From NCBI GenBank assembly GCA_963836075.1, contig CAWIIB010000009.1, positions 3,264,001 through 3,328,000 on the forward strand: a stretch of DNA of 64,000 bases, given 5' to 3'. The position numbers were made by a program, and so were the translations under genes. Below the pieces are notes generated by a model that was given only the letters and a program-made list of their open reading frames with translations, was not told the origin of the DNA and searched no databases. How positions within the stretch are numbered: position 1 is the first letter of the stretch; each line of letters opens with the position of its first letter. The stretch comes from an uncultured Acidobacteriota bacterium. GTDB taxonomy: Bacteria; Acidobacteriota; JAQAZP01. Shown here one piece after another: positions 1-64,000 of this stretch.

Positions 1-489
1 GGGCCGGAATCGATCATCGAAGGGGTGCGGGAGATCTGGACCGACCCGCTGGTCATTGACGGGAGGACCGATTCGTTCCAGCAGACCGTGGAACTCCGGG
101 CGACCAAGCCGGGCATCATCATCGAGTCGGTGGAGGAGCATATCGTTCAAGTGGTGATCGTTCCGGAGATGGTGGAGCGCTACTACGAGGGTGTGCCGGT
201 GGTGGCCGTGAACCAGCAGCACGTGCTGGAGTTGGGGCAGGACAGTGTGGAGGTCTGGCTGGACGGCCCGCGCCTGCTGCTGGACAAGATCGCGGCCGAT
301 CGGCTCTCCGCCGTTCTCGATGTGAGCGGTCTGATACCGCGTGCCGAAGGATACGAACTGGCACCCACCATCCGGTTCACTCCGCCGCTGGCCGAGCGGG
401 ATCAGATCGAAGTGGCCTTCTATCCGCCGGGGGTGCGAGTCAGGTTGCTGGACCGGGCCAGCGGGAACGGGTCCCCCACCACGGGTTGA
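1..489 (+). CDS. YbbR/CdaR-like domain protein (5' truncated by the window)
   Basis: Frame open from base 1; YbbR-like segments (GPESIIEGV, VEVWLDGP); directly upstream of glmM as in cdaA-cdaR-glmM loci. Confidence 0.7.
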   Translation, partial: GPESIIEGVREIWTDPLVIDGRTDSFQQTVELRATKPGIIIESVEEHIVQVVIVPEMVERYYEGVPVVAVNQQHVLELGQDSVEVWLDGPRLLLDKIAADRLSAVLDVSGLIPRAEGYELAPTIRFTPPLAERDQIEVAFYPPGVRVRLLDRASGNGSPTTG

Positions 490-597
490 CGCCGGGGAAA
501 AACCGTGGAATTCTGTGTATTACCTGTTGAGCTTGACGGCCTCGGAGCCGATTCGAATATCGTGAGCGAAAAAATAGAAGTCCGGAAGGGAAGCGGC

Positions 598-1941
598 GTG
601 AGGAAACTGTTTGGAACAGATGGTATCCGGGGTAAAGCCGGCGAGCCGCCCCTGGACGAGGAGACGGTTACGAAGCTCGGGTTGGCCCTGGGTCGTAAAT
701 TCTCCGAATCCATGGAGGGGCCCGGTCTGCTCATCGGCCGGGATACCCGGGAGTCCGGCAACTGGATCGAGGAATCCCTTTCCCGGGGGTTCAGGGCTGC
801 CGGGGGCAGGGTCTCGCTGGCCGGTGTGATCCCCACTCCCGCCGTGGCCGGCCTGGTCCGCACCCAGGGTTTCCAGGGGGGGGTGGTGATCTCAGCATCC
901 CACAATCCGTTCCATGACAACGGCATCAAGGTCTTTTCCTCCAGCGGGTTCAAATTGCCCGACCAGGAGGAAGCGGACCTCGAGCGGCTGCTGGCCCAGG
1001 GCGGGGCGCTCCCTTCCTTCGGAGCCGGCACCAACGGCACCGGTCACGAGGAGGAATACCGCCGCCTCTATCTCGACTCCCTGCGCGAAGCGCTGATCGA
1101 TGACGTTTCATTCGATAAGATTCACGTGGTGGTGGATTGCGCCAACGGGGCCGCTTCGGGGCTGGCCGCCGAACTGTACCGCTCTCTCGGCGCCAGGGTC
1201 AGTTCCCTGTCCGATACCCCCAATGGCGTCAACATCAACCTCGACTGCGGCTCGCTCCATCCGGAGCACCTGGCCCGGCGGGTAGTGGAGGAAGAGGCCG
1301 ACCTGGGCATCGCCTTTGACGGCGATGCAGACCGGGCGATCTTTGTCGACGGCGAAGGCCGGCTGGTGGACGGTGACCACGTGCTCTTCCTTTGCAGCGT
1401 TCACCTGAGGAACCGGGGCATTCTCAAGGATTCGCACATCATCACCACGGTGATGGCCAATATCGGCCTGCAACTGGCCCTGGACCGCGAGCAGATCACC
1501 ATGGAGCGGACCCAGGTGGGGGACAAGTATGTCCTGGAACGGATGGTGGAGACCGATGCCATGCTGGGCGGTGAGCAGTCGGGGCACATTATCTTTCTGC
1601 ACCGGGCCACCACCGGGGACGGCATGCTCACCGGGCTGAAGGTGATCGAGGTGATGGCCGCCACCGGGAAGAGCCTGGCCGAGCTGACCCACCCGGTAAT
1701 CAAGTATCCCCAGATCCTGCTCAACCTCGAAGTGGCGAAAAAACCGCCCATCGAGGAACTGCCAGAGGTGATCGAGACCATCGCCGCTGTGGAATCCGAA
1801 CTGGCCGGCAAGGGCCGGGTGGTGGTCCGCTATTCCGGCACCGAGAACCTGGCCCGGGTAATGGTGGAGGGGCCGGACCAGGAGTCGATCGAGCGGCAGG
1901 CCCAGTCCATTGTCGAAGCCCTGAAGAGCAGTATCGGTTAG
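598..1941 (+). CDS. glmM: Phosphoglucosamine mutase
   Basis: RKLFGTDGIRG N-terminus, ISASHNP phospho-Ser motif, DGDADR metal loop, GGEQSGH, RYSGTE; GTG start at 598. Confidence 0.95.
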   Translation: MRKLFGTDGIRGKAGEPPLDEETVTKLGLALGRKFSESMEGPGLLIGRDTRESGNWIEESLSRGFRAAGGRVSLAGVIPTPAVAGLVRTQGFQGGVVISASHNPFHDNGIKVFSSSGFKLPDQEEADLERLLAQGGALPSFGAGTNGTGHEEEYRRLYLDSLREALIDDVSFDKIHVVVDCANGAASGLAAELYRSLGARVSSLSDTPNGVNINLDCGSLHPEHLARRVVEEEADLGIAFDGDADRAIFVDGEGRLVDGDHVLFLCSVHLRNRGILKDSHIITTVMANIGLQLALDREQITMERTQVGDKYVLERMVETDAMLGGEQSGHIIFLHRATTGDGMLTGLKVIEVMAATGKSLAELTHPVIKYPQILLNLEVAKKPPIEELPEVIETIAAVESELAGKGRVVVRYSGTENLARVMVEGPDQESIERQAQSIVEALKSSIG

Positions 1942-2117
1942 CCCGGACATGCCACAGGATTCCCGCCACGAATAAAATTCCATCCGTTTTCGTATCCCGA
2001 ACCGTATAACCGGTATGGACAGTCACGGACCGGGCCGGTCTGCGGCCGCTGTGTTACAATGTGGTCCATCAACGCCAGTATTGGCAACCCGCCATACAAT
2101 TGAAAGGAGCGCAGGCC

Positions 2118-3167
2118 ATGCAATGGGACAACACACCGGGAGGCGCCGGGCCGGGCAGGGAATTCACCCCTGACGACCTGCTGCAGTACATGCGTAAATT
2201 CAAACCCTCGTCGGGAAAGGCCGCACCGGTGATCTTCACCGTGCTGGGCATCTTCCTGGTGCTCTGGCTGGCCACCGGGATCTACATCGTCGGCGCGGAC
2301 GAGGAGGGCGTGGTGCGGCGTTTCGGCAAGGTGGTGCGCACCACCGGCCCCGGCCCCCACTACCACCTGCCCGCACCGATGGAGAGTGTGCTCAAGCCGA
2401 AGGTGACCAAGGTCTTTCGTACCGAGATCGGTTTCCGCACCATCAGCCAGGGGCCGCCGGCAAAGTACGAATCGATCGTCAAGGAGGCCCGGATGCTCAC
2501 CGGTGACGAAAACATCATCGTCATCTGGTTCGCCGTGCAGTTCAAGATCAACGATTCGATGAAATATCTGTTCAACGTGCGCGACGTGGAGAAAACACTT
2601 CGTGCATCGGCCGAGGCGGCGATGCGCGAGGTGATCGGCAGCAACGACATCGATACCGCTCTGACCACCGGCAAGGCCGAGGTGGAGAACGAGTCCCAGA
2701 TACTGCTGCAGGAGATCATGGACAGCTACAATTCGGGGATCGTCATCGAGCAGGTCAAGCTGCAGACTGTTGAGGCCCCCTCGCAGGTCATCCCGGCATT
2801 CAAGGACGTGGCCAGTGCCCGGGAGGACCGGGTGAAGCTGATCAACCAGTCCGAGGGCTACCGCAACGACATCCTGCCCAAGGCCCAGGGCGAGGCGGCA
2901 CAGATGGTGGCCCAGTCCGAGGCTTACGCCGCGGCCCGGGTGAGCCGGGCCCAGGGCGACGCCCAGCGGTTCAACCAGGTGGTGACGGAGTATCTGAAGG
3001 CCCGGGACGTGACCCGCGACCGGCTCTATATCGAGGCGATGGAAGAGGTGGTTGGCAAGGCCGACCGGATCATTCTCGATTCCAAGGCCGCCGGCGGCCT
3101 GCTGCCCTTCCTCCCCCTGGGACGGCAGGGAACAGCAACTCCGCCGGCCACGACTTCCGGGCAGTGA
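2118..3167 (+). CDS. hflK: FtsH modulator HflK (SPFH domain)
   Basis: N-terminal TM helix, MLTGDENII, AFKDVASARED, TRDRLYIEAMEEV; AAGGAG RBS. Confidence 0.93.
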   Translation: MQWDNTPGGAGPGREFTPDDLLQYMRKFKPSSGKAAPVIFTVLGIFLVLWLATGIYIVGADEEGVVRRFGKVVRTTGPGPHYHLPAPMESVLKPKVTKVFRTEIGFRTISQGPPAKYESIVKEARMLTGDENIIVIWFAVQFKINDSMKYLFNVRDVEKTLRASAEAAMREVIGSNDIDTALTTGKAEVENESQILLQEIMDSYNSGIVIEQVKLQTVEAPSQVIPAFKDVASAREDRVKLINQSEGYRNDILPKAQGEAAQMVAQSEAYAAARVSRAQGDAQRFNQVVTEYLKARDVTRDRLYIEAMEEVVGKADRIILDSKAAGGLLPFLPLGRQGTATPPATTSGQ

Positions 3168-3227
3168 TCAGTTTTTCGCGGCCCGCGCCCATCCTGCGGC
3201 GGGGCCTTCGCCATGGAGCGTAAGAAA

Positions 3228-4089
3228 ATGAACAAGATCCTGTTGACTCATACTGATCCTCCTCGCCGCGGCGCTCATCGTCATCGGCGGGACCGTTTTC
3301 ACGGTGGACCAGACCCAGAGCGCGGTGGTGCTGCAGTTGGGAAAACCGGTGATGGTCCACGACACCCCCGGCCTGAAATTCAAGATCCCCTTTGCCCAGC
3401 AGGTGACCTTCTTCGACAACCGGCTGCTCGACTACGACGCCGCCCCGGAGGAGATCGTCACCAAGGACAAGAAGACCCTGGTGGTGGACAACTTCGCCAA
3501 GTGGCGTATTGTGGACCCTTTGAAGTTCTACCAGGCCCTGCGCAGCGAACGCCAGGCCCAGAGCCGTCTCGACGACATCATCTTCGCCGAGGTGCGCGTC
3601 TCCCTGGGAACGCACACCCTGGAAGAGATCGTCAACGAGCTGCGCTCGGAGCTGATGCAGAACATCACCGCCCGCTGCAACGAGGCGGCCAAGGCCGACT
3701 ACGGTATCGAGATTCGTGACGTGCGGATCAAGCGGGCCGACCTGCCGCCGGAGAACGAGCGGGCGGTCTATGCCCGGATGACCGCCGAACGTGAGCGGGA
3801 GGCCAAGCGCTACCGCTCGGAGGGCGAAGAGGAAGCGCAGAAGATCCGCGCCACCGCGGAAAAGGAGCGCACGATCATCCTCGCCGAGGCGTACCGCCAG
3901 TCCGAGGAACTGCGGGGTGACGGCGACGCCCAGGCGACCGCCATCTACGCCGCGGCCTACGGCCGGGACGAGGAGTTCTACCGCTTCACCCGCAGCCTGG
4001 AGGCCTACAAGCGGTCGATCAAGGCCGGCACCACCCTGGTGCTGACGCCTGACTCGGAGTTTTTGCGTTATCTGAGGAAAAGCCGCTAG
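3228..4089 (+). CDS. hflC: FtsH modulator HflC; +1 frameshift at ~3246 (probable assembly error)
   Basis: MNKILL joins LILILLAAALIVIGGTVFTVDQTQ after removing one base; TKDKKTLVVDNFAKWRI, IKRADLP, EFYRFTRSLEAY motifs. Confidence 0.9.
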
Positions 4090-4131
4090 GCTGGACGGGA
4101 CAATCAGACGTTCGTCAGGAGGCCGGGCCTG

Positions 4132-5010
4132 TCAGGGGCCGGCCTCTTCTTTTACCAGGACGTGGTTGGCATGGGCATACCCGGCAGGGCTGCCGGCGTC
4201 GTGCAGCTCGCCGCCAATGAGCACGCCGGTCATGCCGTGGCGGCGGATGATCTCCTGCAGCACCGGCACGTCGTCCAGCTCTCCCTCGCCCTTCTGCTCA
4301 CGCCGCTGCCGGGCCAGGTAGTAGAAGAAGTGCTCGCCAAAAACATGCCGGGGGGCGCTGCGGTAAGGCGAGTGTGCGCCGGCAAGGGGAAATCTCCCCT
4401 CGCCCTTGTCCTGCAACTCCTCGATCCTGAAGCAGCGGCCCGGCCGGTCATCCCCCCCGTCAACCGGTTCACACCGCACACCGCCGCAATTGTCCAGCAG
4501 AGGCGCCTGTTCCGCCGTCACCCGGGAGAGGGCGATGGTGTCCAGACCATGGGTTGCCCGGGCTTCGATCAGCCGTGAGGTCACCGGAACCGGGTCGGTG
4601 AACAGGTTGTCCGGCAGCAGCAGGGCAAAGGAGTCGCCGTCGACGAAGTCCCGCGCCTGCCAGATGGCGTCTCCGAGGCCCAGGGGCACCTGCTGTTCGA
4701 GAAAGATGAACCGGGCCTCCTCACGCATCAGCGCCAGTTCGGCCAGGGCCTGGGACGCCCTCTGGTCGGTGGGAGAAACACGGTCCAGCGGCCGGTGCAG
4801 GAAATATTCGGCGATGGCCCTTTTACCCGGTGCGCTGATCACGCAGAGTTCACGGATTCCCGAGTTGAAGGCTTCGGCCACCGCGTAGTGGATCATCGGG
4901 ATGCCGGCCACCGGCAGCATTTCCTTGGGCACGGCCAGGGTGGCGGGAAGCATTCGTGTGCCCAGCCCTCCGGCCGGGATAACCGCCTTGTCTATCCCTG
5001 TCGGCACCAT
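4132..5010 (-). CDS. galU: UTP--glucose-1-phosphate uridylyltransferase-like nucleotidyltransferase (GalU family)
   Basis: KAVIPAGGLGTRMLPATLAVPKEMLP, EQQVPLGLGDA, LLPDN motifs. Confidence 0.75.
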   Translation of the reverse strand: MVPTGIDKAVIPAGGLGTRMLPATLAVPKEMLPVAGIPMIHYAVAEAFNSGIRELCVISAPGKRAIAEYFLHRPLDRVSPTDQRASQALAELALMREEARFIFLEQQVPLGLGDAIWQARDFVDGDSFALLLPDNLFTDPVPVTSRLIEARATHGLDTIALSRVTAEQAPLLDNCGGVRCEPVDGGDDRPGRCFRIEELQDKGEGRFPLAGAHSPYRSAPRHVFGEHFFYYLARQRREQKGEGELDDVPVLQEIIRRHGMTGVLIGGELHDAGSPAGYAHANHVLVKEEAGP

Positions 5011-5085
5011 AATTCCCCCCGGTGCGGAATAACCACTGGTTTCCACTGGTCAGCAGAGCATAAAATAGGTGTCAGCGGAGGTCAA

Positions 5086-5967
5086 ATGCGCATCACGCTC
5101 GATGAACTGGACCGCCGAATCGAGACGGCGCGGAGACTGATCGATTCCTGCCGTCTCTGCCCCCGGGAGTGCGGGGCCTCGCGGACCCGGGGGGAGACCG
5201 GGCACTGCGGCGTGACCGCCGACCTGCTGGTCTCCAGCATCGGCGCCCACTTCGGCGAGGAGCCGGAGCTGGTGGGCCGCGGCGGGTCAGGAACCATCTT
5301 CCTCTCCGGCTGCAATCTCCTCTGCACCTTCTGCCAGAACTACGACACCAGCCACCACCGGCGGGGCGAGCACTACTCGGTCCCCCAGCTGGCCGCAGCC
5401 ATGCTGGCCCTCCAGCAGCAGGGCTGTCACAACGTCAACATCGTCACCCCCACCCACTACGTCACCCCGCTGCTGGAGGCGATGAAGCTGGCGGTAGAGA
5501 ACGGCTTGGCCGTCCCCCTGGTTTACAACTGCGGGGGTTACGAGTCGCTGGAGACGCTGCGGCTGCTGGACGGGGTGGTGGACATCTACATGCCGGACAT
5601 CAAGTTCGCCTCGGCCGCGGTGGGCCGCGACTACTGCGGCGTGCCCGACTACCCGGAGCGGGCCCGGGCGGCGCTGGTCGAGATGCACCGCCAAGTGGGC
5701 GTGCTGACCACCGGGGAGGGGGGAGTGGCGGTGCGCGGCGTGCTGATCCGCCACCTGGTGCTGCCCGGCGGCCTGGCCGGCAGCGAAAAAGTATTCGCCT
5801 TCATCGCCCGGGAGCTGTCACCCGACAGCTATGTCAACGTGATGGCCCAGTACAGGCCCTGCTTTGACGCGGTGAGCGACCCGCGACTGGGCCGTTCCCT
5901 CACCGCAGACGAATTCCAGGCGGCGTTGGCCGCCGCCCGCCATGCCGGCCTGCACCGCGGTTTCTGA
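5086..5967 (+). CDS. pflX: Radical SAM protein, PflX-like
   Basis: CRLCPREC N-terminal motif, HFGEEP, CNLLCTFCQN (CxxxCxxC), IYMPDIK, IRHLVLPG. Confidence 0.8.
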   Translation: MRITLDELDRRIETARRLIDSCRLCPRECGASRTRGETGHCGVTADLLVSSIGAHFGEEPELVGRGGSGTIFLSGCNLLCTFCQNYDTSHHRRGEHYSVPQLAAAMLALQQQGCHNVNIVTPTHYVTPLLEAMKLAVENGLAVPLVYNCGGYESLETLRLLDGVVDIYMPDIKFASAAVGRDYCGVPDYPERARAALVEMHRQVGVLTTGEGGVAVRGVLIRHLVLPGGLAGSEKVFAFIARELSPDSYVNVMAQYRPCFDAVSDPRLGRSLTADEFQAALAAARHAGLHRGF

Positions 5968-6013
5968 TGTCCCCGGCGGAGCTGGCCTCCGCCTTCATTT
6001 CCATTGGCAGGAC

Positions 6014-6502
6014 ATGAAACCTGAAAACCCTGATCACCCCCGATTCGCCGTTGACTGCATGTTGGGTAAACTGGCCCGCTGGCTGCGGGTGTTGGGCTTC
6101 GATGCCACCTACTACCACAACATCGAGGACCTTGCATTGCTTGATCAGGCGCGAGCCGAGGGCCGGCTGGTGCTGACCAGGGACCGGAGTATGGCGGCGT
6201 CGGCAGGGCAGGGGCAGATCTTGCTGGTGGTGGACGAACAGCTGGAGGGGCAACTGCGCCAGGTGATCGGCGACCTCGAGCTCCGTCTCCGCCGTGAGCA
6301 ACTGTTCAGCCGCTGTATCGAGTGCGGCGGCCCCATCGAACCTTTGCCTGCCGAGAAGGCGAGGGGACGGGTTCCCGACTATGTGCAGGCCACCCAGAGC
6401 GAATTTTCCAGCTGCCCCAACTGCAGCAAGATCTACTGGAGCTCGACCCATGTCAGCGCCATGCTGGACCGCCTGGAAGCGATGGGGATCAGGGTCAAGT
6501 AG
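6014..6502 (+). CDS. Mut7-C RNase (PIN-like) domain protein
   Basis: FAVDCMLGKLARWLRVLGFD, LTRDR, SRCIECGG, CPNCSKIYW signature. Confidence 0.9.
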   Translation: MKPENPDHPRFAVDCMLGKLARWLRVLGFDATYYHNIEDLALLDQARAEGRLVLTRDRSMAASAGQGQILLVVDEQLEGQLRQVIGDLELRLRREQLFSRCIECGGPIEPLPAEKARGRVPDYVQATQSEFSSCPNCSKIYWSSTHVSAMLDRLEAMGIRVK

Positions 6503-6663
6503 GAGATCATCCCTGTTCCGCACCGGCCCGCAATCTGTCCTCAATAGGGGATAGTACACGCCAGTTCACTGGATCCTCCCTGGACCTCCCCCCCCATTCT
6601 GTCCCAGTAACATATTGGTAATTCAACTGTTTCCATCACATGTGGATTTCATGCTCTTCACGA

Positions 6664-6678
6664 TGGCACGGGAGTTGC
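6664..6678 (+). promoter_or_regulatory. sigma54 (RpoN) -24/-12 promoter
   Basis: TGGCACG-GGAG-TTGC, exact match to TGGCACG-N4-TTGC, ~130 bp upstream of the 6808 ATG. Confidence 0.75.
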
Positions 6679-6807
6679 TCTCTAGGGTGGTGTGCGTCGC
6701 CAGGCGATACACACCCCAACTGAAACCGGGCCCGCCAGAGCGGGCTTCACCAGCGGAAGGCCGGGGCAGGAGATGACGGCCGGACGCATAGCCAGGGAGG
6801 ACAGACC

Positions 6808-8523
6808 ATGACTTCCACAAAACCGAGACAATGGGTGGTGCGAATGCTGCTGGCCGCCGGGGTCCTTCTGGCCCTGGTGGCGGCGGCCCCCGAAGCGCAG
6901 GCCGGTTTCCAGTTGTCCATCGGCACCGGAGGGTTTTACTTCTCCGTGGGCCACAACGACTACTACCCCTATTACAGCCAGCCGGCCCACTACGGCGGGT
7001 ACGCCGCCACCTCGTTCAGTTTTTACAACACGCTGGGTGACTACGGCTACTGGCAGTATCTCCCCGAGATGGGGATGCAGGTCTGGATCCCGTATGTGGA
7101 GTATGGCTGGCGGCCTTACACCTACGGCCACTGGACCTATTCGTCCTACGGCTGGACCTGGGTGGCCTACGAACCATGGGGCTGGATCCCGCACCACTAC
7201 GGGAACTGGACCTATGTGGACCACTACGGCTGGGCCTGGGTCCCCGGGTATACCTGGAGGCCGCACTGCGTGCAGTTCGCCGTCTGCAACGGCTACATCG
7301 GCTGGGCCCCCATGGCTCCGCCCTGGTACCGCTACCACAGCAACCGCGGCTACCGCTATCACGGCGACCGGGGCTGGTACTCCGGCTGGCGCCACGGGCA
7401 CCAGCGTCACGAGTACAGCGGTATCGACTACAGCACCTATGTCTTCGTGGACAACCGGAACTTTTACGGCACCGCTATCCAGCAGCACGCCCTGCTCCCC
7501 GGGAGCGGAGCGGAGATGTTCCGGGCAGGCCAGGTGATGCCGCTGGGTGAGACCCTCGACCTGGACTATGTCCGGCGGGTCTCCAGGCAATCGATCACGC
7601 CGGTGGCCCTGGACCGCCAGGTGTACAAGGTCAATGGCAGCGAGGTGGTGCACTACCAGCCCCGCGGCCAGGAAGACCTGGTGCGCGACGCGGCCCTGCC
7701 CACGGTGAACAGGGTTCTGGCCCCCGGATTCCAGAAGCACGGCGTCAGTTTCAAGGGCTCGTCGGCCAGGAGCGCCGGTTCGGTGAACAGCATGTTCCAG
7801 CAGGGCAACGTGACGCCGAGGACCACGACCTTCAAACAGTCTGCGGTTTCCAGGGGAATGGCCAACGACGAGTATTACCAGAAGCAGAAGCGCACCCTTG
7901 ACAACCTGTCCCGTTCACGGGCGTCGAACTCCGGGGCTGCCGACACGGCTTCCCCGAAGGGCCGGCAGTCGTCAAAGAGCGTGGAACGTTCCTCGCCGGC
8001 CGGAACAACCCCGGTGGCCACCGCAGCCAATGGACGGAGCAGCGGCTACAAGCCGCGCAGTGGTGCACAAGCCGGCAGCCAGGGGTCATCGTCCCCGGGC
8101 AAGAGCCGGTCGATCAGCCGCGGCGCGTCAACTTCGGGCAGGAACCAGTCGGTGAGCAGGGGCGGGTCGTCCCCGGGCCGGAGCCGCACGGTGACTAAGG
8201 GATCGGCGTCATCCACCAGCCGCAACCGGTCGGTGAGCAAGCCCCCGGCGTCCACCAGGACCGCGCCCGTGCCGCCGCGCAAGCCGTCGAAGCCTGCCGG
8301 ATCGGCGTCATCCACCAGCCGCAACCGGTCGGTGAGCAAGCCCCCGGCGTCCACCAGGACCGCGCCCGTGCCGCCGCGCAAGCCCTCGAAACCGGCCCGT
8401 ACGTCCGGCAGTTCCCGCGCTTCCCGCAGCAAGCCGGCCGGAAAGGCTGCCGGAAAGCCCTCGGGCAAACCCTCTGCCGGGGAGAAGTCGGCGGACAAGG
8501 GCAAGTCCGGAAAGCGTAACTGA
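6808..8523 (+). CDS. Secreted DUF6600-like (Y/W/G-rich repeat) protein with long S/R/K/P-rich disordered tail
   Basis: Signal peptide; FYNTLGDYGYW...GWRPYTYGHW...EPWGWIPHHYGNW pattern; low-complexity C-terminal ~200 aa. Confidence 0.7.
   Translation: MTSTKPRQWVVRMLLAAGVLLALVAAAPEAQAGFQLSIGTGGFYFSVGHNDYYPYYSQPAHYGGYAATSFSFYNTLGDYGYWQYLPEMGMQVWIPYVEYGWRPYTYGHWTYSSYGWTWVAYEPWGWIPHHYGNWTYVDHYGWAWVPGYTWRPHCVQFAVCNGYIGWAPMAPPWYRYHSNRGYRYHGDRGWYSGWRHGHQRHEYSGIDYSTYVFVDNRNFYGTAIQQHALLPGSGAEMFRAGQVMPLGETLDLDYVRRVSRQSITPVALDRQVYKVNGSEVVHYQPRGQEDLVRDAALPTVNRVLAPGFQKHGVSFKGSSARSAGSVNSMFQQGNVTPRTTTFKQSAVSRGMANDEYYQKQKRTLDNLSRSRASNSGAADTASPKGRQSSKSVERSSPAGTTPVATAANGRSSGYKPRSGAQAGSQGSSSPGKSRSISRGASTSGRNQSVSRGGSSPGRSRTVTKGSASSTSRNRSVSKPPASTRTAPVPPRKPSKPAGSASSTSRNRSVSKPPASTRTAPVPPRKPSKPARTSGSSRASRSKPAGKAAGKPSGKPSAGEKSADKGKSGKRN
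8200..8397 (+). repeat. 99-bp in-frame tandem duplication within the disordered tail
   Basis: GGATCGGCGTCATCCACCAGC...CGCAAGCC at 8200 and 8299, identical over ~86 bp. Confidence 0.9.
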
Positions 8524-8538
8524 ATCAGAACCCATCCC

Positions 8539-8582
8539 GCGGGGGGAAGCATATCCCCCTTTTCCCCCCCGCGCCTTTTTTA
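8539..8582 (+). terminator. Rho-independent terminator
   Basis: GCGGGGGGAA/TTCCCCCCCGC stem followed by T-run. Confidence 0.7.
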
Positions 8583-8710
8583 TCCCGGCCAGCTGTGACG
8601 TCTCCGGGCGGGGAACTTTCCGGGTGCCGGCAACGTTGAATCATCAGGAAACAGTCGTGATCCATTGATTCATACCTGCCGCGAGGCGGAAAGAACAAGG
8701 AGGGTTCCGT

Positions 8711-9775
8711 ATGGAGACCCGCAGCAACGAACTTCGTTTCAGGCCGGCGGCACTATGCTCGCTGGCGTTTTCAATTCTGATGGTACTGGGCCTGGCCGCG
8801 GGGCCGCTGTTCGGTGCCGTGGGTGATATCGGCGACTCAAAGGTGATCCAGGTGTCAATGGACGGCTGGTCGCCGGGTGAACCGCTGGAAATCAACAACC
8901 TTGCCGGAAAAATGGAACTCTCCGGCGGTGGAGAGCCTTCGTTGAGGGTCACCATTCACGCTGAGGCCAGCGGCGGCCTGTCGGTGAGTGAGATCCTTGA
9001 GCTGGTGGACGTGCGGGCGAAGAAGGTTGCCAACGGTTTTGCGGTCACCACGGTGCTGCCGCTGGACCGGTTCACCACCTATGCCTATCCCGGGAACGCG
9101 GTCGGCGGGGACGGAGGGGGCGGAGGGTTCTTCGCATCGTGGTTCGACGGTTCCAGCAGCTCCAACGGAACTTTCGACGGGAAGAAGGTCAAGGTGATCA
9201 CCAAGTCCGGTTCGGGATCACTGACCGTCTGGGCTGATTACCTGCTGGTGGTGCCGTCGGGCCGCGAAGTGACCATGAACAACTTTGTCGGTGTGCTCAA
9301 GGTCCATGACGCGGACGGCACCTTCTCGCTGGACACCGCCAGCGGCGACGTGACGGCTTCTGACGTACGGGGAGCGCTGCTGGTTGATACCGGCAGCGGC
9401 GACGTCGGGGTGAGCGGATTCTCCGGGACCCGGCTGACCATCGACACCGGTTCGGGTGACATCTCGGTGGCCGAGGTCGCAGCGGACAAACTCGTTGCCG
9501 ACACCGGCAGCGGTGACGTGGATGTTGACTGCGACCTGGTCAACTGCCGCAGGATGGTGGTGGATACCGGCAGTGGCGATGTGGTGATCAGCCTGCCGGC
9601 GGCGGCGCCTTTCTCGCTGCGTGCCGACACCGGCAGTGGCGATGTGAGCGGCAACCTGGATGGCGCGCACGCGGTGATGGATGACGACGAACTGGTGGGA
9701 TTTGATCGGGGTACTGGTGGCACCACGATCCTGGTGGATACGGGCAGCGGTGATGTGACGGTCAGGAACCGTTGA
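8711..9775 (+). CDS. DUF4097-family beta-strand repeat (adhesin-like) secreted protein
   Basis: Signal peptide; about seven DT(G/A)SGD(V/I) repeats. Confidence 0.8.
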   Translation: METRSNELRFRPAALCSLAFSILMVLGLAAGPLFGAVGDIGDSKVIQVSMDGWSPGEPLEINNLAGKMELSGGGEPSLRVTIHAEASGGLSVSEILELVDVRAKKVANGFAVTTVLPLDRFTTYAYPGNAVGGDGGGGGFFASWFDGSSSSNGTFDGKKVKVITKSGSGSLTVWADYLLVVPSGREVTMNNFVGVLKVHDADGTFSLDTASGDVTASDVRGALLVDTGSGDVGVSGFSGTRLTIDTGSGDISVAEVAADKLVADTGSGDVDVDCDLVNCRRMVVDTGSGDVVISLPAAAPFSLRADTGSGDVSGNLDGAHAVMDDDELVGFDRGTGGTTILVDTGSGDVTVRNR

Positions 9776-9873
9776 GGATCCGTACACCATAGTGCCGGGT
9801 CGATACCTTGTTTCAAATCGGGAGACGCCCCTGGAGGCTGGACAGCCTTCCCCTCGGCCGGTGCTGACCCCTG

Positions 9874-10692
9874 CTATTTCCCCTCGATCTCGCCGGTCAG
9901 CGGCACGAACCTTACGGCGCAGATGTTCTGCCTGGTCAGCCCCGATGCGGTTTTGGTCACCAGGGTCAGTTCCTGCACCGTGCCCGTGGGGCCAAGGGGC
10001 ATGATCAGCCGGCCGCCGGTCTTCAGCTGTTCCAGCAGCGGCGGCGGGATGCGGCCTGCCCGGGCAGTGACCATCACCGCGTCAAAAGGCGCCGCCTCAG
10101 GCCACCCCTGGTAGCCGTCTCCACAGCGGGTGTGAATGTTGCGGTAGCCCAGGGCTTCCAATGTGCTCTTCGCCCGCTGGGCCAGTTCGGGGATAATCTC
10201 CACGGTGTGGACGCTTTTGGCCAGGCCGGCCAGTACGGCGGCCTGGTAGCCCGAACCGGTACCGATCTCCAATACCCGGTGGTCGGGCGATATCCCCAGG
10301 CTCTGGGTCATCAACGCCACGATATAGGGCTGGGAGATGGTCTGGCCGCAGCCGATGGGCAGCGGTGTGTCATCGTAGGCCTGGGGGCTGTGCCGGGGCA
10401 GGAAGAGGTGCCGCGGTACGCGGCCCATGACGTCCAGCACCCTGGCGTCGGTGATGTCCCGGGCGCGGAGTTGCCGCCCCACCAGGGTTCGGCGAGCCGC
10501 GGCGGCTTGAGCCTTGGTCCAGCCCTCCTCCTGCTGCGGCTGGTGCATCCGTCCCGCAGGGTCGTCGGCGGAGGGCGGTTCGGGGCAGGCGGGCAGCATC
10601 AGTGACGCGGCCAGGGCCAGGGTTGCCGGCAGGGCGAGACGGAGGAAAAGGTTCCGCGGGTTGTGATGCCGGCGGTGGGTGATCCGTTCCAT
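9874..10692 (-). CDS. pcm: Protein-L-isoaspartate O-methyltransferase with N-terminal lipoprotein-like leader
   Basis: VPRHLF, GQTISQPYIVA, VLEIGTGSGYQAA, GDGYQGWPEAAPFD, VRFVPL. Confidence 0.92.
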   Translation of the reverse strand: MERITHRRHHNPRNLFLRLALPATLALAASLMLPACPEPPSADDPAGRMHQPQQEEGWTKAQAAAARRTLVGRQLRARDITDARVLDVMGRVPRHLFLPRHSPQAYDDTPLPIGCGQTISQPYIVALMTQSLGISPDHRVLEIGTGSGYQAAVLAGLAKSVHTVEIIPELAQRAKSTLEALGYRNIHTRCGDGYQGWPEAAPFDAVMVTARAGRIPPPLLEQLKTGGRLIMPLGPTGTVQELTLVTKTASGLTRQNICAVRFVPLTGEIEGK

Positions 10693-10812
10693 GGGCCGTC
10701 CTCTCCGCGATCTGAAAACGATTCCTGCCGGATTGCCCGGGGCGATCCTTCGGTTACAATATATGAATTGAATTCAACCGCTGTCAACGAGCTGTTGCTG
10801 CAAGGAGTGAAC

Positions 10813-11358
10813 ATGGAACAGAACAACCAGCAGAAGCGCCAAGAGGTAGTCGCCATGGCGGCCGCGGGCCGGAGCCTGGCCGGCGCCGACCTCAGGGGAA
10901 TCGACCTCTCCGGCGCCGACCTCTCCGGGTGTGATTTTCGCGGCGCCGATCTCACCGGAGCCAACCTCTGCGGCGCGAACCTCGCCGGAGCCGACTTCAG
11001 TGAAGCATGTCTGGAGAGGGCTGACCTTACGTCGGCCAGCTGCCGCGGGGTGATGATGCTGTTGGCCGTGCTGGGTCTGGCCGACCTCTCCGGCGCCGAT
11101 TTCTCAGAGGCCGACCTGCGCCGGGCCAACCTGGTGGGTGCCCTGGGTCGGGAAACCGACTTCACCGGCGCCAGGTTTTACTATTCGAGGCCCGGTAATG
11201 CCGATTTCGGCGGAGCCAACTTCGGCGGCGCCGACCTGACCCGGGCCGTGCTGCGGCGCGCCGTGCTGCGGGGGGCCAGGCTCGAGGGCGCCAACCTCGC
11301 GTCAGCGGTGCTGGAACACGCCGACCTCCGGGAGACGGCTCTGGAAGGGAAGGTCTGA
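10813..11358 (+). CDS. Pentapeptide repeat protein
   Basis: Continuous A(D/N)LxG pentapeptides; AAGGAG RBS. Confidence 0.9.
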   Translation: MEQNNQQKRQEVVAMAAAGRSLAGADLRGIDLSGADLSGCDFRGADLTGANLCGANLAGADFSEACLERADLTSASCRGVMMLLAVLGLADLSGADFSEADLRRANLVGALGRETDFTGARFYYSRPGNADFGGANFGGADLTRAVLRRAVLRGARLEGANLASAVLEHADLRETALEGKV

Positions 11359-11360
11359 TC

Positions 11361-11942
11361 ATGAATGTCAAACAATTCGTCATCGATGAGTACGAATCGA
11401 ACTGCTTCGTGGTCAGTTGCCCGGAGACCGGAGAGGCTCTGGTGGTTGACCCGGGCAAGGACCAGGAAGATGTCCTGCAGTGCCTTGCTGAACAGGGGCT
11501 GACGGTTCGCTACATCTTCATCACCCACGCACACTACGACCACGTGGGCGGGGTGGAAACCATCCTTCAGCGGTTCGGCGGCGAGGTCCTGTCCGGCGAC
11601 GGGGAAACTGGTGGCGCACAAGGCCGGCGGGTTGCGGACGGGGAGGAAATCACCCTCGGAAATCTGAAGGGGACCTGTCTTCACGTCCCGGGCCACACCG
11701 CGGACTCCTTTTGCCTGCAGCTGGGTCCGGCGGTGTTCACCGGGGACGCGCTTTTTGCCGGCTCCATCGGCGGCACGCCGTCGGTGGAAGAGAAAGAGCG
11801 CCTGATGCAGGGGCTCCGGGAGAAGGTCTTCTCGCTCGGCGGTGAGACGCTGCTCTACACGGGCCACGGGCCGCGGAGCAGCGTGCGGATCGAGTCCACG
11901 GCCAGTCCCTTTTTTGCCCCGGAGCTCCGGTCCGGCGTCTGA
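11361..11942 (+). CDS. MBL-fold metallo-hydrolase (glyoxalase II/YcbL-like)
   Basis: THAHYDHVGG, PGHT, FTGDALF, TGHG. Confidence 0.9.
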   Translation: MNVKQFVIDEYESNCFVVSCPETGEALVVDPGKDQEDVLQCLAEQGLTVRYIFITHAHYDHVGGVETILQRFGGEVLSGDGETGGAQGRRVADGEEITLGNLKGTCLHVPGHTADSFCLQLGPAVFTGDALFAGSIGGTPSVEEKERLMQGLREKVFSLGGETLLYTGHGPRSSVRIESTASPFFAPELRSGV

Positions 11943-11987
11943 TGCGGCGAGAGGGATGTTCGGCCAGCCGGGCGGTTCCAGGGAAGA

Positions 11988-12144
11988 GTGCCGCACTCCG
12001 GCCCTTATGCTGGGTGATGAAATAAGGGGTAGCGATCGATCGTGTTGTGCATGATCAACTCCGATCGCCCCGGGGCCTGAGCCGCGGGGCTGGGGATCGT
12101 TGGAACCGAAGCACGGCACCTCATCCCTGGAACCAGTGGAACGA
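11988..12144 (-). ncRNA. Putative sigma54-dependent structured small RNA, copy 1 (no family recognised)
   Basis: Paralogous to 12486-12674; 14-bp closing stem GUGCCGUGCUUCGG/CCGGAGUGCGGCAC on the minus strand, inner GCCCCG/CGGGGC hairpin; ends estimated. Confidence 0.55.
12005..12052 (-). CDS. Putative micro-ORF MHNTIDRYPLFHHPA (15 aa)
   Basis: GGAG 6 nt upstream of ATG; first 9 residues identical in the paralogous copy, with one synonymous codon change. Confidence 0.35.
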   Translation of the reverse strand: MHNTIDRYPLFHHPA

Positions 12145-12155
12145 TGATATCCGGT

Positions 12156-12170
12156 GCAATCCGTGTTCCA
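12156..12170 (-). promoter_or_regulatory. sigma54 promoter of cassette 1
   Basis: Minus strand TGGAAC-ACGGA-TTGC (GG-N10-GC). Confidence 0.6.
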
Positions 12171-12289
12171 ACCGGCAGTCCCGCTGTGGGGAAACCCACA
12201 ACCGCTTTCCCGACAACTGTTTCACCTCTCTGCCAATCATACTCCAACAGGGGTGCGGGCCTACTCCCGGGATCATCTGCCCGGTTTCT

Positions 12290-12305
12290 GTTTCGTCTCC
12301 GTAAC
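12290..12305. promoter_or_regulatory. Putative enhancer (bEBP) site of cassette 1
   Basis: Imperfect palindrome GTTTCG-TCTC-CGTAAC, 120 bp from the promoter edge. Confidence 0.45.
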
Positions 12306-12454
12306 CGGGAGGGGATTCGTTGACGGGAATGTGGCCGATCCAGGCGGAGAAGGAAGGGGTTGTTGTGCAGCCGCCGAGAGCAGCTTCAGGCGTACAAAAG
12401 AAAAGGCCGGGAACGTGTCCAGACCTTTAAGGCAGAGAGAAAAGGGATTTAAAC

Positions 12455-12550
12455 TTATAAGCGGCCCTCATGATGCTGAAATAACTGCCGCGCTCCGATC
12501 ACCGTGAGTTGGGTGATGAAAAAGGGGTAGCGATCGATTGTGTTGTGCAT
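12455..12550 (-). CDS. Putative micro-ORF MHNTIDRYPFF... (31 aa as assembled; 27 aa if one A is missing from the A5 run)
   Basis: GAGG 7 nt upstream of ATG; paralog of 12005-12052. Confidence 0.35.
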   Translation of the reverse strand: MHNTIDRYPFFITQLTVIGARQLFQHHEGRL

Positions 12551-12674
12551 GTCCAACCCTCGAACTTTCCCCATGGCCGCATTTATGGGGATTCGGGATC
12601 GTTGGCAACCGAAGCGCGGCTGACCTATTCAGTTCATGATCGGGATGAGGATGATTTCCGCCACCCCGATCGAC
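12486..12674 (-). ncRNA. Putative sigma54-dependent structured small RNA, copy 2
   Basis: Closing stem GCCGCGCUUCG/CGGAGCGCGGC, inner UCCCCAU/AUGGGGA hairpin, 5' hairpin GAUCGGGGUG/CAUCCCGAUC; ends estimated. Confidence 0.55.
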
Positions 12675-12685
12675 TCTTCACTAGA

Positions 12686-12700
12686 GCAATCGATGTGCCA
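12686..12700 (-). promoter_or_regulatory. sigma54 promoter of cassette 2
   Basis: Minus strand TGGCAC-ATCGA-TTGC, near-perfect consensus. Confidence 0.7.
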
Positions 12701-12819
12701 AGTATCGGCCTTCATCAGAGGCAATCGATAAATCCAATGGAATCAAATTTTAGATAAGGCATGATCACGACTGATGCTGCTCATCAGCCATGAACTGGCC
12801 TGGTTGGCTTTCTGAAAAT

Positions 12820-12835
12820 GTTGCACTATTGTAAC
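12820..12835. promoter_or_regulatory. Putative enhancer (bEBP) site of cassette 2
   Basis: Imperfect palindrome GTTGCA-CTAT-TGTAAC, 120 bp from the promoter edge. Confidence 0.45.
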
Positions 12836-12922
12836 TCTCCGGTTCAGAGCGCCGAATGGTTGACAGCAGTGAACCGTCACCGGTGATCGCCGGCCTTTTC
12901 CTCCCCGGGTCGGAGGTCCGAT

Positions 12923-12954
12923 AAAAAAGGCGCACCCCTTCCAGGACGCCCCTT
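12923..12954 (-). terminator. Rho-independent terminator-like hairpin
   Basis: Minus strand GGCGTCCT-GGAA-GGGGTGCGCC-TTTTTT. Confidence 0.45.
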
Positions 12955-13054
12955 CTCAATACTTCAAGAATTCATCAATATGGATTGCTTAATATATTGA
13001 ATTGATTATATATATAATATAATTAATAAAATATCATATAAAATATAATTGGTA

Positions 13055-13083
13055 TTGACATTTGATATTAGATGTAATATAAA
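13055..13083 (+). promoter_or_regulatory. sigma70-type promoter in AT-rich tract
   Basis: TTGACA-17 nt-TATAAA, upstream of the 13136 ATG. Confidence 0.5.
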
Positions 13084-13135
13084 ATGTGTCATCTTAGTAA
13101 TTAGCAGTCCAACTCTTCCATTCTTTACAGAGAAC

Positions 13136-13651
13136 ATGAAATTACGTTTTGCCGCATTGGCGCAGGGTCAACTTCGCAGGGAACCCCTTTCGGAGAGTCT
13201 TCGGGCCCAGGGCAGCAGGCTTGTTTCCAGGCTCTGGGAACTGGCCCACCGGGACCCGTCGATCAATGTCGAACGGTGGGACCGCCGTGAGAAACGTCTT
13301 TTCGACAGGTGTTTCAAACGGTTTGGCAAAAACTTTACCCTCGACCTGGTACATCAGGCACGGCTTGAGGGGATCAGCAGTTCTGAGAGCGCAGAGAGTA
13401 TCGCCAGCCAGTTCAAGGTCTTTTTCGAAGAACTGGGAGAGAGCGTCTGGGTTCAGATTACCTTGGGTGACGACCGGCGGGGCACCGGGTTCCTCCACGC
13501 CACGCCGAAAAACCTGGCCACCGGCCTCCGGTGGGGTGACGAGATCGAATTCGCCGGCGGTACGGAAACCCGCCGGCCGCGGTTCACGCGCAGCACAGGC
13601 CAGCGGGTGAAAGACTGCGATTGTCCATTCTGCCAGCCCTCATGGCACTGA
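13136..13651 (+). CDS. Hypothetical protein; C-terminal half loosely DUF2314/YegJ-like, ends in CxCxxC
   Basis: ESVWVQI...GTGFLHATP...GLRWGDEIEF; terminal CDCPFC; next gene starts after a 1-nt gap. Confidence 0.6.
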   Translation: MKLRFAALAQGQLRREPLSESLRAQGSRLVSRLWELAHRDPSINVERWDRREKRLFDRCFKRFGKNFTLDLVHQARLEGISSSESAESIASQFKVFFEELGESVWVQITLGDDRRGTGFLHATPKNLATGLRWGDEIEFAGGTETRRPRFTRSTGQRVKDCDCPFCQPSWH

Positions 13652-13652
13652 G

Positions 13653-13925
13653 ATGACACTGAACCGGAAAGCAGGCCGCCCCGGCAGGCCGGCAACCCCG
13701 GACGAGTTCCGGGTGCGGGTCACTTCCGTGTCCCTCTACGGGCCCGATTCCCGGCGCCTGGAAGATTTCCTCCGCATGGTCAACCTGATCAACAGCAAAC
13801 GCGGCCTGCCCAAGGCTTCGAGGAGCGACGTGATCCGCCGGGCCATCCGTCTGCTCAAGGACGAGGAGGCCGAACTCTACGCCTTGCAAATTGCCGGCTA
13901 TTTCGACAGCGACACCGGTAAATAG
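13653..13925 (+). CDS. Ribbon-helix-helix (CopG/Arc-like) DNA-binding protein
   Basis: GRPGRP leader, VTSVSL strand, helix A, SRSDVIRRAIRLL helix B. Confidence 0.7.
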   Translation: MTLNRKAGRPGRPATPDEFRVRVTSVSLYGPDSRRLEDFLRMVNLINSKRGLPKASRSDVIRRAIRLLKDEEAELYALQIAGYFDSDTGK

Positions 13926-13945
13926 GGGATGACTGCCCCCTTTTT
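13925..13945 (+). terminator. Weak Rho-independent terminator
   Basis: GGGG...CCCC stem then TTTTT immediately after the stop codon. Confidence 0.4.
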
Positions 13946-14381
13946 CGCACTTTTGTCTTCTAATCGTGACGCTTGATCACCGCGTGGCGTTACGGTTATC
14001 GGCCTTCCCGTCACTGCTGAATCCGGTCACCACATCCTCTGGAACTGGCTGCCACCACTCGTTTTTTCTTGTAAAAACAATAGAATCAATTCAATAAGTG
14101 ATGATTTGCGGAGGGCTGCCGCTGGGCGCGGTCCAGAATTTTCGATGATCGACTCCCTGGGGCGACGGTTGGCACGTGAATTGAAGTCTATATGGGTGTT
14201 TTGAGGCCGGCATATTGAGAAAGGCGCTGTAAGTAATTGAAAAAAAAGACAAAGAGAAACCAACCCGGATTTGCTGCCTGCCTGGTCGTGTCCACGGCCG
14301 AGGACAGGAGTTCGCTGGTGGGTACACCGCTCGGGCAGGTATCTCCGCGCCGGATCGGGCCGGTACACTGTAAGAGGATAG

Positions 14382-14457
14382 TGGTGGACGGTAAGGGGAT
14401 CGAACCCTCGACCTCAGCGTTGCGAACGCTGCGCTCTCCCAACTGAGCTAACCGCCC
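14382..14457 (-). tRNA. tRNA-Ala (CGC)
   Basis: Cloverleaf GGGCGGT...ACCGTCC-A-CCA; anticodon arm CAGCG-TTCGCAA-CGCTG; G3:U70 pair. Confidence 0.96.
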
Positions 14458-14690
14458 ACATGTTTGGAAAGGATCGCTGGCGGAACGAAAGCATCGCCCG
14501 TCCGGGCGGCCTGATGTAAAGGCTGCCGGGAGTTCAGCGGGGACGGATGATATCCGATCTCCCTGACACTGTCAACGGGCGGATATGGCCGGGACCCGGA
14601 AGGGCGAGAGGGGGAACAGGACGCCCGGGGGAATGGCCGGATGAAACGCTGAGCGACGTGGGGCCGCATAAGAATAACGAGGTGAATGCC

Positions 14691-16229
14691 ATGGCCGCGA
14701 ACGGAAGAAAACAGCAAATGCGAAGCCGCAGTGTCGGTTCGTCCTGTTCCCCCTCCCGCCTCGCCATCACCGGAACCGACGGCGGCAGCATTGCCGACTC
14801 CGGTCCCGAACTCGAGGTGCTGGAGCTGCCGGACGTTCCCAAAGTTCCGGTGGTGTCGGGGAAGTCAAAACTGCGCAAGTCACGGACTGCCGGTTCCCGG
14901 CGGAAACGCCAGGGGGAGCTGCACAGTTCCTCGGCACTGGAGAGCTATCTCGCCGAGGTGAGCCGGGTGGACCTGCTCACCCGTGACGATGAGGTCTGTC
15001 TGGCCCGACGAATACTGGCCGGCCGTCTGGAGCCAGCCGTCCTGCTGTCGAAAATCCCCTACACGGTGTCCTCGTTCCTTGCCCGGCGGGACCGTCTGCT
15101 GGAAACCGGCAGCCAGAAGAAGGACTTCCATGCCCTGGTATCGCCCTCCGGTTTCCGTACCGGGCGCAACACATCGGCCAAACAGTCCTACGACCGGATG
15201 CTCAAGACATTCCTCGACCGTGCCGCCGATGTGGAGAAACTGCACCAGTCGGCGCAGCGTGCCCGCAATCGCAAGAACGCGGCGGGCCTGCGCCGGGCTG
15301 AAATTCTGCAGAAAAAGATCAGCCTCCTGTTCGAGAAACTGGAACTCGATTTACGATTCTATGAGCGGGTGCGGCAGGAACTGCAGAGCCTTGTGGACGA
15401 GGACGCCTCGGGCGACCGCCAGCTGGTGAAGAAAGCCGGGGTTTCGAGGCGCGAGTTGCAGAAGATTCTCCTCACTCTCAAGACACTGGACCTGGAAGCG
15501 GACGATGCGCGGCGGCGGATGATGGAGGCCAACCTCAGGCTGGTGATCAGCGTGGCGCGGAAAATTGCCGGAAACGGCCCCCACCTGATGGACCTGATTC
15601 AGGAGGGGAACATCGGTTTGATGCGGGCAGTGAACAAGTTCGACTACCGTCTCGGGTTCCGGTTCTCCACCTATGCCACCTGGTGGATCCGTCAGGCGGT
15701 GAACCGGTCGCTGGTGGACTGCCAGCGGACGATCAAACTGCCGATCCACCTGCACGAATCGATGAACAAGGTGATCAGGGCCATGCGGCAGTTCAAGCAG
15801 GATCAGGGACGTGAGCCGCAACCCGAGGAACTGGCCGAACTGGTGCAGCTGAACCCGGCAAAGGTCCGGCTGATCCTGGAGAACACCCGCTCCACCGTTT
15901 CCATGGACAGCACCATCGGGGAAGAGGAGAAGACGCTCAAGGAGTTCATCCAGGATGAGCGGGCGCACCAGGACCCCGAGGCGTCGGTTTTTGCATCACA
16001 GTTGAAGCGGGAGGCCGAGACCGTTCTGAACACCCTGAGCCTCGACGAGCAGACCATTCTCCGGATGCGTTTCGGGATGAACGGTGAAGGGATGGAACAC
16101 ACCCTGGACCAGGTGGGGCGGCAGTTCAAGATCACCCGCGAGCGCACGCGGCAGATCGAGGCCCGTGCCCTGCGCAAGTTGCGCCACCGCTCGCGAAGTT
16201 CGGAGTTCGCCAGGTTCCTGGCCGGCTGA
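14691..16229 (+). CDS. RpoD/SigA-family sigma70 factor (divergent paralog, no acidic region 1.1)
   Basis: Region 1.2 [13 protein letters not shown]; region 2 [49 protein letters not shown]; region 4 [16 protein letters not shown]. Confidence 0.9.
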
Positions 16230-16240
16230 CCGGCCGGGGG

Positions 16241-17335
16241 TCAGGCCAGCGACAGCATCCGGTCCAGGGCCACCAGTGCATCCCGACTGATCTCTTCGGG
16301 AACGGTGACCGGGGTGAAGTCTTCCGGTCTCTCCAGTGCCCAGCACAGGTTCTGCGGGTTAATCCGGTACATGTTCGGACAGAGGGACCGGGCCAGCGGG
16401 ATCACCGTCTTCATTCCTTCGGCTTCCCGGGCCAGTCGCTCCACCAGGTTGAACTCGGTGCCCACGGCGATGGTGCTCCCCGGTTCTGCCTGCTCCACGA
16501 AATTGATGATGAAACTGGTGGAACCGTTGGCATCGGCAGCCGCCACCACTTCCCGGGGGCATTCGGGGTGGACCACCACCTGAATGCCGGGGTGCTCCGA
16601 CCGCAGTTTCGAGATCTGGTCAGTGGTAAACCAGGTGTGTACGTGGCAATACCCATCCCACAATATCACCCTGGCCTGCCGTACGGCCTGGGGAGTGTTG
16701 CCGCCCAGCGGCTGGCCCTTGCGCCAGAGAATGATCTGCTCCTCGGGTATCTGGCGGGTCACCGCTGTGTTCCGTCCCAGATGCTGGTCAGGGAAGAAGA
16801 AGACCCGCTTCGCCTGCTCCATGGCCCAGTCAAAGGCCCGCCCGGCGTTGGACGACGTGCAGATGGTGCCCTGGTTGCGGCCGCAGAACGCCTTCAGTTC
16901 GGCGCTGCTGTTGATGTAGGTCACCGGTGTGGCCTGGCCTGACATTTCTCCCAGAACCTGACCCAGTTCATCCCAGGCCTCCTGCACCTCAACGTGGTCG
17001 GCCATGTCGGCCAGCGGGCAGCCGGCGCGGGCGTCGGGGTGGATCACGCTCTGTCCCGGAGCGGCCAGAACGGCCGCGCTTTCCGCCATGAACCGGACCC
17101 CGCAGAAGACGACCCACCTGGCACTGGTCTCCTGCTGGGCGGACCGGGCCAGCTCGAAGGAATCCCCCTTGCGGTTGCTCAGTTCCACGATTTCCTGGCG
17201 CTGGTAGTGATGGGCCAGCAGGAGCAGGCTGGATCCGTGCCGGCCCACGGCCTGGCGGCACCGCTCCACGGCCTGCTCGTCGGACAACTCCGCATACGCA
17301 TCGGGCAGCAGGTTGCTGAAGACCGCTTCGTTCAA
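16241..17335 (-). CDS. nadA: Quinolinate synthase A
   Basis: LAHHYQ, FCGVRFMAE, AGCPLAD, YINSSA, CTSSNA, GYCHVH, HPEC, CPNM; TTG start right after the mtnA stop. Confidence 0.93.
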   Translation of the reverse strand: MNEAVFSNLLPDAYAELSDEQAVERCRQAVGRHGSSLLLLAHHYQRQEIVELSNRKGDSFELARSAQQETSARWVVFCGVRFMAESAAVLAAPGQSVIHPDARAGCPLADMADHVEVQEAWDELGQVLGEMSGQATPVTYINSSAELKAFCGRNQGTICTSSNAGRAFDWAMEQAKRVFFFPDQHLGRNTAVTRQIPEEQIILWRKGQPLGGNTPQAVRQARVILWDGYCHVHTWFTTDQISKLRSEHPGIQVVVHPECPREVVAAADANGSTSFIINFVEQAEPGSTIAVGTEFNLVERLAREAEGMKTVIPLARSLCPNMYRINPQNLCWALERPEDFTPVTVPEEISRDALVALDRMLSLA

Positions 17336-17336
17336 C

Positions 17337-18416
17337 TTATTCCTCCCCGCCGCCGCTCCCCGGGTTGATCCGGTGGAGATCCTGCGGCTTGAAAATTCCC
17401 TTTTCAGTGATGATCCCGGCCACCAGGCGGTTCGGGGTAACGTCGAAGGAGGGATTGGCAGCCCGGGTGCCCGGCGGCGTGATCCGCACCCCGCGCTCCT
17501 CGCCGTCTTCGGTGAGCCCTTCGATGATGCGGACCTCATCCTCCCCGCGCTCCTCTATGGGGATCTGGCCGCCATCGGGGCATTGGAAATCGATGGTGGA
17601 GGTGGGAGCGGCCACATAGAAGGGGATGCCGTTCTCGGCGGCCAGCACGGCGCTGCTGTAAGTGCCGATCTTGTTTGCCACGTCCCCGTTGGCGGCGATG
17701 CGGTCTGAACCGACGATCACAATGTCGATCAGGCCGCTCTTCATCATGTGGCCGGTGGCGCCGTCAACGATTACCCGGTGGTCGATGCCCTCCTCCTCCA
17801 GTTCCCAGGCGGTGAGCTTGGTCCCCTGGCTTCGCGGCCGCGTCTCGTCGGCCCAGACGAAGATATTCATACCCTGCCGCTTGGCCTTATAAATGGGAGA
17901 GAGGGCTGATCCCCAGTCCACAAAGGCCAGCCAGCCGGCATTGCAGTGGGTGCTCACCCGGCAGCCATCCTTCAGCAGGCCGGCACCCAGTTCGCCGATC
18001 CGCTCGCAGGCGGCGGCATCCTCGTCGGCCACCGCCCGGGCCGCGGCCACGGCCGCCTTACGCCTGGCGGGAATCTCCTTTTCCGCCTCCGCAGCCTCCA
18101 TCACCCGCTGGATACCGTAGAACAGGTTCTGCGCGGTGGGCCGAGTGCCGCCGATGACCCCCGCCCCTTCCTCCATCGCTTCCCGGAAGCCATGCTCCGG
18201 TGCTGAGAGGGCGCATTGGGCCATGCCGTAAGCTCCTGTGGCGCCGATGGCACCGGCGCCCCTGACCTTCATCACGCTGATCGCCCGGGCCGTCTGCCGG
18301 TACCCCTCAAGATCGATGATTTCAAACCGGTGGGGCAGGAGGGTCTGGTCGATCATCCGCACCACCCCGTCATCTCCCATCCACACCGTTCGATAATGCT
18401 TCCCCTGGACGATCAT
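17337..18416 (-). CDS. mtnA: S-methyl-5-thioribose-1-phosphate isomerase
   Basis: IDQTLLP, VRGAGAIG, TRPTAQNL, THCNAGWLA, DETRPRSQG, DVANKIGTY, NPSFDVTP. Confidence 0.93.
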   Translation of the reverse strand: MIVQGKHYRTVWMGDDGVVRMIDQTLLPHRFEIIDLEGYRQTARAISVMKVRGAGAIGATGAYGMAQCALSAPEHGFREAMEEGAGVIGGTRPTAQNLFYGIQRVMEAAEAEKEIPARRKAAVAAARAVADEDAAACERIGELGAGLLKDGCRVSTHCNAGWLAFVDWGSALSPIYKAKRQGMNIFVWADETRPRSQGTKLTAWELEEEGIDHRVIVDGATGHMMKSGLIDIVIVGSDRIAANGDVANKIGTYSSAVLAAENGIPFYVAAPTSTIDFQCPDGGQIPIEERGEDEVRIIEGLTEDGEERGVRITPPGTRAANPSFDVTPNRLVAGIITEKGIFKPQDLHRINPGSGGGEE

Positions 18417-18757
18417 TGGTCTATGCACCTCCTTGCGGGCCGGGACGATCACCTTACCGGGGGCCGGCCGCATCAGAGCGGCGGGCCCTCCCCGGACCTC
18501 ATCCGGGATGCTTCAAGCGAGGCGAAATTATAGTTCACCGTCTGTTGAGGTTCAACAAATACGTCAACGCCCCCCGGCGGCATGTTAAGAAAACTTGTAT
18601 TCGATAGTTGCCATTGTGGATATTGTTTTCTGCTTGCAAATATACCATCGATACCTTATATTATTAATGTTATTCGCAATGTCGGGAAGGGGAGGGATCA
18701 GGCCGCCCGTCCTTCAGCTCACCATTTCATCAGAGTCCACTGCGAGCTGTTCCCCAG

Positions 18758-19567
18758 GTGGACGTTGGCCAGATTCAGATTACGAATACGTGTTCCCTGT
18801 GGGAACTCTGTTTAGTGGAATTGATGGATGTTCCTCCTGCCATCCCGGTGAATCGGCTTCGTGACTCCGCTCCCGGTGTGGGCCGGATTCTGGCCGGTGA
18901 GATCGGCAAGTCTGGCGATGAAGCCGTGATGATACTCCTCCGCTTCCTCTCCGCCGAGGGTGAAAATCACGTTGTCCGCAATCACGCGTTCGACGCGTTG
19001 CGGGCTCTGGGTGACGCGGGCCTCGATCCGATCCTCGCTTACCTCGGTGAGTTTGACCAATACGACGATGCCACGCAGGTTTACATCGCCAAGGGTTTGA
19101 TCCGACTGGCCGGGGAAATCGATGCCAGGCGGGCGGAACCGGAACTGATCCGGATGATCCACCGCCTGATCCGGGCCCAGGAGCAGGGAACCATTGGCCG
19201 CTCCTGGTACTTCATTCAACAGATAAAAATGGAAATCCACGCGGTGTTGGCATCCCTGGGCTGCCGGTCCGTTCTGGACGACCTGATGTCTCTTCTCGGT
19301 TCCGGCGATGAACTTGTCTTTCCGGTGGTGATCCAGTCGGTGGGTCTGATCGGCGATCGAAGGGCCCTCAGACCGCTGATCCGGTTGCATGCCCTGGAGG
19401 GGGAGGAGACCTGGCTGGCCACTGAAATTCGCAAGGCCTTCCGCAAGATCGTTCGCCGCGAGGATATGGACCTTACTGAACTGCGCCGGATGTCGACCCT
19501 CACTCCGCCCCAGAGGACCTCTCTCAATCAACTGCTGGAGAGGCGGAAGCGCAACGGCCGGTCCTGA
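18758..19567 (+). CDS. HEAT-repeat-like helical protein
   Basis: VRNHAFDALRALGD, SVGLIGDRRALRPLI motifs; start uncertain. Confidence 0.6.
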   Translation: MDVGQIQITNTCSLWELCLVELMDVPPAIPVNRLRDSAPGVGRILAGEIGKSGDEAVMILLRFLSAEGENHVVRNHAFDALRALGDAGLDPILAYLGEFDQYDDATQVYIAKGLIRLAGEIDARRAEPELIRMIHRLIRAQEQGTIGRSWYFIQQIKMEIHAVLASLGCRSVLDDLMSLLGSGDELVFPVVIQSVGLIGDRRALRPLIRLHALEGEETWLATEIRKAFRKIVRREDMDLTELRRMSTLTPPQRTSLNQLLERRKRNGRS

Positions 19568-19679
19568 ACCGGGCAGCGGCGGTTCAAACCCCTTTTTCAC
19601 GCATCCACTCGCCTCTGTCATCCCCGGGTTCGCCATGTGGGAAGCCCTGTGCTGGGAGCATTTTGGGGCTTATTGCGAA

Positions 19680-19708
19680 TTGACATTCCTCTTGCGATGT
19701 ACTATATT
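19680..19708 (+). promoter_or_regulatory. sigma70 promoter
   Basis: TTGACA-17 nt-TATATT. Confidence 0.6.
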
Positions 19709-19884
19709 CAGCGGAATCGGACTGGTCCGGATGTGTTGTGTGGTTTTCTTCCAGAACCCACAGTCATGCAGCGATCATTTCAATAATTTCAGGTCAGACC
19801 AATACATGCGACGCAAGTGCGGCTCTCCGTGTTAGGTAAGAGCGGTTTACCTGTGGCGGTAAGTGGTTAGCAGGACGTAATTTT

Positions 19885-22524
19885 ATGCGCAGTACGCCAG
19901 GGTGGCTCTCCAGATCTTTTTTCCGGTTCTTCCTCATACTCATTCTCGGCACCATTGTGGTGAACACCGTTCCCTGTCCCGCCGCTTCCTCCGGGCCTGA
20001 GCCGCTGACCCGGCAGGTCAATGGCCGGACCGTGGTGCAGCACCCCTCCGCGGGGGGTGGCCCCGGAATCTGGTCCGATGACCGGGGCTACCGTGCGGTG
20101 AATTGGAAGGACCGGTCCTGGTGCGCCCGTATTCCAGTTGAAGGCGTACCGGTTGCCGGGCGGCTGGACAGCGTCTGGCAGACCAGTGGGCCTTTTGCCG
20201 CCGATATCAATCAGATCCTGGTTTCCCACAGCAATCCCAATATCGTTTATGCCGCGGTGGCCTGTGGCGGCGAACCGTTCCTCGGTGGCGTGTTTCGCAG
20301 CACCAACGGTGGTCAGGACTGGATCCGTCTGGACCCGGAGACCCATCTGGGGCCGGTCTACTGCCTGGCGATGAACCCGGACAATTCCAATGAACTTTTT
20401 GCCTCGTCGGAACTGGGCCTCTTCCGCTCCAGTAACGGCGGCAGCAACTGGAGCCTGATTGAGCCGGTGAGCGGGTCGTTTCCCCGCTCCCTGCGGGTGG
20501 CGTACAACCCTGCTGACGGTGACGAATTGATCGCCCACTACTCCTGTGAACCGCCGCCGGATTCGCAGCTCTACCGCTCCACTGACGGCGGCGACAGCTT
20601 CGAATCCATCGATGCCGGGTTGCCGCAGGAACTGCCGGTCACCGATATCTGTTTTGACCCGCAGGTCGGTACCAGGGTTTTCATCTCCATGGGCTCCAAC
20701 TTCGGTGAGACGGGCTTCTTTTGCAGCGAGGACAGCGGTGCCCACTGGCTGAATCTCACCAACGGTCTGGACAACATGCCGGCGAACGCCATCGAAGTGG
20801 TATACAGCGGCAGTTCCTGTCTGGTGATGGTGACCACCGGCCGAAATTTCGCCAGCCAGAATGGCGGTCTGTACCGTCGCAGCCATCCCTCCGGCGAGTG
20901 GTTCAGGGTTGCGCCGGACCAGGTCAAGGATGCCGGGTTCCTCGAGGTCCGGTGCGACGAACTGTTTCCCGGGCTGATCCTGTTGGGCTCCCAGGGCCAG
21001 GGCATTCTGAAGAGCTCTGACAACGGTCTCAACTGGTCTCCGGCCAATGACGGCCTGTCGGGTGAGGTGGTGAGCAGCATCGCCATCCGGCAGGATGGGC
21101 TGGCCCTGCATGCGGGCTGCGAGGGTATGGGCTTTTTCACCTCCCGGGACGAAGGCGGGTCCTGGGTTGCCAGTTCGGACGGGATCAACATGGTCAAGGT
21201 CACCGATGTGGCGGTGGATGGCCTTGATCCGGACCGGATCGTGGTCTCCTTCACCAGCCTGAACAGCGGCGGCATCTTTATCACCGAGGATGGCGGTTCC
21301 TCGTGGTTTGCAGCACCGAACCTGGTGGACCAGCGGGCCCAGTCAGTGGCACTGGAAGCGGGCGGCGGGCAGGTTATCTACGCCGCCATGGAAGGTCCGG
21401 TAACCACGGAAACACCGGAAGGCATTTACAAGAGCACCGATGGCGGCCAGACCTGGGCCTGCACCGGACCCGATGGCCCGACCTACTTCAACAACCTGTT
21501 GTACAAGGTGGTTGTGGAAGAGGAGACCGGCACCGTGCTGGCCGCTGGCCGCGGGTATGTCTCCACCCTGCCAGCACGGGTTTTTCGCAGCACCGATGGC
21601 GGCGGCAACTGGGTCCGGGTGCATCAGGGGCACAACTACAGCGTGGCGATGGATATAGCCTTTTCGCCTCTGTACGGCGCTGTGGCCTATGCGGCGGTGG
21701 ACCATACCGGCGGGATAAACGGGAGGGGCGGCGTCCTGAAGACCACCGATGGCGGCGCTTCGTGGTCCAGCAGGGACAACGGTTTTCCCGGCGGTCCGAG
21801 GAACTGCCGCACCGTTGCGGTGGATCCCGGCGATTCCTCCATCGCCTATGCCACGCTTTACAACCACGGGGTGTACAAGACCACCGATGGTGCTGACAGC
21901 TGGCAGATGACCGATTTCCCCCAGGGACAGTCCCACTCGGTATTTACCGACCCTTTGTCCGACAGCATTGTCTACGTCTGCAGCGGCGGGTTCCCGGTTC
22001 TGCGGAGCAAGGACGGTGGCGTGGAATATGAGGACTACGCCGCTGGATACCCGGAAAACAGCGTGTACCGCTTCGGGTATGACAAGAGGATCTGGCAGCC
22101 TCGCCTCTATGCCTGCGGCACCCAGGGGCTCTACCGGCGGGATCTCGATCCCCTGGGACTGCCGGACACCCTGAATCTGGCCCTCGCCTGCACTCCCGAG
22201 CTCCTGACCCTTCCCGATACGGCCCTACTGGACCTCAGCCTGACCAACAGCTGCCACCTCAGCCGCTCCTACGGCCTGACCATCGACGTGGTGCTCCCCG
22301 GCGGCGCCACTTACCTGGCATACCGCCGGGGAAGCGTGGTGCTGGCCCCGGGCCAACTGTTCAGCGCCGTTGCGCCCATCGATTTCCCGCAGTTCGGGAC
22401 CCTGGTGGGGGTGACCACCTTTTTCCTCACCGGTACGGATACGACGCCCCCGCCGTCAAACGGCGGGCTTCCCAGCGGGTACAGCGACGTCAGTTCCTGC
22501 CAGGTCACAGCTTCCATGCCCTGA
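19885..22524 (+). CDS. Secreted BNR/Asp-box beta-propeller protein (Ycf48/VPS10-like) with a distinct C-terminal beta domain
   Basis: Signal peptide; more than ten (S/T)xDGGxxW Asp-boxes. Confidence 0.85.
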   Translation: MRSTPGWLSRSFFRFFLILILGTIVVNTVPCPAASSGPEPLTRQVNGRTVVQHPSAGGGPGIWSDDRGYRAVNWKDRSWCARIPVEGVPVAGRLDSVWQTSGPFAADINQILVSHSNPNIVYAAVACGGEPFLGGVFRSTNGGQDWIRLDPETHLGPVYCLAMNPDNSNELFASSELGLFRSSNGGSNWSLIEPVSGSFPRSLRVAYNPADGDELIAHYSCEPPPDSQLYRSTDGGDSFESIDAGLPQELPVTDICFDPQVGTRVFISMGSNFGETGFFCSEDSGAHWLNLTNGLDNMPANAIEVVYSGSSCLVMVTTGRNFASQNGGLYRRSHPSGEWFRVAPDQVKDAGFLEVRCDELFPGLILLGSQGQGILKSSDNGLNWSPANDGLSGEVVSSIAIRQDGLALHAGCEGMGFFTSRDEGGSWVASSDGINMVKVTDVAVDGLDPDRIVVSFTSLNSGGIFITEDGGSSWFAAPNLVDQRAQSVALEAGGGQVIYAAMEGPVTTETPEGIYKSTDGGQTWACTGPDGPTYFNNLLYKVVVEEETGTVLAAGRGYVSTLPARVFRSTDGGGNWVRVHQGHNYSVAMDIAFSPLYGAVAYAAVDHTGGINGRGGVLKTTDGGASWSSRDNGFPGGPRNCRTVAVDPGDSSIAYATLYNHGVYKTTDGADSWQMTDFPQGQSHSVFTDPLSDSIVYVCSGGFPVLRSKDGGVEYEDYAAGYPENSVYRFGYDKRIWQPRLYACGTQGLYRRDLDPLGLPDTLNLALACTPELLTLPDTALLDLSLTNSCHLSRSYGLTIDVVLPGGATYLAYRRGSVVLAPGQLFSAVAPIDFPQFGTLVGVTTFFLTGTDTTPPPSNGGLPSGYSDVSSCQVTASMP

Positions 22525-22562
22525 CTTTTACCCGATTGTCCGTCCGTTCACCGGCTGGTTTC

Positions 22563-22591
22563 TTGACATGACTTCCCTCAAAAATTATGAT
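22563..22591 (+). promoter_or_regulatory. sigma70 promoter upstream of kbl
   Basis: TTGACA-17 nt-TATGAT. Confidence 0.6.
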
Positions 22592-22782
22592 CTGTTTTTC
22601 GTGTTCTGTCCGGCCCGCCAGTGCACCGGCCAGCAGCGGCCCCCGGTTTCCCAGCCGGACCGCGGCCGGTTCGTGACTGCCAGGTCCGACCCCGGTTCCG
22701 GCAGTGCCCTCGAGCAGTCGAGTTGCCGTATACAATTGTTTTTGGAAGCGCTCCGCGGAGCGGATTCCCGGGAGGACTGAAG

Positions 22783-23985
22783 ATGTATGGTGCGATGAAG
22801 GATTTTTTGACCAAGGAACTGCAGGACATCAAGGATGCCGGTCTCTACAAGAACGAGCGGATCATCGCTTCTTCACAGTCATCCGAGATTACCTTGCAGG
22901 ACGGCAGCAAGGTGCTCAACTTCTGCGCCAACAACTATCTTGGTTTGGCCAATAACGCTGAGATCGTCGAGGCGGCCAAGGCGACTCTGGACAAATATGC
23001 GTTCGGGATGTCATCGGTGCGCTTCATCTGCGGCACCCTCGACATTCACAAGGAGCTCGAGCGTCTGATTGCCAAATTCCTCGGCAAGGACGACTGCATC
23101 CTCTACGCCGCCTGCTTCGATGCCAACGGCGGTGTGTTCGAGCCGTTCCTGGACAAGGACTGCGCCATCATCTCCGACGCCCTGAACCACGCCTCGATCA
23201 TTGATGGCGTCCGGCTCTGCAAAGCGGATCGTTACCGTTACAACCATGCTGACATGGACGACCTCGAGCGCTGTCTCAAGGAGTCCCAGAGCAACAAATT
23301 CCGCATGGTGGCCACCGACGGCGTGTTCTCCATGGACGGTGACATCGCCAAACTGGACCAGATCACCGCGCTGTGTGAGAAATACGATGCCATGCTCATG
23401 GTGGATGACTGCCACGCTACCGGTTTCGTGGGCCAGACCGGCCGTGGGTCCGGCGAGCACCGCGGCGTGCTGGACAAGGTGGACATCATCACCTCCACCC
23501 TGGGCAAGGCGCTGGGCGGCGCTTCCGGCGGCTTTACCGCCGGACACCAGGAGATGATCGACCTGCTGCGGCAGCGTTCCCGTCCCTATCTCTTCTCCAA
23601 CACCGTACCGCCGGTGGTGGTCGGCGCTTCGCTCAAGGTTTTCCAGATGCTTTCCGCCACCACCGAGCTGCGGGACAAGCTGGAAGAGAACACGATGTAT
23701 TTCCGCAAGGGGATGACCGAGGCCGGCTTCGACATTCCCGAGGGCGTTCACGCCATCGTGCCGATCATGCTCGGCAAGTTCGAGAATGATGCCAAGCTGT
23801 CCCAGGATATGGCCAAAGACCTGCTGGAGGAAGGGATTTACGTCATCGGCTTCTACTATCCGGTGGTGCCCAAGGGCCAGTCGCGCATCCGGGTGCAGAT
23901 TTCGGCCGGCCACAACCGGGAGCAGCTGGACAAGGCCATTGCGGCGTTCACCAAGATCGGCAAGAAACACGGTGTGGTGGCCTGA
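22783..23985 (+). CDS. kbl: Glycine C-acetyltransferase (2-amino-3-ketobutyrate CoA ligase)
   Basis: NFCANNYLGLA, SVRFICGT, TDGVFSMDG, TLGKALGGASGG, RQRSRPYLFSN. Confidence 0.96.
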   Translation: MYGAMKDFLTKELQDIKDAGLYKNERIIASSQSSEITLQDGSKVLNFCANNYLGLANNAEIVEAAKATLDKYAFGMSSVRFICGTLDIHKELERLIAKFLGKDDCILYAACFDANGGVFEPFLDKDCAIISDALNHASIIDGVRLCKADRYRYNHADMDDLERCLKESQSNKFRMVATDGVFSMDGDIAKLDQITALCEKYDAMLMVDDCHATGFVGQTGRGSGEHRGVLDKVDIITSTLGKALGGASGGFTAGHQEMIDLLRQRSRPYLFSNTVPPVVVGASLKVFQMLSATTELRDKLEENTMYFRKGMTEAGFDIPEGVHAIVPIMLGKFENDAKLSQDMAKDLLEEGIYVIGFYYPVVPKGQSRIRVQISAGHNREQLDKAIAAFTKIGKKHGVVA

Positions 23986-24003
23986 CCAGGCGTGGGATAA
24001 CTC

Positions 24004-24032
24004 TTGACAGGCACGGGGGCCTTTCGTATACT
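24004..24032 (+). promoter_or_regulatory. sigma70 promoter of the tRNA operon
   Basis: TTGACA-17 nt-TATACT. Confidence 0.75.
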
Positions 24033-24094
24033 CCCGTTGCTTCCAGTGGCCCCGACCGATTTTGGCCGTCGCGGCAGACGCACGGAGGGCCGAC

Positions 24095-24171
24095 GGGCGG
24101 TTAGCTCAGCTGGTTAGAGCACCTGCCTTACACGCAGGGGGTCGCAGGTTCGACTCCTGTACCGCCCACCA
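24095..24171 (+). tRNA. tRNA-Val (TAC)
   Basis: Cloverleaf; anticodon arm CCTGC-CTTACAC-GCAGG; CCA end. Confidence 0.96.
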
Positions 24172-24224
24172 GCCCCAAACGGGTTCGAGGGCGGAGGGCA
24201 AGCAACAGATCAAGGTAAATATGC

Positions 24225-24301
24225 GGGGGCGTAGTTCAGCTGGTTAGAATGCCGGCCTGTCACGCCGGAGGTCGCGAGTTCGAATCTCGTCGCTCCCGCC
24301 A
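24225..24301 (+). tRNA. tRNA-Asp (GTC)
   Basis: Cloverleaf; anticodon arm CCGGC-CTGTCAC-GCCGG; G discriminator; CCA end. Confidence 0.96.
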
Positions 24302-24309
24302 GCATAGAT

Positions 24310-24340
24310 AGCGGCCGGGTTTATCCCGGCCGCTTTTTTT
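24310..24340 (+). terminator. Rho-independent terminator
   Basis: AGCGGCCGGG/CCCGGCCGCT stem plus T-run. Confidence 0.85.
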
Positions 24341-24426
24341 CGCCCCAACGTCACTATCCCCCATGAACAAGCCCCTGACTCTCCATGCTAGAATTAAGAG
24401 AATGGTAATTAACCTGGAGATACTCC

Positions 24427-25401
24427 ATGCGCCGGCGGCAGTATACGGTGATCCTGTTGATGGCGGCCCTCTCCGTGGTGGCCGCCGCCTCTGCTCCCCT
24501 TGCCGCGGAAAAAGATTCCACCGCCCTGCACAGTGCGGTAAAACGGCGGGATCACCAGCGGCTGATGCTCCTTTTGCGTAAGGGGCTGGAGCCGGACACC
24601 CGTGATGCTCTTGGACGGACACCGCTGCATGTGGCTGCCGGGGCCGATCGGGGCCGGGAGGCCGCTACCCTGATCGAACACGGTGCTGACCCGGGCCTTG
24701 AGGACCCTGAAGGCCGGGTGCCGCTGCACTATGCCGCCACCAACGGCAACACCGCTTTGATCCGCCTCCTGCTGAAGAAGGAGGCGGTCATCGAAGCCCT
24801 GGACCACGAAGGCCGGACACCACTCCATTATGCGGCCTCCAATGGCGGCAAGGCTGCAGTAAGGGAACTCCTGGAACAGGGGGCGGCACTGGAGGCTCGG
24901 AGCCACAAGGGAGTCACACCCCTGCACTTCGCGGCCACCGAGGGCCACCGCCAGGTGGTTCGTTTCCTGGCCGTGAATGGCGGCGACGTGATGTCCCGGT
25001 CGAATGACGGATACACGCCGCTCCATTCCGCCGCGCTCAACGGCCATGCCGGGATCATTTTCCTGCTGGTGGAGAAGGGGGCCGAGGTGGATGCGGTGGA
25101 GGCTCTGGGCGAAACCCCCCTGCGTATCGCGGCCGCCCATGGGAAATTGCTGGCTGTTCGCATGCTGGTGGAACGTGGAGCCGACGTGGGAGCCCGGGAC
25201 GGGTATGGGCTCACCCCGCTGCACTGGGCCGCCATCGGCGGCCACACCGATGTGGCCCGTTTTCTCATCGAAGAGGGGGCCGATACCGACGACCGGGAGA
25301 ACCGGCACGACGCCACACCGCTGGAACTGGCACGGCAGAAGGGCCACCTGGACCTGGTGCGGTTTCTCGAGGCTGAACCGTCCGGATCGATCACTCCTTG
25401 A
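24427..25401 (+). CDS. Secreted ankyrin repeat protein (~9 repeats)
   Basis: Signal peptide; repeated G.TPLH.AA..G....V..L...GA motifs. Confidence 0.92.
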   Translation: MRRRQYTVILLMAALSVVAAASAPLAAEKDSTALHSAVKRRDHQRLMLLLRKGLEPDTRDALGRTPLHVAAGADRGREAATLIEHGADPGLEDPEGRVPLHYAATNGNTALIRLLLKKEAVIEALDHEGRTPLHYAASNGGKAAVRELLEQGAALEARSHKGVTPLHFAATEGHRQVVRFLAVNGGDVMSRSNDGYTPLHSAALNGHAGIIFLLVEKGAEVDAVEALGETPLRIAAAHGKLLAVRMLVERGADVGARDGYGLTPLHWAAIGGHTDVARFLIEEGADTDDRENRHDATPLELARQKGHLDLVRFLEAEPSGSITP

Positions 25402-25478
25402 CTCCCCTGTGGGCCCTGCCTAGAATCATCCGGTCACGTCACTCGACTTCCAATTGCCGGGCAACAGCGGAGGAACCG

Positions 25479-27090
25479 ATGCGTATCTACAGTGCCAGGG
25501 AGATGGCCGAGGCGGACCGGATCACCATCGAAGAATACGGCATCCCCGGTGCGGTGCTGATGGAGAACGCCGGTTCCCAGACCGTGGACGCCATGGAGGA
25601 ACGCTACGGCGACGCCCTCTACGACGACGAATCGGCGGTGCTGGTTGTCTGCGGCAAGGGGAACAACGGGGGGGACGGCTTTGTCATCGCCCGCCACCTG
25701 CTGAACCGTGGCACGGCCCGCCTGGATGTGGTACTGCTGGCCGGCAGCGGCGGTCTCACCGGCGACGCCAGGCTGAACCACGACGTGTTCTGCAAGATGG
25801 ACGGCACGGTTTGCGAGGCCGCCGACTGGGAGGCCTTCGAGCGGTTGTTGGAAGATGGGCTGATCCTGCCGCCCGACGAATACACGGTGGTGGTGGACGC
25901 CATTTTCGGCACCGGGTTGACCTCGGCGGTGCGCGGCCACTATGCCCAGGTGATCAACGAGATCAACGAGGGCGCCGCCCCGGTGGTGGCGGTGGATATC
26001 CCTTCGGGCCTCTCGGCCGATACGCCGAACCCGCCGGGCGAAGCGATAATGGCCGACCTGACCGTCACCTTCGGCGCGCCCAAGTACCCGCACCTGCTGC
26101 CTCCGGGAGACCTGCTGTGCGGTGACCTGGCGGTGGCCGACATCAGCATCCCCGAGGCGGCCATGGAGCGGGCCGGCGGCGGGCCCTTCGTGGTCACCGA
26201 CGAGCTGGCCGGCTTCCTGCTGCCCGACCCCCGGGAGCGCACCGGCCACAAGGGCGACTACGGCCACGTTCTGCTGGTTGGCGGGTCGGTGGGCAAGACC
26301 GGCGCGGCGGTGTTGGGCGCCGAGGCGGCCTACCGCAGCGGCGCCGGGCTGGTCACCGTGGCCACCCCGGCCGACTGCCTGCCGGTGGTGGCCGGCTCGA
26401 GCCTGGAGTTGATGACCGAGCCGCTGGCCCAGACCCAGGCCGGTACGCTCTCCCCCGAAGCGCTGGCCCGGGCAGTGGAACTGGCTGCTGAGCGCGATGT
26501 GCTGGCCCTGGGCCCGGGCATCTCCGCCGACCCGCCCACCGGCGAGTTTGTGCGCAGCATCTTCACCGCCTCTGAGTTGTCGGGCACCCCGCTGGTCATC
26601 GATGCCGACGGTCTCAATGCTTTTGCCGGCGACCCCGGTGCCCTCGACGCCACCGGCCGGGAGGCCCCGGTGATCATCACCCCCCACCCGGGGGAGCTGG
26701 CCCGCCTGCTGGGCATTTCCACCGACGAACTGCTGGAGGACCGCATCGGCCCGGTGACCGCCTTTGCCGCCGCCCGCAACCTGATCGTGGTGCTCAAGGG
26801 CTACCGCTCGCTCACCGTGGCCCCCGAAGGGGATGTGTGGGTCAACCTCACCGGCAACCCGGGGATGGCCTCCGGCGGTTCGGGCGACATACTCACCGGC
26901 ATCATCGCCGCCCTGCTGGCCCAGCGCCTTGATCCGGTGGACGCGGCGATCCTCGGTGTCCACGTCCACGGGCTGGCCGGCGACATGGTGGCCGAGGACG
27001 TGGGAGAGATGTCGCTGATGGCCGGCGACCTGCTGGAATACCTGCCCGATGCCTTCCTGGTCTGCGGCGGCGAGGAGGTCGAGTTCGAAG

Positions 27091-27104
<14 letters not shown>
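25479..27104 (+). CDS. nnr: Bifunctional NAD(P)HX epimerase/dehydratase (YjeF)
   Basis: LMENAG, CGKGNNGGDG, DAIFGTG, HKGDYG, DADGLN, TPHPGE, GGSGDILTG. Confidence 0.93.
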
Positions 27105-29071
<1,967 letters not shown>

Positions 29072-29096
29072 CTGCCGGTCCTCCTCTCCAGCGGCG

Positions 29097-31746
<2,650 letters not shown>

Positions 31747-32134
31747 GGGATGAATTCCTCCGGTGGATATCTTGCGAAGAGGAGAATCCTCAATTATTTC
31801 AACATTTTATGAATCCGATAATTTATCACCGGTGCCTTGGGCTGTCAAGCGCCGGTGCTGCGGGTTATGGGCCTTGGGCGAGGACGCCGGTGATAGTGCA
31901 GACATCGCCGGTGCTGTGGCCGGCCGGGGGGCAGGGTGGCTGGTTGAAGGGGGCCGGAGTGACGTCCTGCGCGGTCAAACTGAAACTGCTGGTGCCGGCC
32001 TGTGCGAACCCATGGCACTACTCCCGTCAGTGGTGGGTGACAGCACCACGATCAGCGACCGGACAGCATCCGAAAATCAGTCCTAACAGGAATAACGATT
32101 GTATTTCGAAATACAGGAGATTGCCCGAAAAGAA

Positions 32135-32965
32135 TCAAGATGTTTCTACGGGAGAATCCACCACCGGCCAGATGGTGGGATCGGGCACGCAGTGCAGTTC
32201 GGAGAAGTAGACGCTCTGCAGCAGCTGGGAGGCGTTGAGGAAAAGCTGGGTGTTGAAGCCGGGATCCCGGGCAAAGTTGAGCACGTTGCGCATCAGGCGG
32301 GGCAGCGCCCCGGCCGGGGTCAGGGCGACTTCGGATGTTTTTTTGTCGCGGACGAGGAAGAAGATCTTCTCCACCGCTACGCCGCGGTTGGCGCCGCCGG
32401 TGGCAAAGAGCCCCCAGAAGGGGGTGCCGAAGGCCTGGAACCGGCCGTCCACGGGCAGGATCACGCTCAGTTCGTCGGTGAGGTGGATGGAGTCGACCTT
32501 GGCCATCTCGGAGATCTCGGATTTGCCCGACTCGGTCACCCCGGTGAAGACGTATCCCTTCTCGTTGCGCACCAACGAGGCAGCGTGGAGAAAGACCCCA
32601 CCCAGTTTTACCGTGCAGATGGTGTAGAAGATCCGGTAGATGGCGTCGAAGCTGTAGATGTTGGGCAGCATCCGGGCGTGGGCCCGGCCTTCCTCCCACT
32701 CCAGGTCCACGGTGAATTCCAACCGTCCGTAGCGGATGATCCCACCGTTGAATGAGACTTCGGGAATGCCGGGCTCCAGGCCGGCCATATGTGCGGAGAC
32801 CACTCCGTTCAACTCGTCCACCAGGTCCACACGGAACTCCACCGCCGGGGAGGAGTTGGTGACCACGAAGGCACCATAGCGCTCGAGCACGTCCTCGATG
32901 ATGTCATCGCGGTTGAATTCGAAACGGCAGGCGATGCCACCAACCTCGAGGGTGATCTGCTGCAC
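32135..32965 (-). CDS. HPr-kinase-related P-loop protein
   Basis: LHAASL...GVTESGKS...LTDE...GTPFWG pattern. Confidence 0.65.
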   Translation of the reverse strand: MQQITLEVGGIACRFEFNRDDIIEDVLERYGAFVVTNSSPAVEFRVDLVDELNGVVSAHMAGLEPGIPEVSFNGGIIRYGRLEFTVDLEWEEGRAHARMLPNIYSFDAIYRIFYTICTVKLGGVFLHAASLVRNEKGYVFTGVTESGKSEISEMAKVDSIHLTDELSVILPVDGRFQAFGTPFWGLFATGGANRGVAVEKIFFLVRDKKTSEVALTPAGALPRLMRNVLNFARDPGFNTQLFLNASQLLQSVYFSELHCVPDPTIWPVVDSPVETS

Positions 32966-33043
32966 GGAAGTATCCCTCCTGATGCGGTTCTGCCATTGAG
33001 ACGGGGATGGCCGCGGAATACCGGCCCGGGAGAGCGCGGATCG

Positions 33044-33985
33044 TCAGTCGAGGATGAACCACTTGGGGTTCATCCGCTTCCCGTCTACCTGCACCTCGTA
33101 GTGCAGATGCGGGCCGGTGCTCCGGCCGGAGTTGCCCACGTAGGCGATCACGTCACCGCGTTTCACGGTCTGGCCCTGGCGGACGTTGTACTCCTTGAGG
33201 TGACCGAAGATGGTTTTGAACCCATCGCCATGGCTGACTTCGAGGATCTTGCCGCCGCGCCGGTCTTTGTAGACCCTGGTCACCTTGCCGTCGGCCGGCG
33301 AGATGATCTCGGTGCCCGGCAGGGCCGAGATGTCGATGCCGTGGTGGAAGGCCTTTTTCCTGGTGAACGGGTCGACTCGCCAGCCAAAGGAACTGGAGTA
33401 GAACCCGACGCCCGGCTCCACGGGCCGGATGGACGGGGTGTGGGCCAGCGTGTCCTCCTGGTCCTCGTAGTGCGATTCCAGGTTCTTGAGGCTCTCCTCG
33501 ATGTTGTTGGACTGCTGATCGAGCTCAGCCATCTCGCTGCGGAGGGTTGCCGATTCACCGCCCGGAAGCTGGGTATCTCCATGGGGTACGAACTCGCTGG
33601 AGTTCTCGCCATCGGGGATGTCTCCCACGCCCTCTTCCAGATTCTGTCTGGACGTGAAGTTGTTCCGGATTCCGGCGATCACGGAGAGCTTGGTGGTGGT
33701 GGCCTCCAGGGAAACCAGTCGCTCCCGCATTTTTTGCGCGGCGATTTCCACCCTGGCGTTTTCCACTCGCAGTGCCTGGTTCTCTTCCTCAACGCTGGAC
33801 AGTCCAGCCAGCTGGTAGCGCAGTTTGAAGTTCTCCACCAGTGAGTAACCGGAAAAAAGGACCACTGCTATGGCGACAACAGCGCTGCCGATGAGTAGCC
33901 GCTGGGAGACGTTGAATTTTTTGAAAACGTGCCTGGCGCCGGGAATGACGATCAGCGTTATCTGCTTATGCAGCATGTAGTGCAT
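33044..33985 (-). CDS. M23 family peptidoglycan endopeptidase with TM anchor and coiled coil
   Basis: HHGID, GHL, GRSTGPHLHYEV. Confidence 0.92.
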   Translation of the reverse strand: MHYMLHKQITLIVIPGARHVFKKFNVSQRLLIGSAVVAIAVVLFSGYSLVENFKLRYQLAGLSSVEEENQALRVENARVEIAAQKMRERLVSLEATTTKLSVIAGIRNNFTSRQNLEEGVGDIPDGENSSEFVPHGDTQLPGGESATLRSEMAELDQQSNNIEESLKNLESHYEDQEDTLAHTPSIRPVEPGVGFYSSSFGWRVDPFTRKKAFHHGIDISALPGTEIISPADGKVTRVYKDRRGGKILEVSHGDGFKTIFGHLKEYNVRQGQTVKRGDVIAYVGNSGRSTGPHLHYEVQVDGKRMNPKWFILD

Positions 33986-34163
33986 CTCCCCACGAGGACG
34001 AACTCAACCATCCCCGTTGTATGAAAGGCTACAACTTATTGAAAAAAATGCCGGTAAGGCAACAAACCGGCGTTTCATCCATTGCACATCGTTTGAACAC
34101 AATCGACGAATTCTTAACCGAAAGAGCCCCGTTTGTCAAGGAAACCTGACCCACCTGTGACAT

Positions 34164-34178
34164 TGAAAATAGTTATCA
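34164..34178. promoter_or_regulatory. Fur-family box-like site
   Basis: TGAAAAT-A-GTTATCA, 12/14 match to TGATAAT-N-ATTATCA. Confidence 0.4.
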
Positions 34179-34366
34179 TAACGAATGTCATGTTGGGAGT
34201 TTCGTCAAAAAATCAACATGCAGGTGTTGACATGTCACTTCCATGACTCGTCTGTTGCACCGTACAATCTGCCGCCCCGGGTTTCCGGGAACTGTGCCAG
34301 CGGTTACAATGCCCGGCGCGGCTCTCGCCGCTTGAAACAGCGGGCCGCAAAGAAACGGAGAAGACG

Positions 34367-35272
34367 ATGGATGCACACCTGGGACAACTGGCCGCCCTGG
34401 CCACGGCCATCTGCTGGACCGTCACCGCCATGGCCTTCGAGTCGGCGGGCAAGCGGGTGGGTTCGCTGCCGGTGAACCTGTTGCGGCTGCTGATGGCCAT
34501 CGTCTTTCTCAGCCTCTACTCGCTGGTGATGCGCGGTCGGCTGTTTCCCACCGATGCTTCGGCGCACGCCTGGCTCTGGCTCTCGGTTTCCGGAATCATC
34601 GGCTTCCTGCTGGGCGATCTCTTCCTCTTCCGTGCCTTCGTGGTCATCGGCGCGCGGATTTCCATGCTGATCATGTCTGCCGTGCCGCCGATCACGGCAC
34701 TGCTGGGCTGGCTGTTGCTGGACGAACGGCTCAGTAGCACCAACCTGGTGGGCATGGGCCTGACCATGGCCGGAATTATCTGGGTTGTGCTGGAGCGGGG
34801 GAGGGGCGAAGCCGGCACGGCCGGGGAGTCCCGGGGATCCCGTCCGCTGGCCGGCATTCTGATGGCCTTCGGCGGCGCCTTGGGGCAGGCGGTGGGCCTG
34901 GTGCTGAGCAAGTACGGCATGGGCGACTACGATGCTTTCGCCGCTACCCAGATACGGATTATCGCCGGCGCCATCGGTTTTGTTCTTCTTTTCTTCATCC
35001 GTCCCACCTGGCGCAGGGTGGGGACGGCGCTCCGTGACCGCCCGGCCATGGGGCGTATTACCCTCGGTGCCTTTTTCGGACCGTTCCTCGGCGTATCGTT
35101 ATCGCTGCTGGCGGTGCAGTACACCGAGTCGGGCGTGGCGGCGACGATCATGTCCATCGTACCGGTGCTGATCATTGTCCCGGCGATCATCGTCTTCAAG
35201 GAGCGGCCCACGGTGCGGGAGGTGGTGGGGGCTATCGTGGCGGTGGCCGGCGTGGCGGTGATGTTCCTCTGA
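34367..35272 (+). CDS. DMT/EamA family transporter
   Basis: About ten hydrophobic helices in two EamA repeats. Confidence 0.88.
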   Translation: MDAHLGQLAALATAICWTVTAMAFESAGKRVGSLPVNLLRLLMAIVFLSLYSLVMRGRLFPTDASAHAWLWLSVSGIIGFLLGDLFLFRAFVVIGARISMLIMSAVPPITALLGWLLLDERLSSTNLVGMGLTMAGIIWVVLERGRGEAGTAGESRGSRPLAGILMAFGGALGQAVGLVLSKYGMGDYDAFAATQIRIIAGAIGFVLLFFIRPTWRRVGTALRDRPAMGRITLGAFFGPFLGVSLSLLAVQYTESGVAATIMSIVPVLIIVPAIIVFKERPTVREVVGAIVAVAGVAVMFL

Positions 35273-35302
35273 GGATCACCGCCGCCACGCCGTCCGGGTC
35301 TG

Positions 35303-37528
<2,226 letters not shown>

Positions 37529-37681
37529 GTTCTGTCCTCGTAGCAAAAGTGAGTTGTTTTTATGTATGTATAGCCGTCGATCCTGGCTCGATCGATGAAG
37601 GAGGTCCGCTACGGAAAGTGCCCTTCTCGGCAAGCGGAAGCAGCTGCAAAAACAGAAGAATAGGGGATAGGTCAACGTGCG

Positions 37682-39410
37682 TCAAGCGCTGCGCGACGCT
37701 TTCTCCAGCGCCCGGCGCAGCTTGCGGTTCCCGGCCAGCAGGCGCACGAACCCGCTCTCCTGTGGACGGCCCTTGGCCCGGATCAGCTCCACCAGGTCCT
37801 TCCTTTCCCCGGCGGGCCACTTCTCCAGGCCGGGGATCAGCGAGAACATCGGCGCCAGCCGCCGGAACCAGAGACGTTCCATGGCCGGCCACTTGTCACG
37901 GCCCCGGACGCCAAGCCCGGCGGCCAGCTGGTCCGCCGACCCGGCCAGCGCCTTCTCCCGGTCGCCGCCGAACCGTTCACCGATCAGCCGGGTGGTGGCC
38001 AGGCTCAGCCCGGTGAGCGGGAACGGGTCACGGATCTTCTCCGGGTCGCCCTTCATGGTGTAGTACATGTCGCTCACCGCCAGCTTCTTCAGCGTGGCGA
38101 TGGGGGTGCGGTAGCCCGGTCTGCGCCTGATCTTCTTCAGCTCTGCCTCGCCGAGGGTCCGGTACGTCCGGGTTTTCGGAGATGAACCCCAGCTTGCGGT
38201 AGAACCAGAAGGAGCCGGACTGCAGGCCCTCGTCGTTCTCGTAGCCCACCTGGTAGCGTTCCATGCGGAACCGGGTGCAGCCGAAGTGCTGGTGGAAGAC
38301 CCGCAGATACTGGGAGAAGATGTAGGCCGCCTCGCCGCCGCGCCAGGTGTCGAAGATGTTGATCGCGATCTCGCACTGGTCAAAGAGGATCGCCCCCACG
38401 CCGTAGCCGATGACGTAGCCGTTCTTGATGATCAGCGCGGCGTAGTCGCTCTCCACGGGCAGCCGGTAGTCCGGCTTCATGCCGAAGAGCACCAGCTGGT
38501 AGCCGCGGTTGCAGCGGGCCACGATCACCTCGTCCGGGGAGGCGTATTCCACGGGGTAGAGGCCCCGGTGACGGACGGCCAGGGCGCAGCGGATGGTTTT
38601 GATCAGCTGCCGGGCGGTCCGCGGCGAGGCGAGGCTGATCCGGTCCAGCGGCCGCTTCACCTCCCGGTTGAAGTTCTCCATCTTTCGCAGCAGCGGGCCC
38701 TCATGAAAGTAAGGAACGCCGCCGCTGACTTTTGCATGGGTCCGGCAGGCCGGCGAGTCGCCCAGCTGCCAGGCCACCGGCAGTTCCAGGGCGTCGTAGA
38801 GCTGCCGCTTGACCAGGTAGGGCACCTTCAGGCGGTCCAGCCGGGCCAGCAGCCACTGCAGCGCGCTTTGTCCATCCTGTCCCCGGGCCAGGTCGACCCA
38901 CTCCTCGGTTGAGACCGGGGCCAGGTCGAGACCGTCGCTTTCCGCCCAGGAGGCCAGCAGCGGCAGCAGGGCGTCGAGCTTTTCGGTGTCCTCGAACTCC
39001 TCCCACTGGATCTCCAGCTTCGGGCCATACCACTTCACCAGCTCGGCCACGGTGGTGTGGTCATACTGGTAACTCACCGCTGTTTCGGGGAGCGCTTCCT
39101 CGTCAAGTGCTTCCGCGGCATCCGGATCTTCTTCCCTGAGCCGCAGCACCCGCTGCCCGAAGCGGTCGCACTCCCGGCGGGTGATGCGGAACACCTCCCT
39201 GTCGTCGGGGTAGACACGGATAAAGAGCAACGCCTCGTGATACTCCAGCAGCAGTTCGGGGTCGAGAATCTCCGTCCCCGAGAGCTGCTGCAGCAGGGCC
39301 AGCTTCCACTGTCGCGGCTCTTCACCAAACTGGTTGCGCAGCTGGACCAGCAATCTGATCTGCTTGCCGAGGGATACTGGGAGACGCGGGATGGTGTTCT
39401 GTTTGGTCAT
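37682..39410 (-). CDS. Hypothetical protein (~575 aa) with possible GNAT-like motif; frameshift ~38162
   Basis: GAGGA RBS; ENPDV joins RTLGEAELKK after removing one base; SGSFWFYRKLGF. Confidence 0.7.
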
Positions 39411-39516
39411 GGTTATCCTCGTATTTCGGTTGTGGGGCTTCATAGTAGGAGAGATTGTCGGGGATTTCCAGTGGCGGACCGCGATAATCGAGGTGCCGGC
39501 ACCCTTTTTTAAGCTG

Positions 39517-41058
39517 TCACCGGCCTAGCCAGAGCTTGCGGTCCAGCACCCGGTACCGGATCGCCTCGGCCACGTGCTCGGCCGCAACCCCCTTCGACCC
39601 CGCCAGGTCGGCCAGGGTGCGGCCCAGCTTCAGCACCCTGGCCCGGCTGCGGGCGCTCAGACCCAGCTGCTTCATCGCCCGGCGCAGCAGCGCAGCGGCA
39701 TCGGCGGGCAGGGCACAGACCGTTTCCAGTTCACGGGGTGACAATCCGGCATTGGTGGCCGCCCGGCCGTAGCGCTCGGCCTGCACCGCCCGGGCCGAGG
39801 CCACCCGTGCGGCCATCGCTTGCGACCCTTCGCCCCGCTCCACCGATTCAAGGTCCTCCAGCTTCACCGCCGGCACCTCCACCTGGATGTCGATGCGGTC
39901 GAGGAGCGGGCCTGAAATCCGCGAGAGGTAGCGCTGGATCTGTGGTGCGGAGCAACTGCACTCCCGCCGGGAATCACCCAGGAAACCGCAGGGGCAGGGG
40001 TTCATGGCTGCGGCCAGCATGAAGTCGGCGGGGAAGCGGGCGGTGCGGTTGCTTCGGGTGACGTGGATCACCCGCGATTCCAGCGGCTGGCGCAGCACTT
40101 CCAGCACGTGGCGGCGGAACTCGGGCAGTTCGTCGAGGAAGAGGATGCCGTTGTGGGCCAGGGTGGCTTCGCCTGGTGTGGGGACCTGGCCCCCGCCGAT
40201 CAGGCCCGGGGCAGTGATGGTGTGGTGGGGCGAGCGGAAGGGCCTCTGCCGCACCAGCCCGTGACCGTTGTGCGGCAGACCCGCCGCGCTGTAGATACAG
40301 CAGGACTCCAGCGCCTCGTCACCGGTCATCGCCGGCAGGATGGTGCGGATCCGGCCGGCCAGCATGGTCTTGCCCGACCCTGGCGGACCGATGAGCAGCA
40401 GGTTGTGACCCCCGGCCACCGCCGCCTCGATGGCCCGCTTGGCCTGTTCCTGGCCCTTGACGTCGGCGAAGTCCTCGTCCTCCCTGGTGGAATGTGTATT
40501 TCCCACTGCTACGATACCAGGAGGGCCACCGGGAAGGGGGGAGGGCTCCACCTGACCCCGCAGGATGGCCACGGCCTCGTCCAGCGAGTCCACCGGCAGG
40601 ACGTTCAGGCCGTCAACCAGCCCCACTTCCCGGGCATTCTCATGGGGCAGCATCAGGCCGAGGCCCAGACGGCGGGCCAGCAGAGCCGCCGGCAGGGCCC
40701 CGCGCACCGAGCGCAGGGTGCCGTCGAGGCTCAGCTCACCCATGGCGAGAAGCTTGCCCATGCTGCCCGGAGGCACCACGTCCGAAGCGGTGAGCACCCC
40801 CAGCGCGATGGGCAGGTCCAGGGCGCTACCCTCCTTGCGCAGGTCGGCCGGGGCCATGTTGATCACCAGCTTCTGCCGGGGGAATTCAAAGCCGGAGTTG
40901 ATGATCGCCGACTTGACCCTCAGCTGGCTCTCGCGCACCGCGGCATCGGGCAGACCGGCGATATGGACTCCGGGGATCCCGCGGAGCAGGTCAACCTCCA
41001 CCTGGACCCTGAGCGCTTCCACTCCCAGAAGGCTGGCTGTGACGACACGTGCGAGCAT
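39517..41058 (-). CDS. comM: YifB/ComM Mg-chelatase-like AAA+ ATPase
   Basis: GLPDAAVRES, PADLRKEGSALDL, GPPGSGKT, PFRSPHH, AMNPCPCG, SGPLLDRID. Confidence 0.9.
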   Translation of the reverse strand: MLARVVTASLLGVEALRVQVEVDLLRGIPGVHIAGLPDAAVRESQLRVKSAIINSGFEFPRQKLVINMAPADLRKEGSALDLPIALGVLTASDVVPPGSMGKLLAMGELSLDGTLRSVRGALPAALLARRLGLGLMLPHENAREVGLVDGLNVLPVDSLDEAVAILRGQVEPSPLPGGPPGIVAVGNTHSTREDEDFADVKGQEQAKRAIEAAVAGGHNLLLIGPPGSGKTMLAGRIRTILPAMTGDEALESCCIYSAAGLPHNGHGLVRQRPFRSPHHTITAPGLIGGGQVPTPGEATLAHNGILFLDELPEFRRHVLEVLRQPLESRVIHVTRSNRTARFPADFMLAAAMNPCPCGFLGDSRRECSCSAPQIQRYLSRISGPLLDRIDIQVEVPAVKLEDLESVERGEGSQAMAARVASARAVQAERYGRAATNAGLSPRELETVCALPADAAALLRRAMKQLGLSARSRARVLKLGRTLADLAGSKGVAAEHVAEAIRYRVLDRKLWLGR

Positions 41059-41271
41059 GGATGACCTGAAGCCGCTTTTGCAGCGCATCAATGAACTTCT
41101 GTTTTGATACAGAAGTGAATACGGCAGCAAGATCTGTTCCACGCCGAAGCAGTGCAAAAGAGATTGTGGTCAGGAGCGAGAGTGGTGATCGTCGGGTTTG
41201 TAGTGCCAACTGCCGGATTCATGCTGTTACGGGAAGTTGTCGAGCGATTGAAGAAATGACAGTCCGGGCAG

Positions 41272-43875
41272 CTAGCCGAAGAGCGGGTTTGCCCTGGGAT
41301 AGTCGGGTGGACCATCACCGTGGGCATTGTTCGCCCGCAGCGCTTTGGTCACCGTATCCCTGACCCCTTCGGAGTCCAGCGGCTTGGGCAGGACCCAGGG
41401 GCTGATCGAAGAGAGGAAATCGACAACCGCCCGGTTGTTCAGATCGCCGGTGGTGAAGACCACTCGCCCCTCCATGTCGGGGCGCTCGGAAATGATGGAG
41501 TGGTAGAGTTCCATGCCGTTCATTCCCGGCATTCGTATGTCGGTGATCACCAGATCGTAGGCCGTTGAGCGAACCTTGCGGCAGGCCTCTTCGCCATTGG
41601 AGGCGGTGTCCAGCCGGTGGCCGAGGTCGGCCAGGACATCGAGGAAGAGATCGATGATCATCGGCTCATCATCCACCACCAGGATGTTGGATACCCCTGA
41701 GTTGTTGAGGATGCGGTCCGCGTCTTCCGCCGGGTCCTCGCCGACAAATACCTCCTGATTCTCGAGGATCGGGAGTTCCACGACAAATGTCGTGCCTTCG
41801 CCCCTTCGGCTGCGGCAACTGATCTGTCCTCCGTGCTCCCGCACGATGCCGTAGGTCACCGAAAGGCCCAGGCCCGTTCCCCCTCCCTGCTCCCTGGTGG
41901 TGAAGAAGGGGTCGAAGATCCGCTTCCGCGTCGCCTCTTCCATTCCCTCGCCATTGTCGGTAACCGCGATGCGGATCATTCCGTCCTCGTGTGACGTGTG
42001 GACCACCAGGCACCCGGGACGATCCGGCAGTACCGTCATCGCCTGGCGGGCATTGTTGAACAGGTTGAGAAAGACCTGCTGCATCCGGTGGAAATCGAGC
42101 ATGGTTCGGGGGACCTCGGGACTCAGTTCACGTACCAGTTCGATCTGGTTCTCCTCAAACCTGTCCTTCAACAGCTCGAGGGTTTTTTCGAGGATACCGT
42201 TGACGCCGAGATATGTTCGTTCGGGCTGGTAGCCCCTGACAAATGAAAGCAGGTTCTGCACGATCTTCTGGCAGCGAATGGCTGAATCGTGAATTTTTCC
42301 CAACTCGCGGATCATCGGGCTGTTGGCGTTGCGGACCATGAGCAGTTGCGAGAAACCGAGGACGACGCTCAGGGGGTTGTTCAGTTCGTGGGTCACACCG
42401 GAGATGGCCTCACCGATGGCGGACAGTTTCTCCGCCTGCAGCAACTTTGACTGGGCCGCCTTCAGTTCGGTGACATCACGGCCCAGCCAGACGGTACCAT
42501 CGAGGTCGTTCTGCTCGTTGCGCAGGATCGACATGTTCAGTTCCAGTTTGACTTCGGAACCGCCCTTTCTGGACAGGCTGGCGGAATATCGCGTGATTTC
42601 TTTCATCTCGAGAATCCGGTCCACCAGACCGCTGTCCCTCTCTTCTTCGAAAAGAACCCGGAACGACTTGCCCAGCAAGTCGCTCTTGCTGTGGCCGGCA
42701 AGCCGTTCGGCGCTGTGGTTGAACTCTGTGATCAGGCCTTCGTTGTCCGTGGTGAGGATGAAGTCCGGGGAATGGTTCAGCACACGTTCCAGCTTGCGGA
42801 TGGTGAGGTGGCGGCCGCGCGACTCCTTGATCACCTGTCGGTGGAGCATCGCATTTTTGAAGGCGTTTGCCGACGCCCGGGCCACGGCAGTGCAGAACTT
42901 GATCTCCCTGGCGCTGAACTGCTGGTTGTCCCGGGCCGTCTTGAGACAGAGCGTACCCAGCAGATCGTCCCCGAAGGTCAGCGGGATTACGAGAATGGAT
43001 TGGAAGTTCAGGTCCTTGAGGATCTCCCTGACCTCGGCCATCAGCGGATCGCTGATCACATTCTGGACCACCACGGGATTCCGGGTCCGGATGGCTTCGC
43101 GGATTTCGGGATATTTATCGAGGTCGATCTCCAGCATGTAGACATCGGGGTCGTCGTGGGAAGACATGACCAGGCATTTCCTGGTGGTTTCGTCGAGGAA
43201 GAGAAGGGAGCACCGGACCGCCGGAACGATTTTGGTAATCTGGCGCACGATGCCGTGGGTCACCTCCCGCAGGTCCAGGGAGGACGTGATGGTTTCCAGA
43301 ATGTTCAGCAGGGCGGAGAGTTCACGAACCTCCTGTTGCTCCACTTCCGATTGTCGCCTGGAACGATGAATCGTTTCGGCCAAATAGTCATAGTACATCC
43401 CCACGGTGCAGAGAAACAGAATCTGGAGCACCAGGTTGTACTGCGACGAGCCGGCCACTCCGGTTTCCAGAACCAGCCATGAATGCAGGGCGCCCACGGC
43501 CAGGGCGCCGGCCAGCATGTGGGATCTGTAGTAGGTGAGCACGGCGACAAGGGCCATGAGAAAGTAAGAGATGAGGATGGCTTTGCCTACCGCGCCTCCC
43601 AGGAGAAGGATTCCGGTGACGATGAACACGATATCGACGGCGCCCACCGCCAGGTCGAAATGCGAGGCGCCCACCACTGGCAGGGGGGCCGCCAGCAGCA
43701 GAATATTGGAGAGGGCAAAGACCACCAGGAGCAGGACCGCGGCCGGACCCGCGCTCTCCACACCGGCGTCGAAGACCAGGCCGCCAAACGCCACGATCAG
43801 CGCGCCCCGAAGAAGAAATATATTGCGCTGCCTGGCGATAGCTGTCGAGGTCACTGTTGAACTGAGTGGCACCAT
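41272..43875 (-). CDS. Hybrid sensor histidine kinase (TM-GAF-PAS-HisKA-HATPase-REC)
   Basis: HELNNPL H-box, NLFNNA, DNGEG, FDPFFTT, GTGLGL, ILVVDDE...[11 protein letters not shown]. Confidence 0.92.
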
Positions 43876-44498
43876 TTCAGCACGGTCACTTTCGATGGGG
43901 CAGAACCAATCGGTCCCCGGGATCAGGGCGGGGACCGGGCACTGCTAAACCATTGAATTCATGTATCCCCAGTTTCTTATCGAACAACGACCGGGAGTTC
44001 TGTAACCCTGATTCGGGAATTCGAAGCACTTCCCGACCGGGGAAATGGTCGAGAAGGGAGAGGTTGGAGACCATGCGGGAGGATGCTGGGAAATAGCTGA
44101 ACACTATGTGAAAAAAAGACTATACTTTTTTCAGCAAACATGCTACAGTGCTCCCACGTTTTCGGACATGTCGACACGATAGTGAAAGGGCGGTCTTGAG
44201 ATCGCCCTTTTTCTAGTTGTCGATAGGGGTCGAAAACCTGGGGCCGCTGCGGCGGCCGGGGCGGCACCCCTTTCAGACTGCCGGCCCGGTAAAGCTGTCG
44301 TGGCGGCTACTGTTGCTACTATGGGGCCTCAAGGTTTGAATGCTCAGAAAGGATGCGGAGACGGAAGATTAGAAGAAGAGGGCGCCGGAGGTCGATAGCA
44401 CCGGCCGGTGTCGTTAAGTGAACATCAGCCCCACAGGGGGCCCTCCGAGCATTCAGCCAAAGCTTGCTGAGCCGTGAGGACGAATTGAGAGAAAGACA

Positions 44499-44762
44499 AT
44501 GAGTAAGAATATCTACGTTGGCAACCTGTCCTTTGATTCCACTGAGAGTTCTGTCCGCCAGGCGTTTGAAGAGTTTGGCACCGTGGACGAAGTCAAGCTG
44601 ATCACCGACCGCGACACCGGCCGGCCCCGCGGCTTTGGTTTTGTCGTGATGTCTTCGGGCGGCGACGAGGCCATCCAGGCCCTCGACGGCAAAGAGCTCG
44701 ACGGCCGGAATCTGAAGGTTAATGAGGCTCGGCCTCGCGAGGAGCGTCGCCCCCGGTGGTAG
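44499..44762 (+). CDS. RRM-domain RNA-binding protein
   Basis: RNP2 IYVGNL, RNP1 RGFGFV, VNEARPRE. Confidence 0.95.
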   Translation: MSKNIYVGNLSFDSTESSVRQAFEEFGTVDEVKLITDRDTGRPRGFGFVVMSSGGDEAIQALDGKELDGRNLKVNEARPREERRPRW

Positions 44763-44782
44763 ACCTTCCCTAGTTGCCTGAT

Positions 44783-44822
44783 AAAAATGGGATGAAGCTT
44801 CAGGGTTTCATCCCGTTTTTTT
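44783..44822 (+). terminator. Rho-independent terminator (probably bidirectional)
   Basis: A-run, ATGGGATGAAGC/GTTTCATCCCGT stem, T-run. Confidence 0.8.
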
Positions 44823-44844
44823 GTACGGCGGAGGAGGGGATTGT

Positions 44845-45363
44845 TCAGGCCGGTAAATCGATCCAGGGTTCCAGCAGTCTTTCCACTTCCCTGGCCACGG
44901 CGTTCAAGCCGGGGAGGGGGCCATCGGACGCGGTGAGCGAGGTGACGGTGACCAGGAACCGGCCGCTGTGGAATTCCAGGTAATAGCCGTAGCTTTGCCC
45001 GCCATCGCCAATATGGATGGCTGCGCCGCCTTCGCCGGCCCGGCGCTGGTAGATGCAGCCGGCCGCGGCGGTGTCCGACATTTCGAAGAGTTCCAGCATC
45101 AGCCGGCGTTGTTCTCCGTTGGCGTATTCCCTGGCCCTGACCTGCCGGAACCCGCACTCGATCCAGGTCGCTGCTCCACCGTTGATGTAGAGATAGAGAT
45201 CATCCTCGACGTAGTGCTGCGGGTCCCCGTCCGCCCGCCAGCCGGCAGCCTGATCAGGAAGTAGCGGAAGACCGGCCGAATGATCAGCGGGCGGCGTGCA
45301 GTGGACCAGCAGGCCTGCCGATGCCAGCACCGTCAGCAGCAGGGTGAAAACCGTCATCCGCAT
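44845..45363 (-). CDS. Putative lipoprotein, DUF6599-like
   Basis: Signal peptide with Cys; DLYLYINGGA...GF motif; adjacent to DUF362 gene. Confidence 0.6.
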   Translation of the reverse strand: MRMTVFTLLLTVLASAGLLVHCTPPADHSAGLPLLPDQAAGWRADGDPQHYVEDDLYLYINGGAATWIECGFRQVRAREYANGEQRRLMLELFEMSDTAAAGCIYQRRAGEGGAAIHIGDGGQSYGYYLEFHSGRFLVTVTSLTASDGPLPGLNAVAREVERLLEPWIDLPA

Positions 45364-45389
45364 ATCCGCATGTTCCTTCGGGTGGCGCT

Positions 45390-46376
45390 TCAGACCGCCG
45401 CCTCGTGGACGGCCACCTGCTGCAGGTCAAGTTGACCCAGACCGTGACGCCGGGCTTTATCGATCATGATGATGCCGGCCGGGTCGAGACCCCACAGCGA
45501 GGCGCAGTACGCATCCACCGCCACCCGGTCGGTGCCAGCCACCACCTTGTGCGGCCGGTGCAGTTCCCCGGGGCCGAAGGGGCCGTTGGTGATGATGAAT
45601 TCCGTGGCGTCCACCACGCAGAGTGCCGGGTGGATGACGGTGTTCAGATCGGCGATGCACTGGTCCAGGTGCCCGATGTCGTCGTTCTTGAAGTCGCCGG
45701 TGTGGAAAGTCCGGTTCGTTTTTGGTGAACTGAGCCCCATCATGTTCTTCAGCGCACCGGTGAACCGGTTTCCCGCGTGGTCCTTGGTGATCGGCAGGGT
45801 GATCAGCACGTCGTATTCAAAGAACAGCTCCATCACCCGGGCTTTCTTGAGTATTTCGCCCCGGGGAACGGACACCTCCCGGAACAGCGACTCATCAGCG
45901 CGGTCGACGATCCTCAACTGTGCCCCGGCCTGCTCCAGTGCCTGATCCAGACCGGTGGATTTCCAGCTGGACTGGGGGAGCCAGCTGAGACAGGCCACCT
46001 CAGCGGCCCCGGCCTCGCGGCACATGGTCACCACGGCCCGCACGATCTCCGGTTTGGTGAACGTTCCGGGGTTGCTCCGCTGGGCATTGGGCAGCAGGCA
46101 GACCTTCGAACCGCGGGGCACGAAACGATCCATCCCGCCCAGCAGGCGCATGGCCTCCACGGCCTGGGCCCGGGGGTTCCCACCCCGCACCACGGCAATG
46201 TCCGGAGGTGTCACCTTGGCTTCTTTGGCCTGCGGGTCAGCCGGCTTCTCTTCAGCTGTCGGCGGCTGGGTACTGCCTAGGGCCAGGTCAGCAAGCACCC
46301 GGCCGCCCACCAGCGACGCGGCGCAGATGCCGGTTCCCCGGCGGAGAAAGGAGCGACGGGAAATGTTTCGCTTCAC
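45390..46376 (-). CDS. DUF362 domain protein with Tat signal
   Basis: SRRSFLRR twin-Arg; LGGMDRFV, KDH, TGALKNMMG, DRVAVD. Confidence 0.8.
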   Translation of the reverse strand: MKRNISRRSFLRRGTGICAASLVGGRVLADLALGSTQPPTAEEKPADPQAKEAKVTPPDIAVVRGGNPRAQAVEAMRLLGGMDRFVPRGSKVCLLPNAQRSNPGTFTKPEIVRAVVTMCREAGAAEVACLSWLPQSSWKSTGLDQALEQAGAQLRIVDRADESLFREVSVPRGEILKKARVMELFFEYDVLITLPITKDHAGNRFTGALKNMMGLSSPKTNRTFHTGDFKNDDIGHLDQCIADLNTVIHPALCVVDATEFIITNGPFGPGELHRPHKVVAGTDRVAVDAYCASLWGLDPAGIIMIDKARRHGLGQLDLQQVAVHEAAV

Positions 46377-46587
46377 GGTGGGTTCCTCCCTGGTGTAAAG
46401 ATGGCTGAGCGCATTATCCACCAAGCGCTCCGATCGTTCAAACACCCGCGAGACGGTTGCTGTCGCGCCGTCGACTATCCCGGTATTCTTGACCTTGCCG
46501 GGGGTGATCACTATCCTTGGATCGACCGCCTGCCGGCCGGGGCTGCCGGGAATTCACCAGGAAACTCCACCAGGAGTGCAGCAGCAG

Positions 46588-48042
46588 ATGATGAACTTTC
46601 GCCGTCCGTTTCCCGGCTTGCCGCTCCGGGTTTCCGCTGTTCTTGCCGCCACTGTTCTCGTGCTGCTCCTTGCCGCGGCCTGGGGCTGTGGTCGGGAAAA
46701 GGGGGGCGAGCGCTGGAACCTGGTGCTGATCACCCTCGACACCTTGCGGGCCGACCATCTCGGCTGTTACGGCTACATCCGCGCCCGGACGCCGAACATT
46801 GACGGCTTTGCCAACGAGGCGCTTCGTTACCAGTGTGCCTACTCGGTGATCAACACCACCCTCGCCTCGCACGCCGCGATGATGACCGGGCGCTACCCGC
46901 AGGGCCTGGGGATCCCGCGCAACAGTTTTCCCCTGGCCCGGGACATCCCGACCCTGGCCGAGCTGCTTCGGGATGAGGGCTATACCACGGCGGCCTTTGT
47001 CAGCGCGTCTTCCCTGCACTCCTCCATGGGCCTGGCCCGGGGGTTCGAGACCTATGACGAGGATTTTGGCATCCTGCACCTGAACCAGGAGCAGCGCCGC
47101 GCCGAGAGCACCACCACCGCCGCTGGCCGCTGGCTCGGCGAGAATGGCGCCGGAAAGCCTTTCTTCCTCTGGGTCCACTACTTCGATCCCCACTATCCCT
47201 ATGCGCCGCCCCCGCCCTTCGACACCATCTACGGGTCGGACTACCAGGGCCCGGCCGACGGCAGCATGGAGTATCTGGCCACCTTGCGCTTGCCGCAAGC
47301 CCGGCCGACACCCGAGGACCTCCAGCAGATGGTCGACCTCTACGACGGGGAGATCGCCTACCTCGACCACTGGCTGGGGAAGCTGATCGAGAGGCTGGAG
47401 GCGCCGGGCATCGGCGAACGGACCCTGGTGGTGATCACCGCGGACCACGGGGAGCAGCTGCTGGAGTGCGAGGTGCTGTTCAATCACGGGCTCTACCTCT
47501 ACCAGCCGAGCGTGGCCGTCCCGCTGCTGATCCGTTTTCCCGAGCCGCTGAAGGTCACGCCGGCGGCGGCCAGCACGGTGCAGACGCTGGATATCCTCCC
47601 CACCATGCTGGCCGCCGCCGGCGTGACCTCTCCGCCGGATAGCGGCGGCCGGAGCCTTATCCCACTCCCGGGCTGCCGGGAACCGGCGGCAGGGCAGGAG
47701 GGGCCGCGGCCGGCCTTCGCCGAGGCCAGCCGGCCCTGGCACGTGGAACGGGGCCATCCGGACGAGTATCAGAACCTGCGCAAGGCGGCCATGGTGGTCA
47801 GCTACCCCTGGAAGCTGGTGGAGACGCCGTATCTCCACCAGGTTGAGCTGTACAACCTGGACCAGGACCCCGGGGAGCGGAACAATGTGGCCGGGGGGAA
47901 CCCGGAGCTGGCCGCCGACCTGCGCCGCCTGATCAGCGGCTGGAGGGACGGGGCGCAGGACGGTTCTGCCCGGCCGGACGACGAGAATCTGCGCCGGCTG
48001 GAAGCGCTGGGCTACGTGGAAGGCTCGCCGGACTCACCCTGA
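46588..48042 (+). CDS. Sulfatase-like alkaline-phosphatase-superfamily lipoprotein
   Basis: LDTLRADHL, TLASHAAMMTG, HYFDPH, YDGEI, ADHGE, LEALGYV; AWGC lipobox. Confidence 0.88.
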   Translation: MMNFRRPFPGLPLRVSAVLAATVLVLLLAAAWGCGREKGGERWNLVLITLDTLRADHLGCYGYIRARTPNIDGFANEALRYQCAYSVINTTLASHAAMMTGRYPQGLGIPRNSFPLARDIPTLAELLRDEGYTTAAFVSASSLHSSMGLARGFETYDEDFGILHLNQEQRRAESTTTAAGRWLGENGAGKPFFLWVHYFDPHYPYAPPPPFDTIYGSDYQGPADGSMEYLATLRLPQARPTPEDLQQMVDLYDGEIAYLDHWLGKLIERLEAPGIGERTLVVITADHGEQLLECEVLFNHGLYLYQPSVAVPLLIRFPEPLKVTPAAASTVQTLDILPTMLAAAGVTSPPDSGGRSLIPLPGCREPAAGQEGPRPAFAEASRPWHVERGHPDEYQNLRKAAMVVSYPWKLVETPYLHQVELYNLDQDPGERNNVAGGNPELAADLRRLISGWRDGAQDGSARPDDENLRRLEALGYVEGSPDSP

Positions 48043-48063
48043 CCCCATCCGGTCGGATTCCGG

Positions 48064-49503
48064 TCACTCGACATACCCGAGAACCCGCAGCCGTTCCCTG
48101 GTTGCCGGGCTGAACTCGGGAACCGCGGACCGTTCGCCGGCCGACGGCAGTTCCTCGAGAAGCGCCTCCATCCCGCCGCGCAACGCCTGCCCCACCTCCG
48201 GCATCGATTCGATCAGGTTGTCATACTCTCCGGGGTCGCTGGACAGGTGGTAGAGTTCGCTGATCTGGTCCGAGCCGACGATGAGCTTGTAATCGCCCCG
48301 GATCAAGCTGCGCAGGCTGCGGCGGTAGCGGTCGAGGACCGAGAGGTCGCGGTCCCGCTGACGGAAGGCGCCCAGGGCCTGCTGCGGATACCCGTACTCG
48401 GAGAGGAGCGGCCGGTCCCGGTCAATCCGCTCCCACTGTTCGGGAAGCAGGGGAATGGCGTGGCCCGGTTCTCCTTCCGATTCCAGGCCGCAGGCCTGCA
48501 CAAGGGTGGGGAAGATGTCGCTGATCACCACCGGTGCGTCGCAGGTCGCCCCGGCCGGGAACAGCTCGCGGTGGACCATGATCAGCGGGATGTGCAGCGT
48601 GGTGTTGTAGAGTGAAAAGACATGGTCCACCAGGCCGTGTTCGCCGAGATTCTCCCCGTGGTCCGAAGTGACCACCAGCACCGTGTTGTCCATCATCCCC
48701 TCACGCTCCAGCAGGCCGGCCACGTCTTCCATCGCTTCGTCGAGGCGGCGCAGCTCGGCGTCGTAGAGCGAGCTGAGCAGGCGGAAGGCCAGTGCGTCGT
48801 AGACGATCCGGCCCAGGAAGTAGTCGGTCCACCGCTGGGGCAGTGCCCTCGCCGCGGCCAGTTCCCTCTCCTCCAGCATCAGCAGGGCCTGGCGGTCAGG
48901 GGGGCGGTACGGGGCATGGGTGTCGAGGTAGTTGATGAACAGGAATAGCGGCTTCTCCCGGTTCCGCTCCTGCTTCCACCAGCGCCGCAGCTCGTAGTTC
49001 ACCCGGTGGGGGTAGCTGTCTCCCCAGCGGGTTATCTTTTTCGTTCGCTCCATTTTCCAGACCTCGTGAAAGGTCTGGAACCCCTGGGAAAGGTTGGTGG
49101 AACTGCCCACCAGGGGGTTGGCGGAGAAGGCCACGGTCTGGTAGCCCTGTGCGGCGAAGCGTTCGGCCAGTGTCAGGCAGCTGTCTTCCAGGTAGAGGTG
49201 TTCCTGGGTCGCCCCGTGGGAGAAGGGATAGAGGCCGGTGAACATGCTGGCGTGGGACGGAAGAGTCCAGCAGGACGTGGAATAGGCCCGGGTGAACCGG
49301 ACGCCCTGTCCGGCCAGCCGGTCGAGGAAGGGCGTCGTCTCCCGCTGATAGCCGTAGCTGCCGAACCGGTCGGCTCGCGAGGTGTCCAGAACCACCAGCA
49401 CCACGCTGGGCGGCAGCTCCTGCCGGGGTGAGCACTGGAGCAGGCCCAGGACCGCTGCTCCGGCAACAGCCAGCAAGATGGTAAGCGATGCGGTTCTGTT
49501 CAT
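48064..49503 (-). CDS. Sulfatase-like protein
   Basis: LDTSRAD, WTLPSHASMFTG, DTHAPY, SDHGE, LRVLGYV. Confidence 0.88.
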   Translation of the reverse strand: MNRTASLTILLAVAGAAVLGLLQCSPRQELPPSVVLVVLDTSRADRFGSYGYQRETTPFLDRLAGQGVRFTRAYSTSCWTLPSHASMFTGLYPFSHGATQEHLYLEDSCLTLAERFAAQGYQTVAFSANPLVGSSTNLSQGFQTFHEVWKMERTKKITRWGDSYPHRVNYELRRWWKQERNREKPLFLFINYLDTHAPYRPPDRQALLMLEERELAAARALPQRWTDYFLGRIVYDALAFRLLSSLYDAELRRLDEAMEDVAGLLEREGMMDNTVLVVTSDHGENLGEHGLVDHVFSLYNTTLHIPLIMVHRELFPAGATCDAPVVISDIFPTLVQACGLESEGEPGHAIPLLPEQWERIDRDRPLLSEYGYPQQALGAFRQRDRDLSVLDRYRRSLRSLIRGDYKLIVGSDQISELYHLSSDPGEYDNLIESMPEVGQALRGGMEALLEELPSAGERSAVPEFSPATRERLRVLGYVE

Positions 49504-49522
49504 CCCTTCACCTCAGCCTCGT

Positions 49523-51502
49523 TCAATAGCCGGACCGCAGAAATTCGGGAGAGAAGGGGACGCGGGGTTCCACATTGAAGGAGCAAAAGCGGACGCCGGT
49601 GAACTCGACCCGCTCCGGGCGGGCGTTGAGCATCCCGGGAAAAGTTATGGTCAGCGCCACCCGGCCGGCGTTGCCGGGCAGGAAAGCGCGGAACGATCCG
49701 CCTTCCGGCGTGGTGCGGAGACGCTCCATACCGTTGCCGTGCGCCCTCGGCCTGTCCTGCAGGATCCCGTTGACCCGGACCTTCATCTCCGGGACGGAGA
49801 AGCGCCGCAGCAGGCCGGGCCGGTACTCGAAGCGGCAGTTCATCTCCACAAAGCCCCGGCCCGTTCCCTCGGGCACGGGCCACTCCACCGTGAACCCGTT
49901 TTCCGCCGATGCGGCGATCAGGCCCTCCACGGTTCCGGTCACTGCCACCGGATCCGCCGCACTCTCCCGCTTTTCGTAGACGATGCTGGTCCCGAAACTG
50001 TGAATCGGCCGGTAGTGCCGCAGAATGTAATCGAGCAGCGGGTGCAGGTCCTCGGCCACCGCCGAAAAGAAGACGTTGTTGCAGTCGATGACCGCGTAGC
50101 GGGCATCCAGCTGAGCCAGGGTGTCGGCCAGCCGAGCCTGCCGCGACGGCATGCTCAGCCAGCAGTTGTCGTCGTGGGCCAGCAGCAGGGGCTGGCCGGC
50201 CCGGTACGCCTCGAATCCGTGCAGGGGGAAGATAATGCGCTCGCCTGGATGGCGATCGCAGAATTGACGGACCTGCTGCACCATCCTGTCGGTTGCCGGC
50301 ATGACGTGCACCCCGCCAGCCCATTCCGGCGCGGGCCAGCTCCGGCTGAAGTGCTCACGGTTGATGTTGTTTCCGGCGGTCCTGGCCCGGGTGGAATCGA
50401 AGGTGGTGATCCCCGAGGCGACCAGCAGGCAGAGCAGCACGCGATGCCAGTGCAAGCGCGCGCGCTGCTGGAACAGCCAGCCCATCAGCACCATGAACGG
50501 GGGGAGCACGTAGACCAGGTGATCGAAGGACGTGCGGACATAGTCCGAGGTCCAGAGCAGGGCGGCGTAGGTGGTGACCGCGGGAATCCAGATCGGGGCC
50601 GGCTCCCGCATGTTGCGGGAAGAACGGAGCACCGCGGTCCAGACCGCGGTGATCAGTACCAGGGCCAAAGGAAGGTAGTGGAACAGGGCTCGTGGATCGG
50701 CGGCGATTTCGGCGGGGCCGGGAAAGGGCAGGCCGAAAATCCAGACCTGGTTTGACGAGACATAAGCGGCGTGGGCCAGGTAGGCGGAACCCCAGACGGT
50801 GCCGGCGGTGAGCAGGGCCAGCATCAGGCCGGCGCAGGCGGCGCCCATCAGGTAGCGGAGTAGCGCGCCCTTGCGCAGGGACGGTGAAAGGGCGCAGAGG
50901 TCGAACAGGGCCAGCACGAGCGCTGACGGTACAAGGTAGATCCCGATATCCAGCGAGTAGAAGAAGGCGAAGAGGATCATCGGGAATACGGCGAGCCGGA
51001 TCCGGCCGGCAAAGCGTGTGCCGATGGACCGGGCCCAGACGGCGAGAAAGAACAGGCCCAGGACGGATCGTGTCGATCCGCAGTGAAAGAGGTGGCCCAC
51101 CGACCAGCAGGCCGCGGCAATGATGGTGAACAGCCGCCCCGGCCAGGCCAGGCCAAAGAGCCGGACTGATCCCAGCAGCATGGCCATCGACACCAGCGGG
51201 CTGGCGACGTAGAGGAAGAACTTCACCGAGAGCAGCGTCGCACCGCCGGTGAGCAGGGCGCAGAACGATTGGAAATAGTGATAGAGAGGGCCGTACCAGG
51301 GCAGGAAGTCCCGGTACGGGACCTGCCCGTCAAAGATGCGGACGGTGGCCATCAGCAGCGCCGTGTGGTGCAGGCGGTCGTAGCCGTGCCACAGGCCGGG
51401 GATGGGGAAGAGCACGGACCAGAGCACCACGAAATAGAGGCCCAGGGCGATCAGGTCCGCGTTGTGGAGCAGGCGTGGGCGCTGTGCCGCGAGATCAGTC
51501 AT
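49523..51502 (-). CDS. Polytopic membrane protein, GT-C glycosyltransferase-like
   Basis: GQVPYRDF...YGPL loop after the first TM; about ten TM helices; soluble C-terminal domain. Confidence 0.6.
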   Translation of the reverse strand: MTDLAAQRPRLLHNADLIALGLYFVVLWSVLFPIPGLWHGYDRLHHTALLMATVRIFDGQVPYRDFLPWYGPLYHYFQSFCALLTGGATLLSVKFFLYVASPLVSMAMLLGSVRLFGLAWPGRLFTIIAAACWSVGHLFHCGSTRSVLGLFFLAVWARSIGTRFAGRIRLAVFPMILFAFFYSLDIGIYLVPSALVLALFDLCALSPSLRKGALLRYLMGAACAGLMLALLTAGTVWGSAYLAHAAYVSSNQVWIFGLPFPGPAEIAADPRALFHYLPLALVLITAVWTAVLRSSRNMREPAPIWIPAVTTYAALLWTSDYVRTSFDHLVYVLPPFMVLMGWLFQQRARLHWHRVLLCLLVASGITTFDSTRARTAGNNINREHFSRSWPAPEWAGGVHVMPATDRMVQQVRQFCDRHPGERIIFPLHGFEAYRAGQPLLLAHDDNCWLSMPSRQARLADTLAQLDARYAVIDCNNVFFSAVAEDLHPLLDYILRHYRPIHSFGTSIVYEKRESAADPVAVTGTVEGLIAASAENGFTVEWPVPEGTGRGFVEMNCRFEYRPGLLRRFSVPEMKVRVNGILQDRPRAHGNGMERLRTTPEGGSFRAFLPGNAGRVALTITFPGMLNARPERVEFTGVRFCSFNVEPRVPFSPEFLRSGY

Positions 51503-51681
51503 CTACCCACCAGTCTATTCCGGCTCGGTCGCTGCCGCCGGCTTTGCGGAAATCCGGCATGCTGAAATCAGGACAACCTGGAGAGCATACGTGAAAGCGG
51601 ATTTATTGCCAACCGTTGACACCCGTGGGGGCCGGAACTATCCTTTTCCCGCCCTGGTTTCCCGCGGGCCTGGAGGATCGA

Positions 51682-53046
51682 ATGCGAGAACTGATGACAT
51701 CGCTGGCCGTGCTCGGCGTCGCTACGGTGCTCATCTATCTCCTGCTGGTTGCCGGCGGCGGTGATGTGGTTACCGTCGAGTCGGCCGGCGGCCCCTGGAA
51801 CCTGATCCTCCTCACCCTGGACACGCTCCGCGCTGACCACCTCGGCTGCTACGGGTATTTCCGGGAAACCTCACCTGCCATCGACCGCCTTGCCGGTGAG
51901 TCCGCAGTCTTTGACAACGCCATCATCCCTTCACCCTTTACCGCGCCCTCCCACGCCACCATGCTCACCGGCCTCTATCCCGCAGGGCACGGGGTGCTGA
52001 CCAACGGCTACCGGCTGGTCAGCGCCAACCGCTCGTTGGCCGAGGTGCTGCGGGACAGCGGATACCGCACCGCCGGCTTTGTCGCCGCCCGGCGGGTGCT
52101 GGGTCGGCGGTTCGGCTTCGGCCAGGGTTTCGAGGTTTTCGAGGAAGGGGAGGCGGACCAGCGGCGGGCCGCCGAGGTCAACCGGGAGGTCACGGCCTGG
52201 CTCGAGACCCTCGGCGACGGGGAGCGTTTTTTTGCCTGGATCCACTACTACGACATCCACTGCGACTACCAGGCGCCCGAGCCCTGGTTCGAGCTGTTCT
52301 GCCCCGGCTACGGCGGGGATATCGACCCGCACGGCAAGTGCGGCAAGTCGTATTACAACAGTGCCGAGCTGGACGACGAGGACCTGGATTACGTCCGCTC
52401 GCTCTACGACGGTGAGATCCGCTACGTCGACGAGCAGATCTCCGGGCTGCTGGACCGGCTGGCGGAAACCGGGCTGCTCCACCGGACGATCATCGTCATC
52501 ACCTCCGACCATGGCGAGTCTCTGGGCGAGCGGGGCCTCGTGGGCCACAACCTCTGCCTCTACGACTACGAGATCCGCGTGCCGTTGATCATCCGCCACC
52601 CGGGGCTCGCCGCGGCCCCGTCCCGGATCGGGAACCTGGTGTCCACTGCTTCGCTGATGCCGAGCCTGCTCGAACTGCTGGGCATCGCCCACCACGGGGA
52701 TCTGGATGAGACCAGTTTCGCCGGCCTGCTCCACGGCCGTCCCCGGCGCCCCTCGTTTGGATTTTCCCACACCGCTCCCGAAGGCCAGGCCGCCCAGCTC
52801 TTCAGCATCCGCACCCGGGACCGCAAGCTGATCCTCAACCCGGACGGCCGGCAGGAATTCTACTCGCTGAATAACGGCGTGGAGCAGGACCCGCCGGCAG
52901 GTGACCGGGATCAATCGGCGGAGCAACTCCGAAATGCGCTCAGCCGGTGGATCCTCCACCGGGAAGAGCGTGCGTCGGGCAAGGGCCAGGCGGTCAGTGA
53001 CGAGGTGAAGCAGCAGTTGAAGGCACTGGGCTACGTCAACCAGTAG
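51682..53046 (+). CDS. Sulfatase-like protein
   Basis: LDTLRADHL, FTAPSHATMLTG, YDGEI, SDHGE, LKALGYV. Confidence 0.88.
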   Translation: MRELMTSLAVLGVATVLIYLLLVAGGGDVVTVESAGGPWNLILLTLDTLRADHLGCYGYFRETSPAIDRLAGESAVFDNAIIPSPFTAPSHATMLTGLYPAGHGVLTNGYRLVSANRSLAEVLRDSGYRTAGFVAARRVLGRRFGFGQGFEVFEEGEADQRRAAEVNREVTAWLETLGDGERFFAWIHYYDIHCDYQAPEPWFELFCPGYGGDIDPHGKCGKSYYNSAELDDEDLDYVRSLYDGEIRYVDEQISGLLDRLAETGLLHRTIIVITSDHGESLGERGLVGHNLCLYDYEIRVPLIIRHPGLAAAPSRIGNLVSTASLMPSLLELLGIAHHGDLDETSFAGLLHGRPRRPSFGFSHTAPEGQAAQLFSIRTRDRKLILNPDGRQEFYSLNNGVEQDPPAGDRDQSAEQLRNALSRWILHREERASGKGQAVSDEVKQQLKALGYVNQ

Positions 53047-53269
53047 GTCAGGGCGGTCTGCAGTCCGCAGCCCCGAGGCGACCACCCTCATCCCCCACCA
53101 AAGCCCGTCTGGCGGAAAAAATTATCGCTAACCACTGAAAGTATACTAAAATAATAGGGTATAAGTGGTCACGACCATGATTTTCGGTCAGGTGACGTAG
53201 TGCGGCCTCGCTGACTGGCGAAACAGTCTGACGCCGGAGCGCAGCAGGAGAAAGTGGAAAGGTGACCCG

Positions 53270-53719
53270 ATGAAATTGCGCGTGTTTCTGATAGACGACG
53301 ATCAGAGGATCAGGGATCTGGTGCAGGATGTTGTGGAGGAGCGGGGGCACAAGGTGTATGCCTTTACCGAGCCGTTCCGCTGCCCGATCCTGCTCAACGA
53401 GAAGTGTGACTGCCCCGATGGCTGGCAGTGCGGTGACCTGTTCATCACCGATCTGGAGATGCCGGGGATGAGCGGCCTCGATTTTATCGCCAACCAGGTC
53501 CGTTTCGGCTGCCGGGGGCTGACGGAAAACACCGCGGTGATGTCCGGGGGCTGGACCGACGGCGAACTGGCCCGGGCCAGGGAGCTGGGCTGCCGGACGT
53601 TTCACAAACCGTTCGATCTGGAAGAATTCATCTCCTGGATCGAGGCGTGCGAACGGCGGGCCAATCCCGCCCGGGGGCTGACCGCCATGTGCGTCGACCG
53701 GCAGGCCGCACAGTCGTAG
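53270..53719 (+). CDS. Single-domain response regulator with Cys-rich insertion
   Basis: LIDDD, ITDLEMPGMSG, MSG, KPF; CPILLNEKCDCPDGWQC insert. Confidence 0.88.
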   Translation: MKLRVFLIDDDQRIRDLVQDVVEERGHKVYAFTEPFRCPILLNEKCDCPDGWQCGDLFITDLEMPGMSGLDFIANQVRFGCRGLTENTAVMSGGWTDGELARARELGCRTFHKPFDLEEFISWIEACERRANPARGLTAMCVDRQAAQS

Positions 53720-53731
53720 GTCAAAGGGGAG

Positions 53732-54983
<1,252 letters not shown>

Positions 54984-55014
54984 GGTTCAGATCTCCTTTG
55001 CGCAGCCCGGACGG

Positions 55015-56251
55015 CTATTCATAGCGCAGGGCCTCCAGCGGCTTCATCCGCGACGCCTTGAGCGCCGGGATCAGGCCGGAGACCAGACCCACCAGCAGGG
55101 AAACGGCGATGGCCACCAGCACGATTCCCACGGAAATGCTGGCCGGCATCACCAGCCGGTCGATGAGGGCGGTGGCCCCGTAGGCCAGCACCAGCCCAAC
55201 CAGGCAGCCGGCGAGGCAGATGGCCGAGCTTTCGATGAGAAACTGGGACAGAATCGCCCGCCGTTTGGCGCCGATGGCCTTGCGGATGCCGATCTCCCTG
55301 GTCCGTTCGGTGACCGAGACGAACATGATGTTGGTCACCCCGATGCCGCCCACAAAGAGCGAGATGCCGGTGATCAGCATGCCGATCAGCACCACTACCC
55401 CCATCACGTTGTTGAACATCGCCACCAGGGCGTCCATCTTGTTGATCGCGAAGTTGTCGTCCTCGGTGGGGCGCAGGCGGCGGATCTTGCGCATCTCGCC
55501 GATCACCTCGAACTCGAAGTCTTCCAGCGCCTCTCCGGGGGGGGCTTTGACCGCGATGTCGAGGTTGCGGTTGGCCATGCCGAAGCAGCAGGCGAAGGTG
55601 GTGATCGGCACCTGAATCTGGCTGTCGAAGTCCGGGCCGCCGAAGACGCCGGCGCTGCCCTGTTTCTCCATCACCCCCACCACCCGGTAGTTGTGCCGGC
55701 CCACCTTGACCGTCTTGTTCAACGGGTCACTGTTTTCGAAGAGCTTTTCGTGGATCGTGCTGCCAATGACGCAGACCCGTTTCTTGTAGTTTACGTCGTA
55801 GGCGCTGAGGAAGCGGCCGAATTCGGGCACCGCGCTGGAGACCAGCATCTGTTTGTGGGTCGTGCCGATCACATCCACGTTGTCCATGGTGCTGGAGAGA
55901 TACTTCATCGCCCGCCGGGTGCTGGCGGTGGGGTTCACCGCAACGGCGCTGTGCAGCGCCCGGTCCAGCTTGGTCGGAATCCTTGAGGTCGACGTTGGGC
56001 CGGTTGCGAAAGTCGAAGAAGCGGCCGGTGTGGACCCAGGGCGTCCGCGAGATGTAGAGCACGTCCGAGCCGAGAACCGAGACGCTCTCCTTGAACGAGT
56101 TGGAAAGGCCATTGGCCGCGGTCATGGTGGTCACCACGCCGACGATGCCGATGATGATGCCGAGGGTCGTGAGGATGCCGCGGGACTTGTTGGCCCGCAC
56201 CGCTCCGAAGGCGATCCTCATCGACTCGGCGATTTCGTGGACTATCCTCAC
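55015..56251 (-). CDS. MacB/FtsX-family ABC permease; frameshift ~55972
   Basis: [10 protein letters not shown]; [28 protein letters not shown]. Confidence 0.88.
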
Positions 56252-56970
56252 ATCACGACCTGCATCAGCGGCTCACGGAGTACCGCGGAGTCATCCTCGA
56301 TCAGCCCGTCACGCAACTTGATCACCCGCTCGGTGTGCCGGGCCATGGCTTCTTCGTGGGTCACCAGCAGGATGGTGTTCCCCTGCCGGTGCAGCCGGTT
56401 GAAGATGCCCATGATCTCCTCGCCGGTGACGCTGTCCAGGTTTCCGGTGGGCTCGTCGGCGAGGATCATCGAGGGCTTGTTGACCAGGGCCCGGGCAATG
56501 GCCACCCGCTGGCGCTCGCCGCCCGACAGCTCGCTGGGCTTGTGGTGCATCCTGGCGCTCAGGCCCACCGCCTCGATGGCCTCCTGCACCAGCTGTTTCC
56601 GCTTTCCGCGGGCCATTCCACCGTAGATCAGCGGCAGCTCGACGTTGTAGAAGACGTCGGTGCGCGGGATCAGGTTGAAGGTCTGGAAGACGAAACCGAT
56701 CATCCGGTTACGGATTTCGGCCAGCTGATCTTCCTTGAGCGTGCTCACGTCCACGCCATCCAGGAGGTAGCTGCCCGAGGTGGGCGTGTCGAGACAGCCG
56801 AGGAGATTCATCATCGTCGACTTGCCGGAGCCGGAAGGCCCCATGATCGCCACGTATTCATTCTTGTCAATGTCAAAGTTGACCCCTTTCAGGGCCGGCA
56901 CTTCCACACTGCCCATGCGGTAGGTCTTGACCAGTTGATTCACTTGTACGGTCATTGCTGCCTCGCTCAT
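56248..56970 (-). CDS. ABC transporter ATP-binding protein (LolD/MacB-type)
   Basis: [30 protein letters not shown]. Confidence 0.94.
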
Positions 56971-58250
56971 TCCCCGGCGGTTTCCTCGCCGGCTGGCGCA
57001 TCCTTCTCACTCACCGTCACTTCGGCCCCGTGCTGCAGGTCGCGGCTGATCATGCGGTAGCTGCCGGTGACCACCTGCTCGCCCTCTTCGAGGCCTTTGA
57101 CGATTTCGATGTGGGTGTCGCTCTGGATCCCGGTCTGTACCTGTCGTGCTTCAACCTTGCCGTCACTGAAGACCCAGACGATCTCCACGAAGCCGTCCTT
57201 GTCCGGTGTCCACGGCTCCTCTTCGATCTCCGCTCCATCTGCGCCTCCGGCCGGCGCCGCGGATTGCAGCTGCTCCGGGGTTCGCACCGCCACACACTGG
57301 ATCGGCACGCCCAGCGCCTCCTCCCGAGTCTCGGTGATGATGTCGCAGGAGCAGGTCATACCCGGACGCAGCTCGGTGACCGGGTCGATCACGGTGATCT
57401 TCACCTCGAACTCGGTCCGCTGGTCGGTGGTGCCCTGGCCGGAGACCTTGGCGCTGTTGGCGATCTCGGTCACCACGCCTTTGGCCTCGTTGTCGGGCAG
57501 GGCGTCCACTTCGATTGTCGACTCGTCGGACAGTGATACGGAGACGATGTCGTTCTCGTCCACGTCCACCAGTGCTTCCATCCCCGAGAGGTTGGAGAGG
57601 ACCATGATCACATCGGACTGGAACTGGGAGCCCACGGCGATTTCACCGATCTCCTTGTTCAGCTTGCTGATGGTTCCGGCCATGGGGGAATAGATCCTGG
57701 TCTTGGAGAGGTCGTCGGTGCTCTGTTTCAACGCCGCCCGCACCTGTTCCACCTGGTTCAGGGCCGACTGGTAGCGCGCCTTGTCCGCCTGGTAGGCCGC
57801 CTCGGCCGCGTCAAGCTGGGCCTGGGTTTCCAGCTGCTGGTCGAAGAGCTCCCGGATCCTGGCCAGGTCCTTCTCCGCCTTGGTCAGGTTCTCCAGGGTG
57901 ACCCTGGAGTTGGACTGGGCCATTCGCAGGTTGGCCTCGCTGCTCTCCACCGCCGCCGAGTGCCGTTCGCGGTCCAGTTCCAGCAGCAACTGGCCCTTTT
58001 CCACCTGTTGACCCTCTTCCACTTCCAGGCGGATGATCTTGCCGCTGACGTCTGCGCTGATGTTGACCTGGGTCTCGGGCTGGATCCGGCCGGTGGCGGT
58101 GACCGTTTCGATGATGGCCATCCGCTCGGCGGGGGCGGTTTCCACCTCCAGACCGGCCTCCTCGGTCTTGAAGAATTTGAGGTAGCTGCCAACACCGGCA
58201 GCTGCGACAATCAGAACGATGGCGATAATGAGCAATCTCTTCCTGGTCAT
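56967..58250 (-). CDS. Periplasmic adaptor (MacA/HlyD family)
   Basis: N-terminal TM; [35 protein letters not shown]. Confidence 0.9.
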
Positions 58251-58376
58251 GAAGGCTCCTTTCTGCTAATCCCGTCTCCAGACTATACGGAATTCCGGCA
58301 GGTGCGGTTCGACGCTTATCATCATGAATTTCAGGGGGATGGGGTTGGCCCGGGGCGGGGGAGAGGGGGGGGTGAC

Positions 58377-58406
58377 AAAAAAAGCCGGCCCCCGCTGGAG
58401 GCCGGC
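58377..58406 (-). terminator. Rho-independent terminator
   Basis: GCCGGCC/GGCCGGC stem followed by T7 on the minus strand. Confidence 0.8.
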
Positions 58407-58449
58407 CCCTGGTGGCTCATCTTCGAGCCAGCGATATCGTCAACGGTCG

Positions 58450-58923
58450 TTATTCAGCATAGGCCACGGAAGTGGCGAAAAAGGTGATCTCCAGCTTTGT
58501 TTCGGTCTTTTCACCTTTCTTGCCGTCCACCGGGCTGGCGCAGGTGGCCTCGCCTTCCTTCAGTTCGCCCTTCTCGGCGCAGTAATCCATTTTCTTCGCC
58601 ACGGCGAATCCGGTGAGGGTCACAGCCTTGCCGGCCGCATCGGTGTTGAATTTGTAGGCGTCGTCCTTGGCCCGCACCAGCGCGTTGAGGTCGCCTTCCT
58701 TCCACTCGCCTTCGGAGATCCACATCTTGCAGCCGCTCTTGCAGGCGCCGATGATGGTGCCGGTAACCACGACCTCTTTCTTCTGGAAGGTGTCGATGCC
58801 GGCGGCCAGTTCGGAAAGGGTCAGCGGGTTGTCCGCGGTGCCCTTGTCGGGGCCGGCGGTGGCCACGCCCAGCGAGAGGAAAAGGACCAGGGAAAGGACG
58901 AACAGTTTAGCAGTCAGTTTCAT
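58450..58923 (-). CDS. Secreted OB-fold-like protein (DUF4920-like)
   Basis: Signal peptide; VVVTGTIIGACKSGCKMWI; AAGGAGG RBS. Confidence 0.6.
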   Translation of the reverse strand: MKLTAKLFVLSLVLFLSLGVATAGPDKGTADNPLTLSELAAGIDTFQKKEVVVTGTIIGACKSGCKMWISEGEWKEGDLNALVRAKDDAYKFNTDAAGKAVTLTGFAVAKKMDYCAEKGELKEGEATCASPVDGKKGEKTETKLEITFFATSVAYAE

Positions 58924-59012
58924 TTGCAGAGCCTCCTTTAAAAAAGATCATTAAATTATACCAGAATCAAGCACTTTCTCTCCAGCGCCTGCGGATGGCC
59001 GCCTGCGGCCCT

Positions 59013-59417
59013 TCACCAGCGCACTCTCTTTCGAACCCTGAAATACATATAGATGCCGGTGACCGCCAGCACGGCCAGGGCCCCGCCCAGCAGGTCGTAG
59101 AAGATACGGCCCCAGAAACCGCCGAAAAATTCGCCATTGTGCAGGTCGATCACCACCCACATCACCGGCACGCTGTGGGCCTCCTCGGGGAAGAGGTCGG
59201 CAATGCCCTGGGCCCGGCGGACATCGTCGATCCGCTCCTGATACTTGTCGGGCAGGATGCTGGTGGGGATGCGGCCGTTGCTGAGAAAATCGAAGTCGTG
59301 ATGGTGATTGTAGAGGATGCCGGTGAGCGCAATGATCAGCAGCAGGGTGCTGGTGATCAGGCTTACCAGCTTGAAGTAGCCAAAGGAGAAGATGTGAACC
59401 TTGCGCCAGTACTTCAT
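59013..59417 (-). CDS. Small PepSY-associated TM helix protein
   Basis: WRKVH, LTGILYNH, DLHNG, VTGIYMY. Confidence 0.7.
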   Translation of the reverse strand: MKYWRKVHIFSFGYFKLVSLITSTLLLIIALTGILYNHHHDFDFLSNGRIPTSILPDKYQERIDDVRRAQGIADLFPEEAHSVPVMWVVIDLHNGEFFGGFWGRIFYDLLGGALAVLAVTGIYMYFRVRKRVRW

Positions 59418-59598
59418 TTTCCCAGGAACACCCCGTCTCGGGCCGCCGCCGGCCGGTTAAGCCTCAAGAGGATAGAGGAAACAGAGCCTGCTTGTCAAAG
59501 CATTGAATCCGCGCGTAACAGACCCCCGCGCCGACCGCCAGTCGGCGGCACAGGGGTATTTACGGCAGGTTTTCCGGGGGGATCTAGAAAATTCGGCA

Positions 59599-60120
59599 CT
59601 AGGTCCGGTCAGCCTCTTCGCGGGCCTCGTTGCGGCCGAAGGCGGCGGCCTCCTCCAGCACCTGGTCCAGCTTGCCCTTCATCCGGACAATGACCAGCTC
59701 ATCACTCTCGTTGACCACCACCAGCATCTCGCGAACCTGGCCCTTTTTGCGCTTGAGCAGGATCAGGACGTCCTCGTCACCCTCCTTGAGGTTCATCATC
59801 GGTTCCCAGCTGGCCATGGTGATCTGACCCAGCTCCATCTCGCCCGGATCATCGGGCCGGCTCTCCACCTGGTAGACGCCCACCTGGATTTTGGTCAGCC
59901 CCTTGAGCACTTTCAGCTCCTGGTCGTCCTCGTCCAGGGCCATGCGGGCCACGGCCAGACCGACCCGGCCGAGGGTCAGCCCCACTTCCCGGGTATAGGT
60001 GGTGCCGGTGGACTGGGAGATGTCGCGGCGGATCCCCTCGGGGCCGCGCAGGGTACAGGCCGGCGCCGCCAGCAGAATGACCAGCAGCGCGGCGGGATAA
60101 AGGCGAAGCAGATTTCGCAT
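59599..60120 (-). CDS. Putative lipoprotein, DUF4252-like
   Basis: AAPAC lipobox; WEPMM...EDVLI...ELVIVRMKG. Confidence 0.6.
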   Translation of the reverse strand: MRNLLRLYPAALLVILLAAPACTLRGPEGIRRDISQSTGTTYTREVGLTLGRVGLAVARMALDEDDQELKVLKGLTKIQVGVYQVESRPDDPGEMELGQITMASWEPMMNLKEGDEDVLILLKRKKGQVREMLVVVNESDELVIVRMKGKLDQVLEEAAAFGRNEAREEADRT

Positions 60121-60270
60121 GATGGCTCCTCGGTTTTCGAACGGTCACCAGTGTCCCTTCGAAAGATATAACGCGGCAGGAGCCGGGATGGTTACATGAT
60201 CAAAGCGGTTTTTTACCAGCTGATTCGTGGCGCACTGCCAGTGATGCTCAGGGCGAGGTCAGTCAGCTGT

Positions 60271-61044
60271 TCATTTGGCCTGGATCTCGAGTTTCAGGGT
60301 CACCGGTGAGAAGGCGTTGCTCGGGTTGCTGATCCGCAGAAGATAGCTGCCGGGGGTGCTGATTGTCAGATCGGATTTCACACCGGGCCGCGCAATATTC
60401 GTATCGGAGAAGTCGACCACGCTCCCCGGTTCGAGATGTATTGTTCCATCCCGCCCGATGACCTCGATATCGAACATCGTTCCCACGTCGATCTTGGAAT
60501 TCGTGAAGACATGTCGAATCTTCAGCACTGAATGTACCTTTGCGCTGTGAGTCGGGAGGTCCTGCGTGGCCGAACGGGTCTGCACGTCAGTGGAGGGGAC
60601 CATCACCTCCGGCCCGAGAACGGTCACCGGCGAATCGGGCCTGGCGGGCCAGAAGATCGCCACCAGCAGCAACGCGCATGCCGCTGCCGGCACCATGACC
60701 GGGACCCGGGTCTCCCAGATCCAGGAAAGGCGCTCCAGAAAGGGCTTGGCCGGTGGTCGGCCGACGCGGAAACCGAGAGCCCCGGCCACCTGGAGACGGT
60801 CCTCCTCCCGGGCGGCCAGATAGGCGGCATCCTCGGCCATCGGACTCTCGGCTTCGTCCAGTTGCTCGATCAGCCGGGCGCAGTCCGGGCAACGGCCCAG
60901 GTGGGCCGCCACGGAAGTGGCAGTAGCGGCGGAGAGTTCGTCCTCGCGAAAGGATACCAGTGCTTCAGCCGGCGGGCACTCCAGGTGCTGGTCGAGGACT
61001 TTGCGGCATTCACGGGCTGCTGCGTCGGTCGGGTGTTCGTTCAT
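60271..61044 (-). CDS. Zinc-binding anti-sigma factor (zf-HC2) with TM helix and extracytoplasmic domain
   Basis: HLGRCPDC (HxxxCxxC); TM segment; start overlaps the ECF stop. Confidence 0.8.
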   Translation of the reverse strand: MNEHPTDAAARECRKVLDQHLECPPAEALVSFREDELSAATATSVAAHLGRCPDCARLIEQLDEAESPMAEDAAYLAAREEDRLQVAGALGFRVGRPPAKPFLERLSWIWETRVPVMVPAAACALLLVAIFWPARPDSPVTVLGPEVMVPSTDVQTRSATQDLPTHSAKVHSVLKIRHVFTNSKIDVGTMFDIEVIGRDGTIHLEPGSVVDFSDTNIARPGVKSDLTISTPGSYLLRISNPSNAFSPVTLKLEIQAK

Positions 61045-61595
61045 TGTTTTGCTCTGGAAAAGAACGCATCCAGCTCTTTCTCGCTGGCGGCGTTGTTGTT
61101 CACCAGAATCTCCCTGATCGCTTTTCGTGCCTTTTTGAGGCAATAGCGTACCGTGGTTATTTTTACATCCAGCTGACGGGCGATCTCCTCATCGGTCAGC
61201 TTTTCAAAATAGGCCATCTCGAAAATGCCCCGCTCCGGCTGGGGCAGAGGTACCTTTTGTCCTTCCAGCCGGCTGGACACCAGTTCCTCCTCCTGGCCCG
61301 GGCCGTTGGACAGCCGGTCAGCAGGAATACCATCCAGATCCTGGTATTTCCACCGCATGGTCAGCCGCATCTTATCGATCAGCAGGTTGCGGAACGTGCG
61401 GAAGAGAAAGCGGCTCGCATCGCCGTCGGTTCCGAAGTTCCTGTCTGAACCGAGCAGTTTCACAAACGCCTCCTGTATCGCGTCACGGGCCAGGCTGCGG
61501 TCGCTGAGCGAGCGGAGTGCTATTCGGTGGAGCGTGTTGAAGTGCTCTTCGTAAAGCGACTCCACTCTCTGCTTCCATACAGGATAACGTTCCAT
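61041..61595 (-). CDS. ECF sigma70 factor
   Basis: LARDAIQEAF, RNLLID, LTDEEIARQL, TVRYCLKKAR. Confidence 0.88.
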   Translation of the reverse strand: MERYPVWKQRVESLYEEHFNTLHRIALRSLSDRSLARDAIQEAFVKLLGSDRNFGTDGDASRFLFRTFRNLLIDKMRLTMRWKYQDLDGIPADRLSNGPGQEEELVSSRLEGQKVPLPQPERGIFEMAYFEKLTDEEIARQLDVKITTVRYCLKKARKAIREILVNNNAASEKELDAFFSRAKQ

Positions 61596-61805
61596 GGTCC
61601 GAAATTGGGAAAATCGGGTGAAAGAGCGGGTCACCCGGGGTTGTGTTTTTGAATTCGTCTGAACTGCTGCCTCGAACCGAACTGTGATTTACCCTATCTT
61701 AACAGTTTTCTTTAGCCAATTGAATCAGGGAGCGTCTCGGCGGCCTGGGGCAGGCCGGCGGGTTGTGAGGAGTGGTTGATTCTGCTACCGTTCTGGCCCA
61801 GGATC

Positions 61806-63962
61806 ATGGGAAAACGGATCATCATTGTAACCCTGGCGGCGATTGTGCTCTTCGCGGTTGTTCTGCGTATCGGCCTTCAGCGGGAAGAGCTGTTTTATCC
61901 GGACTCCTGCATCTATCTCTCCATGGCCGAGAACATGAAGCAGGGGGTCTTTTCCCGCTCCCTCTTTCCCGTAGTCGCCCTGCACCAGCCGCTCTATTCG
62001 CTGCTCACCGCGGCCATCTCCCTGACCGGTCCTGCGGTGGAAACGGCAGGCTTGGCGGTGTCGGTGATTTCCGGCCTGGTCCTGGTCCTGGTGCTCTTTT
62101 TTACCGGCCGGCGGTTGGCCGGAGAGGGGGCCGGGCTCAGCGCCGCCCTGCTGGCGGCCAGCGACCCGGCACTGGTGAAATACTCCACCGAACTGCTCAC
62201 CGAATCGTTGTTCCTCTGCCTGTTTTACCTCGTCGTTCTGCTGGTGCTTCGCGCCGGTGACGCCAGGCGCTACCCGCTCGCGGCGGGGTGCGGAGCGCTG
62301 GCGGCTGCGGCCTTCGGCGCCCGTTTCATCGGCCTGGCGGCTTTGCCCGCCGCGTTCTGCTGGGTGGTGCTGCTCTGGTTGCGCAGGAGGCCGGCCGAGA
62401 AGGGGCTGCGGTTCCGCCGGGCCATGGCAGCCGGACTGCTGGTGCTCCTCGGATTCGCGCTGGCCGCTTCGCCGGTGCTGCTGCGCAACCGGGTGGTGCG
62501 GGGGCAGTGGAGCCTCACCGGGTTCGCTGAGAGGGCCGTTTCCCAAGCGGCTGAGACCGGCGGCGAGCAGGGTCGGGGCGGCACGGCTGGCATGTTGCGG
62601 GCCCTGCTGGAGCAGTACCGGGGCATGAGGGCGGACAATGCGGTGGACCTCAGCCTGGGGGGGTATCTGGCCGAATTCTGGCGGGTGTTCCGCGAAACCG
62701 TTCCGCCGGCCTGGCCGCTGCTGGCCCTGGCCGGCGTCGTGGTGCTGGTGTTCACCCGCGGGGTCGCCGGGCTCTTTCCCGCCGGCTACCTGATCAGCTG
62801 GCTGGTGCTCCCCATGGGCATCACCTTCGTGGCCCAGTCGGCGTCGGGCAGCGATGAAATCTCTCGCTACCTGACGCCGGTGCTGCCGGCGCTGCTCCTG
62901 CTGGCGGCCATCGGTCTCGGTGTCCTGGCCGGCTGGGCGGCCGGGTTCTGTAAACGTCAGCGGAGGGTGGCCGGCCTGGTCCGGCTGGCCGCACCGCTGG
63001 GCGCCGGTCTCGTCCTGGCCCTGCTGCTGAACAGCGGCCCGCTGAAGGCGATGGCCGCCGAACGCGAAACTCAGGCCGACAGCACGTCATGGGTCACCGG
63101 CGCCCGGGAGGTGTCCGAATTCATCAGGGAATGGGCCGCCGGCGCGGACATGGGCAAACCTACGCTGACGGACCGCAAACCGTTCGTGGCCTATTTCTCC
63201 GGGTGCTGGTGGCGTCCCCTGAGCGACAGCCGACCCAGACGCCTGCTGCTCAACTGCTACCGCACGAAAACCGACCTGGTGGTGGTGGACAGCGTTGCCG
63301 TGGCCCTCTACCTGCCACAACTGGCCCCGCTGGTCTGCGGTGACCATGTCCCGCCCGGATTCCGGCTGATCTACCACCGGGTTTGGCCCGAGCAGGAGCG
63401 GGCGGTGGCCGTATACCAGGTGCTGCGCAGCCACCGGGAGGGTCGCGAGGGGATGGAACGGCGGGATGGGCTGGCCCAGCTGCCCGACGATACCGCCCGG
63501 CAGCACGCTCTCACCGGCCGCCGGCTCTACGCCGAAGGGCAAGTCCACCTGGCCGGTCTGCACCTCCAGCGGGCAGTGGAGCTGCAACCCGATTTTGCCG
63601 AGGCCTGGTATCAACTGGGGGCGGTCTATTTCCTGAAAAGTCTGTACTTGCTGCCGGAACAGCGGCACCTCGGGGTGTTCCACAAGGCGATCCGCTGTTA
63701 CGGTGAGGCGGCCAGACTCTCACCCCGGCTGGCCACCATGGCCCGCAAGGAGGTGGCCACTTTGGAGCGCAACCTGCCCCCGGGGCCTCTCTCCCAGGTC
63801 TATACGAGACTGGGCCGGCTGTATCTGCGGCTGGACCAGGTGCGGGAGGCCCGTTCCGCCTTCAACCACGCCCTCTCCATCGACCCGCAGAACCAGGGGG
63901 CCCGGGACGAGCTCCGCTCGCTCACCGAGGCCGGTTCCGTGGAGCTGCCCGGGCAAACCTGA
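61806..63962 (+). CDS. GT-C (ArnT/PMT-like) membrane glycosyltransferase fused to C-terminal TPRs
   Basis: PDSCIY, QPLYS, LTESLF, RYLTP; TPRs (AVELQPDFAEAWYQLG, ALSIDPQN). Confidence 0.78.
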   Translation: MGKRIIIVTLAAIVLFAVVLRIGLQREELFYPDSCIYLSMAENMKQGVFSRSLFPVVALHQPLYSLLTAAISLTGPAVETAGLAVSVISGLVLVLVLFFTGRRLAGEGAGLSAALLAASDPALVKYSTELLTESLFLCLFYLVVLLVLRAGDARRYPLAAGCGALAAAAFGARFIGLAALPAAFCWVVLLWLRRRPAEKGLRFRRAMAAGLLVLLGFALAASPVLLRNRVVRGQWSLTGFAERAVSQAAETGGEQGRGGTAGMLRALLEQYRGMRADNAVDLSLGGYLAEFWRVFRETVPPAWPLLALAGVVVLVFTRGVAGLFPAGYLISWLVLPMGITFVAQSASGSDEISRYLTPVLPALLLLAAIGLGVLAGWAAGFCKRQRRVAGLVRLAAPLGAGLVLALLLNSGPLKAMAAERETQADSTSWVTGAREVSEFIREWAAGADMGKPTLTDRKPFVAYFSGCWWRPLSDSRPRRLLLNCYRTKTDLVVVDSVAVALYLPQLAPLVCGDHVPPGFRLIYHRVWPEQERAVAVYQVLRSHREGREGMERRDGLAQLPDDTARQHALTGRRLYAEGQVHLAGLHLQRAVELQPDFAEAWYQLGAVYFLKSLYLLPEQRHLGVFHKAIRCYGEAARLSPRLATMARKEVATLERNLPPGPLSQVYTRLGRLYLRLDQVREARSAFNHALSIDPQNQGARDELRSLTEAGSVELPGQT

Positions 63963-64000
63963 TATACTTTCCGTTCCATCGGTCTGATCTGTCCCAGGCT

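Follow-up and report, generated by a model that had tools for sequence, protein, structure and literature searches.

The stretch of DNA that was analysed (the window, 64 kb from an uncultured bacterium of the Acidobacteriota) contains a 1.2-kb intergenic gap between a metallo-beta-lactamase-fold gene on one side and a divergent hypothetical gene on the other. Two direct copies of a related sequence, c1 and c2, lie in this gap with a start-to-start offset of 498-503 nt, and both are read on the minus strand (Table 1). The first copy begins 32 nt past the stop codon of a plus-strand gene. The neighbouring genes gave no functional hint, a Pfam/NCBIfam search included. Both c1 and c2 have closing and inner stems and share a core of 42/43 nt, and the blocks common to them in the alignment are TGCCGCRCTCCG, this core and GGGATCGTTGG(C)AACCGAAGCRCGGC. 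The copies, blocks, stems and hairpin that a first-pass annotation had described from the letters of the DNA are all present where it placed them.

Table 1. Features of the two RNA genes; positions are those of the window
Feature	Position	Strand	Remarks
c2 distal upstream element GTCAAC	12859..12864	-	23 nt upstream of the inverted repeat; GTCAAY in orthologues; same gap in 5/5 c2 loci
c2 candidate upstream activator site GTTACAATAGTGCAAC	12820..12835	-	Inverted repeat TTACA-N4-TGCAA; invariant in 5/5 c2 loci
c2 sigma-54 promoter TGGCACATCGATTGCT	12685..12700	-	-24 GG / -12 GC; 0 mismatches to TGGCAC-N5-TTGCW
c2 predicted transcript, ~280 nt	12395..12676	-	Start inferred from the promoter, end from the terminator
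c2 5' hairpin	12638..12671	-	Same place in 5/5 orthologues; 3' arm and loop differ
c2 core domain	12487..12620	-	Predicted fold: P1 closing stem, P2 stem, P3 hairpin, large single-stranded 3' bulge
c2 shared core, 42 nt, candidate seed CAUGCACAACACAAUCGAUCGCUACCCCUUUUUCAUCACCCA	12510..12551	-	Identical in 5/5 c2 loci
c2 second C/U-rich motif CCCUUUUC..CUCUGCC	12431..12447	-	Single-stranded 3' region of c2; 4/4 full-length c2 loci
c2 terminator hairpin and U-rich tail UUUUCUUUUG	12396..12429	-	Predicted by folding; one-sided changes, kept in 4 loci
c1 distal upstream element GTCAAC	12319..12324	-	Gap of 13 nt to the inverted repeat downstream, 10 nt shorter than that of c2
c1 candidate upstream activator site GTTACGGAGACGAAAC	12290..12305	-	TTACG-N4-CGAAA; identical in the window and L044
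c1 sigma-54 promoter TGGAACACGGATTGCA	12155..12170	-	1 mismatch to TGGCAC-N5-TTGCW
c1 predicted RNA	11974..12146	-	Core domain 11990-12117 within an extended closing helix; MFE -89.6 kcal/mol, z -6.49
c1 shared core, 43 nt	12011..12053	-	Has one A more than c2; window and L044 differ by one substitution

Fold and anatomy of the two copies

The ends of each copy pair with each other on the minus strand. Pairs 5/131 and 6/130 are U-G and G-U in c1 and C-G and G-C in c2, and the inner hairpin is formed by GCCCCG/CGGGGC in c1 and by UCCCCA/UGGGGA in c2, with unrelated loops. The G.U pairs 9/127 and 14/122, which would give A.C mismatches on the plus strand, are invariant in the six sequences compared (6/6). 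Folding z-scores were -5.23 and -3.72 for the minus strand and -2.13 and -1.77 for the plus strand; these scores and the G.U pairs favour the minus strand, the orientation that had been assigned at the outset. The predicted folds contain an asymmetric internal loop in which 2-3 nt of the 5' strand stand opposite ~53 nt of the 3' strand. Over the six sequences, pairing was found in 94.8% of the cells, as against 34-47% when the partners were slid. The stems had also been called covarying, a description that lacks statistical support: they do pair, with the wobble and compensating differences described, but with six sequences the covariation does not go beyond shuffled controls, 226 of 500 shuffles reaching the observed score. 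Change on both sides was counted at just one pair, the variation in the stems consists mostly of one-sided wobble changes, and most pairs never vary.

Judged by the elements that it carries, c2 is a complete sRNA gene of ~280 nt and the main gene of the pair. The four full-length c2 loci (275-282 nt) are conserved and collinear, with promoter, 5' hairpin, domain, C/U-rich motif and terminator with U-tail always in this order, and the predicted RNA has an MFE of -94.9 kcal/mol (z -2.95). An invariant single-stranded bulge of ~50 nt contains CUACCCCUUUUUCAUCACCC. The C/U-rich core had been claimed to be largely unpaired and the folding predictions agree, giving the CCCCUU..CACCC part a mean unpaired probability of 0.64-0.77 as compared with 0.42-0.48 for the whole RNA, and the C/U-rich motif of the core one of 0.60-0.82 in all six RNAs. 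For the second C/U-rich motif of c2 the corresponding range is 0.42-0.64. The c2 terminator was missing from the list returned by a simple terminator scan because its stem has an internal mismatch. There is no gene downstream of c2 on the same strand and c2 is therefore not a leader. A gene for Hfq is present in the genome.

Comparison of the copies indicates that c1 is an ancient tandem duplicate, which is without the 3' module of c2 and has retained the promoter architecture, the stems and the core. Its predicted closing helix extends to ~29 bp through the arms 11974-11988 and 12120-12134, an inverted repeat, and this helix is kept in L044, a metagenome contig, with one double and several one-sided changes. 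No terminator was found for c1, either by the terminator scan or by examination of the loci. Between two genomes c1 is identical at 110 of 128 positions, as against 128-133 of 134 for c2, and thus evolves faster; it is known from the window and one metagenome contig and is missing from two of the three genomes of the genus. The idea of a redundant pair, with which the first-pass annotation had concluded, is not supported as it was put. The copies differ in kind, since the 5' hairpin, the second C/U-rich motif, the terminator and the lineage-wide occurrence belong to c2 alone.

Sigma-54 promoters and candidate upstream activator sites

Control by sigma-54 had been proposed for the pair, and both copies do have a sigma-54-type promoter on the minus strand, which is kept in orthologues together with an upstream site at a fixed spacing. 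Conservation of the promoters extends over five c2 loci and two c1 loci from different genomes: that of c2 is kept in L042, L044, L045 and L046, and the L044 orthologue of the c1 promoter is exactly TGGCACACGGTTTGCT. In the 64-kb window, the c1 and c2 promoters are two of the five sites with at most one mismatch. The distance from promoter to closing stem is 65 nt in c2 and 37 nt in c1. A sigma-70-like sequence, TTGGAA-16-TATCAT, overlaps the c1 sigma-54 promoter in the window.

Upstream of all seven promoters (7/7), at 109-121 nt, there is an inverted repeat, and the common layout can be written as GTCAAY-(23 or 13)-GTTAC-N8-AAC-(118-121, or 109)-promoter. The candidate activator site lies 118-121 nt from the promoter across the five c2 loci, and 119 nt (window) or 109 nt (L044) from that of c1; the 13-nt gap of the c1 distal element is the same in the window and in L044. 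Departures from this layout are of exactly 10 bp, which is one helical turn. The spacers of c1 and c2 in the window both measure 119 nt, yet they are identical at only 49 of 133 positions. Among 163 sigma-54-like sites of the genome, GTTAC-N8-AAC was found upstream of only c1 and c2, in both cases at -135. A regulon search with a loose palindrome matched 11 of 1,276 promoter-like sites, where ~6 were expected by our own estimate, and within this search the spacing was common to c1 and c2 only. The exact sequence of the c2 activator site occurs as a single copy in each of the three genomes of the class. The genome encodes rpoN (one Sigma54_DBD match, 226.9 bits) and has 39 matches to Sigma54_activat; a search of the window (C9:3264001-3328000) for an activator gene gave no PF00158 match. 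The arrangement of these sites suggests that each gene is dependent on sigma-54 and on an activator.

Distribution, RNA libraries and target searches

The second copy occurs in each of the three genomes available for the class, and relatives from metagenomes have it too. Among four genomes its domain is 95.5-99.3% identical (128-133 of 134 nt), compared with 71-82% for the adjacent gene, and the promoter spacer of the same genomes is 38-54% identical. Their position is syntenic across five genomes or contigs of relatives. When c1 was compared by BLAST with the 6.2-Mb genome, only c1 and c2 fell below E 0.2 (2 of the 22 matches listed), and a covariance model recovered c1, c2 and one further match at E 0.67; the genome thus holds two copies, and not the many dispersed ones that would have pointed to a MITE. 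The same model found one copy each in genomes G001 and G002. Searching related genomes in this way, as had been recommended, located the family in three genomes of the lineage: three of 151 genomes of the phylum gave a match, and a search of 40 relatives returned the three genomes of the genus and one weak match. The pattern of activator site and promoter was found in three of 401 genomes. A contig labelled as alphaproteobacterial (L041) was set aside as a chance match to the pattern, being located inside a coding-looking region and without the rest of the element. At the gathering score of Rfam 15 only three tRNAs matched in the window, and with E values up to 10 the region 11900-12800 gave four chance-level matches, the best of them, to STnc400, scoring 25 bits where the gathering score is 80. 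The claim that no known family is recognisable, with Qrr, 6S and the Acido-type motifs included, is thereby upheld. As far as sequence comparison reaches, the family was confined to a single little-known lineage of Acidobacteriota from sediment.

Four metatranscriptome runs from four studies, chosen because they hold c2 sequence, each contained one contig of 154-248 nt, 95-99+% alike. These contigs lack strand and ends, and DNA carry-over is possible, so that c2-like sequence in sediment RNA libraries is a hint of expression. They cover only positions 12454-12634, a span within the RNA predicted for c2. No contig extends to the promoter, to c1 or to the genes on either side, which is an absence of cover only.

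Target prediction was based on 4,922 rough gene calls of our own. RNAduplex energies (mean -21.5, sd 5.7) proved uninformative, since long bulged duplexes dominated them. A scan for contiguous seeds with the c2 core gave 73 matches of at least 9 nt at ribosome-binding regions, compared with 23 within genes and 21 when the RNA was reversed, an enrichment that is biased and was not counted because the choice of start codons favours purine-rich Shine-Dalgarno (SD) sequences. The strongest seed match spans 12 nt across the SD and AUG of an endoribonuclease gene (yicC-like) and was rejected for its lack of conservation in G001 and G002, and the ribosome-binding site of a DAHP synthase/chorismate mutase gene was unconvincing, only GGAAAGGGG (the SD part) being kept. 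A 9-mer complementary to the seed, AAGGGGTAG, is rarer than its reversed control in the three genomes (39, 34 and 33 versus 86, 86 and 75), and two such sites that are kept between G000 and G002, among 10 loci compared per genome, are inside genes and on the other strand. No conserved mRNA target emerged from the RNAduplex, seed-scan and 9-mer searches of the three genomes. A role of the C/U-rich core as an anti-SD seed would still be plausible.

Interpretation and comparison with known systems

The reading that accounts best for these observations, to which a probability of about 60% is given, is that the gap holds two paralogous sRNA genes driven by sigma-54 on the minus strand, c2 being the main gene and c1 an old duplicate, with pairing in trans as the proposed mode of action. 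RNA polymerase containing sigma-54 would transcribe each gene from its own -24/-12 promoter, and an enhancer-binding protein of the NtrC family would bind the inverted repeat ~135 bp upstream of each. The c2 RNA of ~280 nt would comprise the 5' hairpin, a long closing helix, an apical hairpin, the bulge, the CCCUUUUC motif and the terminator, and its intrinsic terminator with U-tail would provide the usual layout for Hfq binding. Most likely this RNA would act in trans: its C/U-rich single-stranded motifs may base-pair with mRNAs where their ribosome-binding regions are rich in purines, and such pairing may repress translation or alter mRNA stability.

Several observations count against this explanation: covariation does not exceed the shuffles, the searches gave no conserved target, c1 is without a terminator and without cover in the RNA libraries, the window encodes no activator, and the core contains the start of a small ORF. 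In addition, the near-invariance of all 134 nt exceeds what a seed-pairing sRNA needs. The conservation of the whole domain, loops included, would rather suit a structured RNA that binds a protein or another macromolecule, for example as a sponge, a decoy, part of an RNP or an RNA-polymerase-binding stand-in for 6S RNA, a role conceivable for c2 and perhaps for c1. The failure of the searches to yield a conserved mRNA target points the same way, as does the P3 loop GCGGCC, which complements by eye an invariant GGCCGC of the 3' tail, with no variation at either. 6S RNA (RF00013) was detected in none of the three genomes of the genus and in 16 of 23 other genomes of the phylum, which is weak evidence because 6S is equally undetected in the remaining 7 of the 23. 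A binding RNA of this kind is nevertheless considered unlikely. No Rfam family, 6S included, matched this stretch above chance level at E values up to 10, and the predicted fold, with 2-3 nt facing ~53 nt, is unlike the central bubble of 6S. The gene for CsrA was not found in the genome, which makes a CsrB-type sponge unlikely, and only two to three GGA motifs are visible in c2. Moreover, the paralogues differ fully in P3 and the 3' part and have kept the single-stranded core, which fits a seed better. A bolder and less probable version, offered as speculation, is that c2 is a class-specific structured riboregulator (decoy, RNP or 6S stand-in) in which the whole 134-nt domain is functional. 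Its expression would be turned on by an enhancer-binding protein dedicated to it, the one exact site per genome being here, in a closed circuit of one regulator and one RNA.

The core might also be the start of a small protein gene, which would give c2 a dual function. Within the core, an AUG is preceded by GAGGG or GGAG six nucleotides upstream and opens a frame of 27-31 codons in c2 (MHNTIDRYPFFITQL...), which is open for 31, 31, 27 and 31 codons in the four complete c2 loci, and the SD-like element is equally spaced in c1 and c2. The pattern of change makes this improbable. Of the five columns that vary within the first 72 nt, one is at codon position 1 and two each are at positions 2 and 3, hence with no excess at the third, and the first 46 nt are invariant, when third positions of the adjacent gene are ~53% identical (one gap-free pair). 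An indel of 1 nt between c1 and c2 shifts the frame, and the next 12 nt are still identical as nucleotides; the c1 frames have 15 and 56 codons and are hence not conserved. The SD-like element is inside stem P2, the 70 nt upstream of the AUG are equally conserved, and Pfam and NCBIfam gave no match. Far more remote is a non-functional or mobile, MITE-like repeat, or a feature of the plus strand such as a structure in the 3' UTR of the upstream gene, for which the intergenic direct repeats and the closeness of c1 to a plus-strand stop codon (32 nt) could be cited. It is largely refuted by the presence of only two copies in 6.2 Mb, by the synteny in five related genomes or contigs and by the conservation of minus-strand promoters and activator sites; further, the plus-strand fold is weaker and has A.C mismatches, and c2 is far from the end of any plus-strand gene.

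Under the preferred reading of two sigma-54-driven sRNA genes, the locus provides an sRNA gene whose limits are clear and whose sigma-54 enhancer architecture is of the textbook type. The c2 gene occurs in all known species of this sediment lineage, which has the rank of a class, and is conserved beyond the protein genes that flank it. The old duplicate serves as a natural footprint, in that the activator half-sites, the exact spacing, the -24/-12 element, the stems and the core are what survives. As only functional elements survive between c1 and c2, the regulatory logic is directly testable. To our knowledge almost nothing is known of RNA regulators in Acidobacteriota, and a literature search on this subject found no relevant paper. 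The regulator being of a known kind, its value is for Rfam annotation and for the physiology of an uncultured group, and not as a conceptual surprise.

The family is a previously uncatalogued one of sRNAs, and its organisation is most like that of Pxr or Qrr. Several other systems share single traits with it. PrrF1 and PrrF2 of Pseudomonas are reportedly regulatory sRNA genes in tandem duplication that share one intergenic region, as do c1 and c2; they have Fur-repressed sigma-70 promoters and are nearly identical and redundant, and so differ from the present pair in promoter type, near-identity and redundancy. RsaE/RoxS of the Firmicutes carries an unpaired C-rich motif more than once, through which it pairs with Shine-Dalgarno regions rich in G. 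The two CCCUUUUC-type motifs of c2 resemble these and might pair likewise, although RsaE/RoxS is sigma-A dependent, ~100 nt long and from another phylum. GlmY and GlmZ of the Enterobacteriaceae are homologous, functionally diverged sRNAs with sigma-54 promoters and a GlrR site, and one of them is a protein decoy. They match the present case in being two homologous sigma-54 sRNAs with an activator site; in contrast, their genes are unlinked, with overlapping sigma-70 promoters, and have no sequence relation to c1 and c2.

The analogy with Qrr that had been drawn at the outset is a fair one as regards organisation. Qrr1-5 of Vibrio, which are controlled by LuxO and sigma-54, are paralogous sRNAs of ~100 nt with four stem-loops and an invariant single-stranded seed, each with a sigma-54 promoter and an NtrC-type site, and their genes are dispersed or beside luxO. 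Paralogy, a candidate seed, promoter with NtrC-type site and a terminator layout of the Hfq type recur here, as does an activator that seems dedicated, the exact site occurring once per genome. The differences are the lack of an Rfam match, a 4-nt spacer in the site as against the 3-nt spacer of LuxO (TTGCA-N3-TGCAA), and the non-equivalence of c1 and c2. Pxr of Myxococcus and Cystobacter is lineage-restricted and very highly conserved, with a sigma-54 promoter, an enhancer site and several stem-loops; it is ~108 nt long, pxr always adjoins the activator gene nla19, and Cystobacter has tandem paralogues that have diverged from each other and have a sigma-54 promoter each (PMC5568312). By contrast, the present genes belong to another phylum, c2 measures ~280 nt, the window is without an activator gene and there is no sequence or Rfam similarity. 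The likeness lies in the lineage restriction, the sigma-54 promoter with enhancer site, the fold into several stem-loops, the high conservation and the diverged tandem paralogues, and Pxr is an even closer counterpart than Qrr.

Two paralogous copies in one intergenic gap

The two candidate small-RNA copies, c1 and c2, are housed in an intergenic gap of 1.2 kb (11942-13135) at a distance of 498-503 nt from each other. All the sequence blocks cited in the first-pass annotation were found in the alignment of both copies, whose domains are identical at 98/135 positions. In the core, the shared C/U-rich block of 42/43 nt, a single substitution and an inserted A set the two apart. The very AT-rich region 12960-13135 carries a sigma-70-like promoter (TTGACA-17-TATAAA) directed at the divergent gene, and this promoter block is kept in related loci.

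Features of the c1/c2 locus (window positions)
Feature	Position	Strand	Remark
Metallo-beta-lactamase-fold gene	11361-11942	+	Pfam Lactamase_B
c1 element, roughly 130 nt	11990-12117		direct copy
Small ORF in c1, 15 codons	12005-12052	-	AUG within conserved core
c1 putative sigma-54 promoter, TGGAACACGGATTGCA	12155-12170	-	consensus match, 1 mismatch
Small ORF in c2, 31 codons	12455-12550	-	AUG within conserved core
c2 element, roughly 130 nt	12487-12620		direct copy
c2 putative sigma-54 promoter, exact TGGCACATCGATTGCT	12685-12700	-	consensus match, 0 mismatches
Hypothetical gene, divergent, 171 aa	13136-13651		no Pfam/NCBIfam family

An Rfam scan of the window gave no model matching c1 or c2. 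Covariance model R1 recovered both window copies and a single copy in each of G001 and G002, the other two genomes of the genus. The covariance search of sampled phylum genomes placed the family in 3 of 151, and the promoter-architecture pattern was matched in 3 of 401 genomes. Because the class of the window genome (G000) holds only three species, all of one genus, in the GTDB set examined, the RNA is present in every known species of a class-level lineage, whose nearest relatives outside the class share only the phylum; the metagenome contigs L044 and L046 represent at least two further relatives with the RNA. Laxer filters applied to 40 relatives returned only the genus and a single weak hit, a hairpin of 67 nt from another family within the phylum (L097 1501-1567; G011:C109:20004-20070, +; covariance-model E-value 0.011 per genome). 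This hairpin is closed by AACGCGCAGAAG/CUUUUGCGCGUU, its loop contains ACCUCUUUUUCAUCC, resembling the c1/c2 seed, and no sigma-54 promoter was seen upstream of it; it may be a chance match or a distant relative. A literature search returned nothing on sigma-54 sRNAs in Acidobacteriota. Our verdict is that c1 and c2 form a real, well-delimited and previously uncatalogued family of probable sRNAs.

In an alignment of four full-length loci, c2 has the anatomy of a complete gene, 275-282 nt long. The promoter is followed by a 5′ hairpin, predicted in all five orthologues with differing 3′ arm and loop. Next come ACUGAAUAGGU, which is conserved, and the 134-nt domain; beyond it, a second C/U-rich motif (CCCUUUUC..CUCUGCC) lies in single-stranded sequence, and a hairpin with UUUUCUUUUG after it comes last. 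This hairpin was missed by a simple terminator scan, its stem having an internal mismatch. Since no same-strand gene lies downstream, c2 is not a leader. Between genomes, the c2 domain is identical at 128-133 of 134 positions; the nucleotide identity between the same genomes is 71-82% for the adjacent protein gene and 38-54% for the promoter spacer.

The c1 copy was found in the window and in L044. It was missing from the syntenic gap of L042 (from G001) and of L045 (G002-like), and everywhere else in G001 and G002 too. Judged by the flanking gene, L044 comes from the most distant organism of the four, and window c1 is nearer to L044 c1 (110/128) than to c2, from which we infer an old duplication with later loss of c1 in some lineages. 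No terminator was found for c1; its closing stem extends to an inverted repeat of about 29 bp, which L044 retains despite one double change and several that are one-sided.

Putative sigma-54 promoters and the upstream site

Sigma-54-like sites are not in excess in the whole window (24 with ≤2 mismatches against 29.7 expected), and two of the five sites with ≤1 mismatch lie directly upstream of c1 and c2. The c2 promoter element recurs in the orthologous loci L042, L044, L045 and L046, and the L044 c1 promoter is an exact TGGCACACGGTTTGCT. This comparative conservation is the decisive evidence for the predicted promoters and agrees with the sigma-54 control proposed earlier, the elements standing on the minus strand before both copies. 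The window c1 promoter can also be read as sigma-70-like (TTGGAA-16-TATCAT), a reading absent from L044. The only other exact TGGCAC-N5-TTGCW in the window (6664-6679, +) lies ~130 nt upstream of a 571-aa ORF (6808-8523), possibly a sigma-54-dependent gene.

An upstream architecture of GTCAAY, gap, inverted repeat, spacer and -24/-12 element is common to all seven promoters. The gap measures 23 nt in c2 and 13 nt in c1; the inverted repeat (GTTAC-N8-AAC) is GTTACAATAGTGCAAC in five of five c2 loci and GTTACGGAGACGAAAC in both c1 loci; and the repeat-to-promoter spacer is generally 118-121 nt (119 in window c1, 109 in L044 c1). The departures in spacing are exactly 10 bp, as would be expected under face-of-the-helix constraints. 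The spacers of window c1 and c2 have equal length, yet are identical at only 49/133 positions. Among the 163 promoter matches with ≤1 mismatch in the whole genome, the repeat occurs ≤260 nt upstream only at c1 and c2, in both cases at -135, and the 16-bp putative c2 activator site has one exact copy per genome in the three genomes of the class. G000 encodes RpoN and has 39 sigma-54 activator domain matches, none of them within the window.

Strand, fold and RNA libraries

On the minus strand, the ends of each copy pair as a helix of at least 14 bp. Two G.U pairs never vary among the six available sequences, and c1 has U-G and G-U where C-G and G-C stand elsewhere. Read on the plus strand, the invariant pairs and the c1 wobble pairs alike would become A.C mismatches, which favours the minus strand; with the folding z-scores (minus strand, c1 -5.23 and c2 -3.72; plus strand, -2.13 and -1.77), this bears out the strand assigned at first reading. 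With its extended helix, c1 reaches -89.6 kcal/mol (z -6.49). In the predicted common architecture, P1 is the closing stem and P2 (CCAAC/GUUGG) leads into a hairpin, P3, which keeps a CCCC/GGGG centre with closing pairs G-C in c1 and U-A in c2 and unrelated loops. The core sits on the 3′ strand that links P2 to P1, roughly 53 nt long; for its C/U-rich part the unpaired probability averages 0.60-0.82 across the six RNAs, compared with 0.34-0.48 over whole molecules.

Base pairing was found in 94.8% of cells across the six sequences and in 34-47% when slid. The stems had been described as covarying; in the six sequences one pair scored a two-sided change, and the observed score was reached by 226 of 500 shuffles. 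Covariation statistics alone do not support the fold; the case for structure accordingly comes from thermodynamics and the wobble-compatible changes. By eye, in the c2 stretches 12510-12551 and 12431-12447 (-), the P3 loop GCGGCC is complementary to an invariant GGCCGC in the 3′ tail; neither varies among c2 orthologues, and the two could form a pseudoknot.

Four RNA libraries from four studies, among six with a small share of the window, were examined as assembled contigs, having been selected because they hold the sequence. Each gave one contig (169, 248, 179 and 154 nt; likeness 95% to >99%), covering 12485-12634, 12506-12634, 12454-12625 and 12489-12610. All four lie inside the predicted c2 RNA, and their unaligned ends would stop short of the promoter; c1 and the neighbouring genes were uncovered by these contigs. 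The contigs show that c2-like sequence is present in RNA libraries; they bear on presence, not on strand, ends or abundance.

Proposed function and known systems

The RNAs would act in trans as base-pairing sRNAs, probably assisted by Hfq. This reading is suggested by the putatively regulated promoter, the protective 5′ hairpin, the unpaired C/U-rich motif, which is invariant and occurs twice in c2, the terminator with U-tail and the Hfq gene encoded in G000. SD regions rich in purines, GAAAAAGGGG among them, are complementary to the motif CCCCUUUUUC. Duplex-energy target prediction in G000 was uninformative, and the seed complement showed no genome-wide enrichment. The best contiguous match to the core, 12 nt over the SD and AUG of a yicC-like endoribonuclease gene (L058; G000:C1:357707-358597, -), was rejected as a target because it is kept in neither G001 nor G002, and a DAHP-synthase candidate was discarded because the SD part of its match alone is kept.

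A structured protein-binding RNA is an unlikely alternative. In its favour, the near-invariance of the whole c2 domain exceeds the need of a seed, and 6S RNA (RF00013), either very divergent or missing in the genus, was detected in none of its three genomes against 16 of 23 other phylum genomes. However, the fold is not 6S-like, the Rfam scan of the locus gave not even a weak 6S match, and CsrA is absent from the genome. Less probable still is translation from the core AUG, which has an SD-like GAGGG or GGAG 6 nt upstream and in c2 opens frames of 31, 31, 27 and 31 codons: substitutions are not biased towards third codon positions, the indel between c1 and c2 changes the reading frame although the nucleotides remain conserved, the frames in c1 have 15 and 56 codons, and P2 takes up the SD-like element. 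Copy number, synteny and the strand evidence make a mobile or plus-strand element very improbable, and no dispersed MITE-like copies, raised earlier as a concern, were found.

Base-pairing sRNAs of comparable organisation are known, the closest being Pxr of myxobacteria, followed by the Qrr RNAs with LuxO. The first-pass annotation had likened the pair to Qrr in organisation and not in sequence; the likeness holds, c1 and c2 give no Rfam match to Qrr, and Pxr is closer. For Pxr (PMC5568312), a sigma-54 promoter and high conservation are described, with tandem paralogues in Cystobacter each having its own promoter. Although c1 and c2 differ from Pxr in having neither an Rfam match nor an adjoining activator gene, they resemble it as tandem paralogues with their own putative sigma-54 promoters and in the high conservation of the c2 domain.
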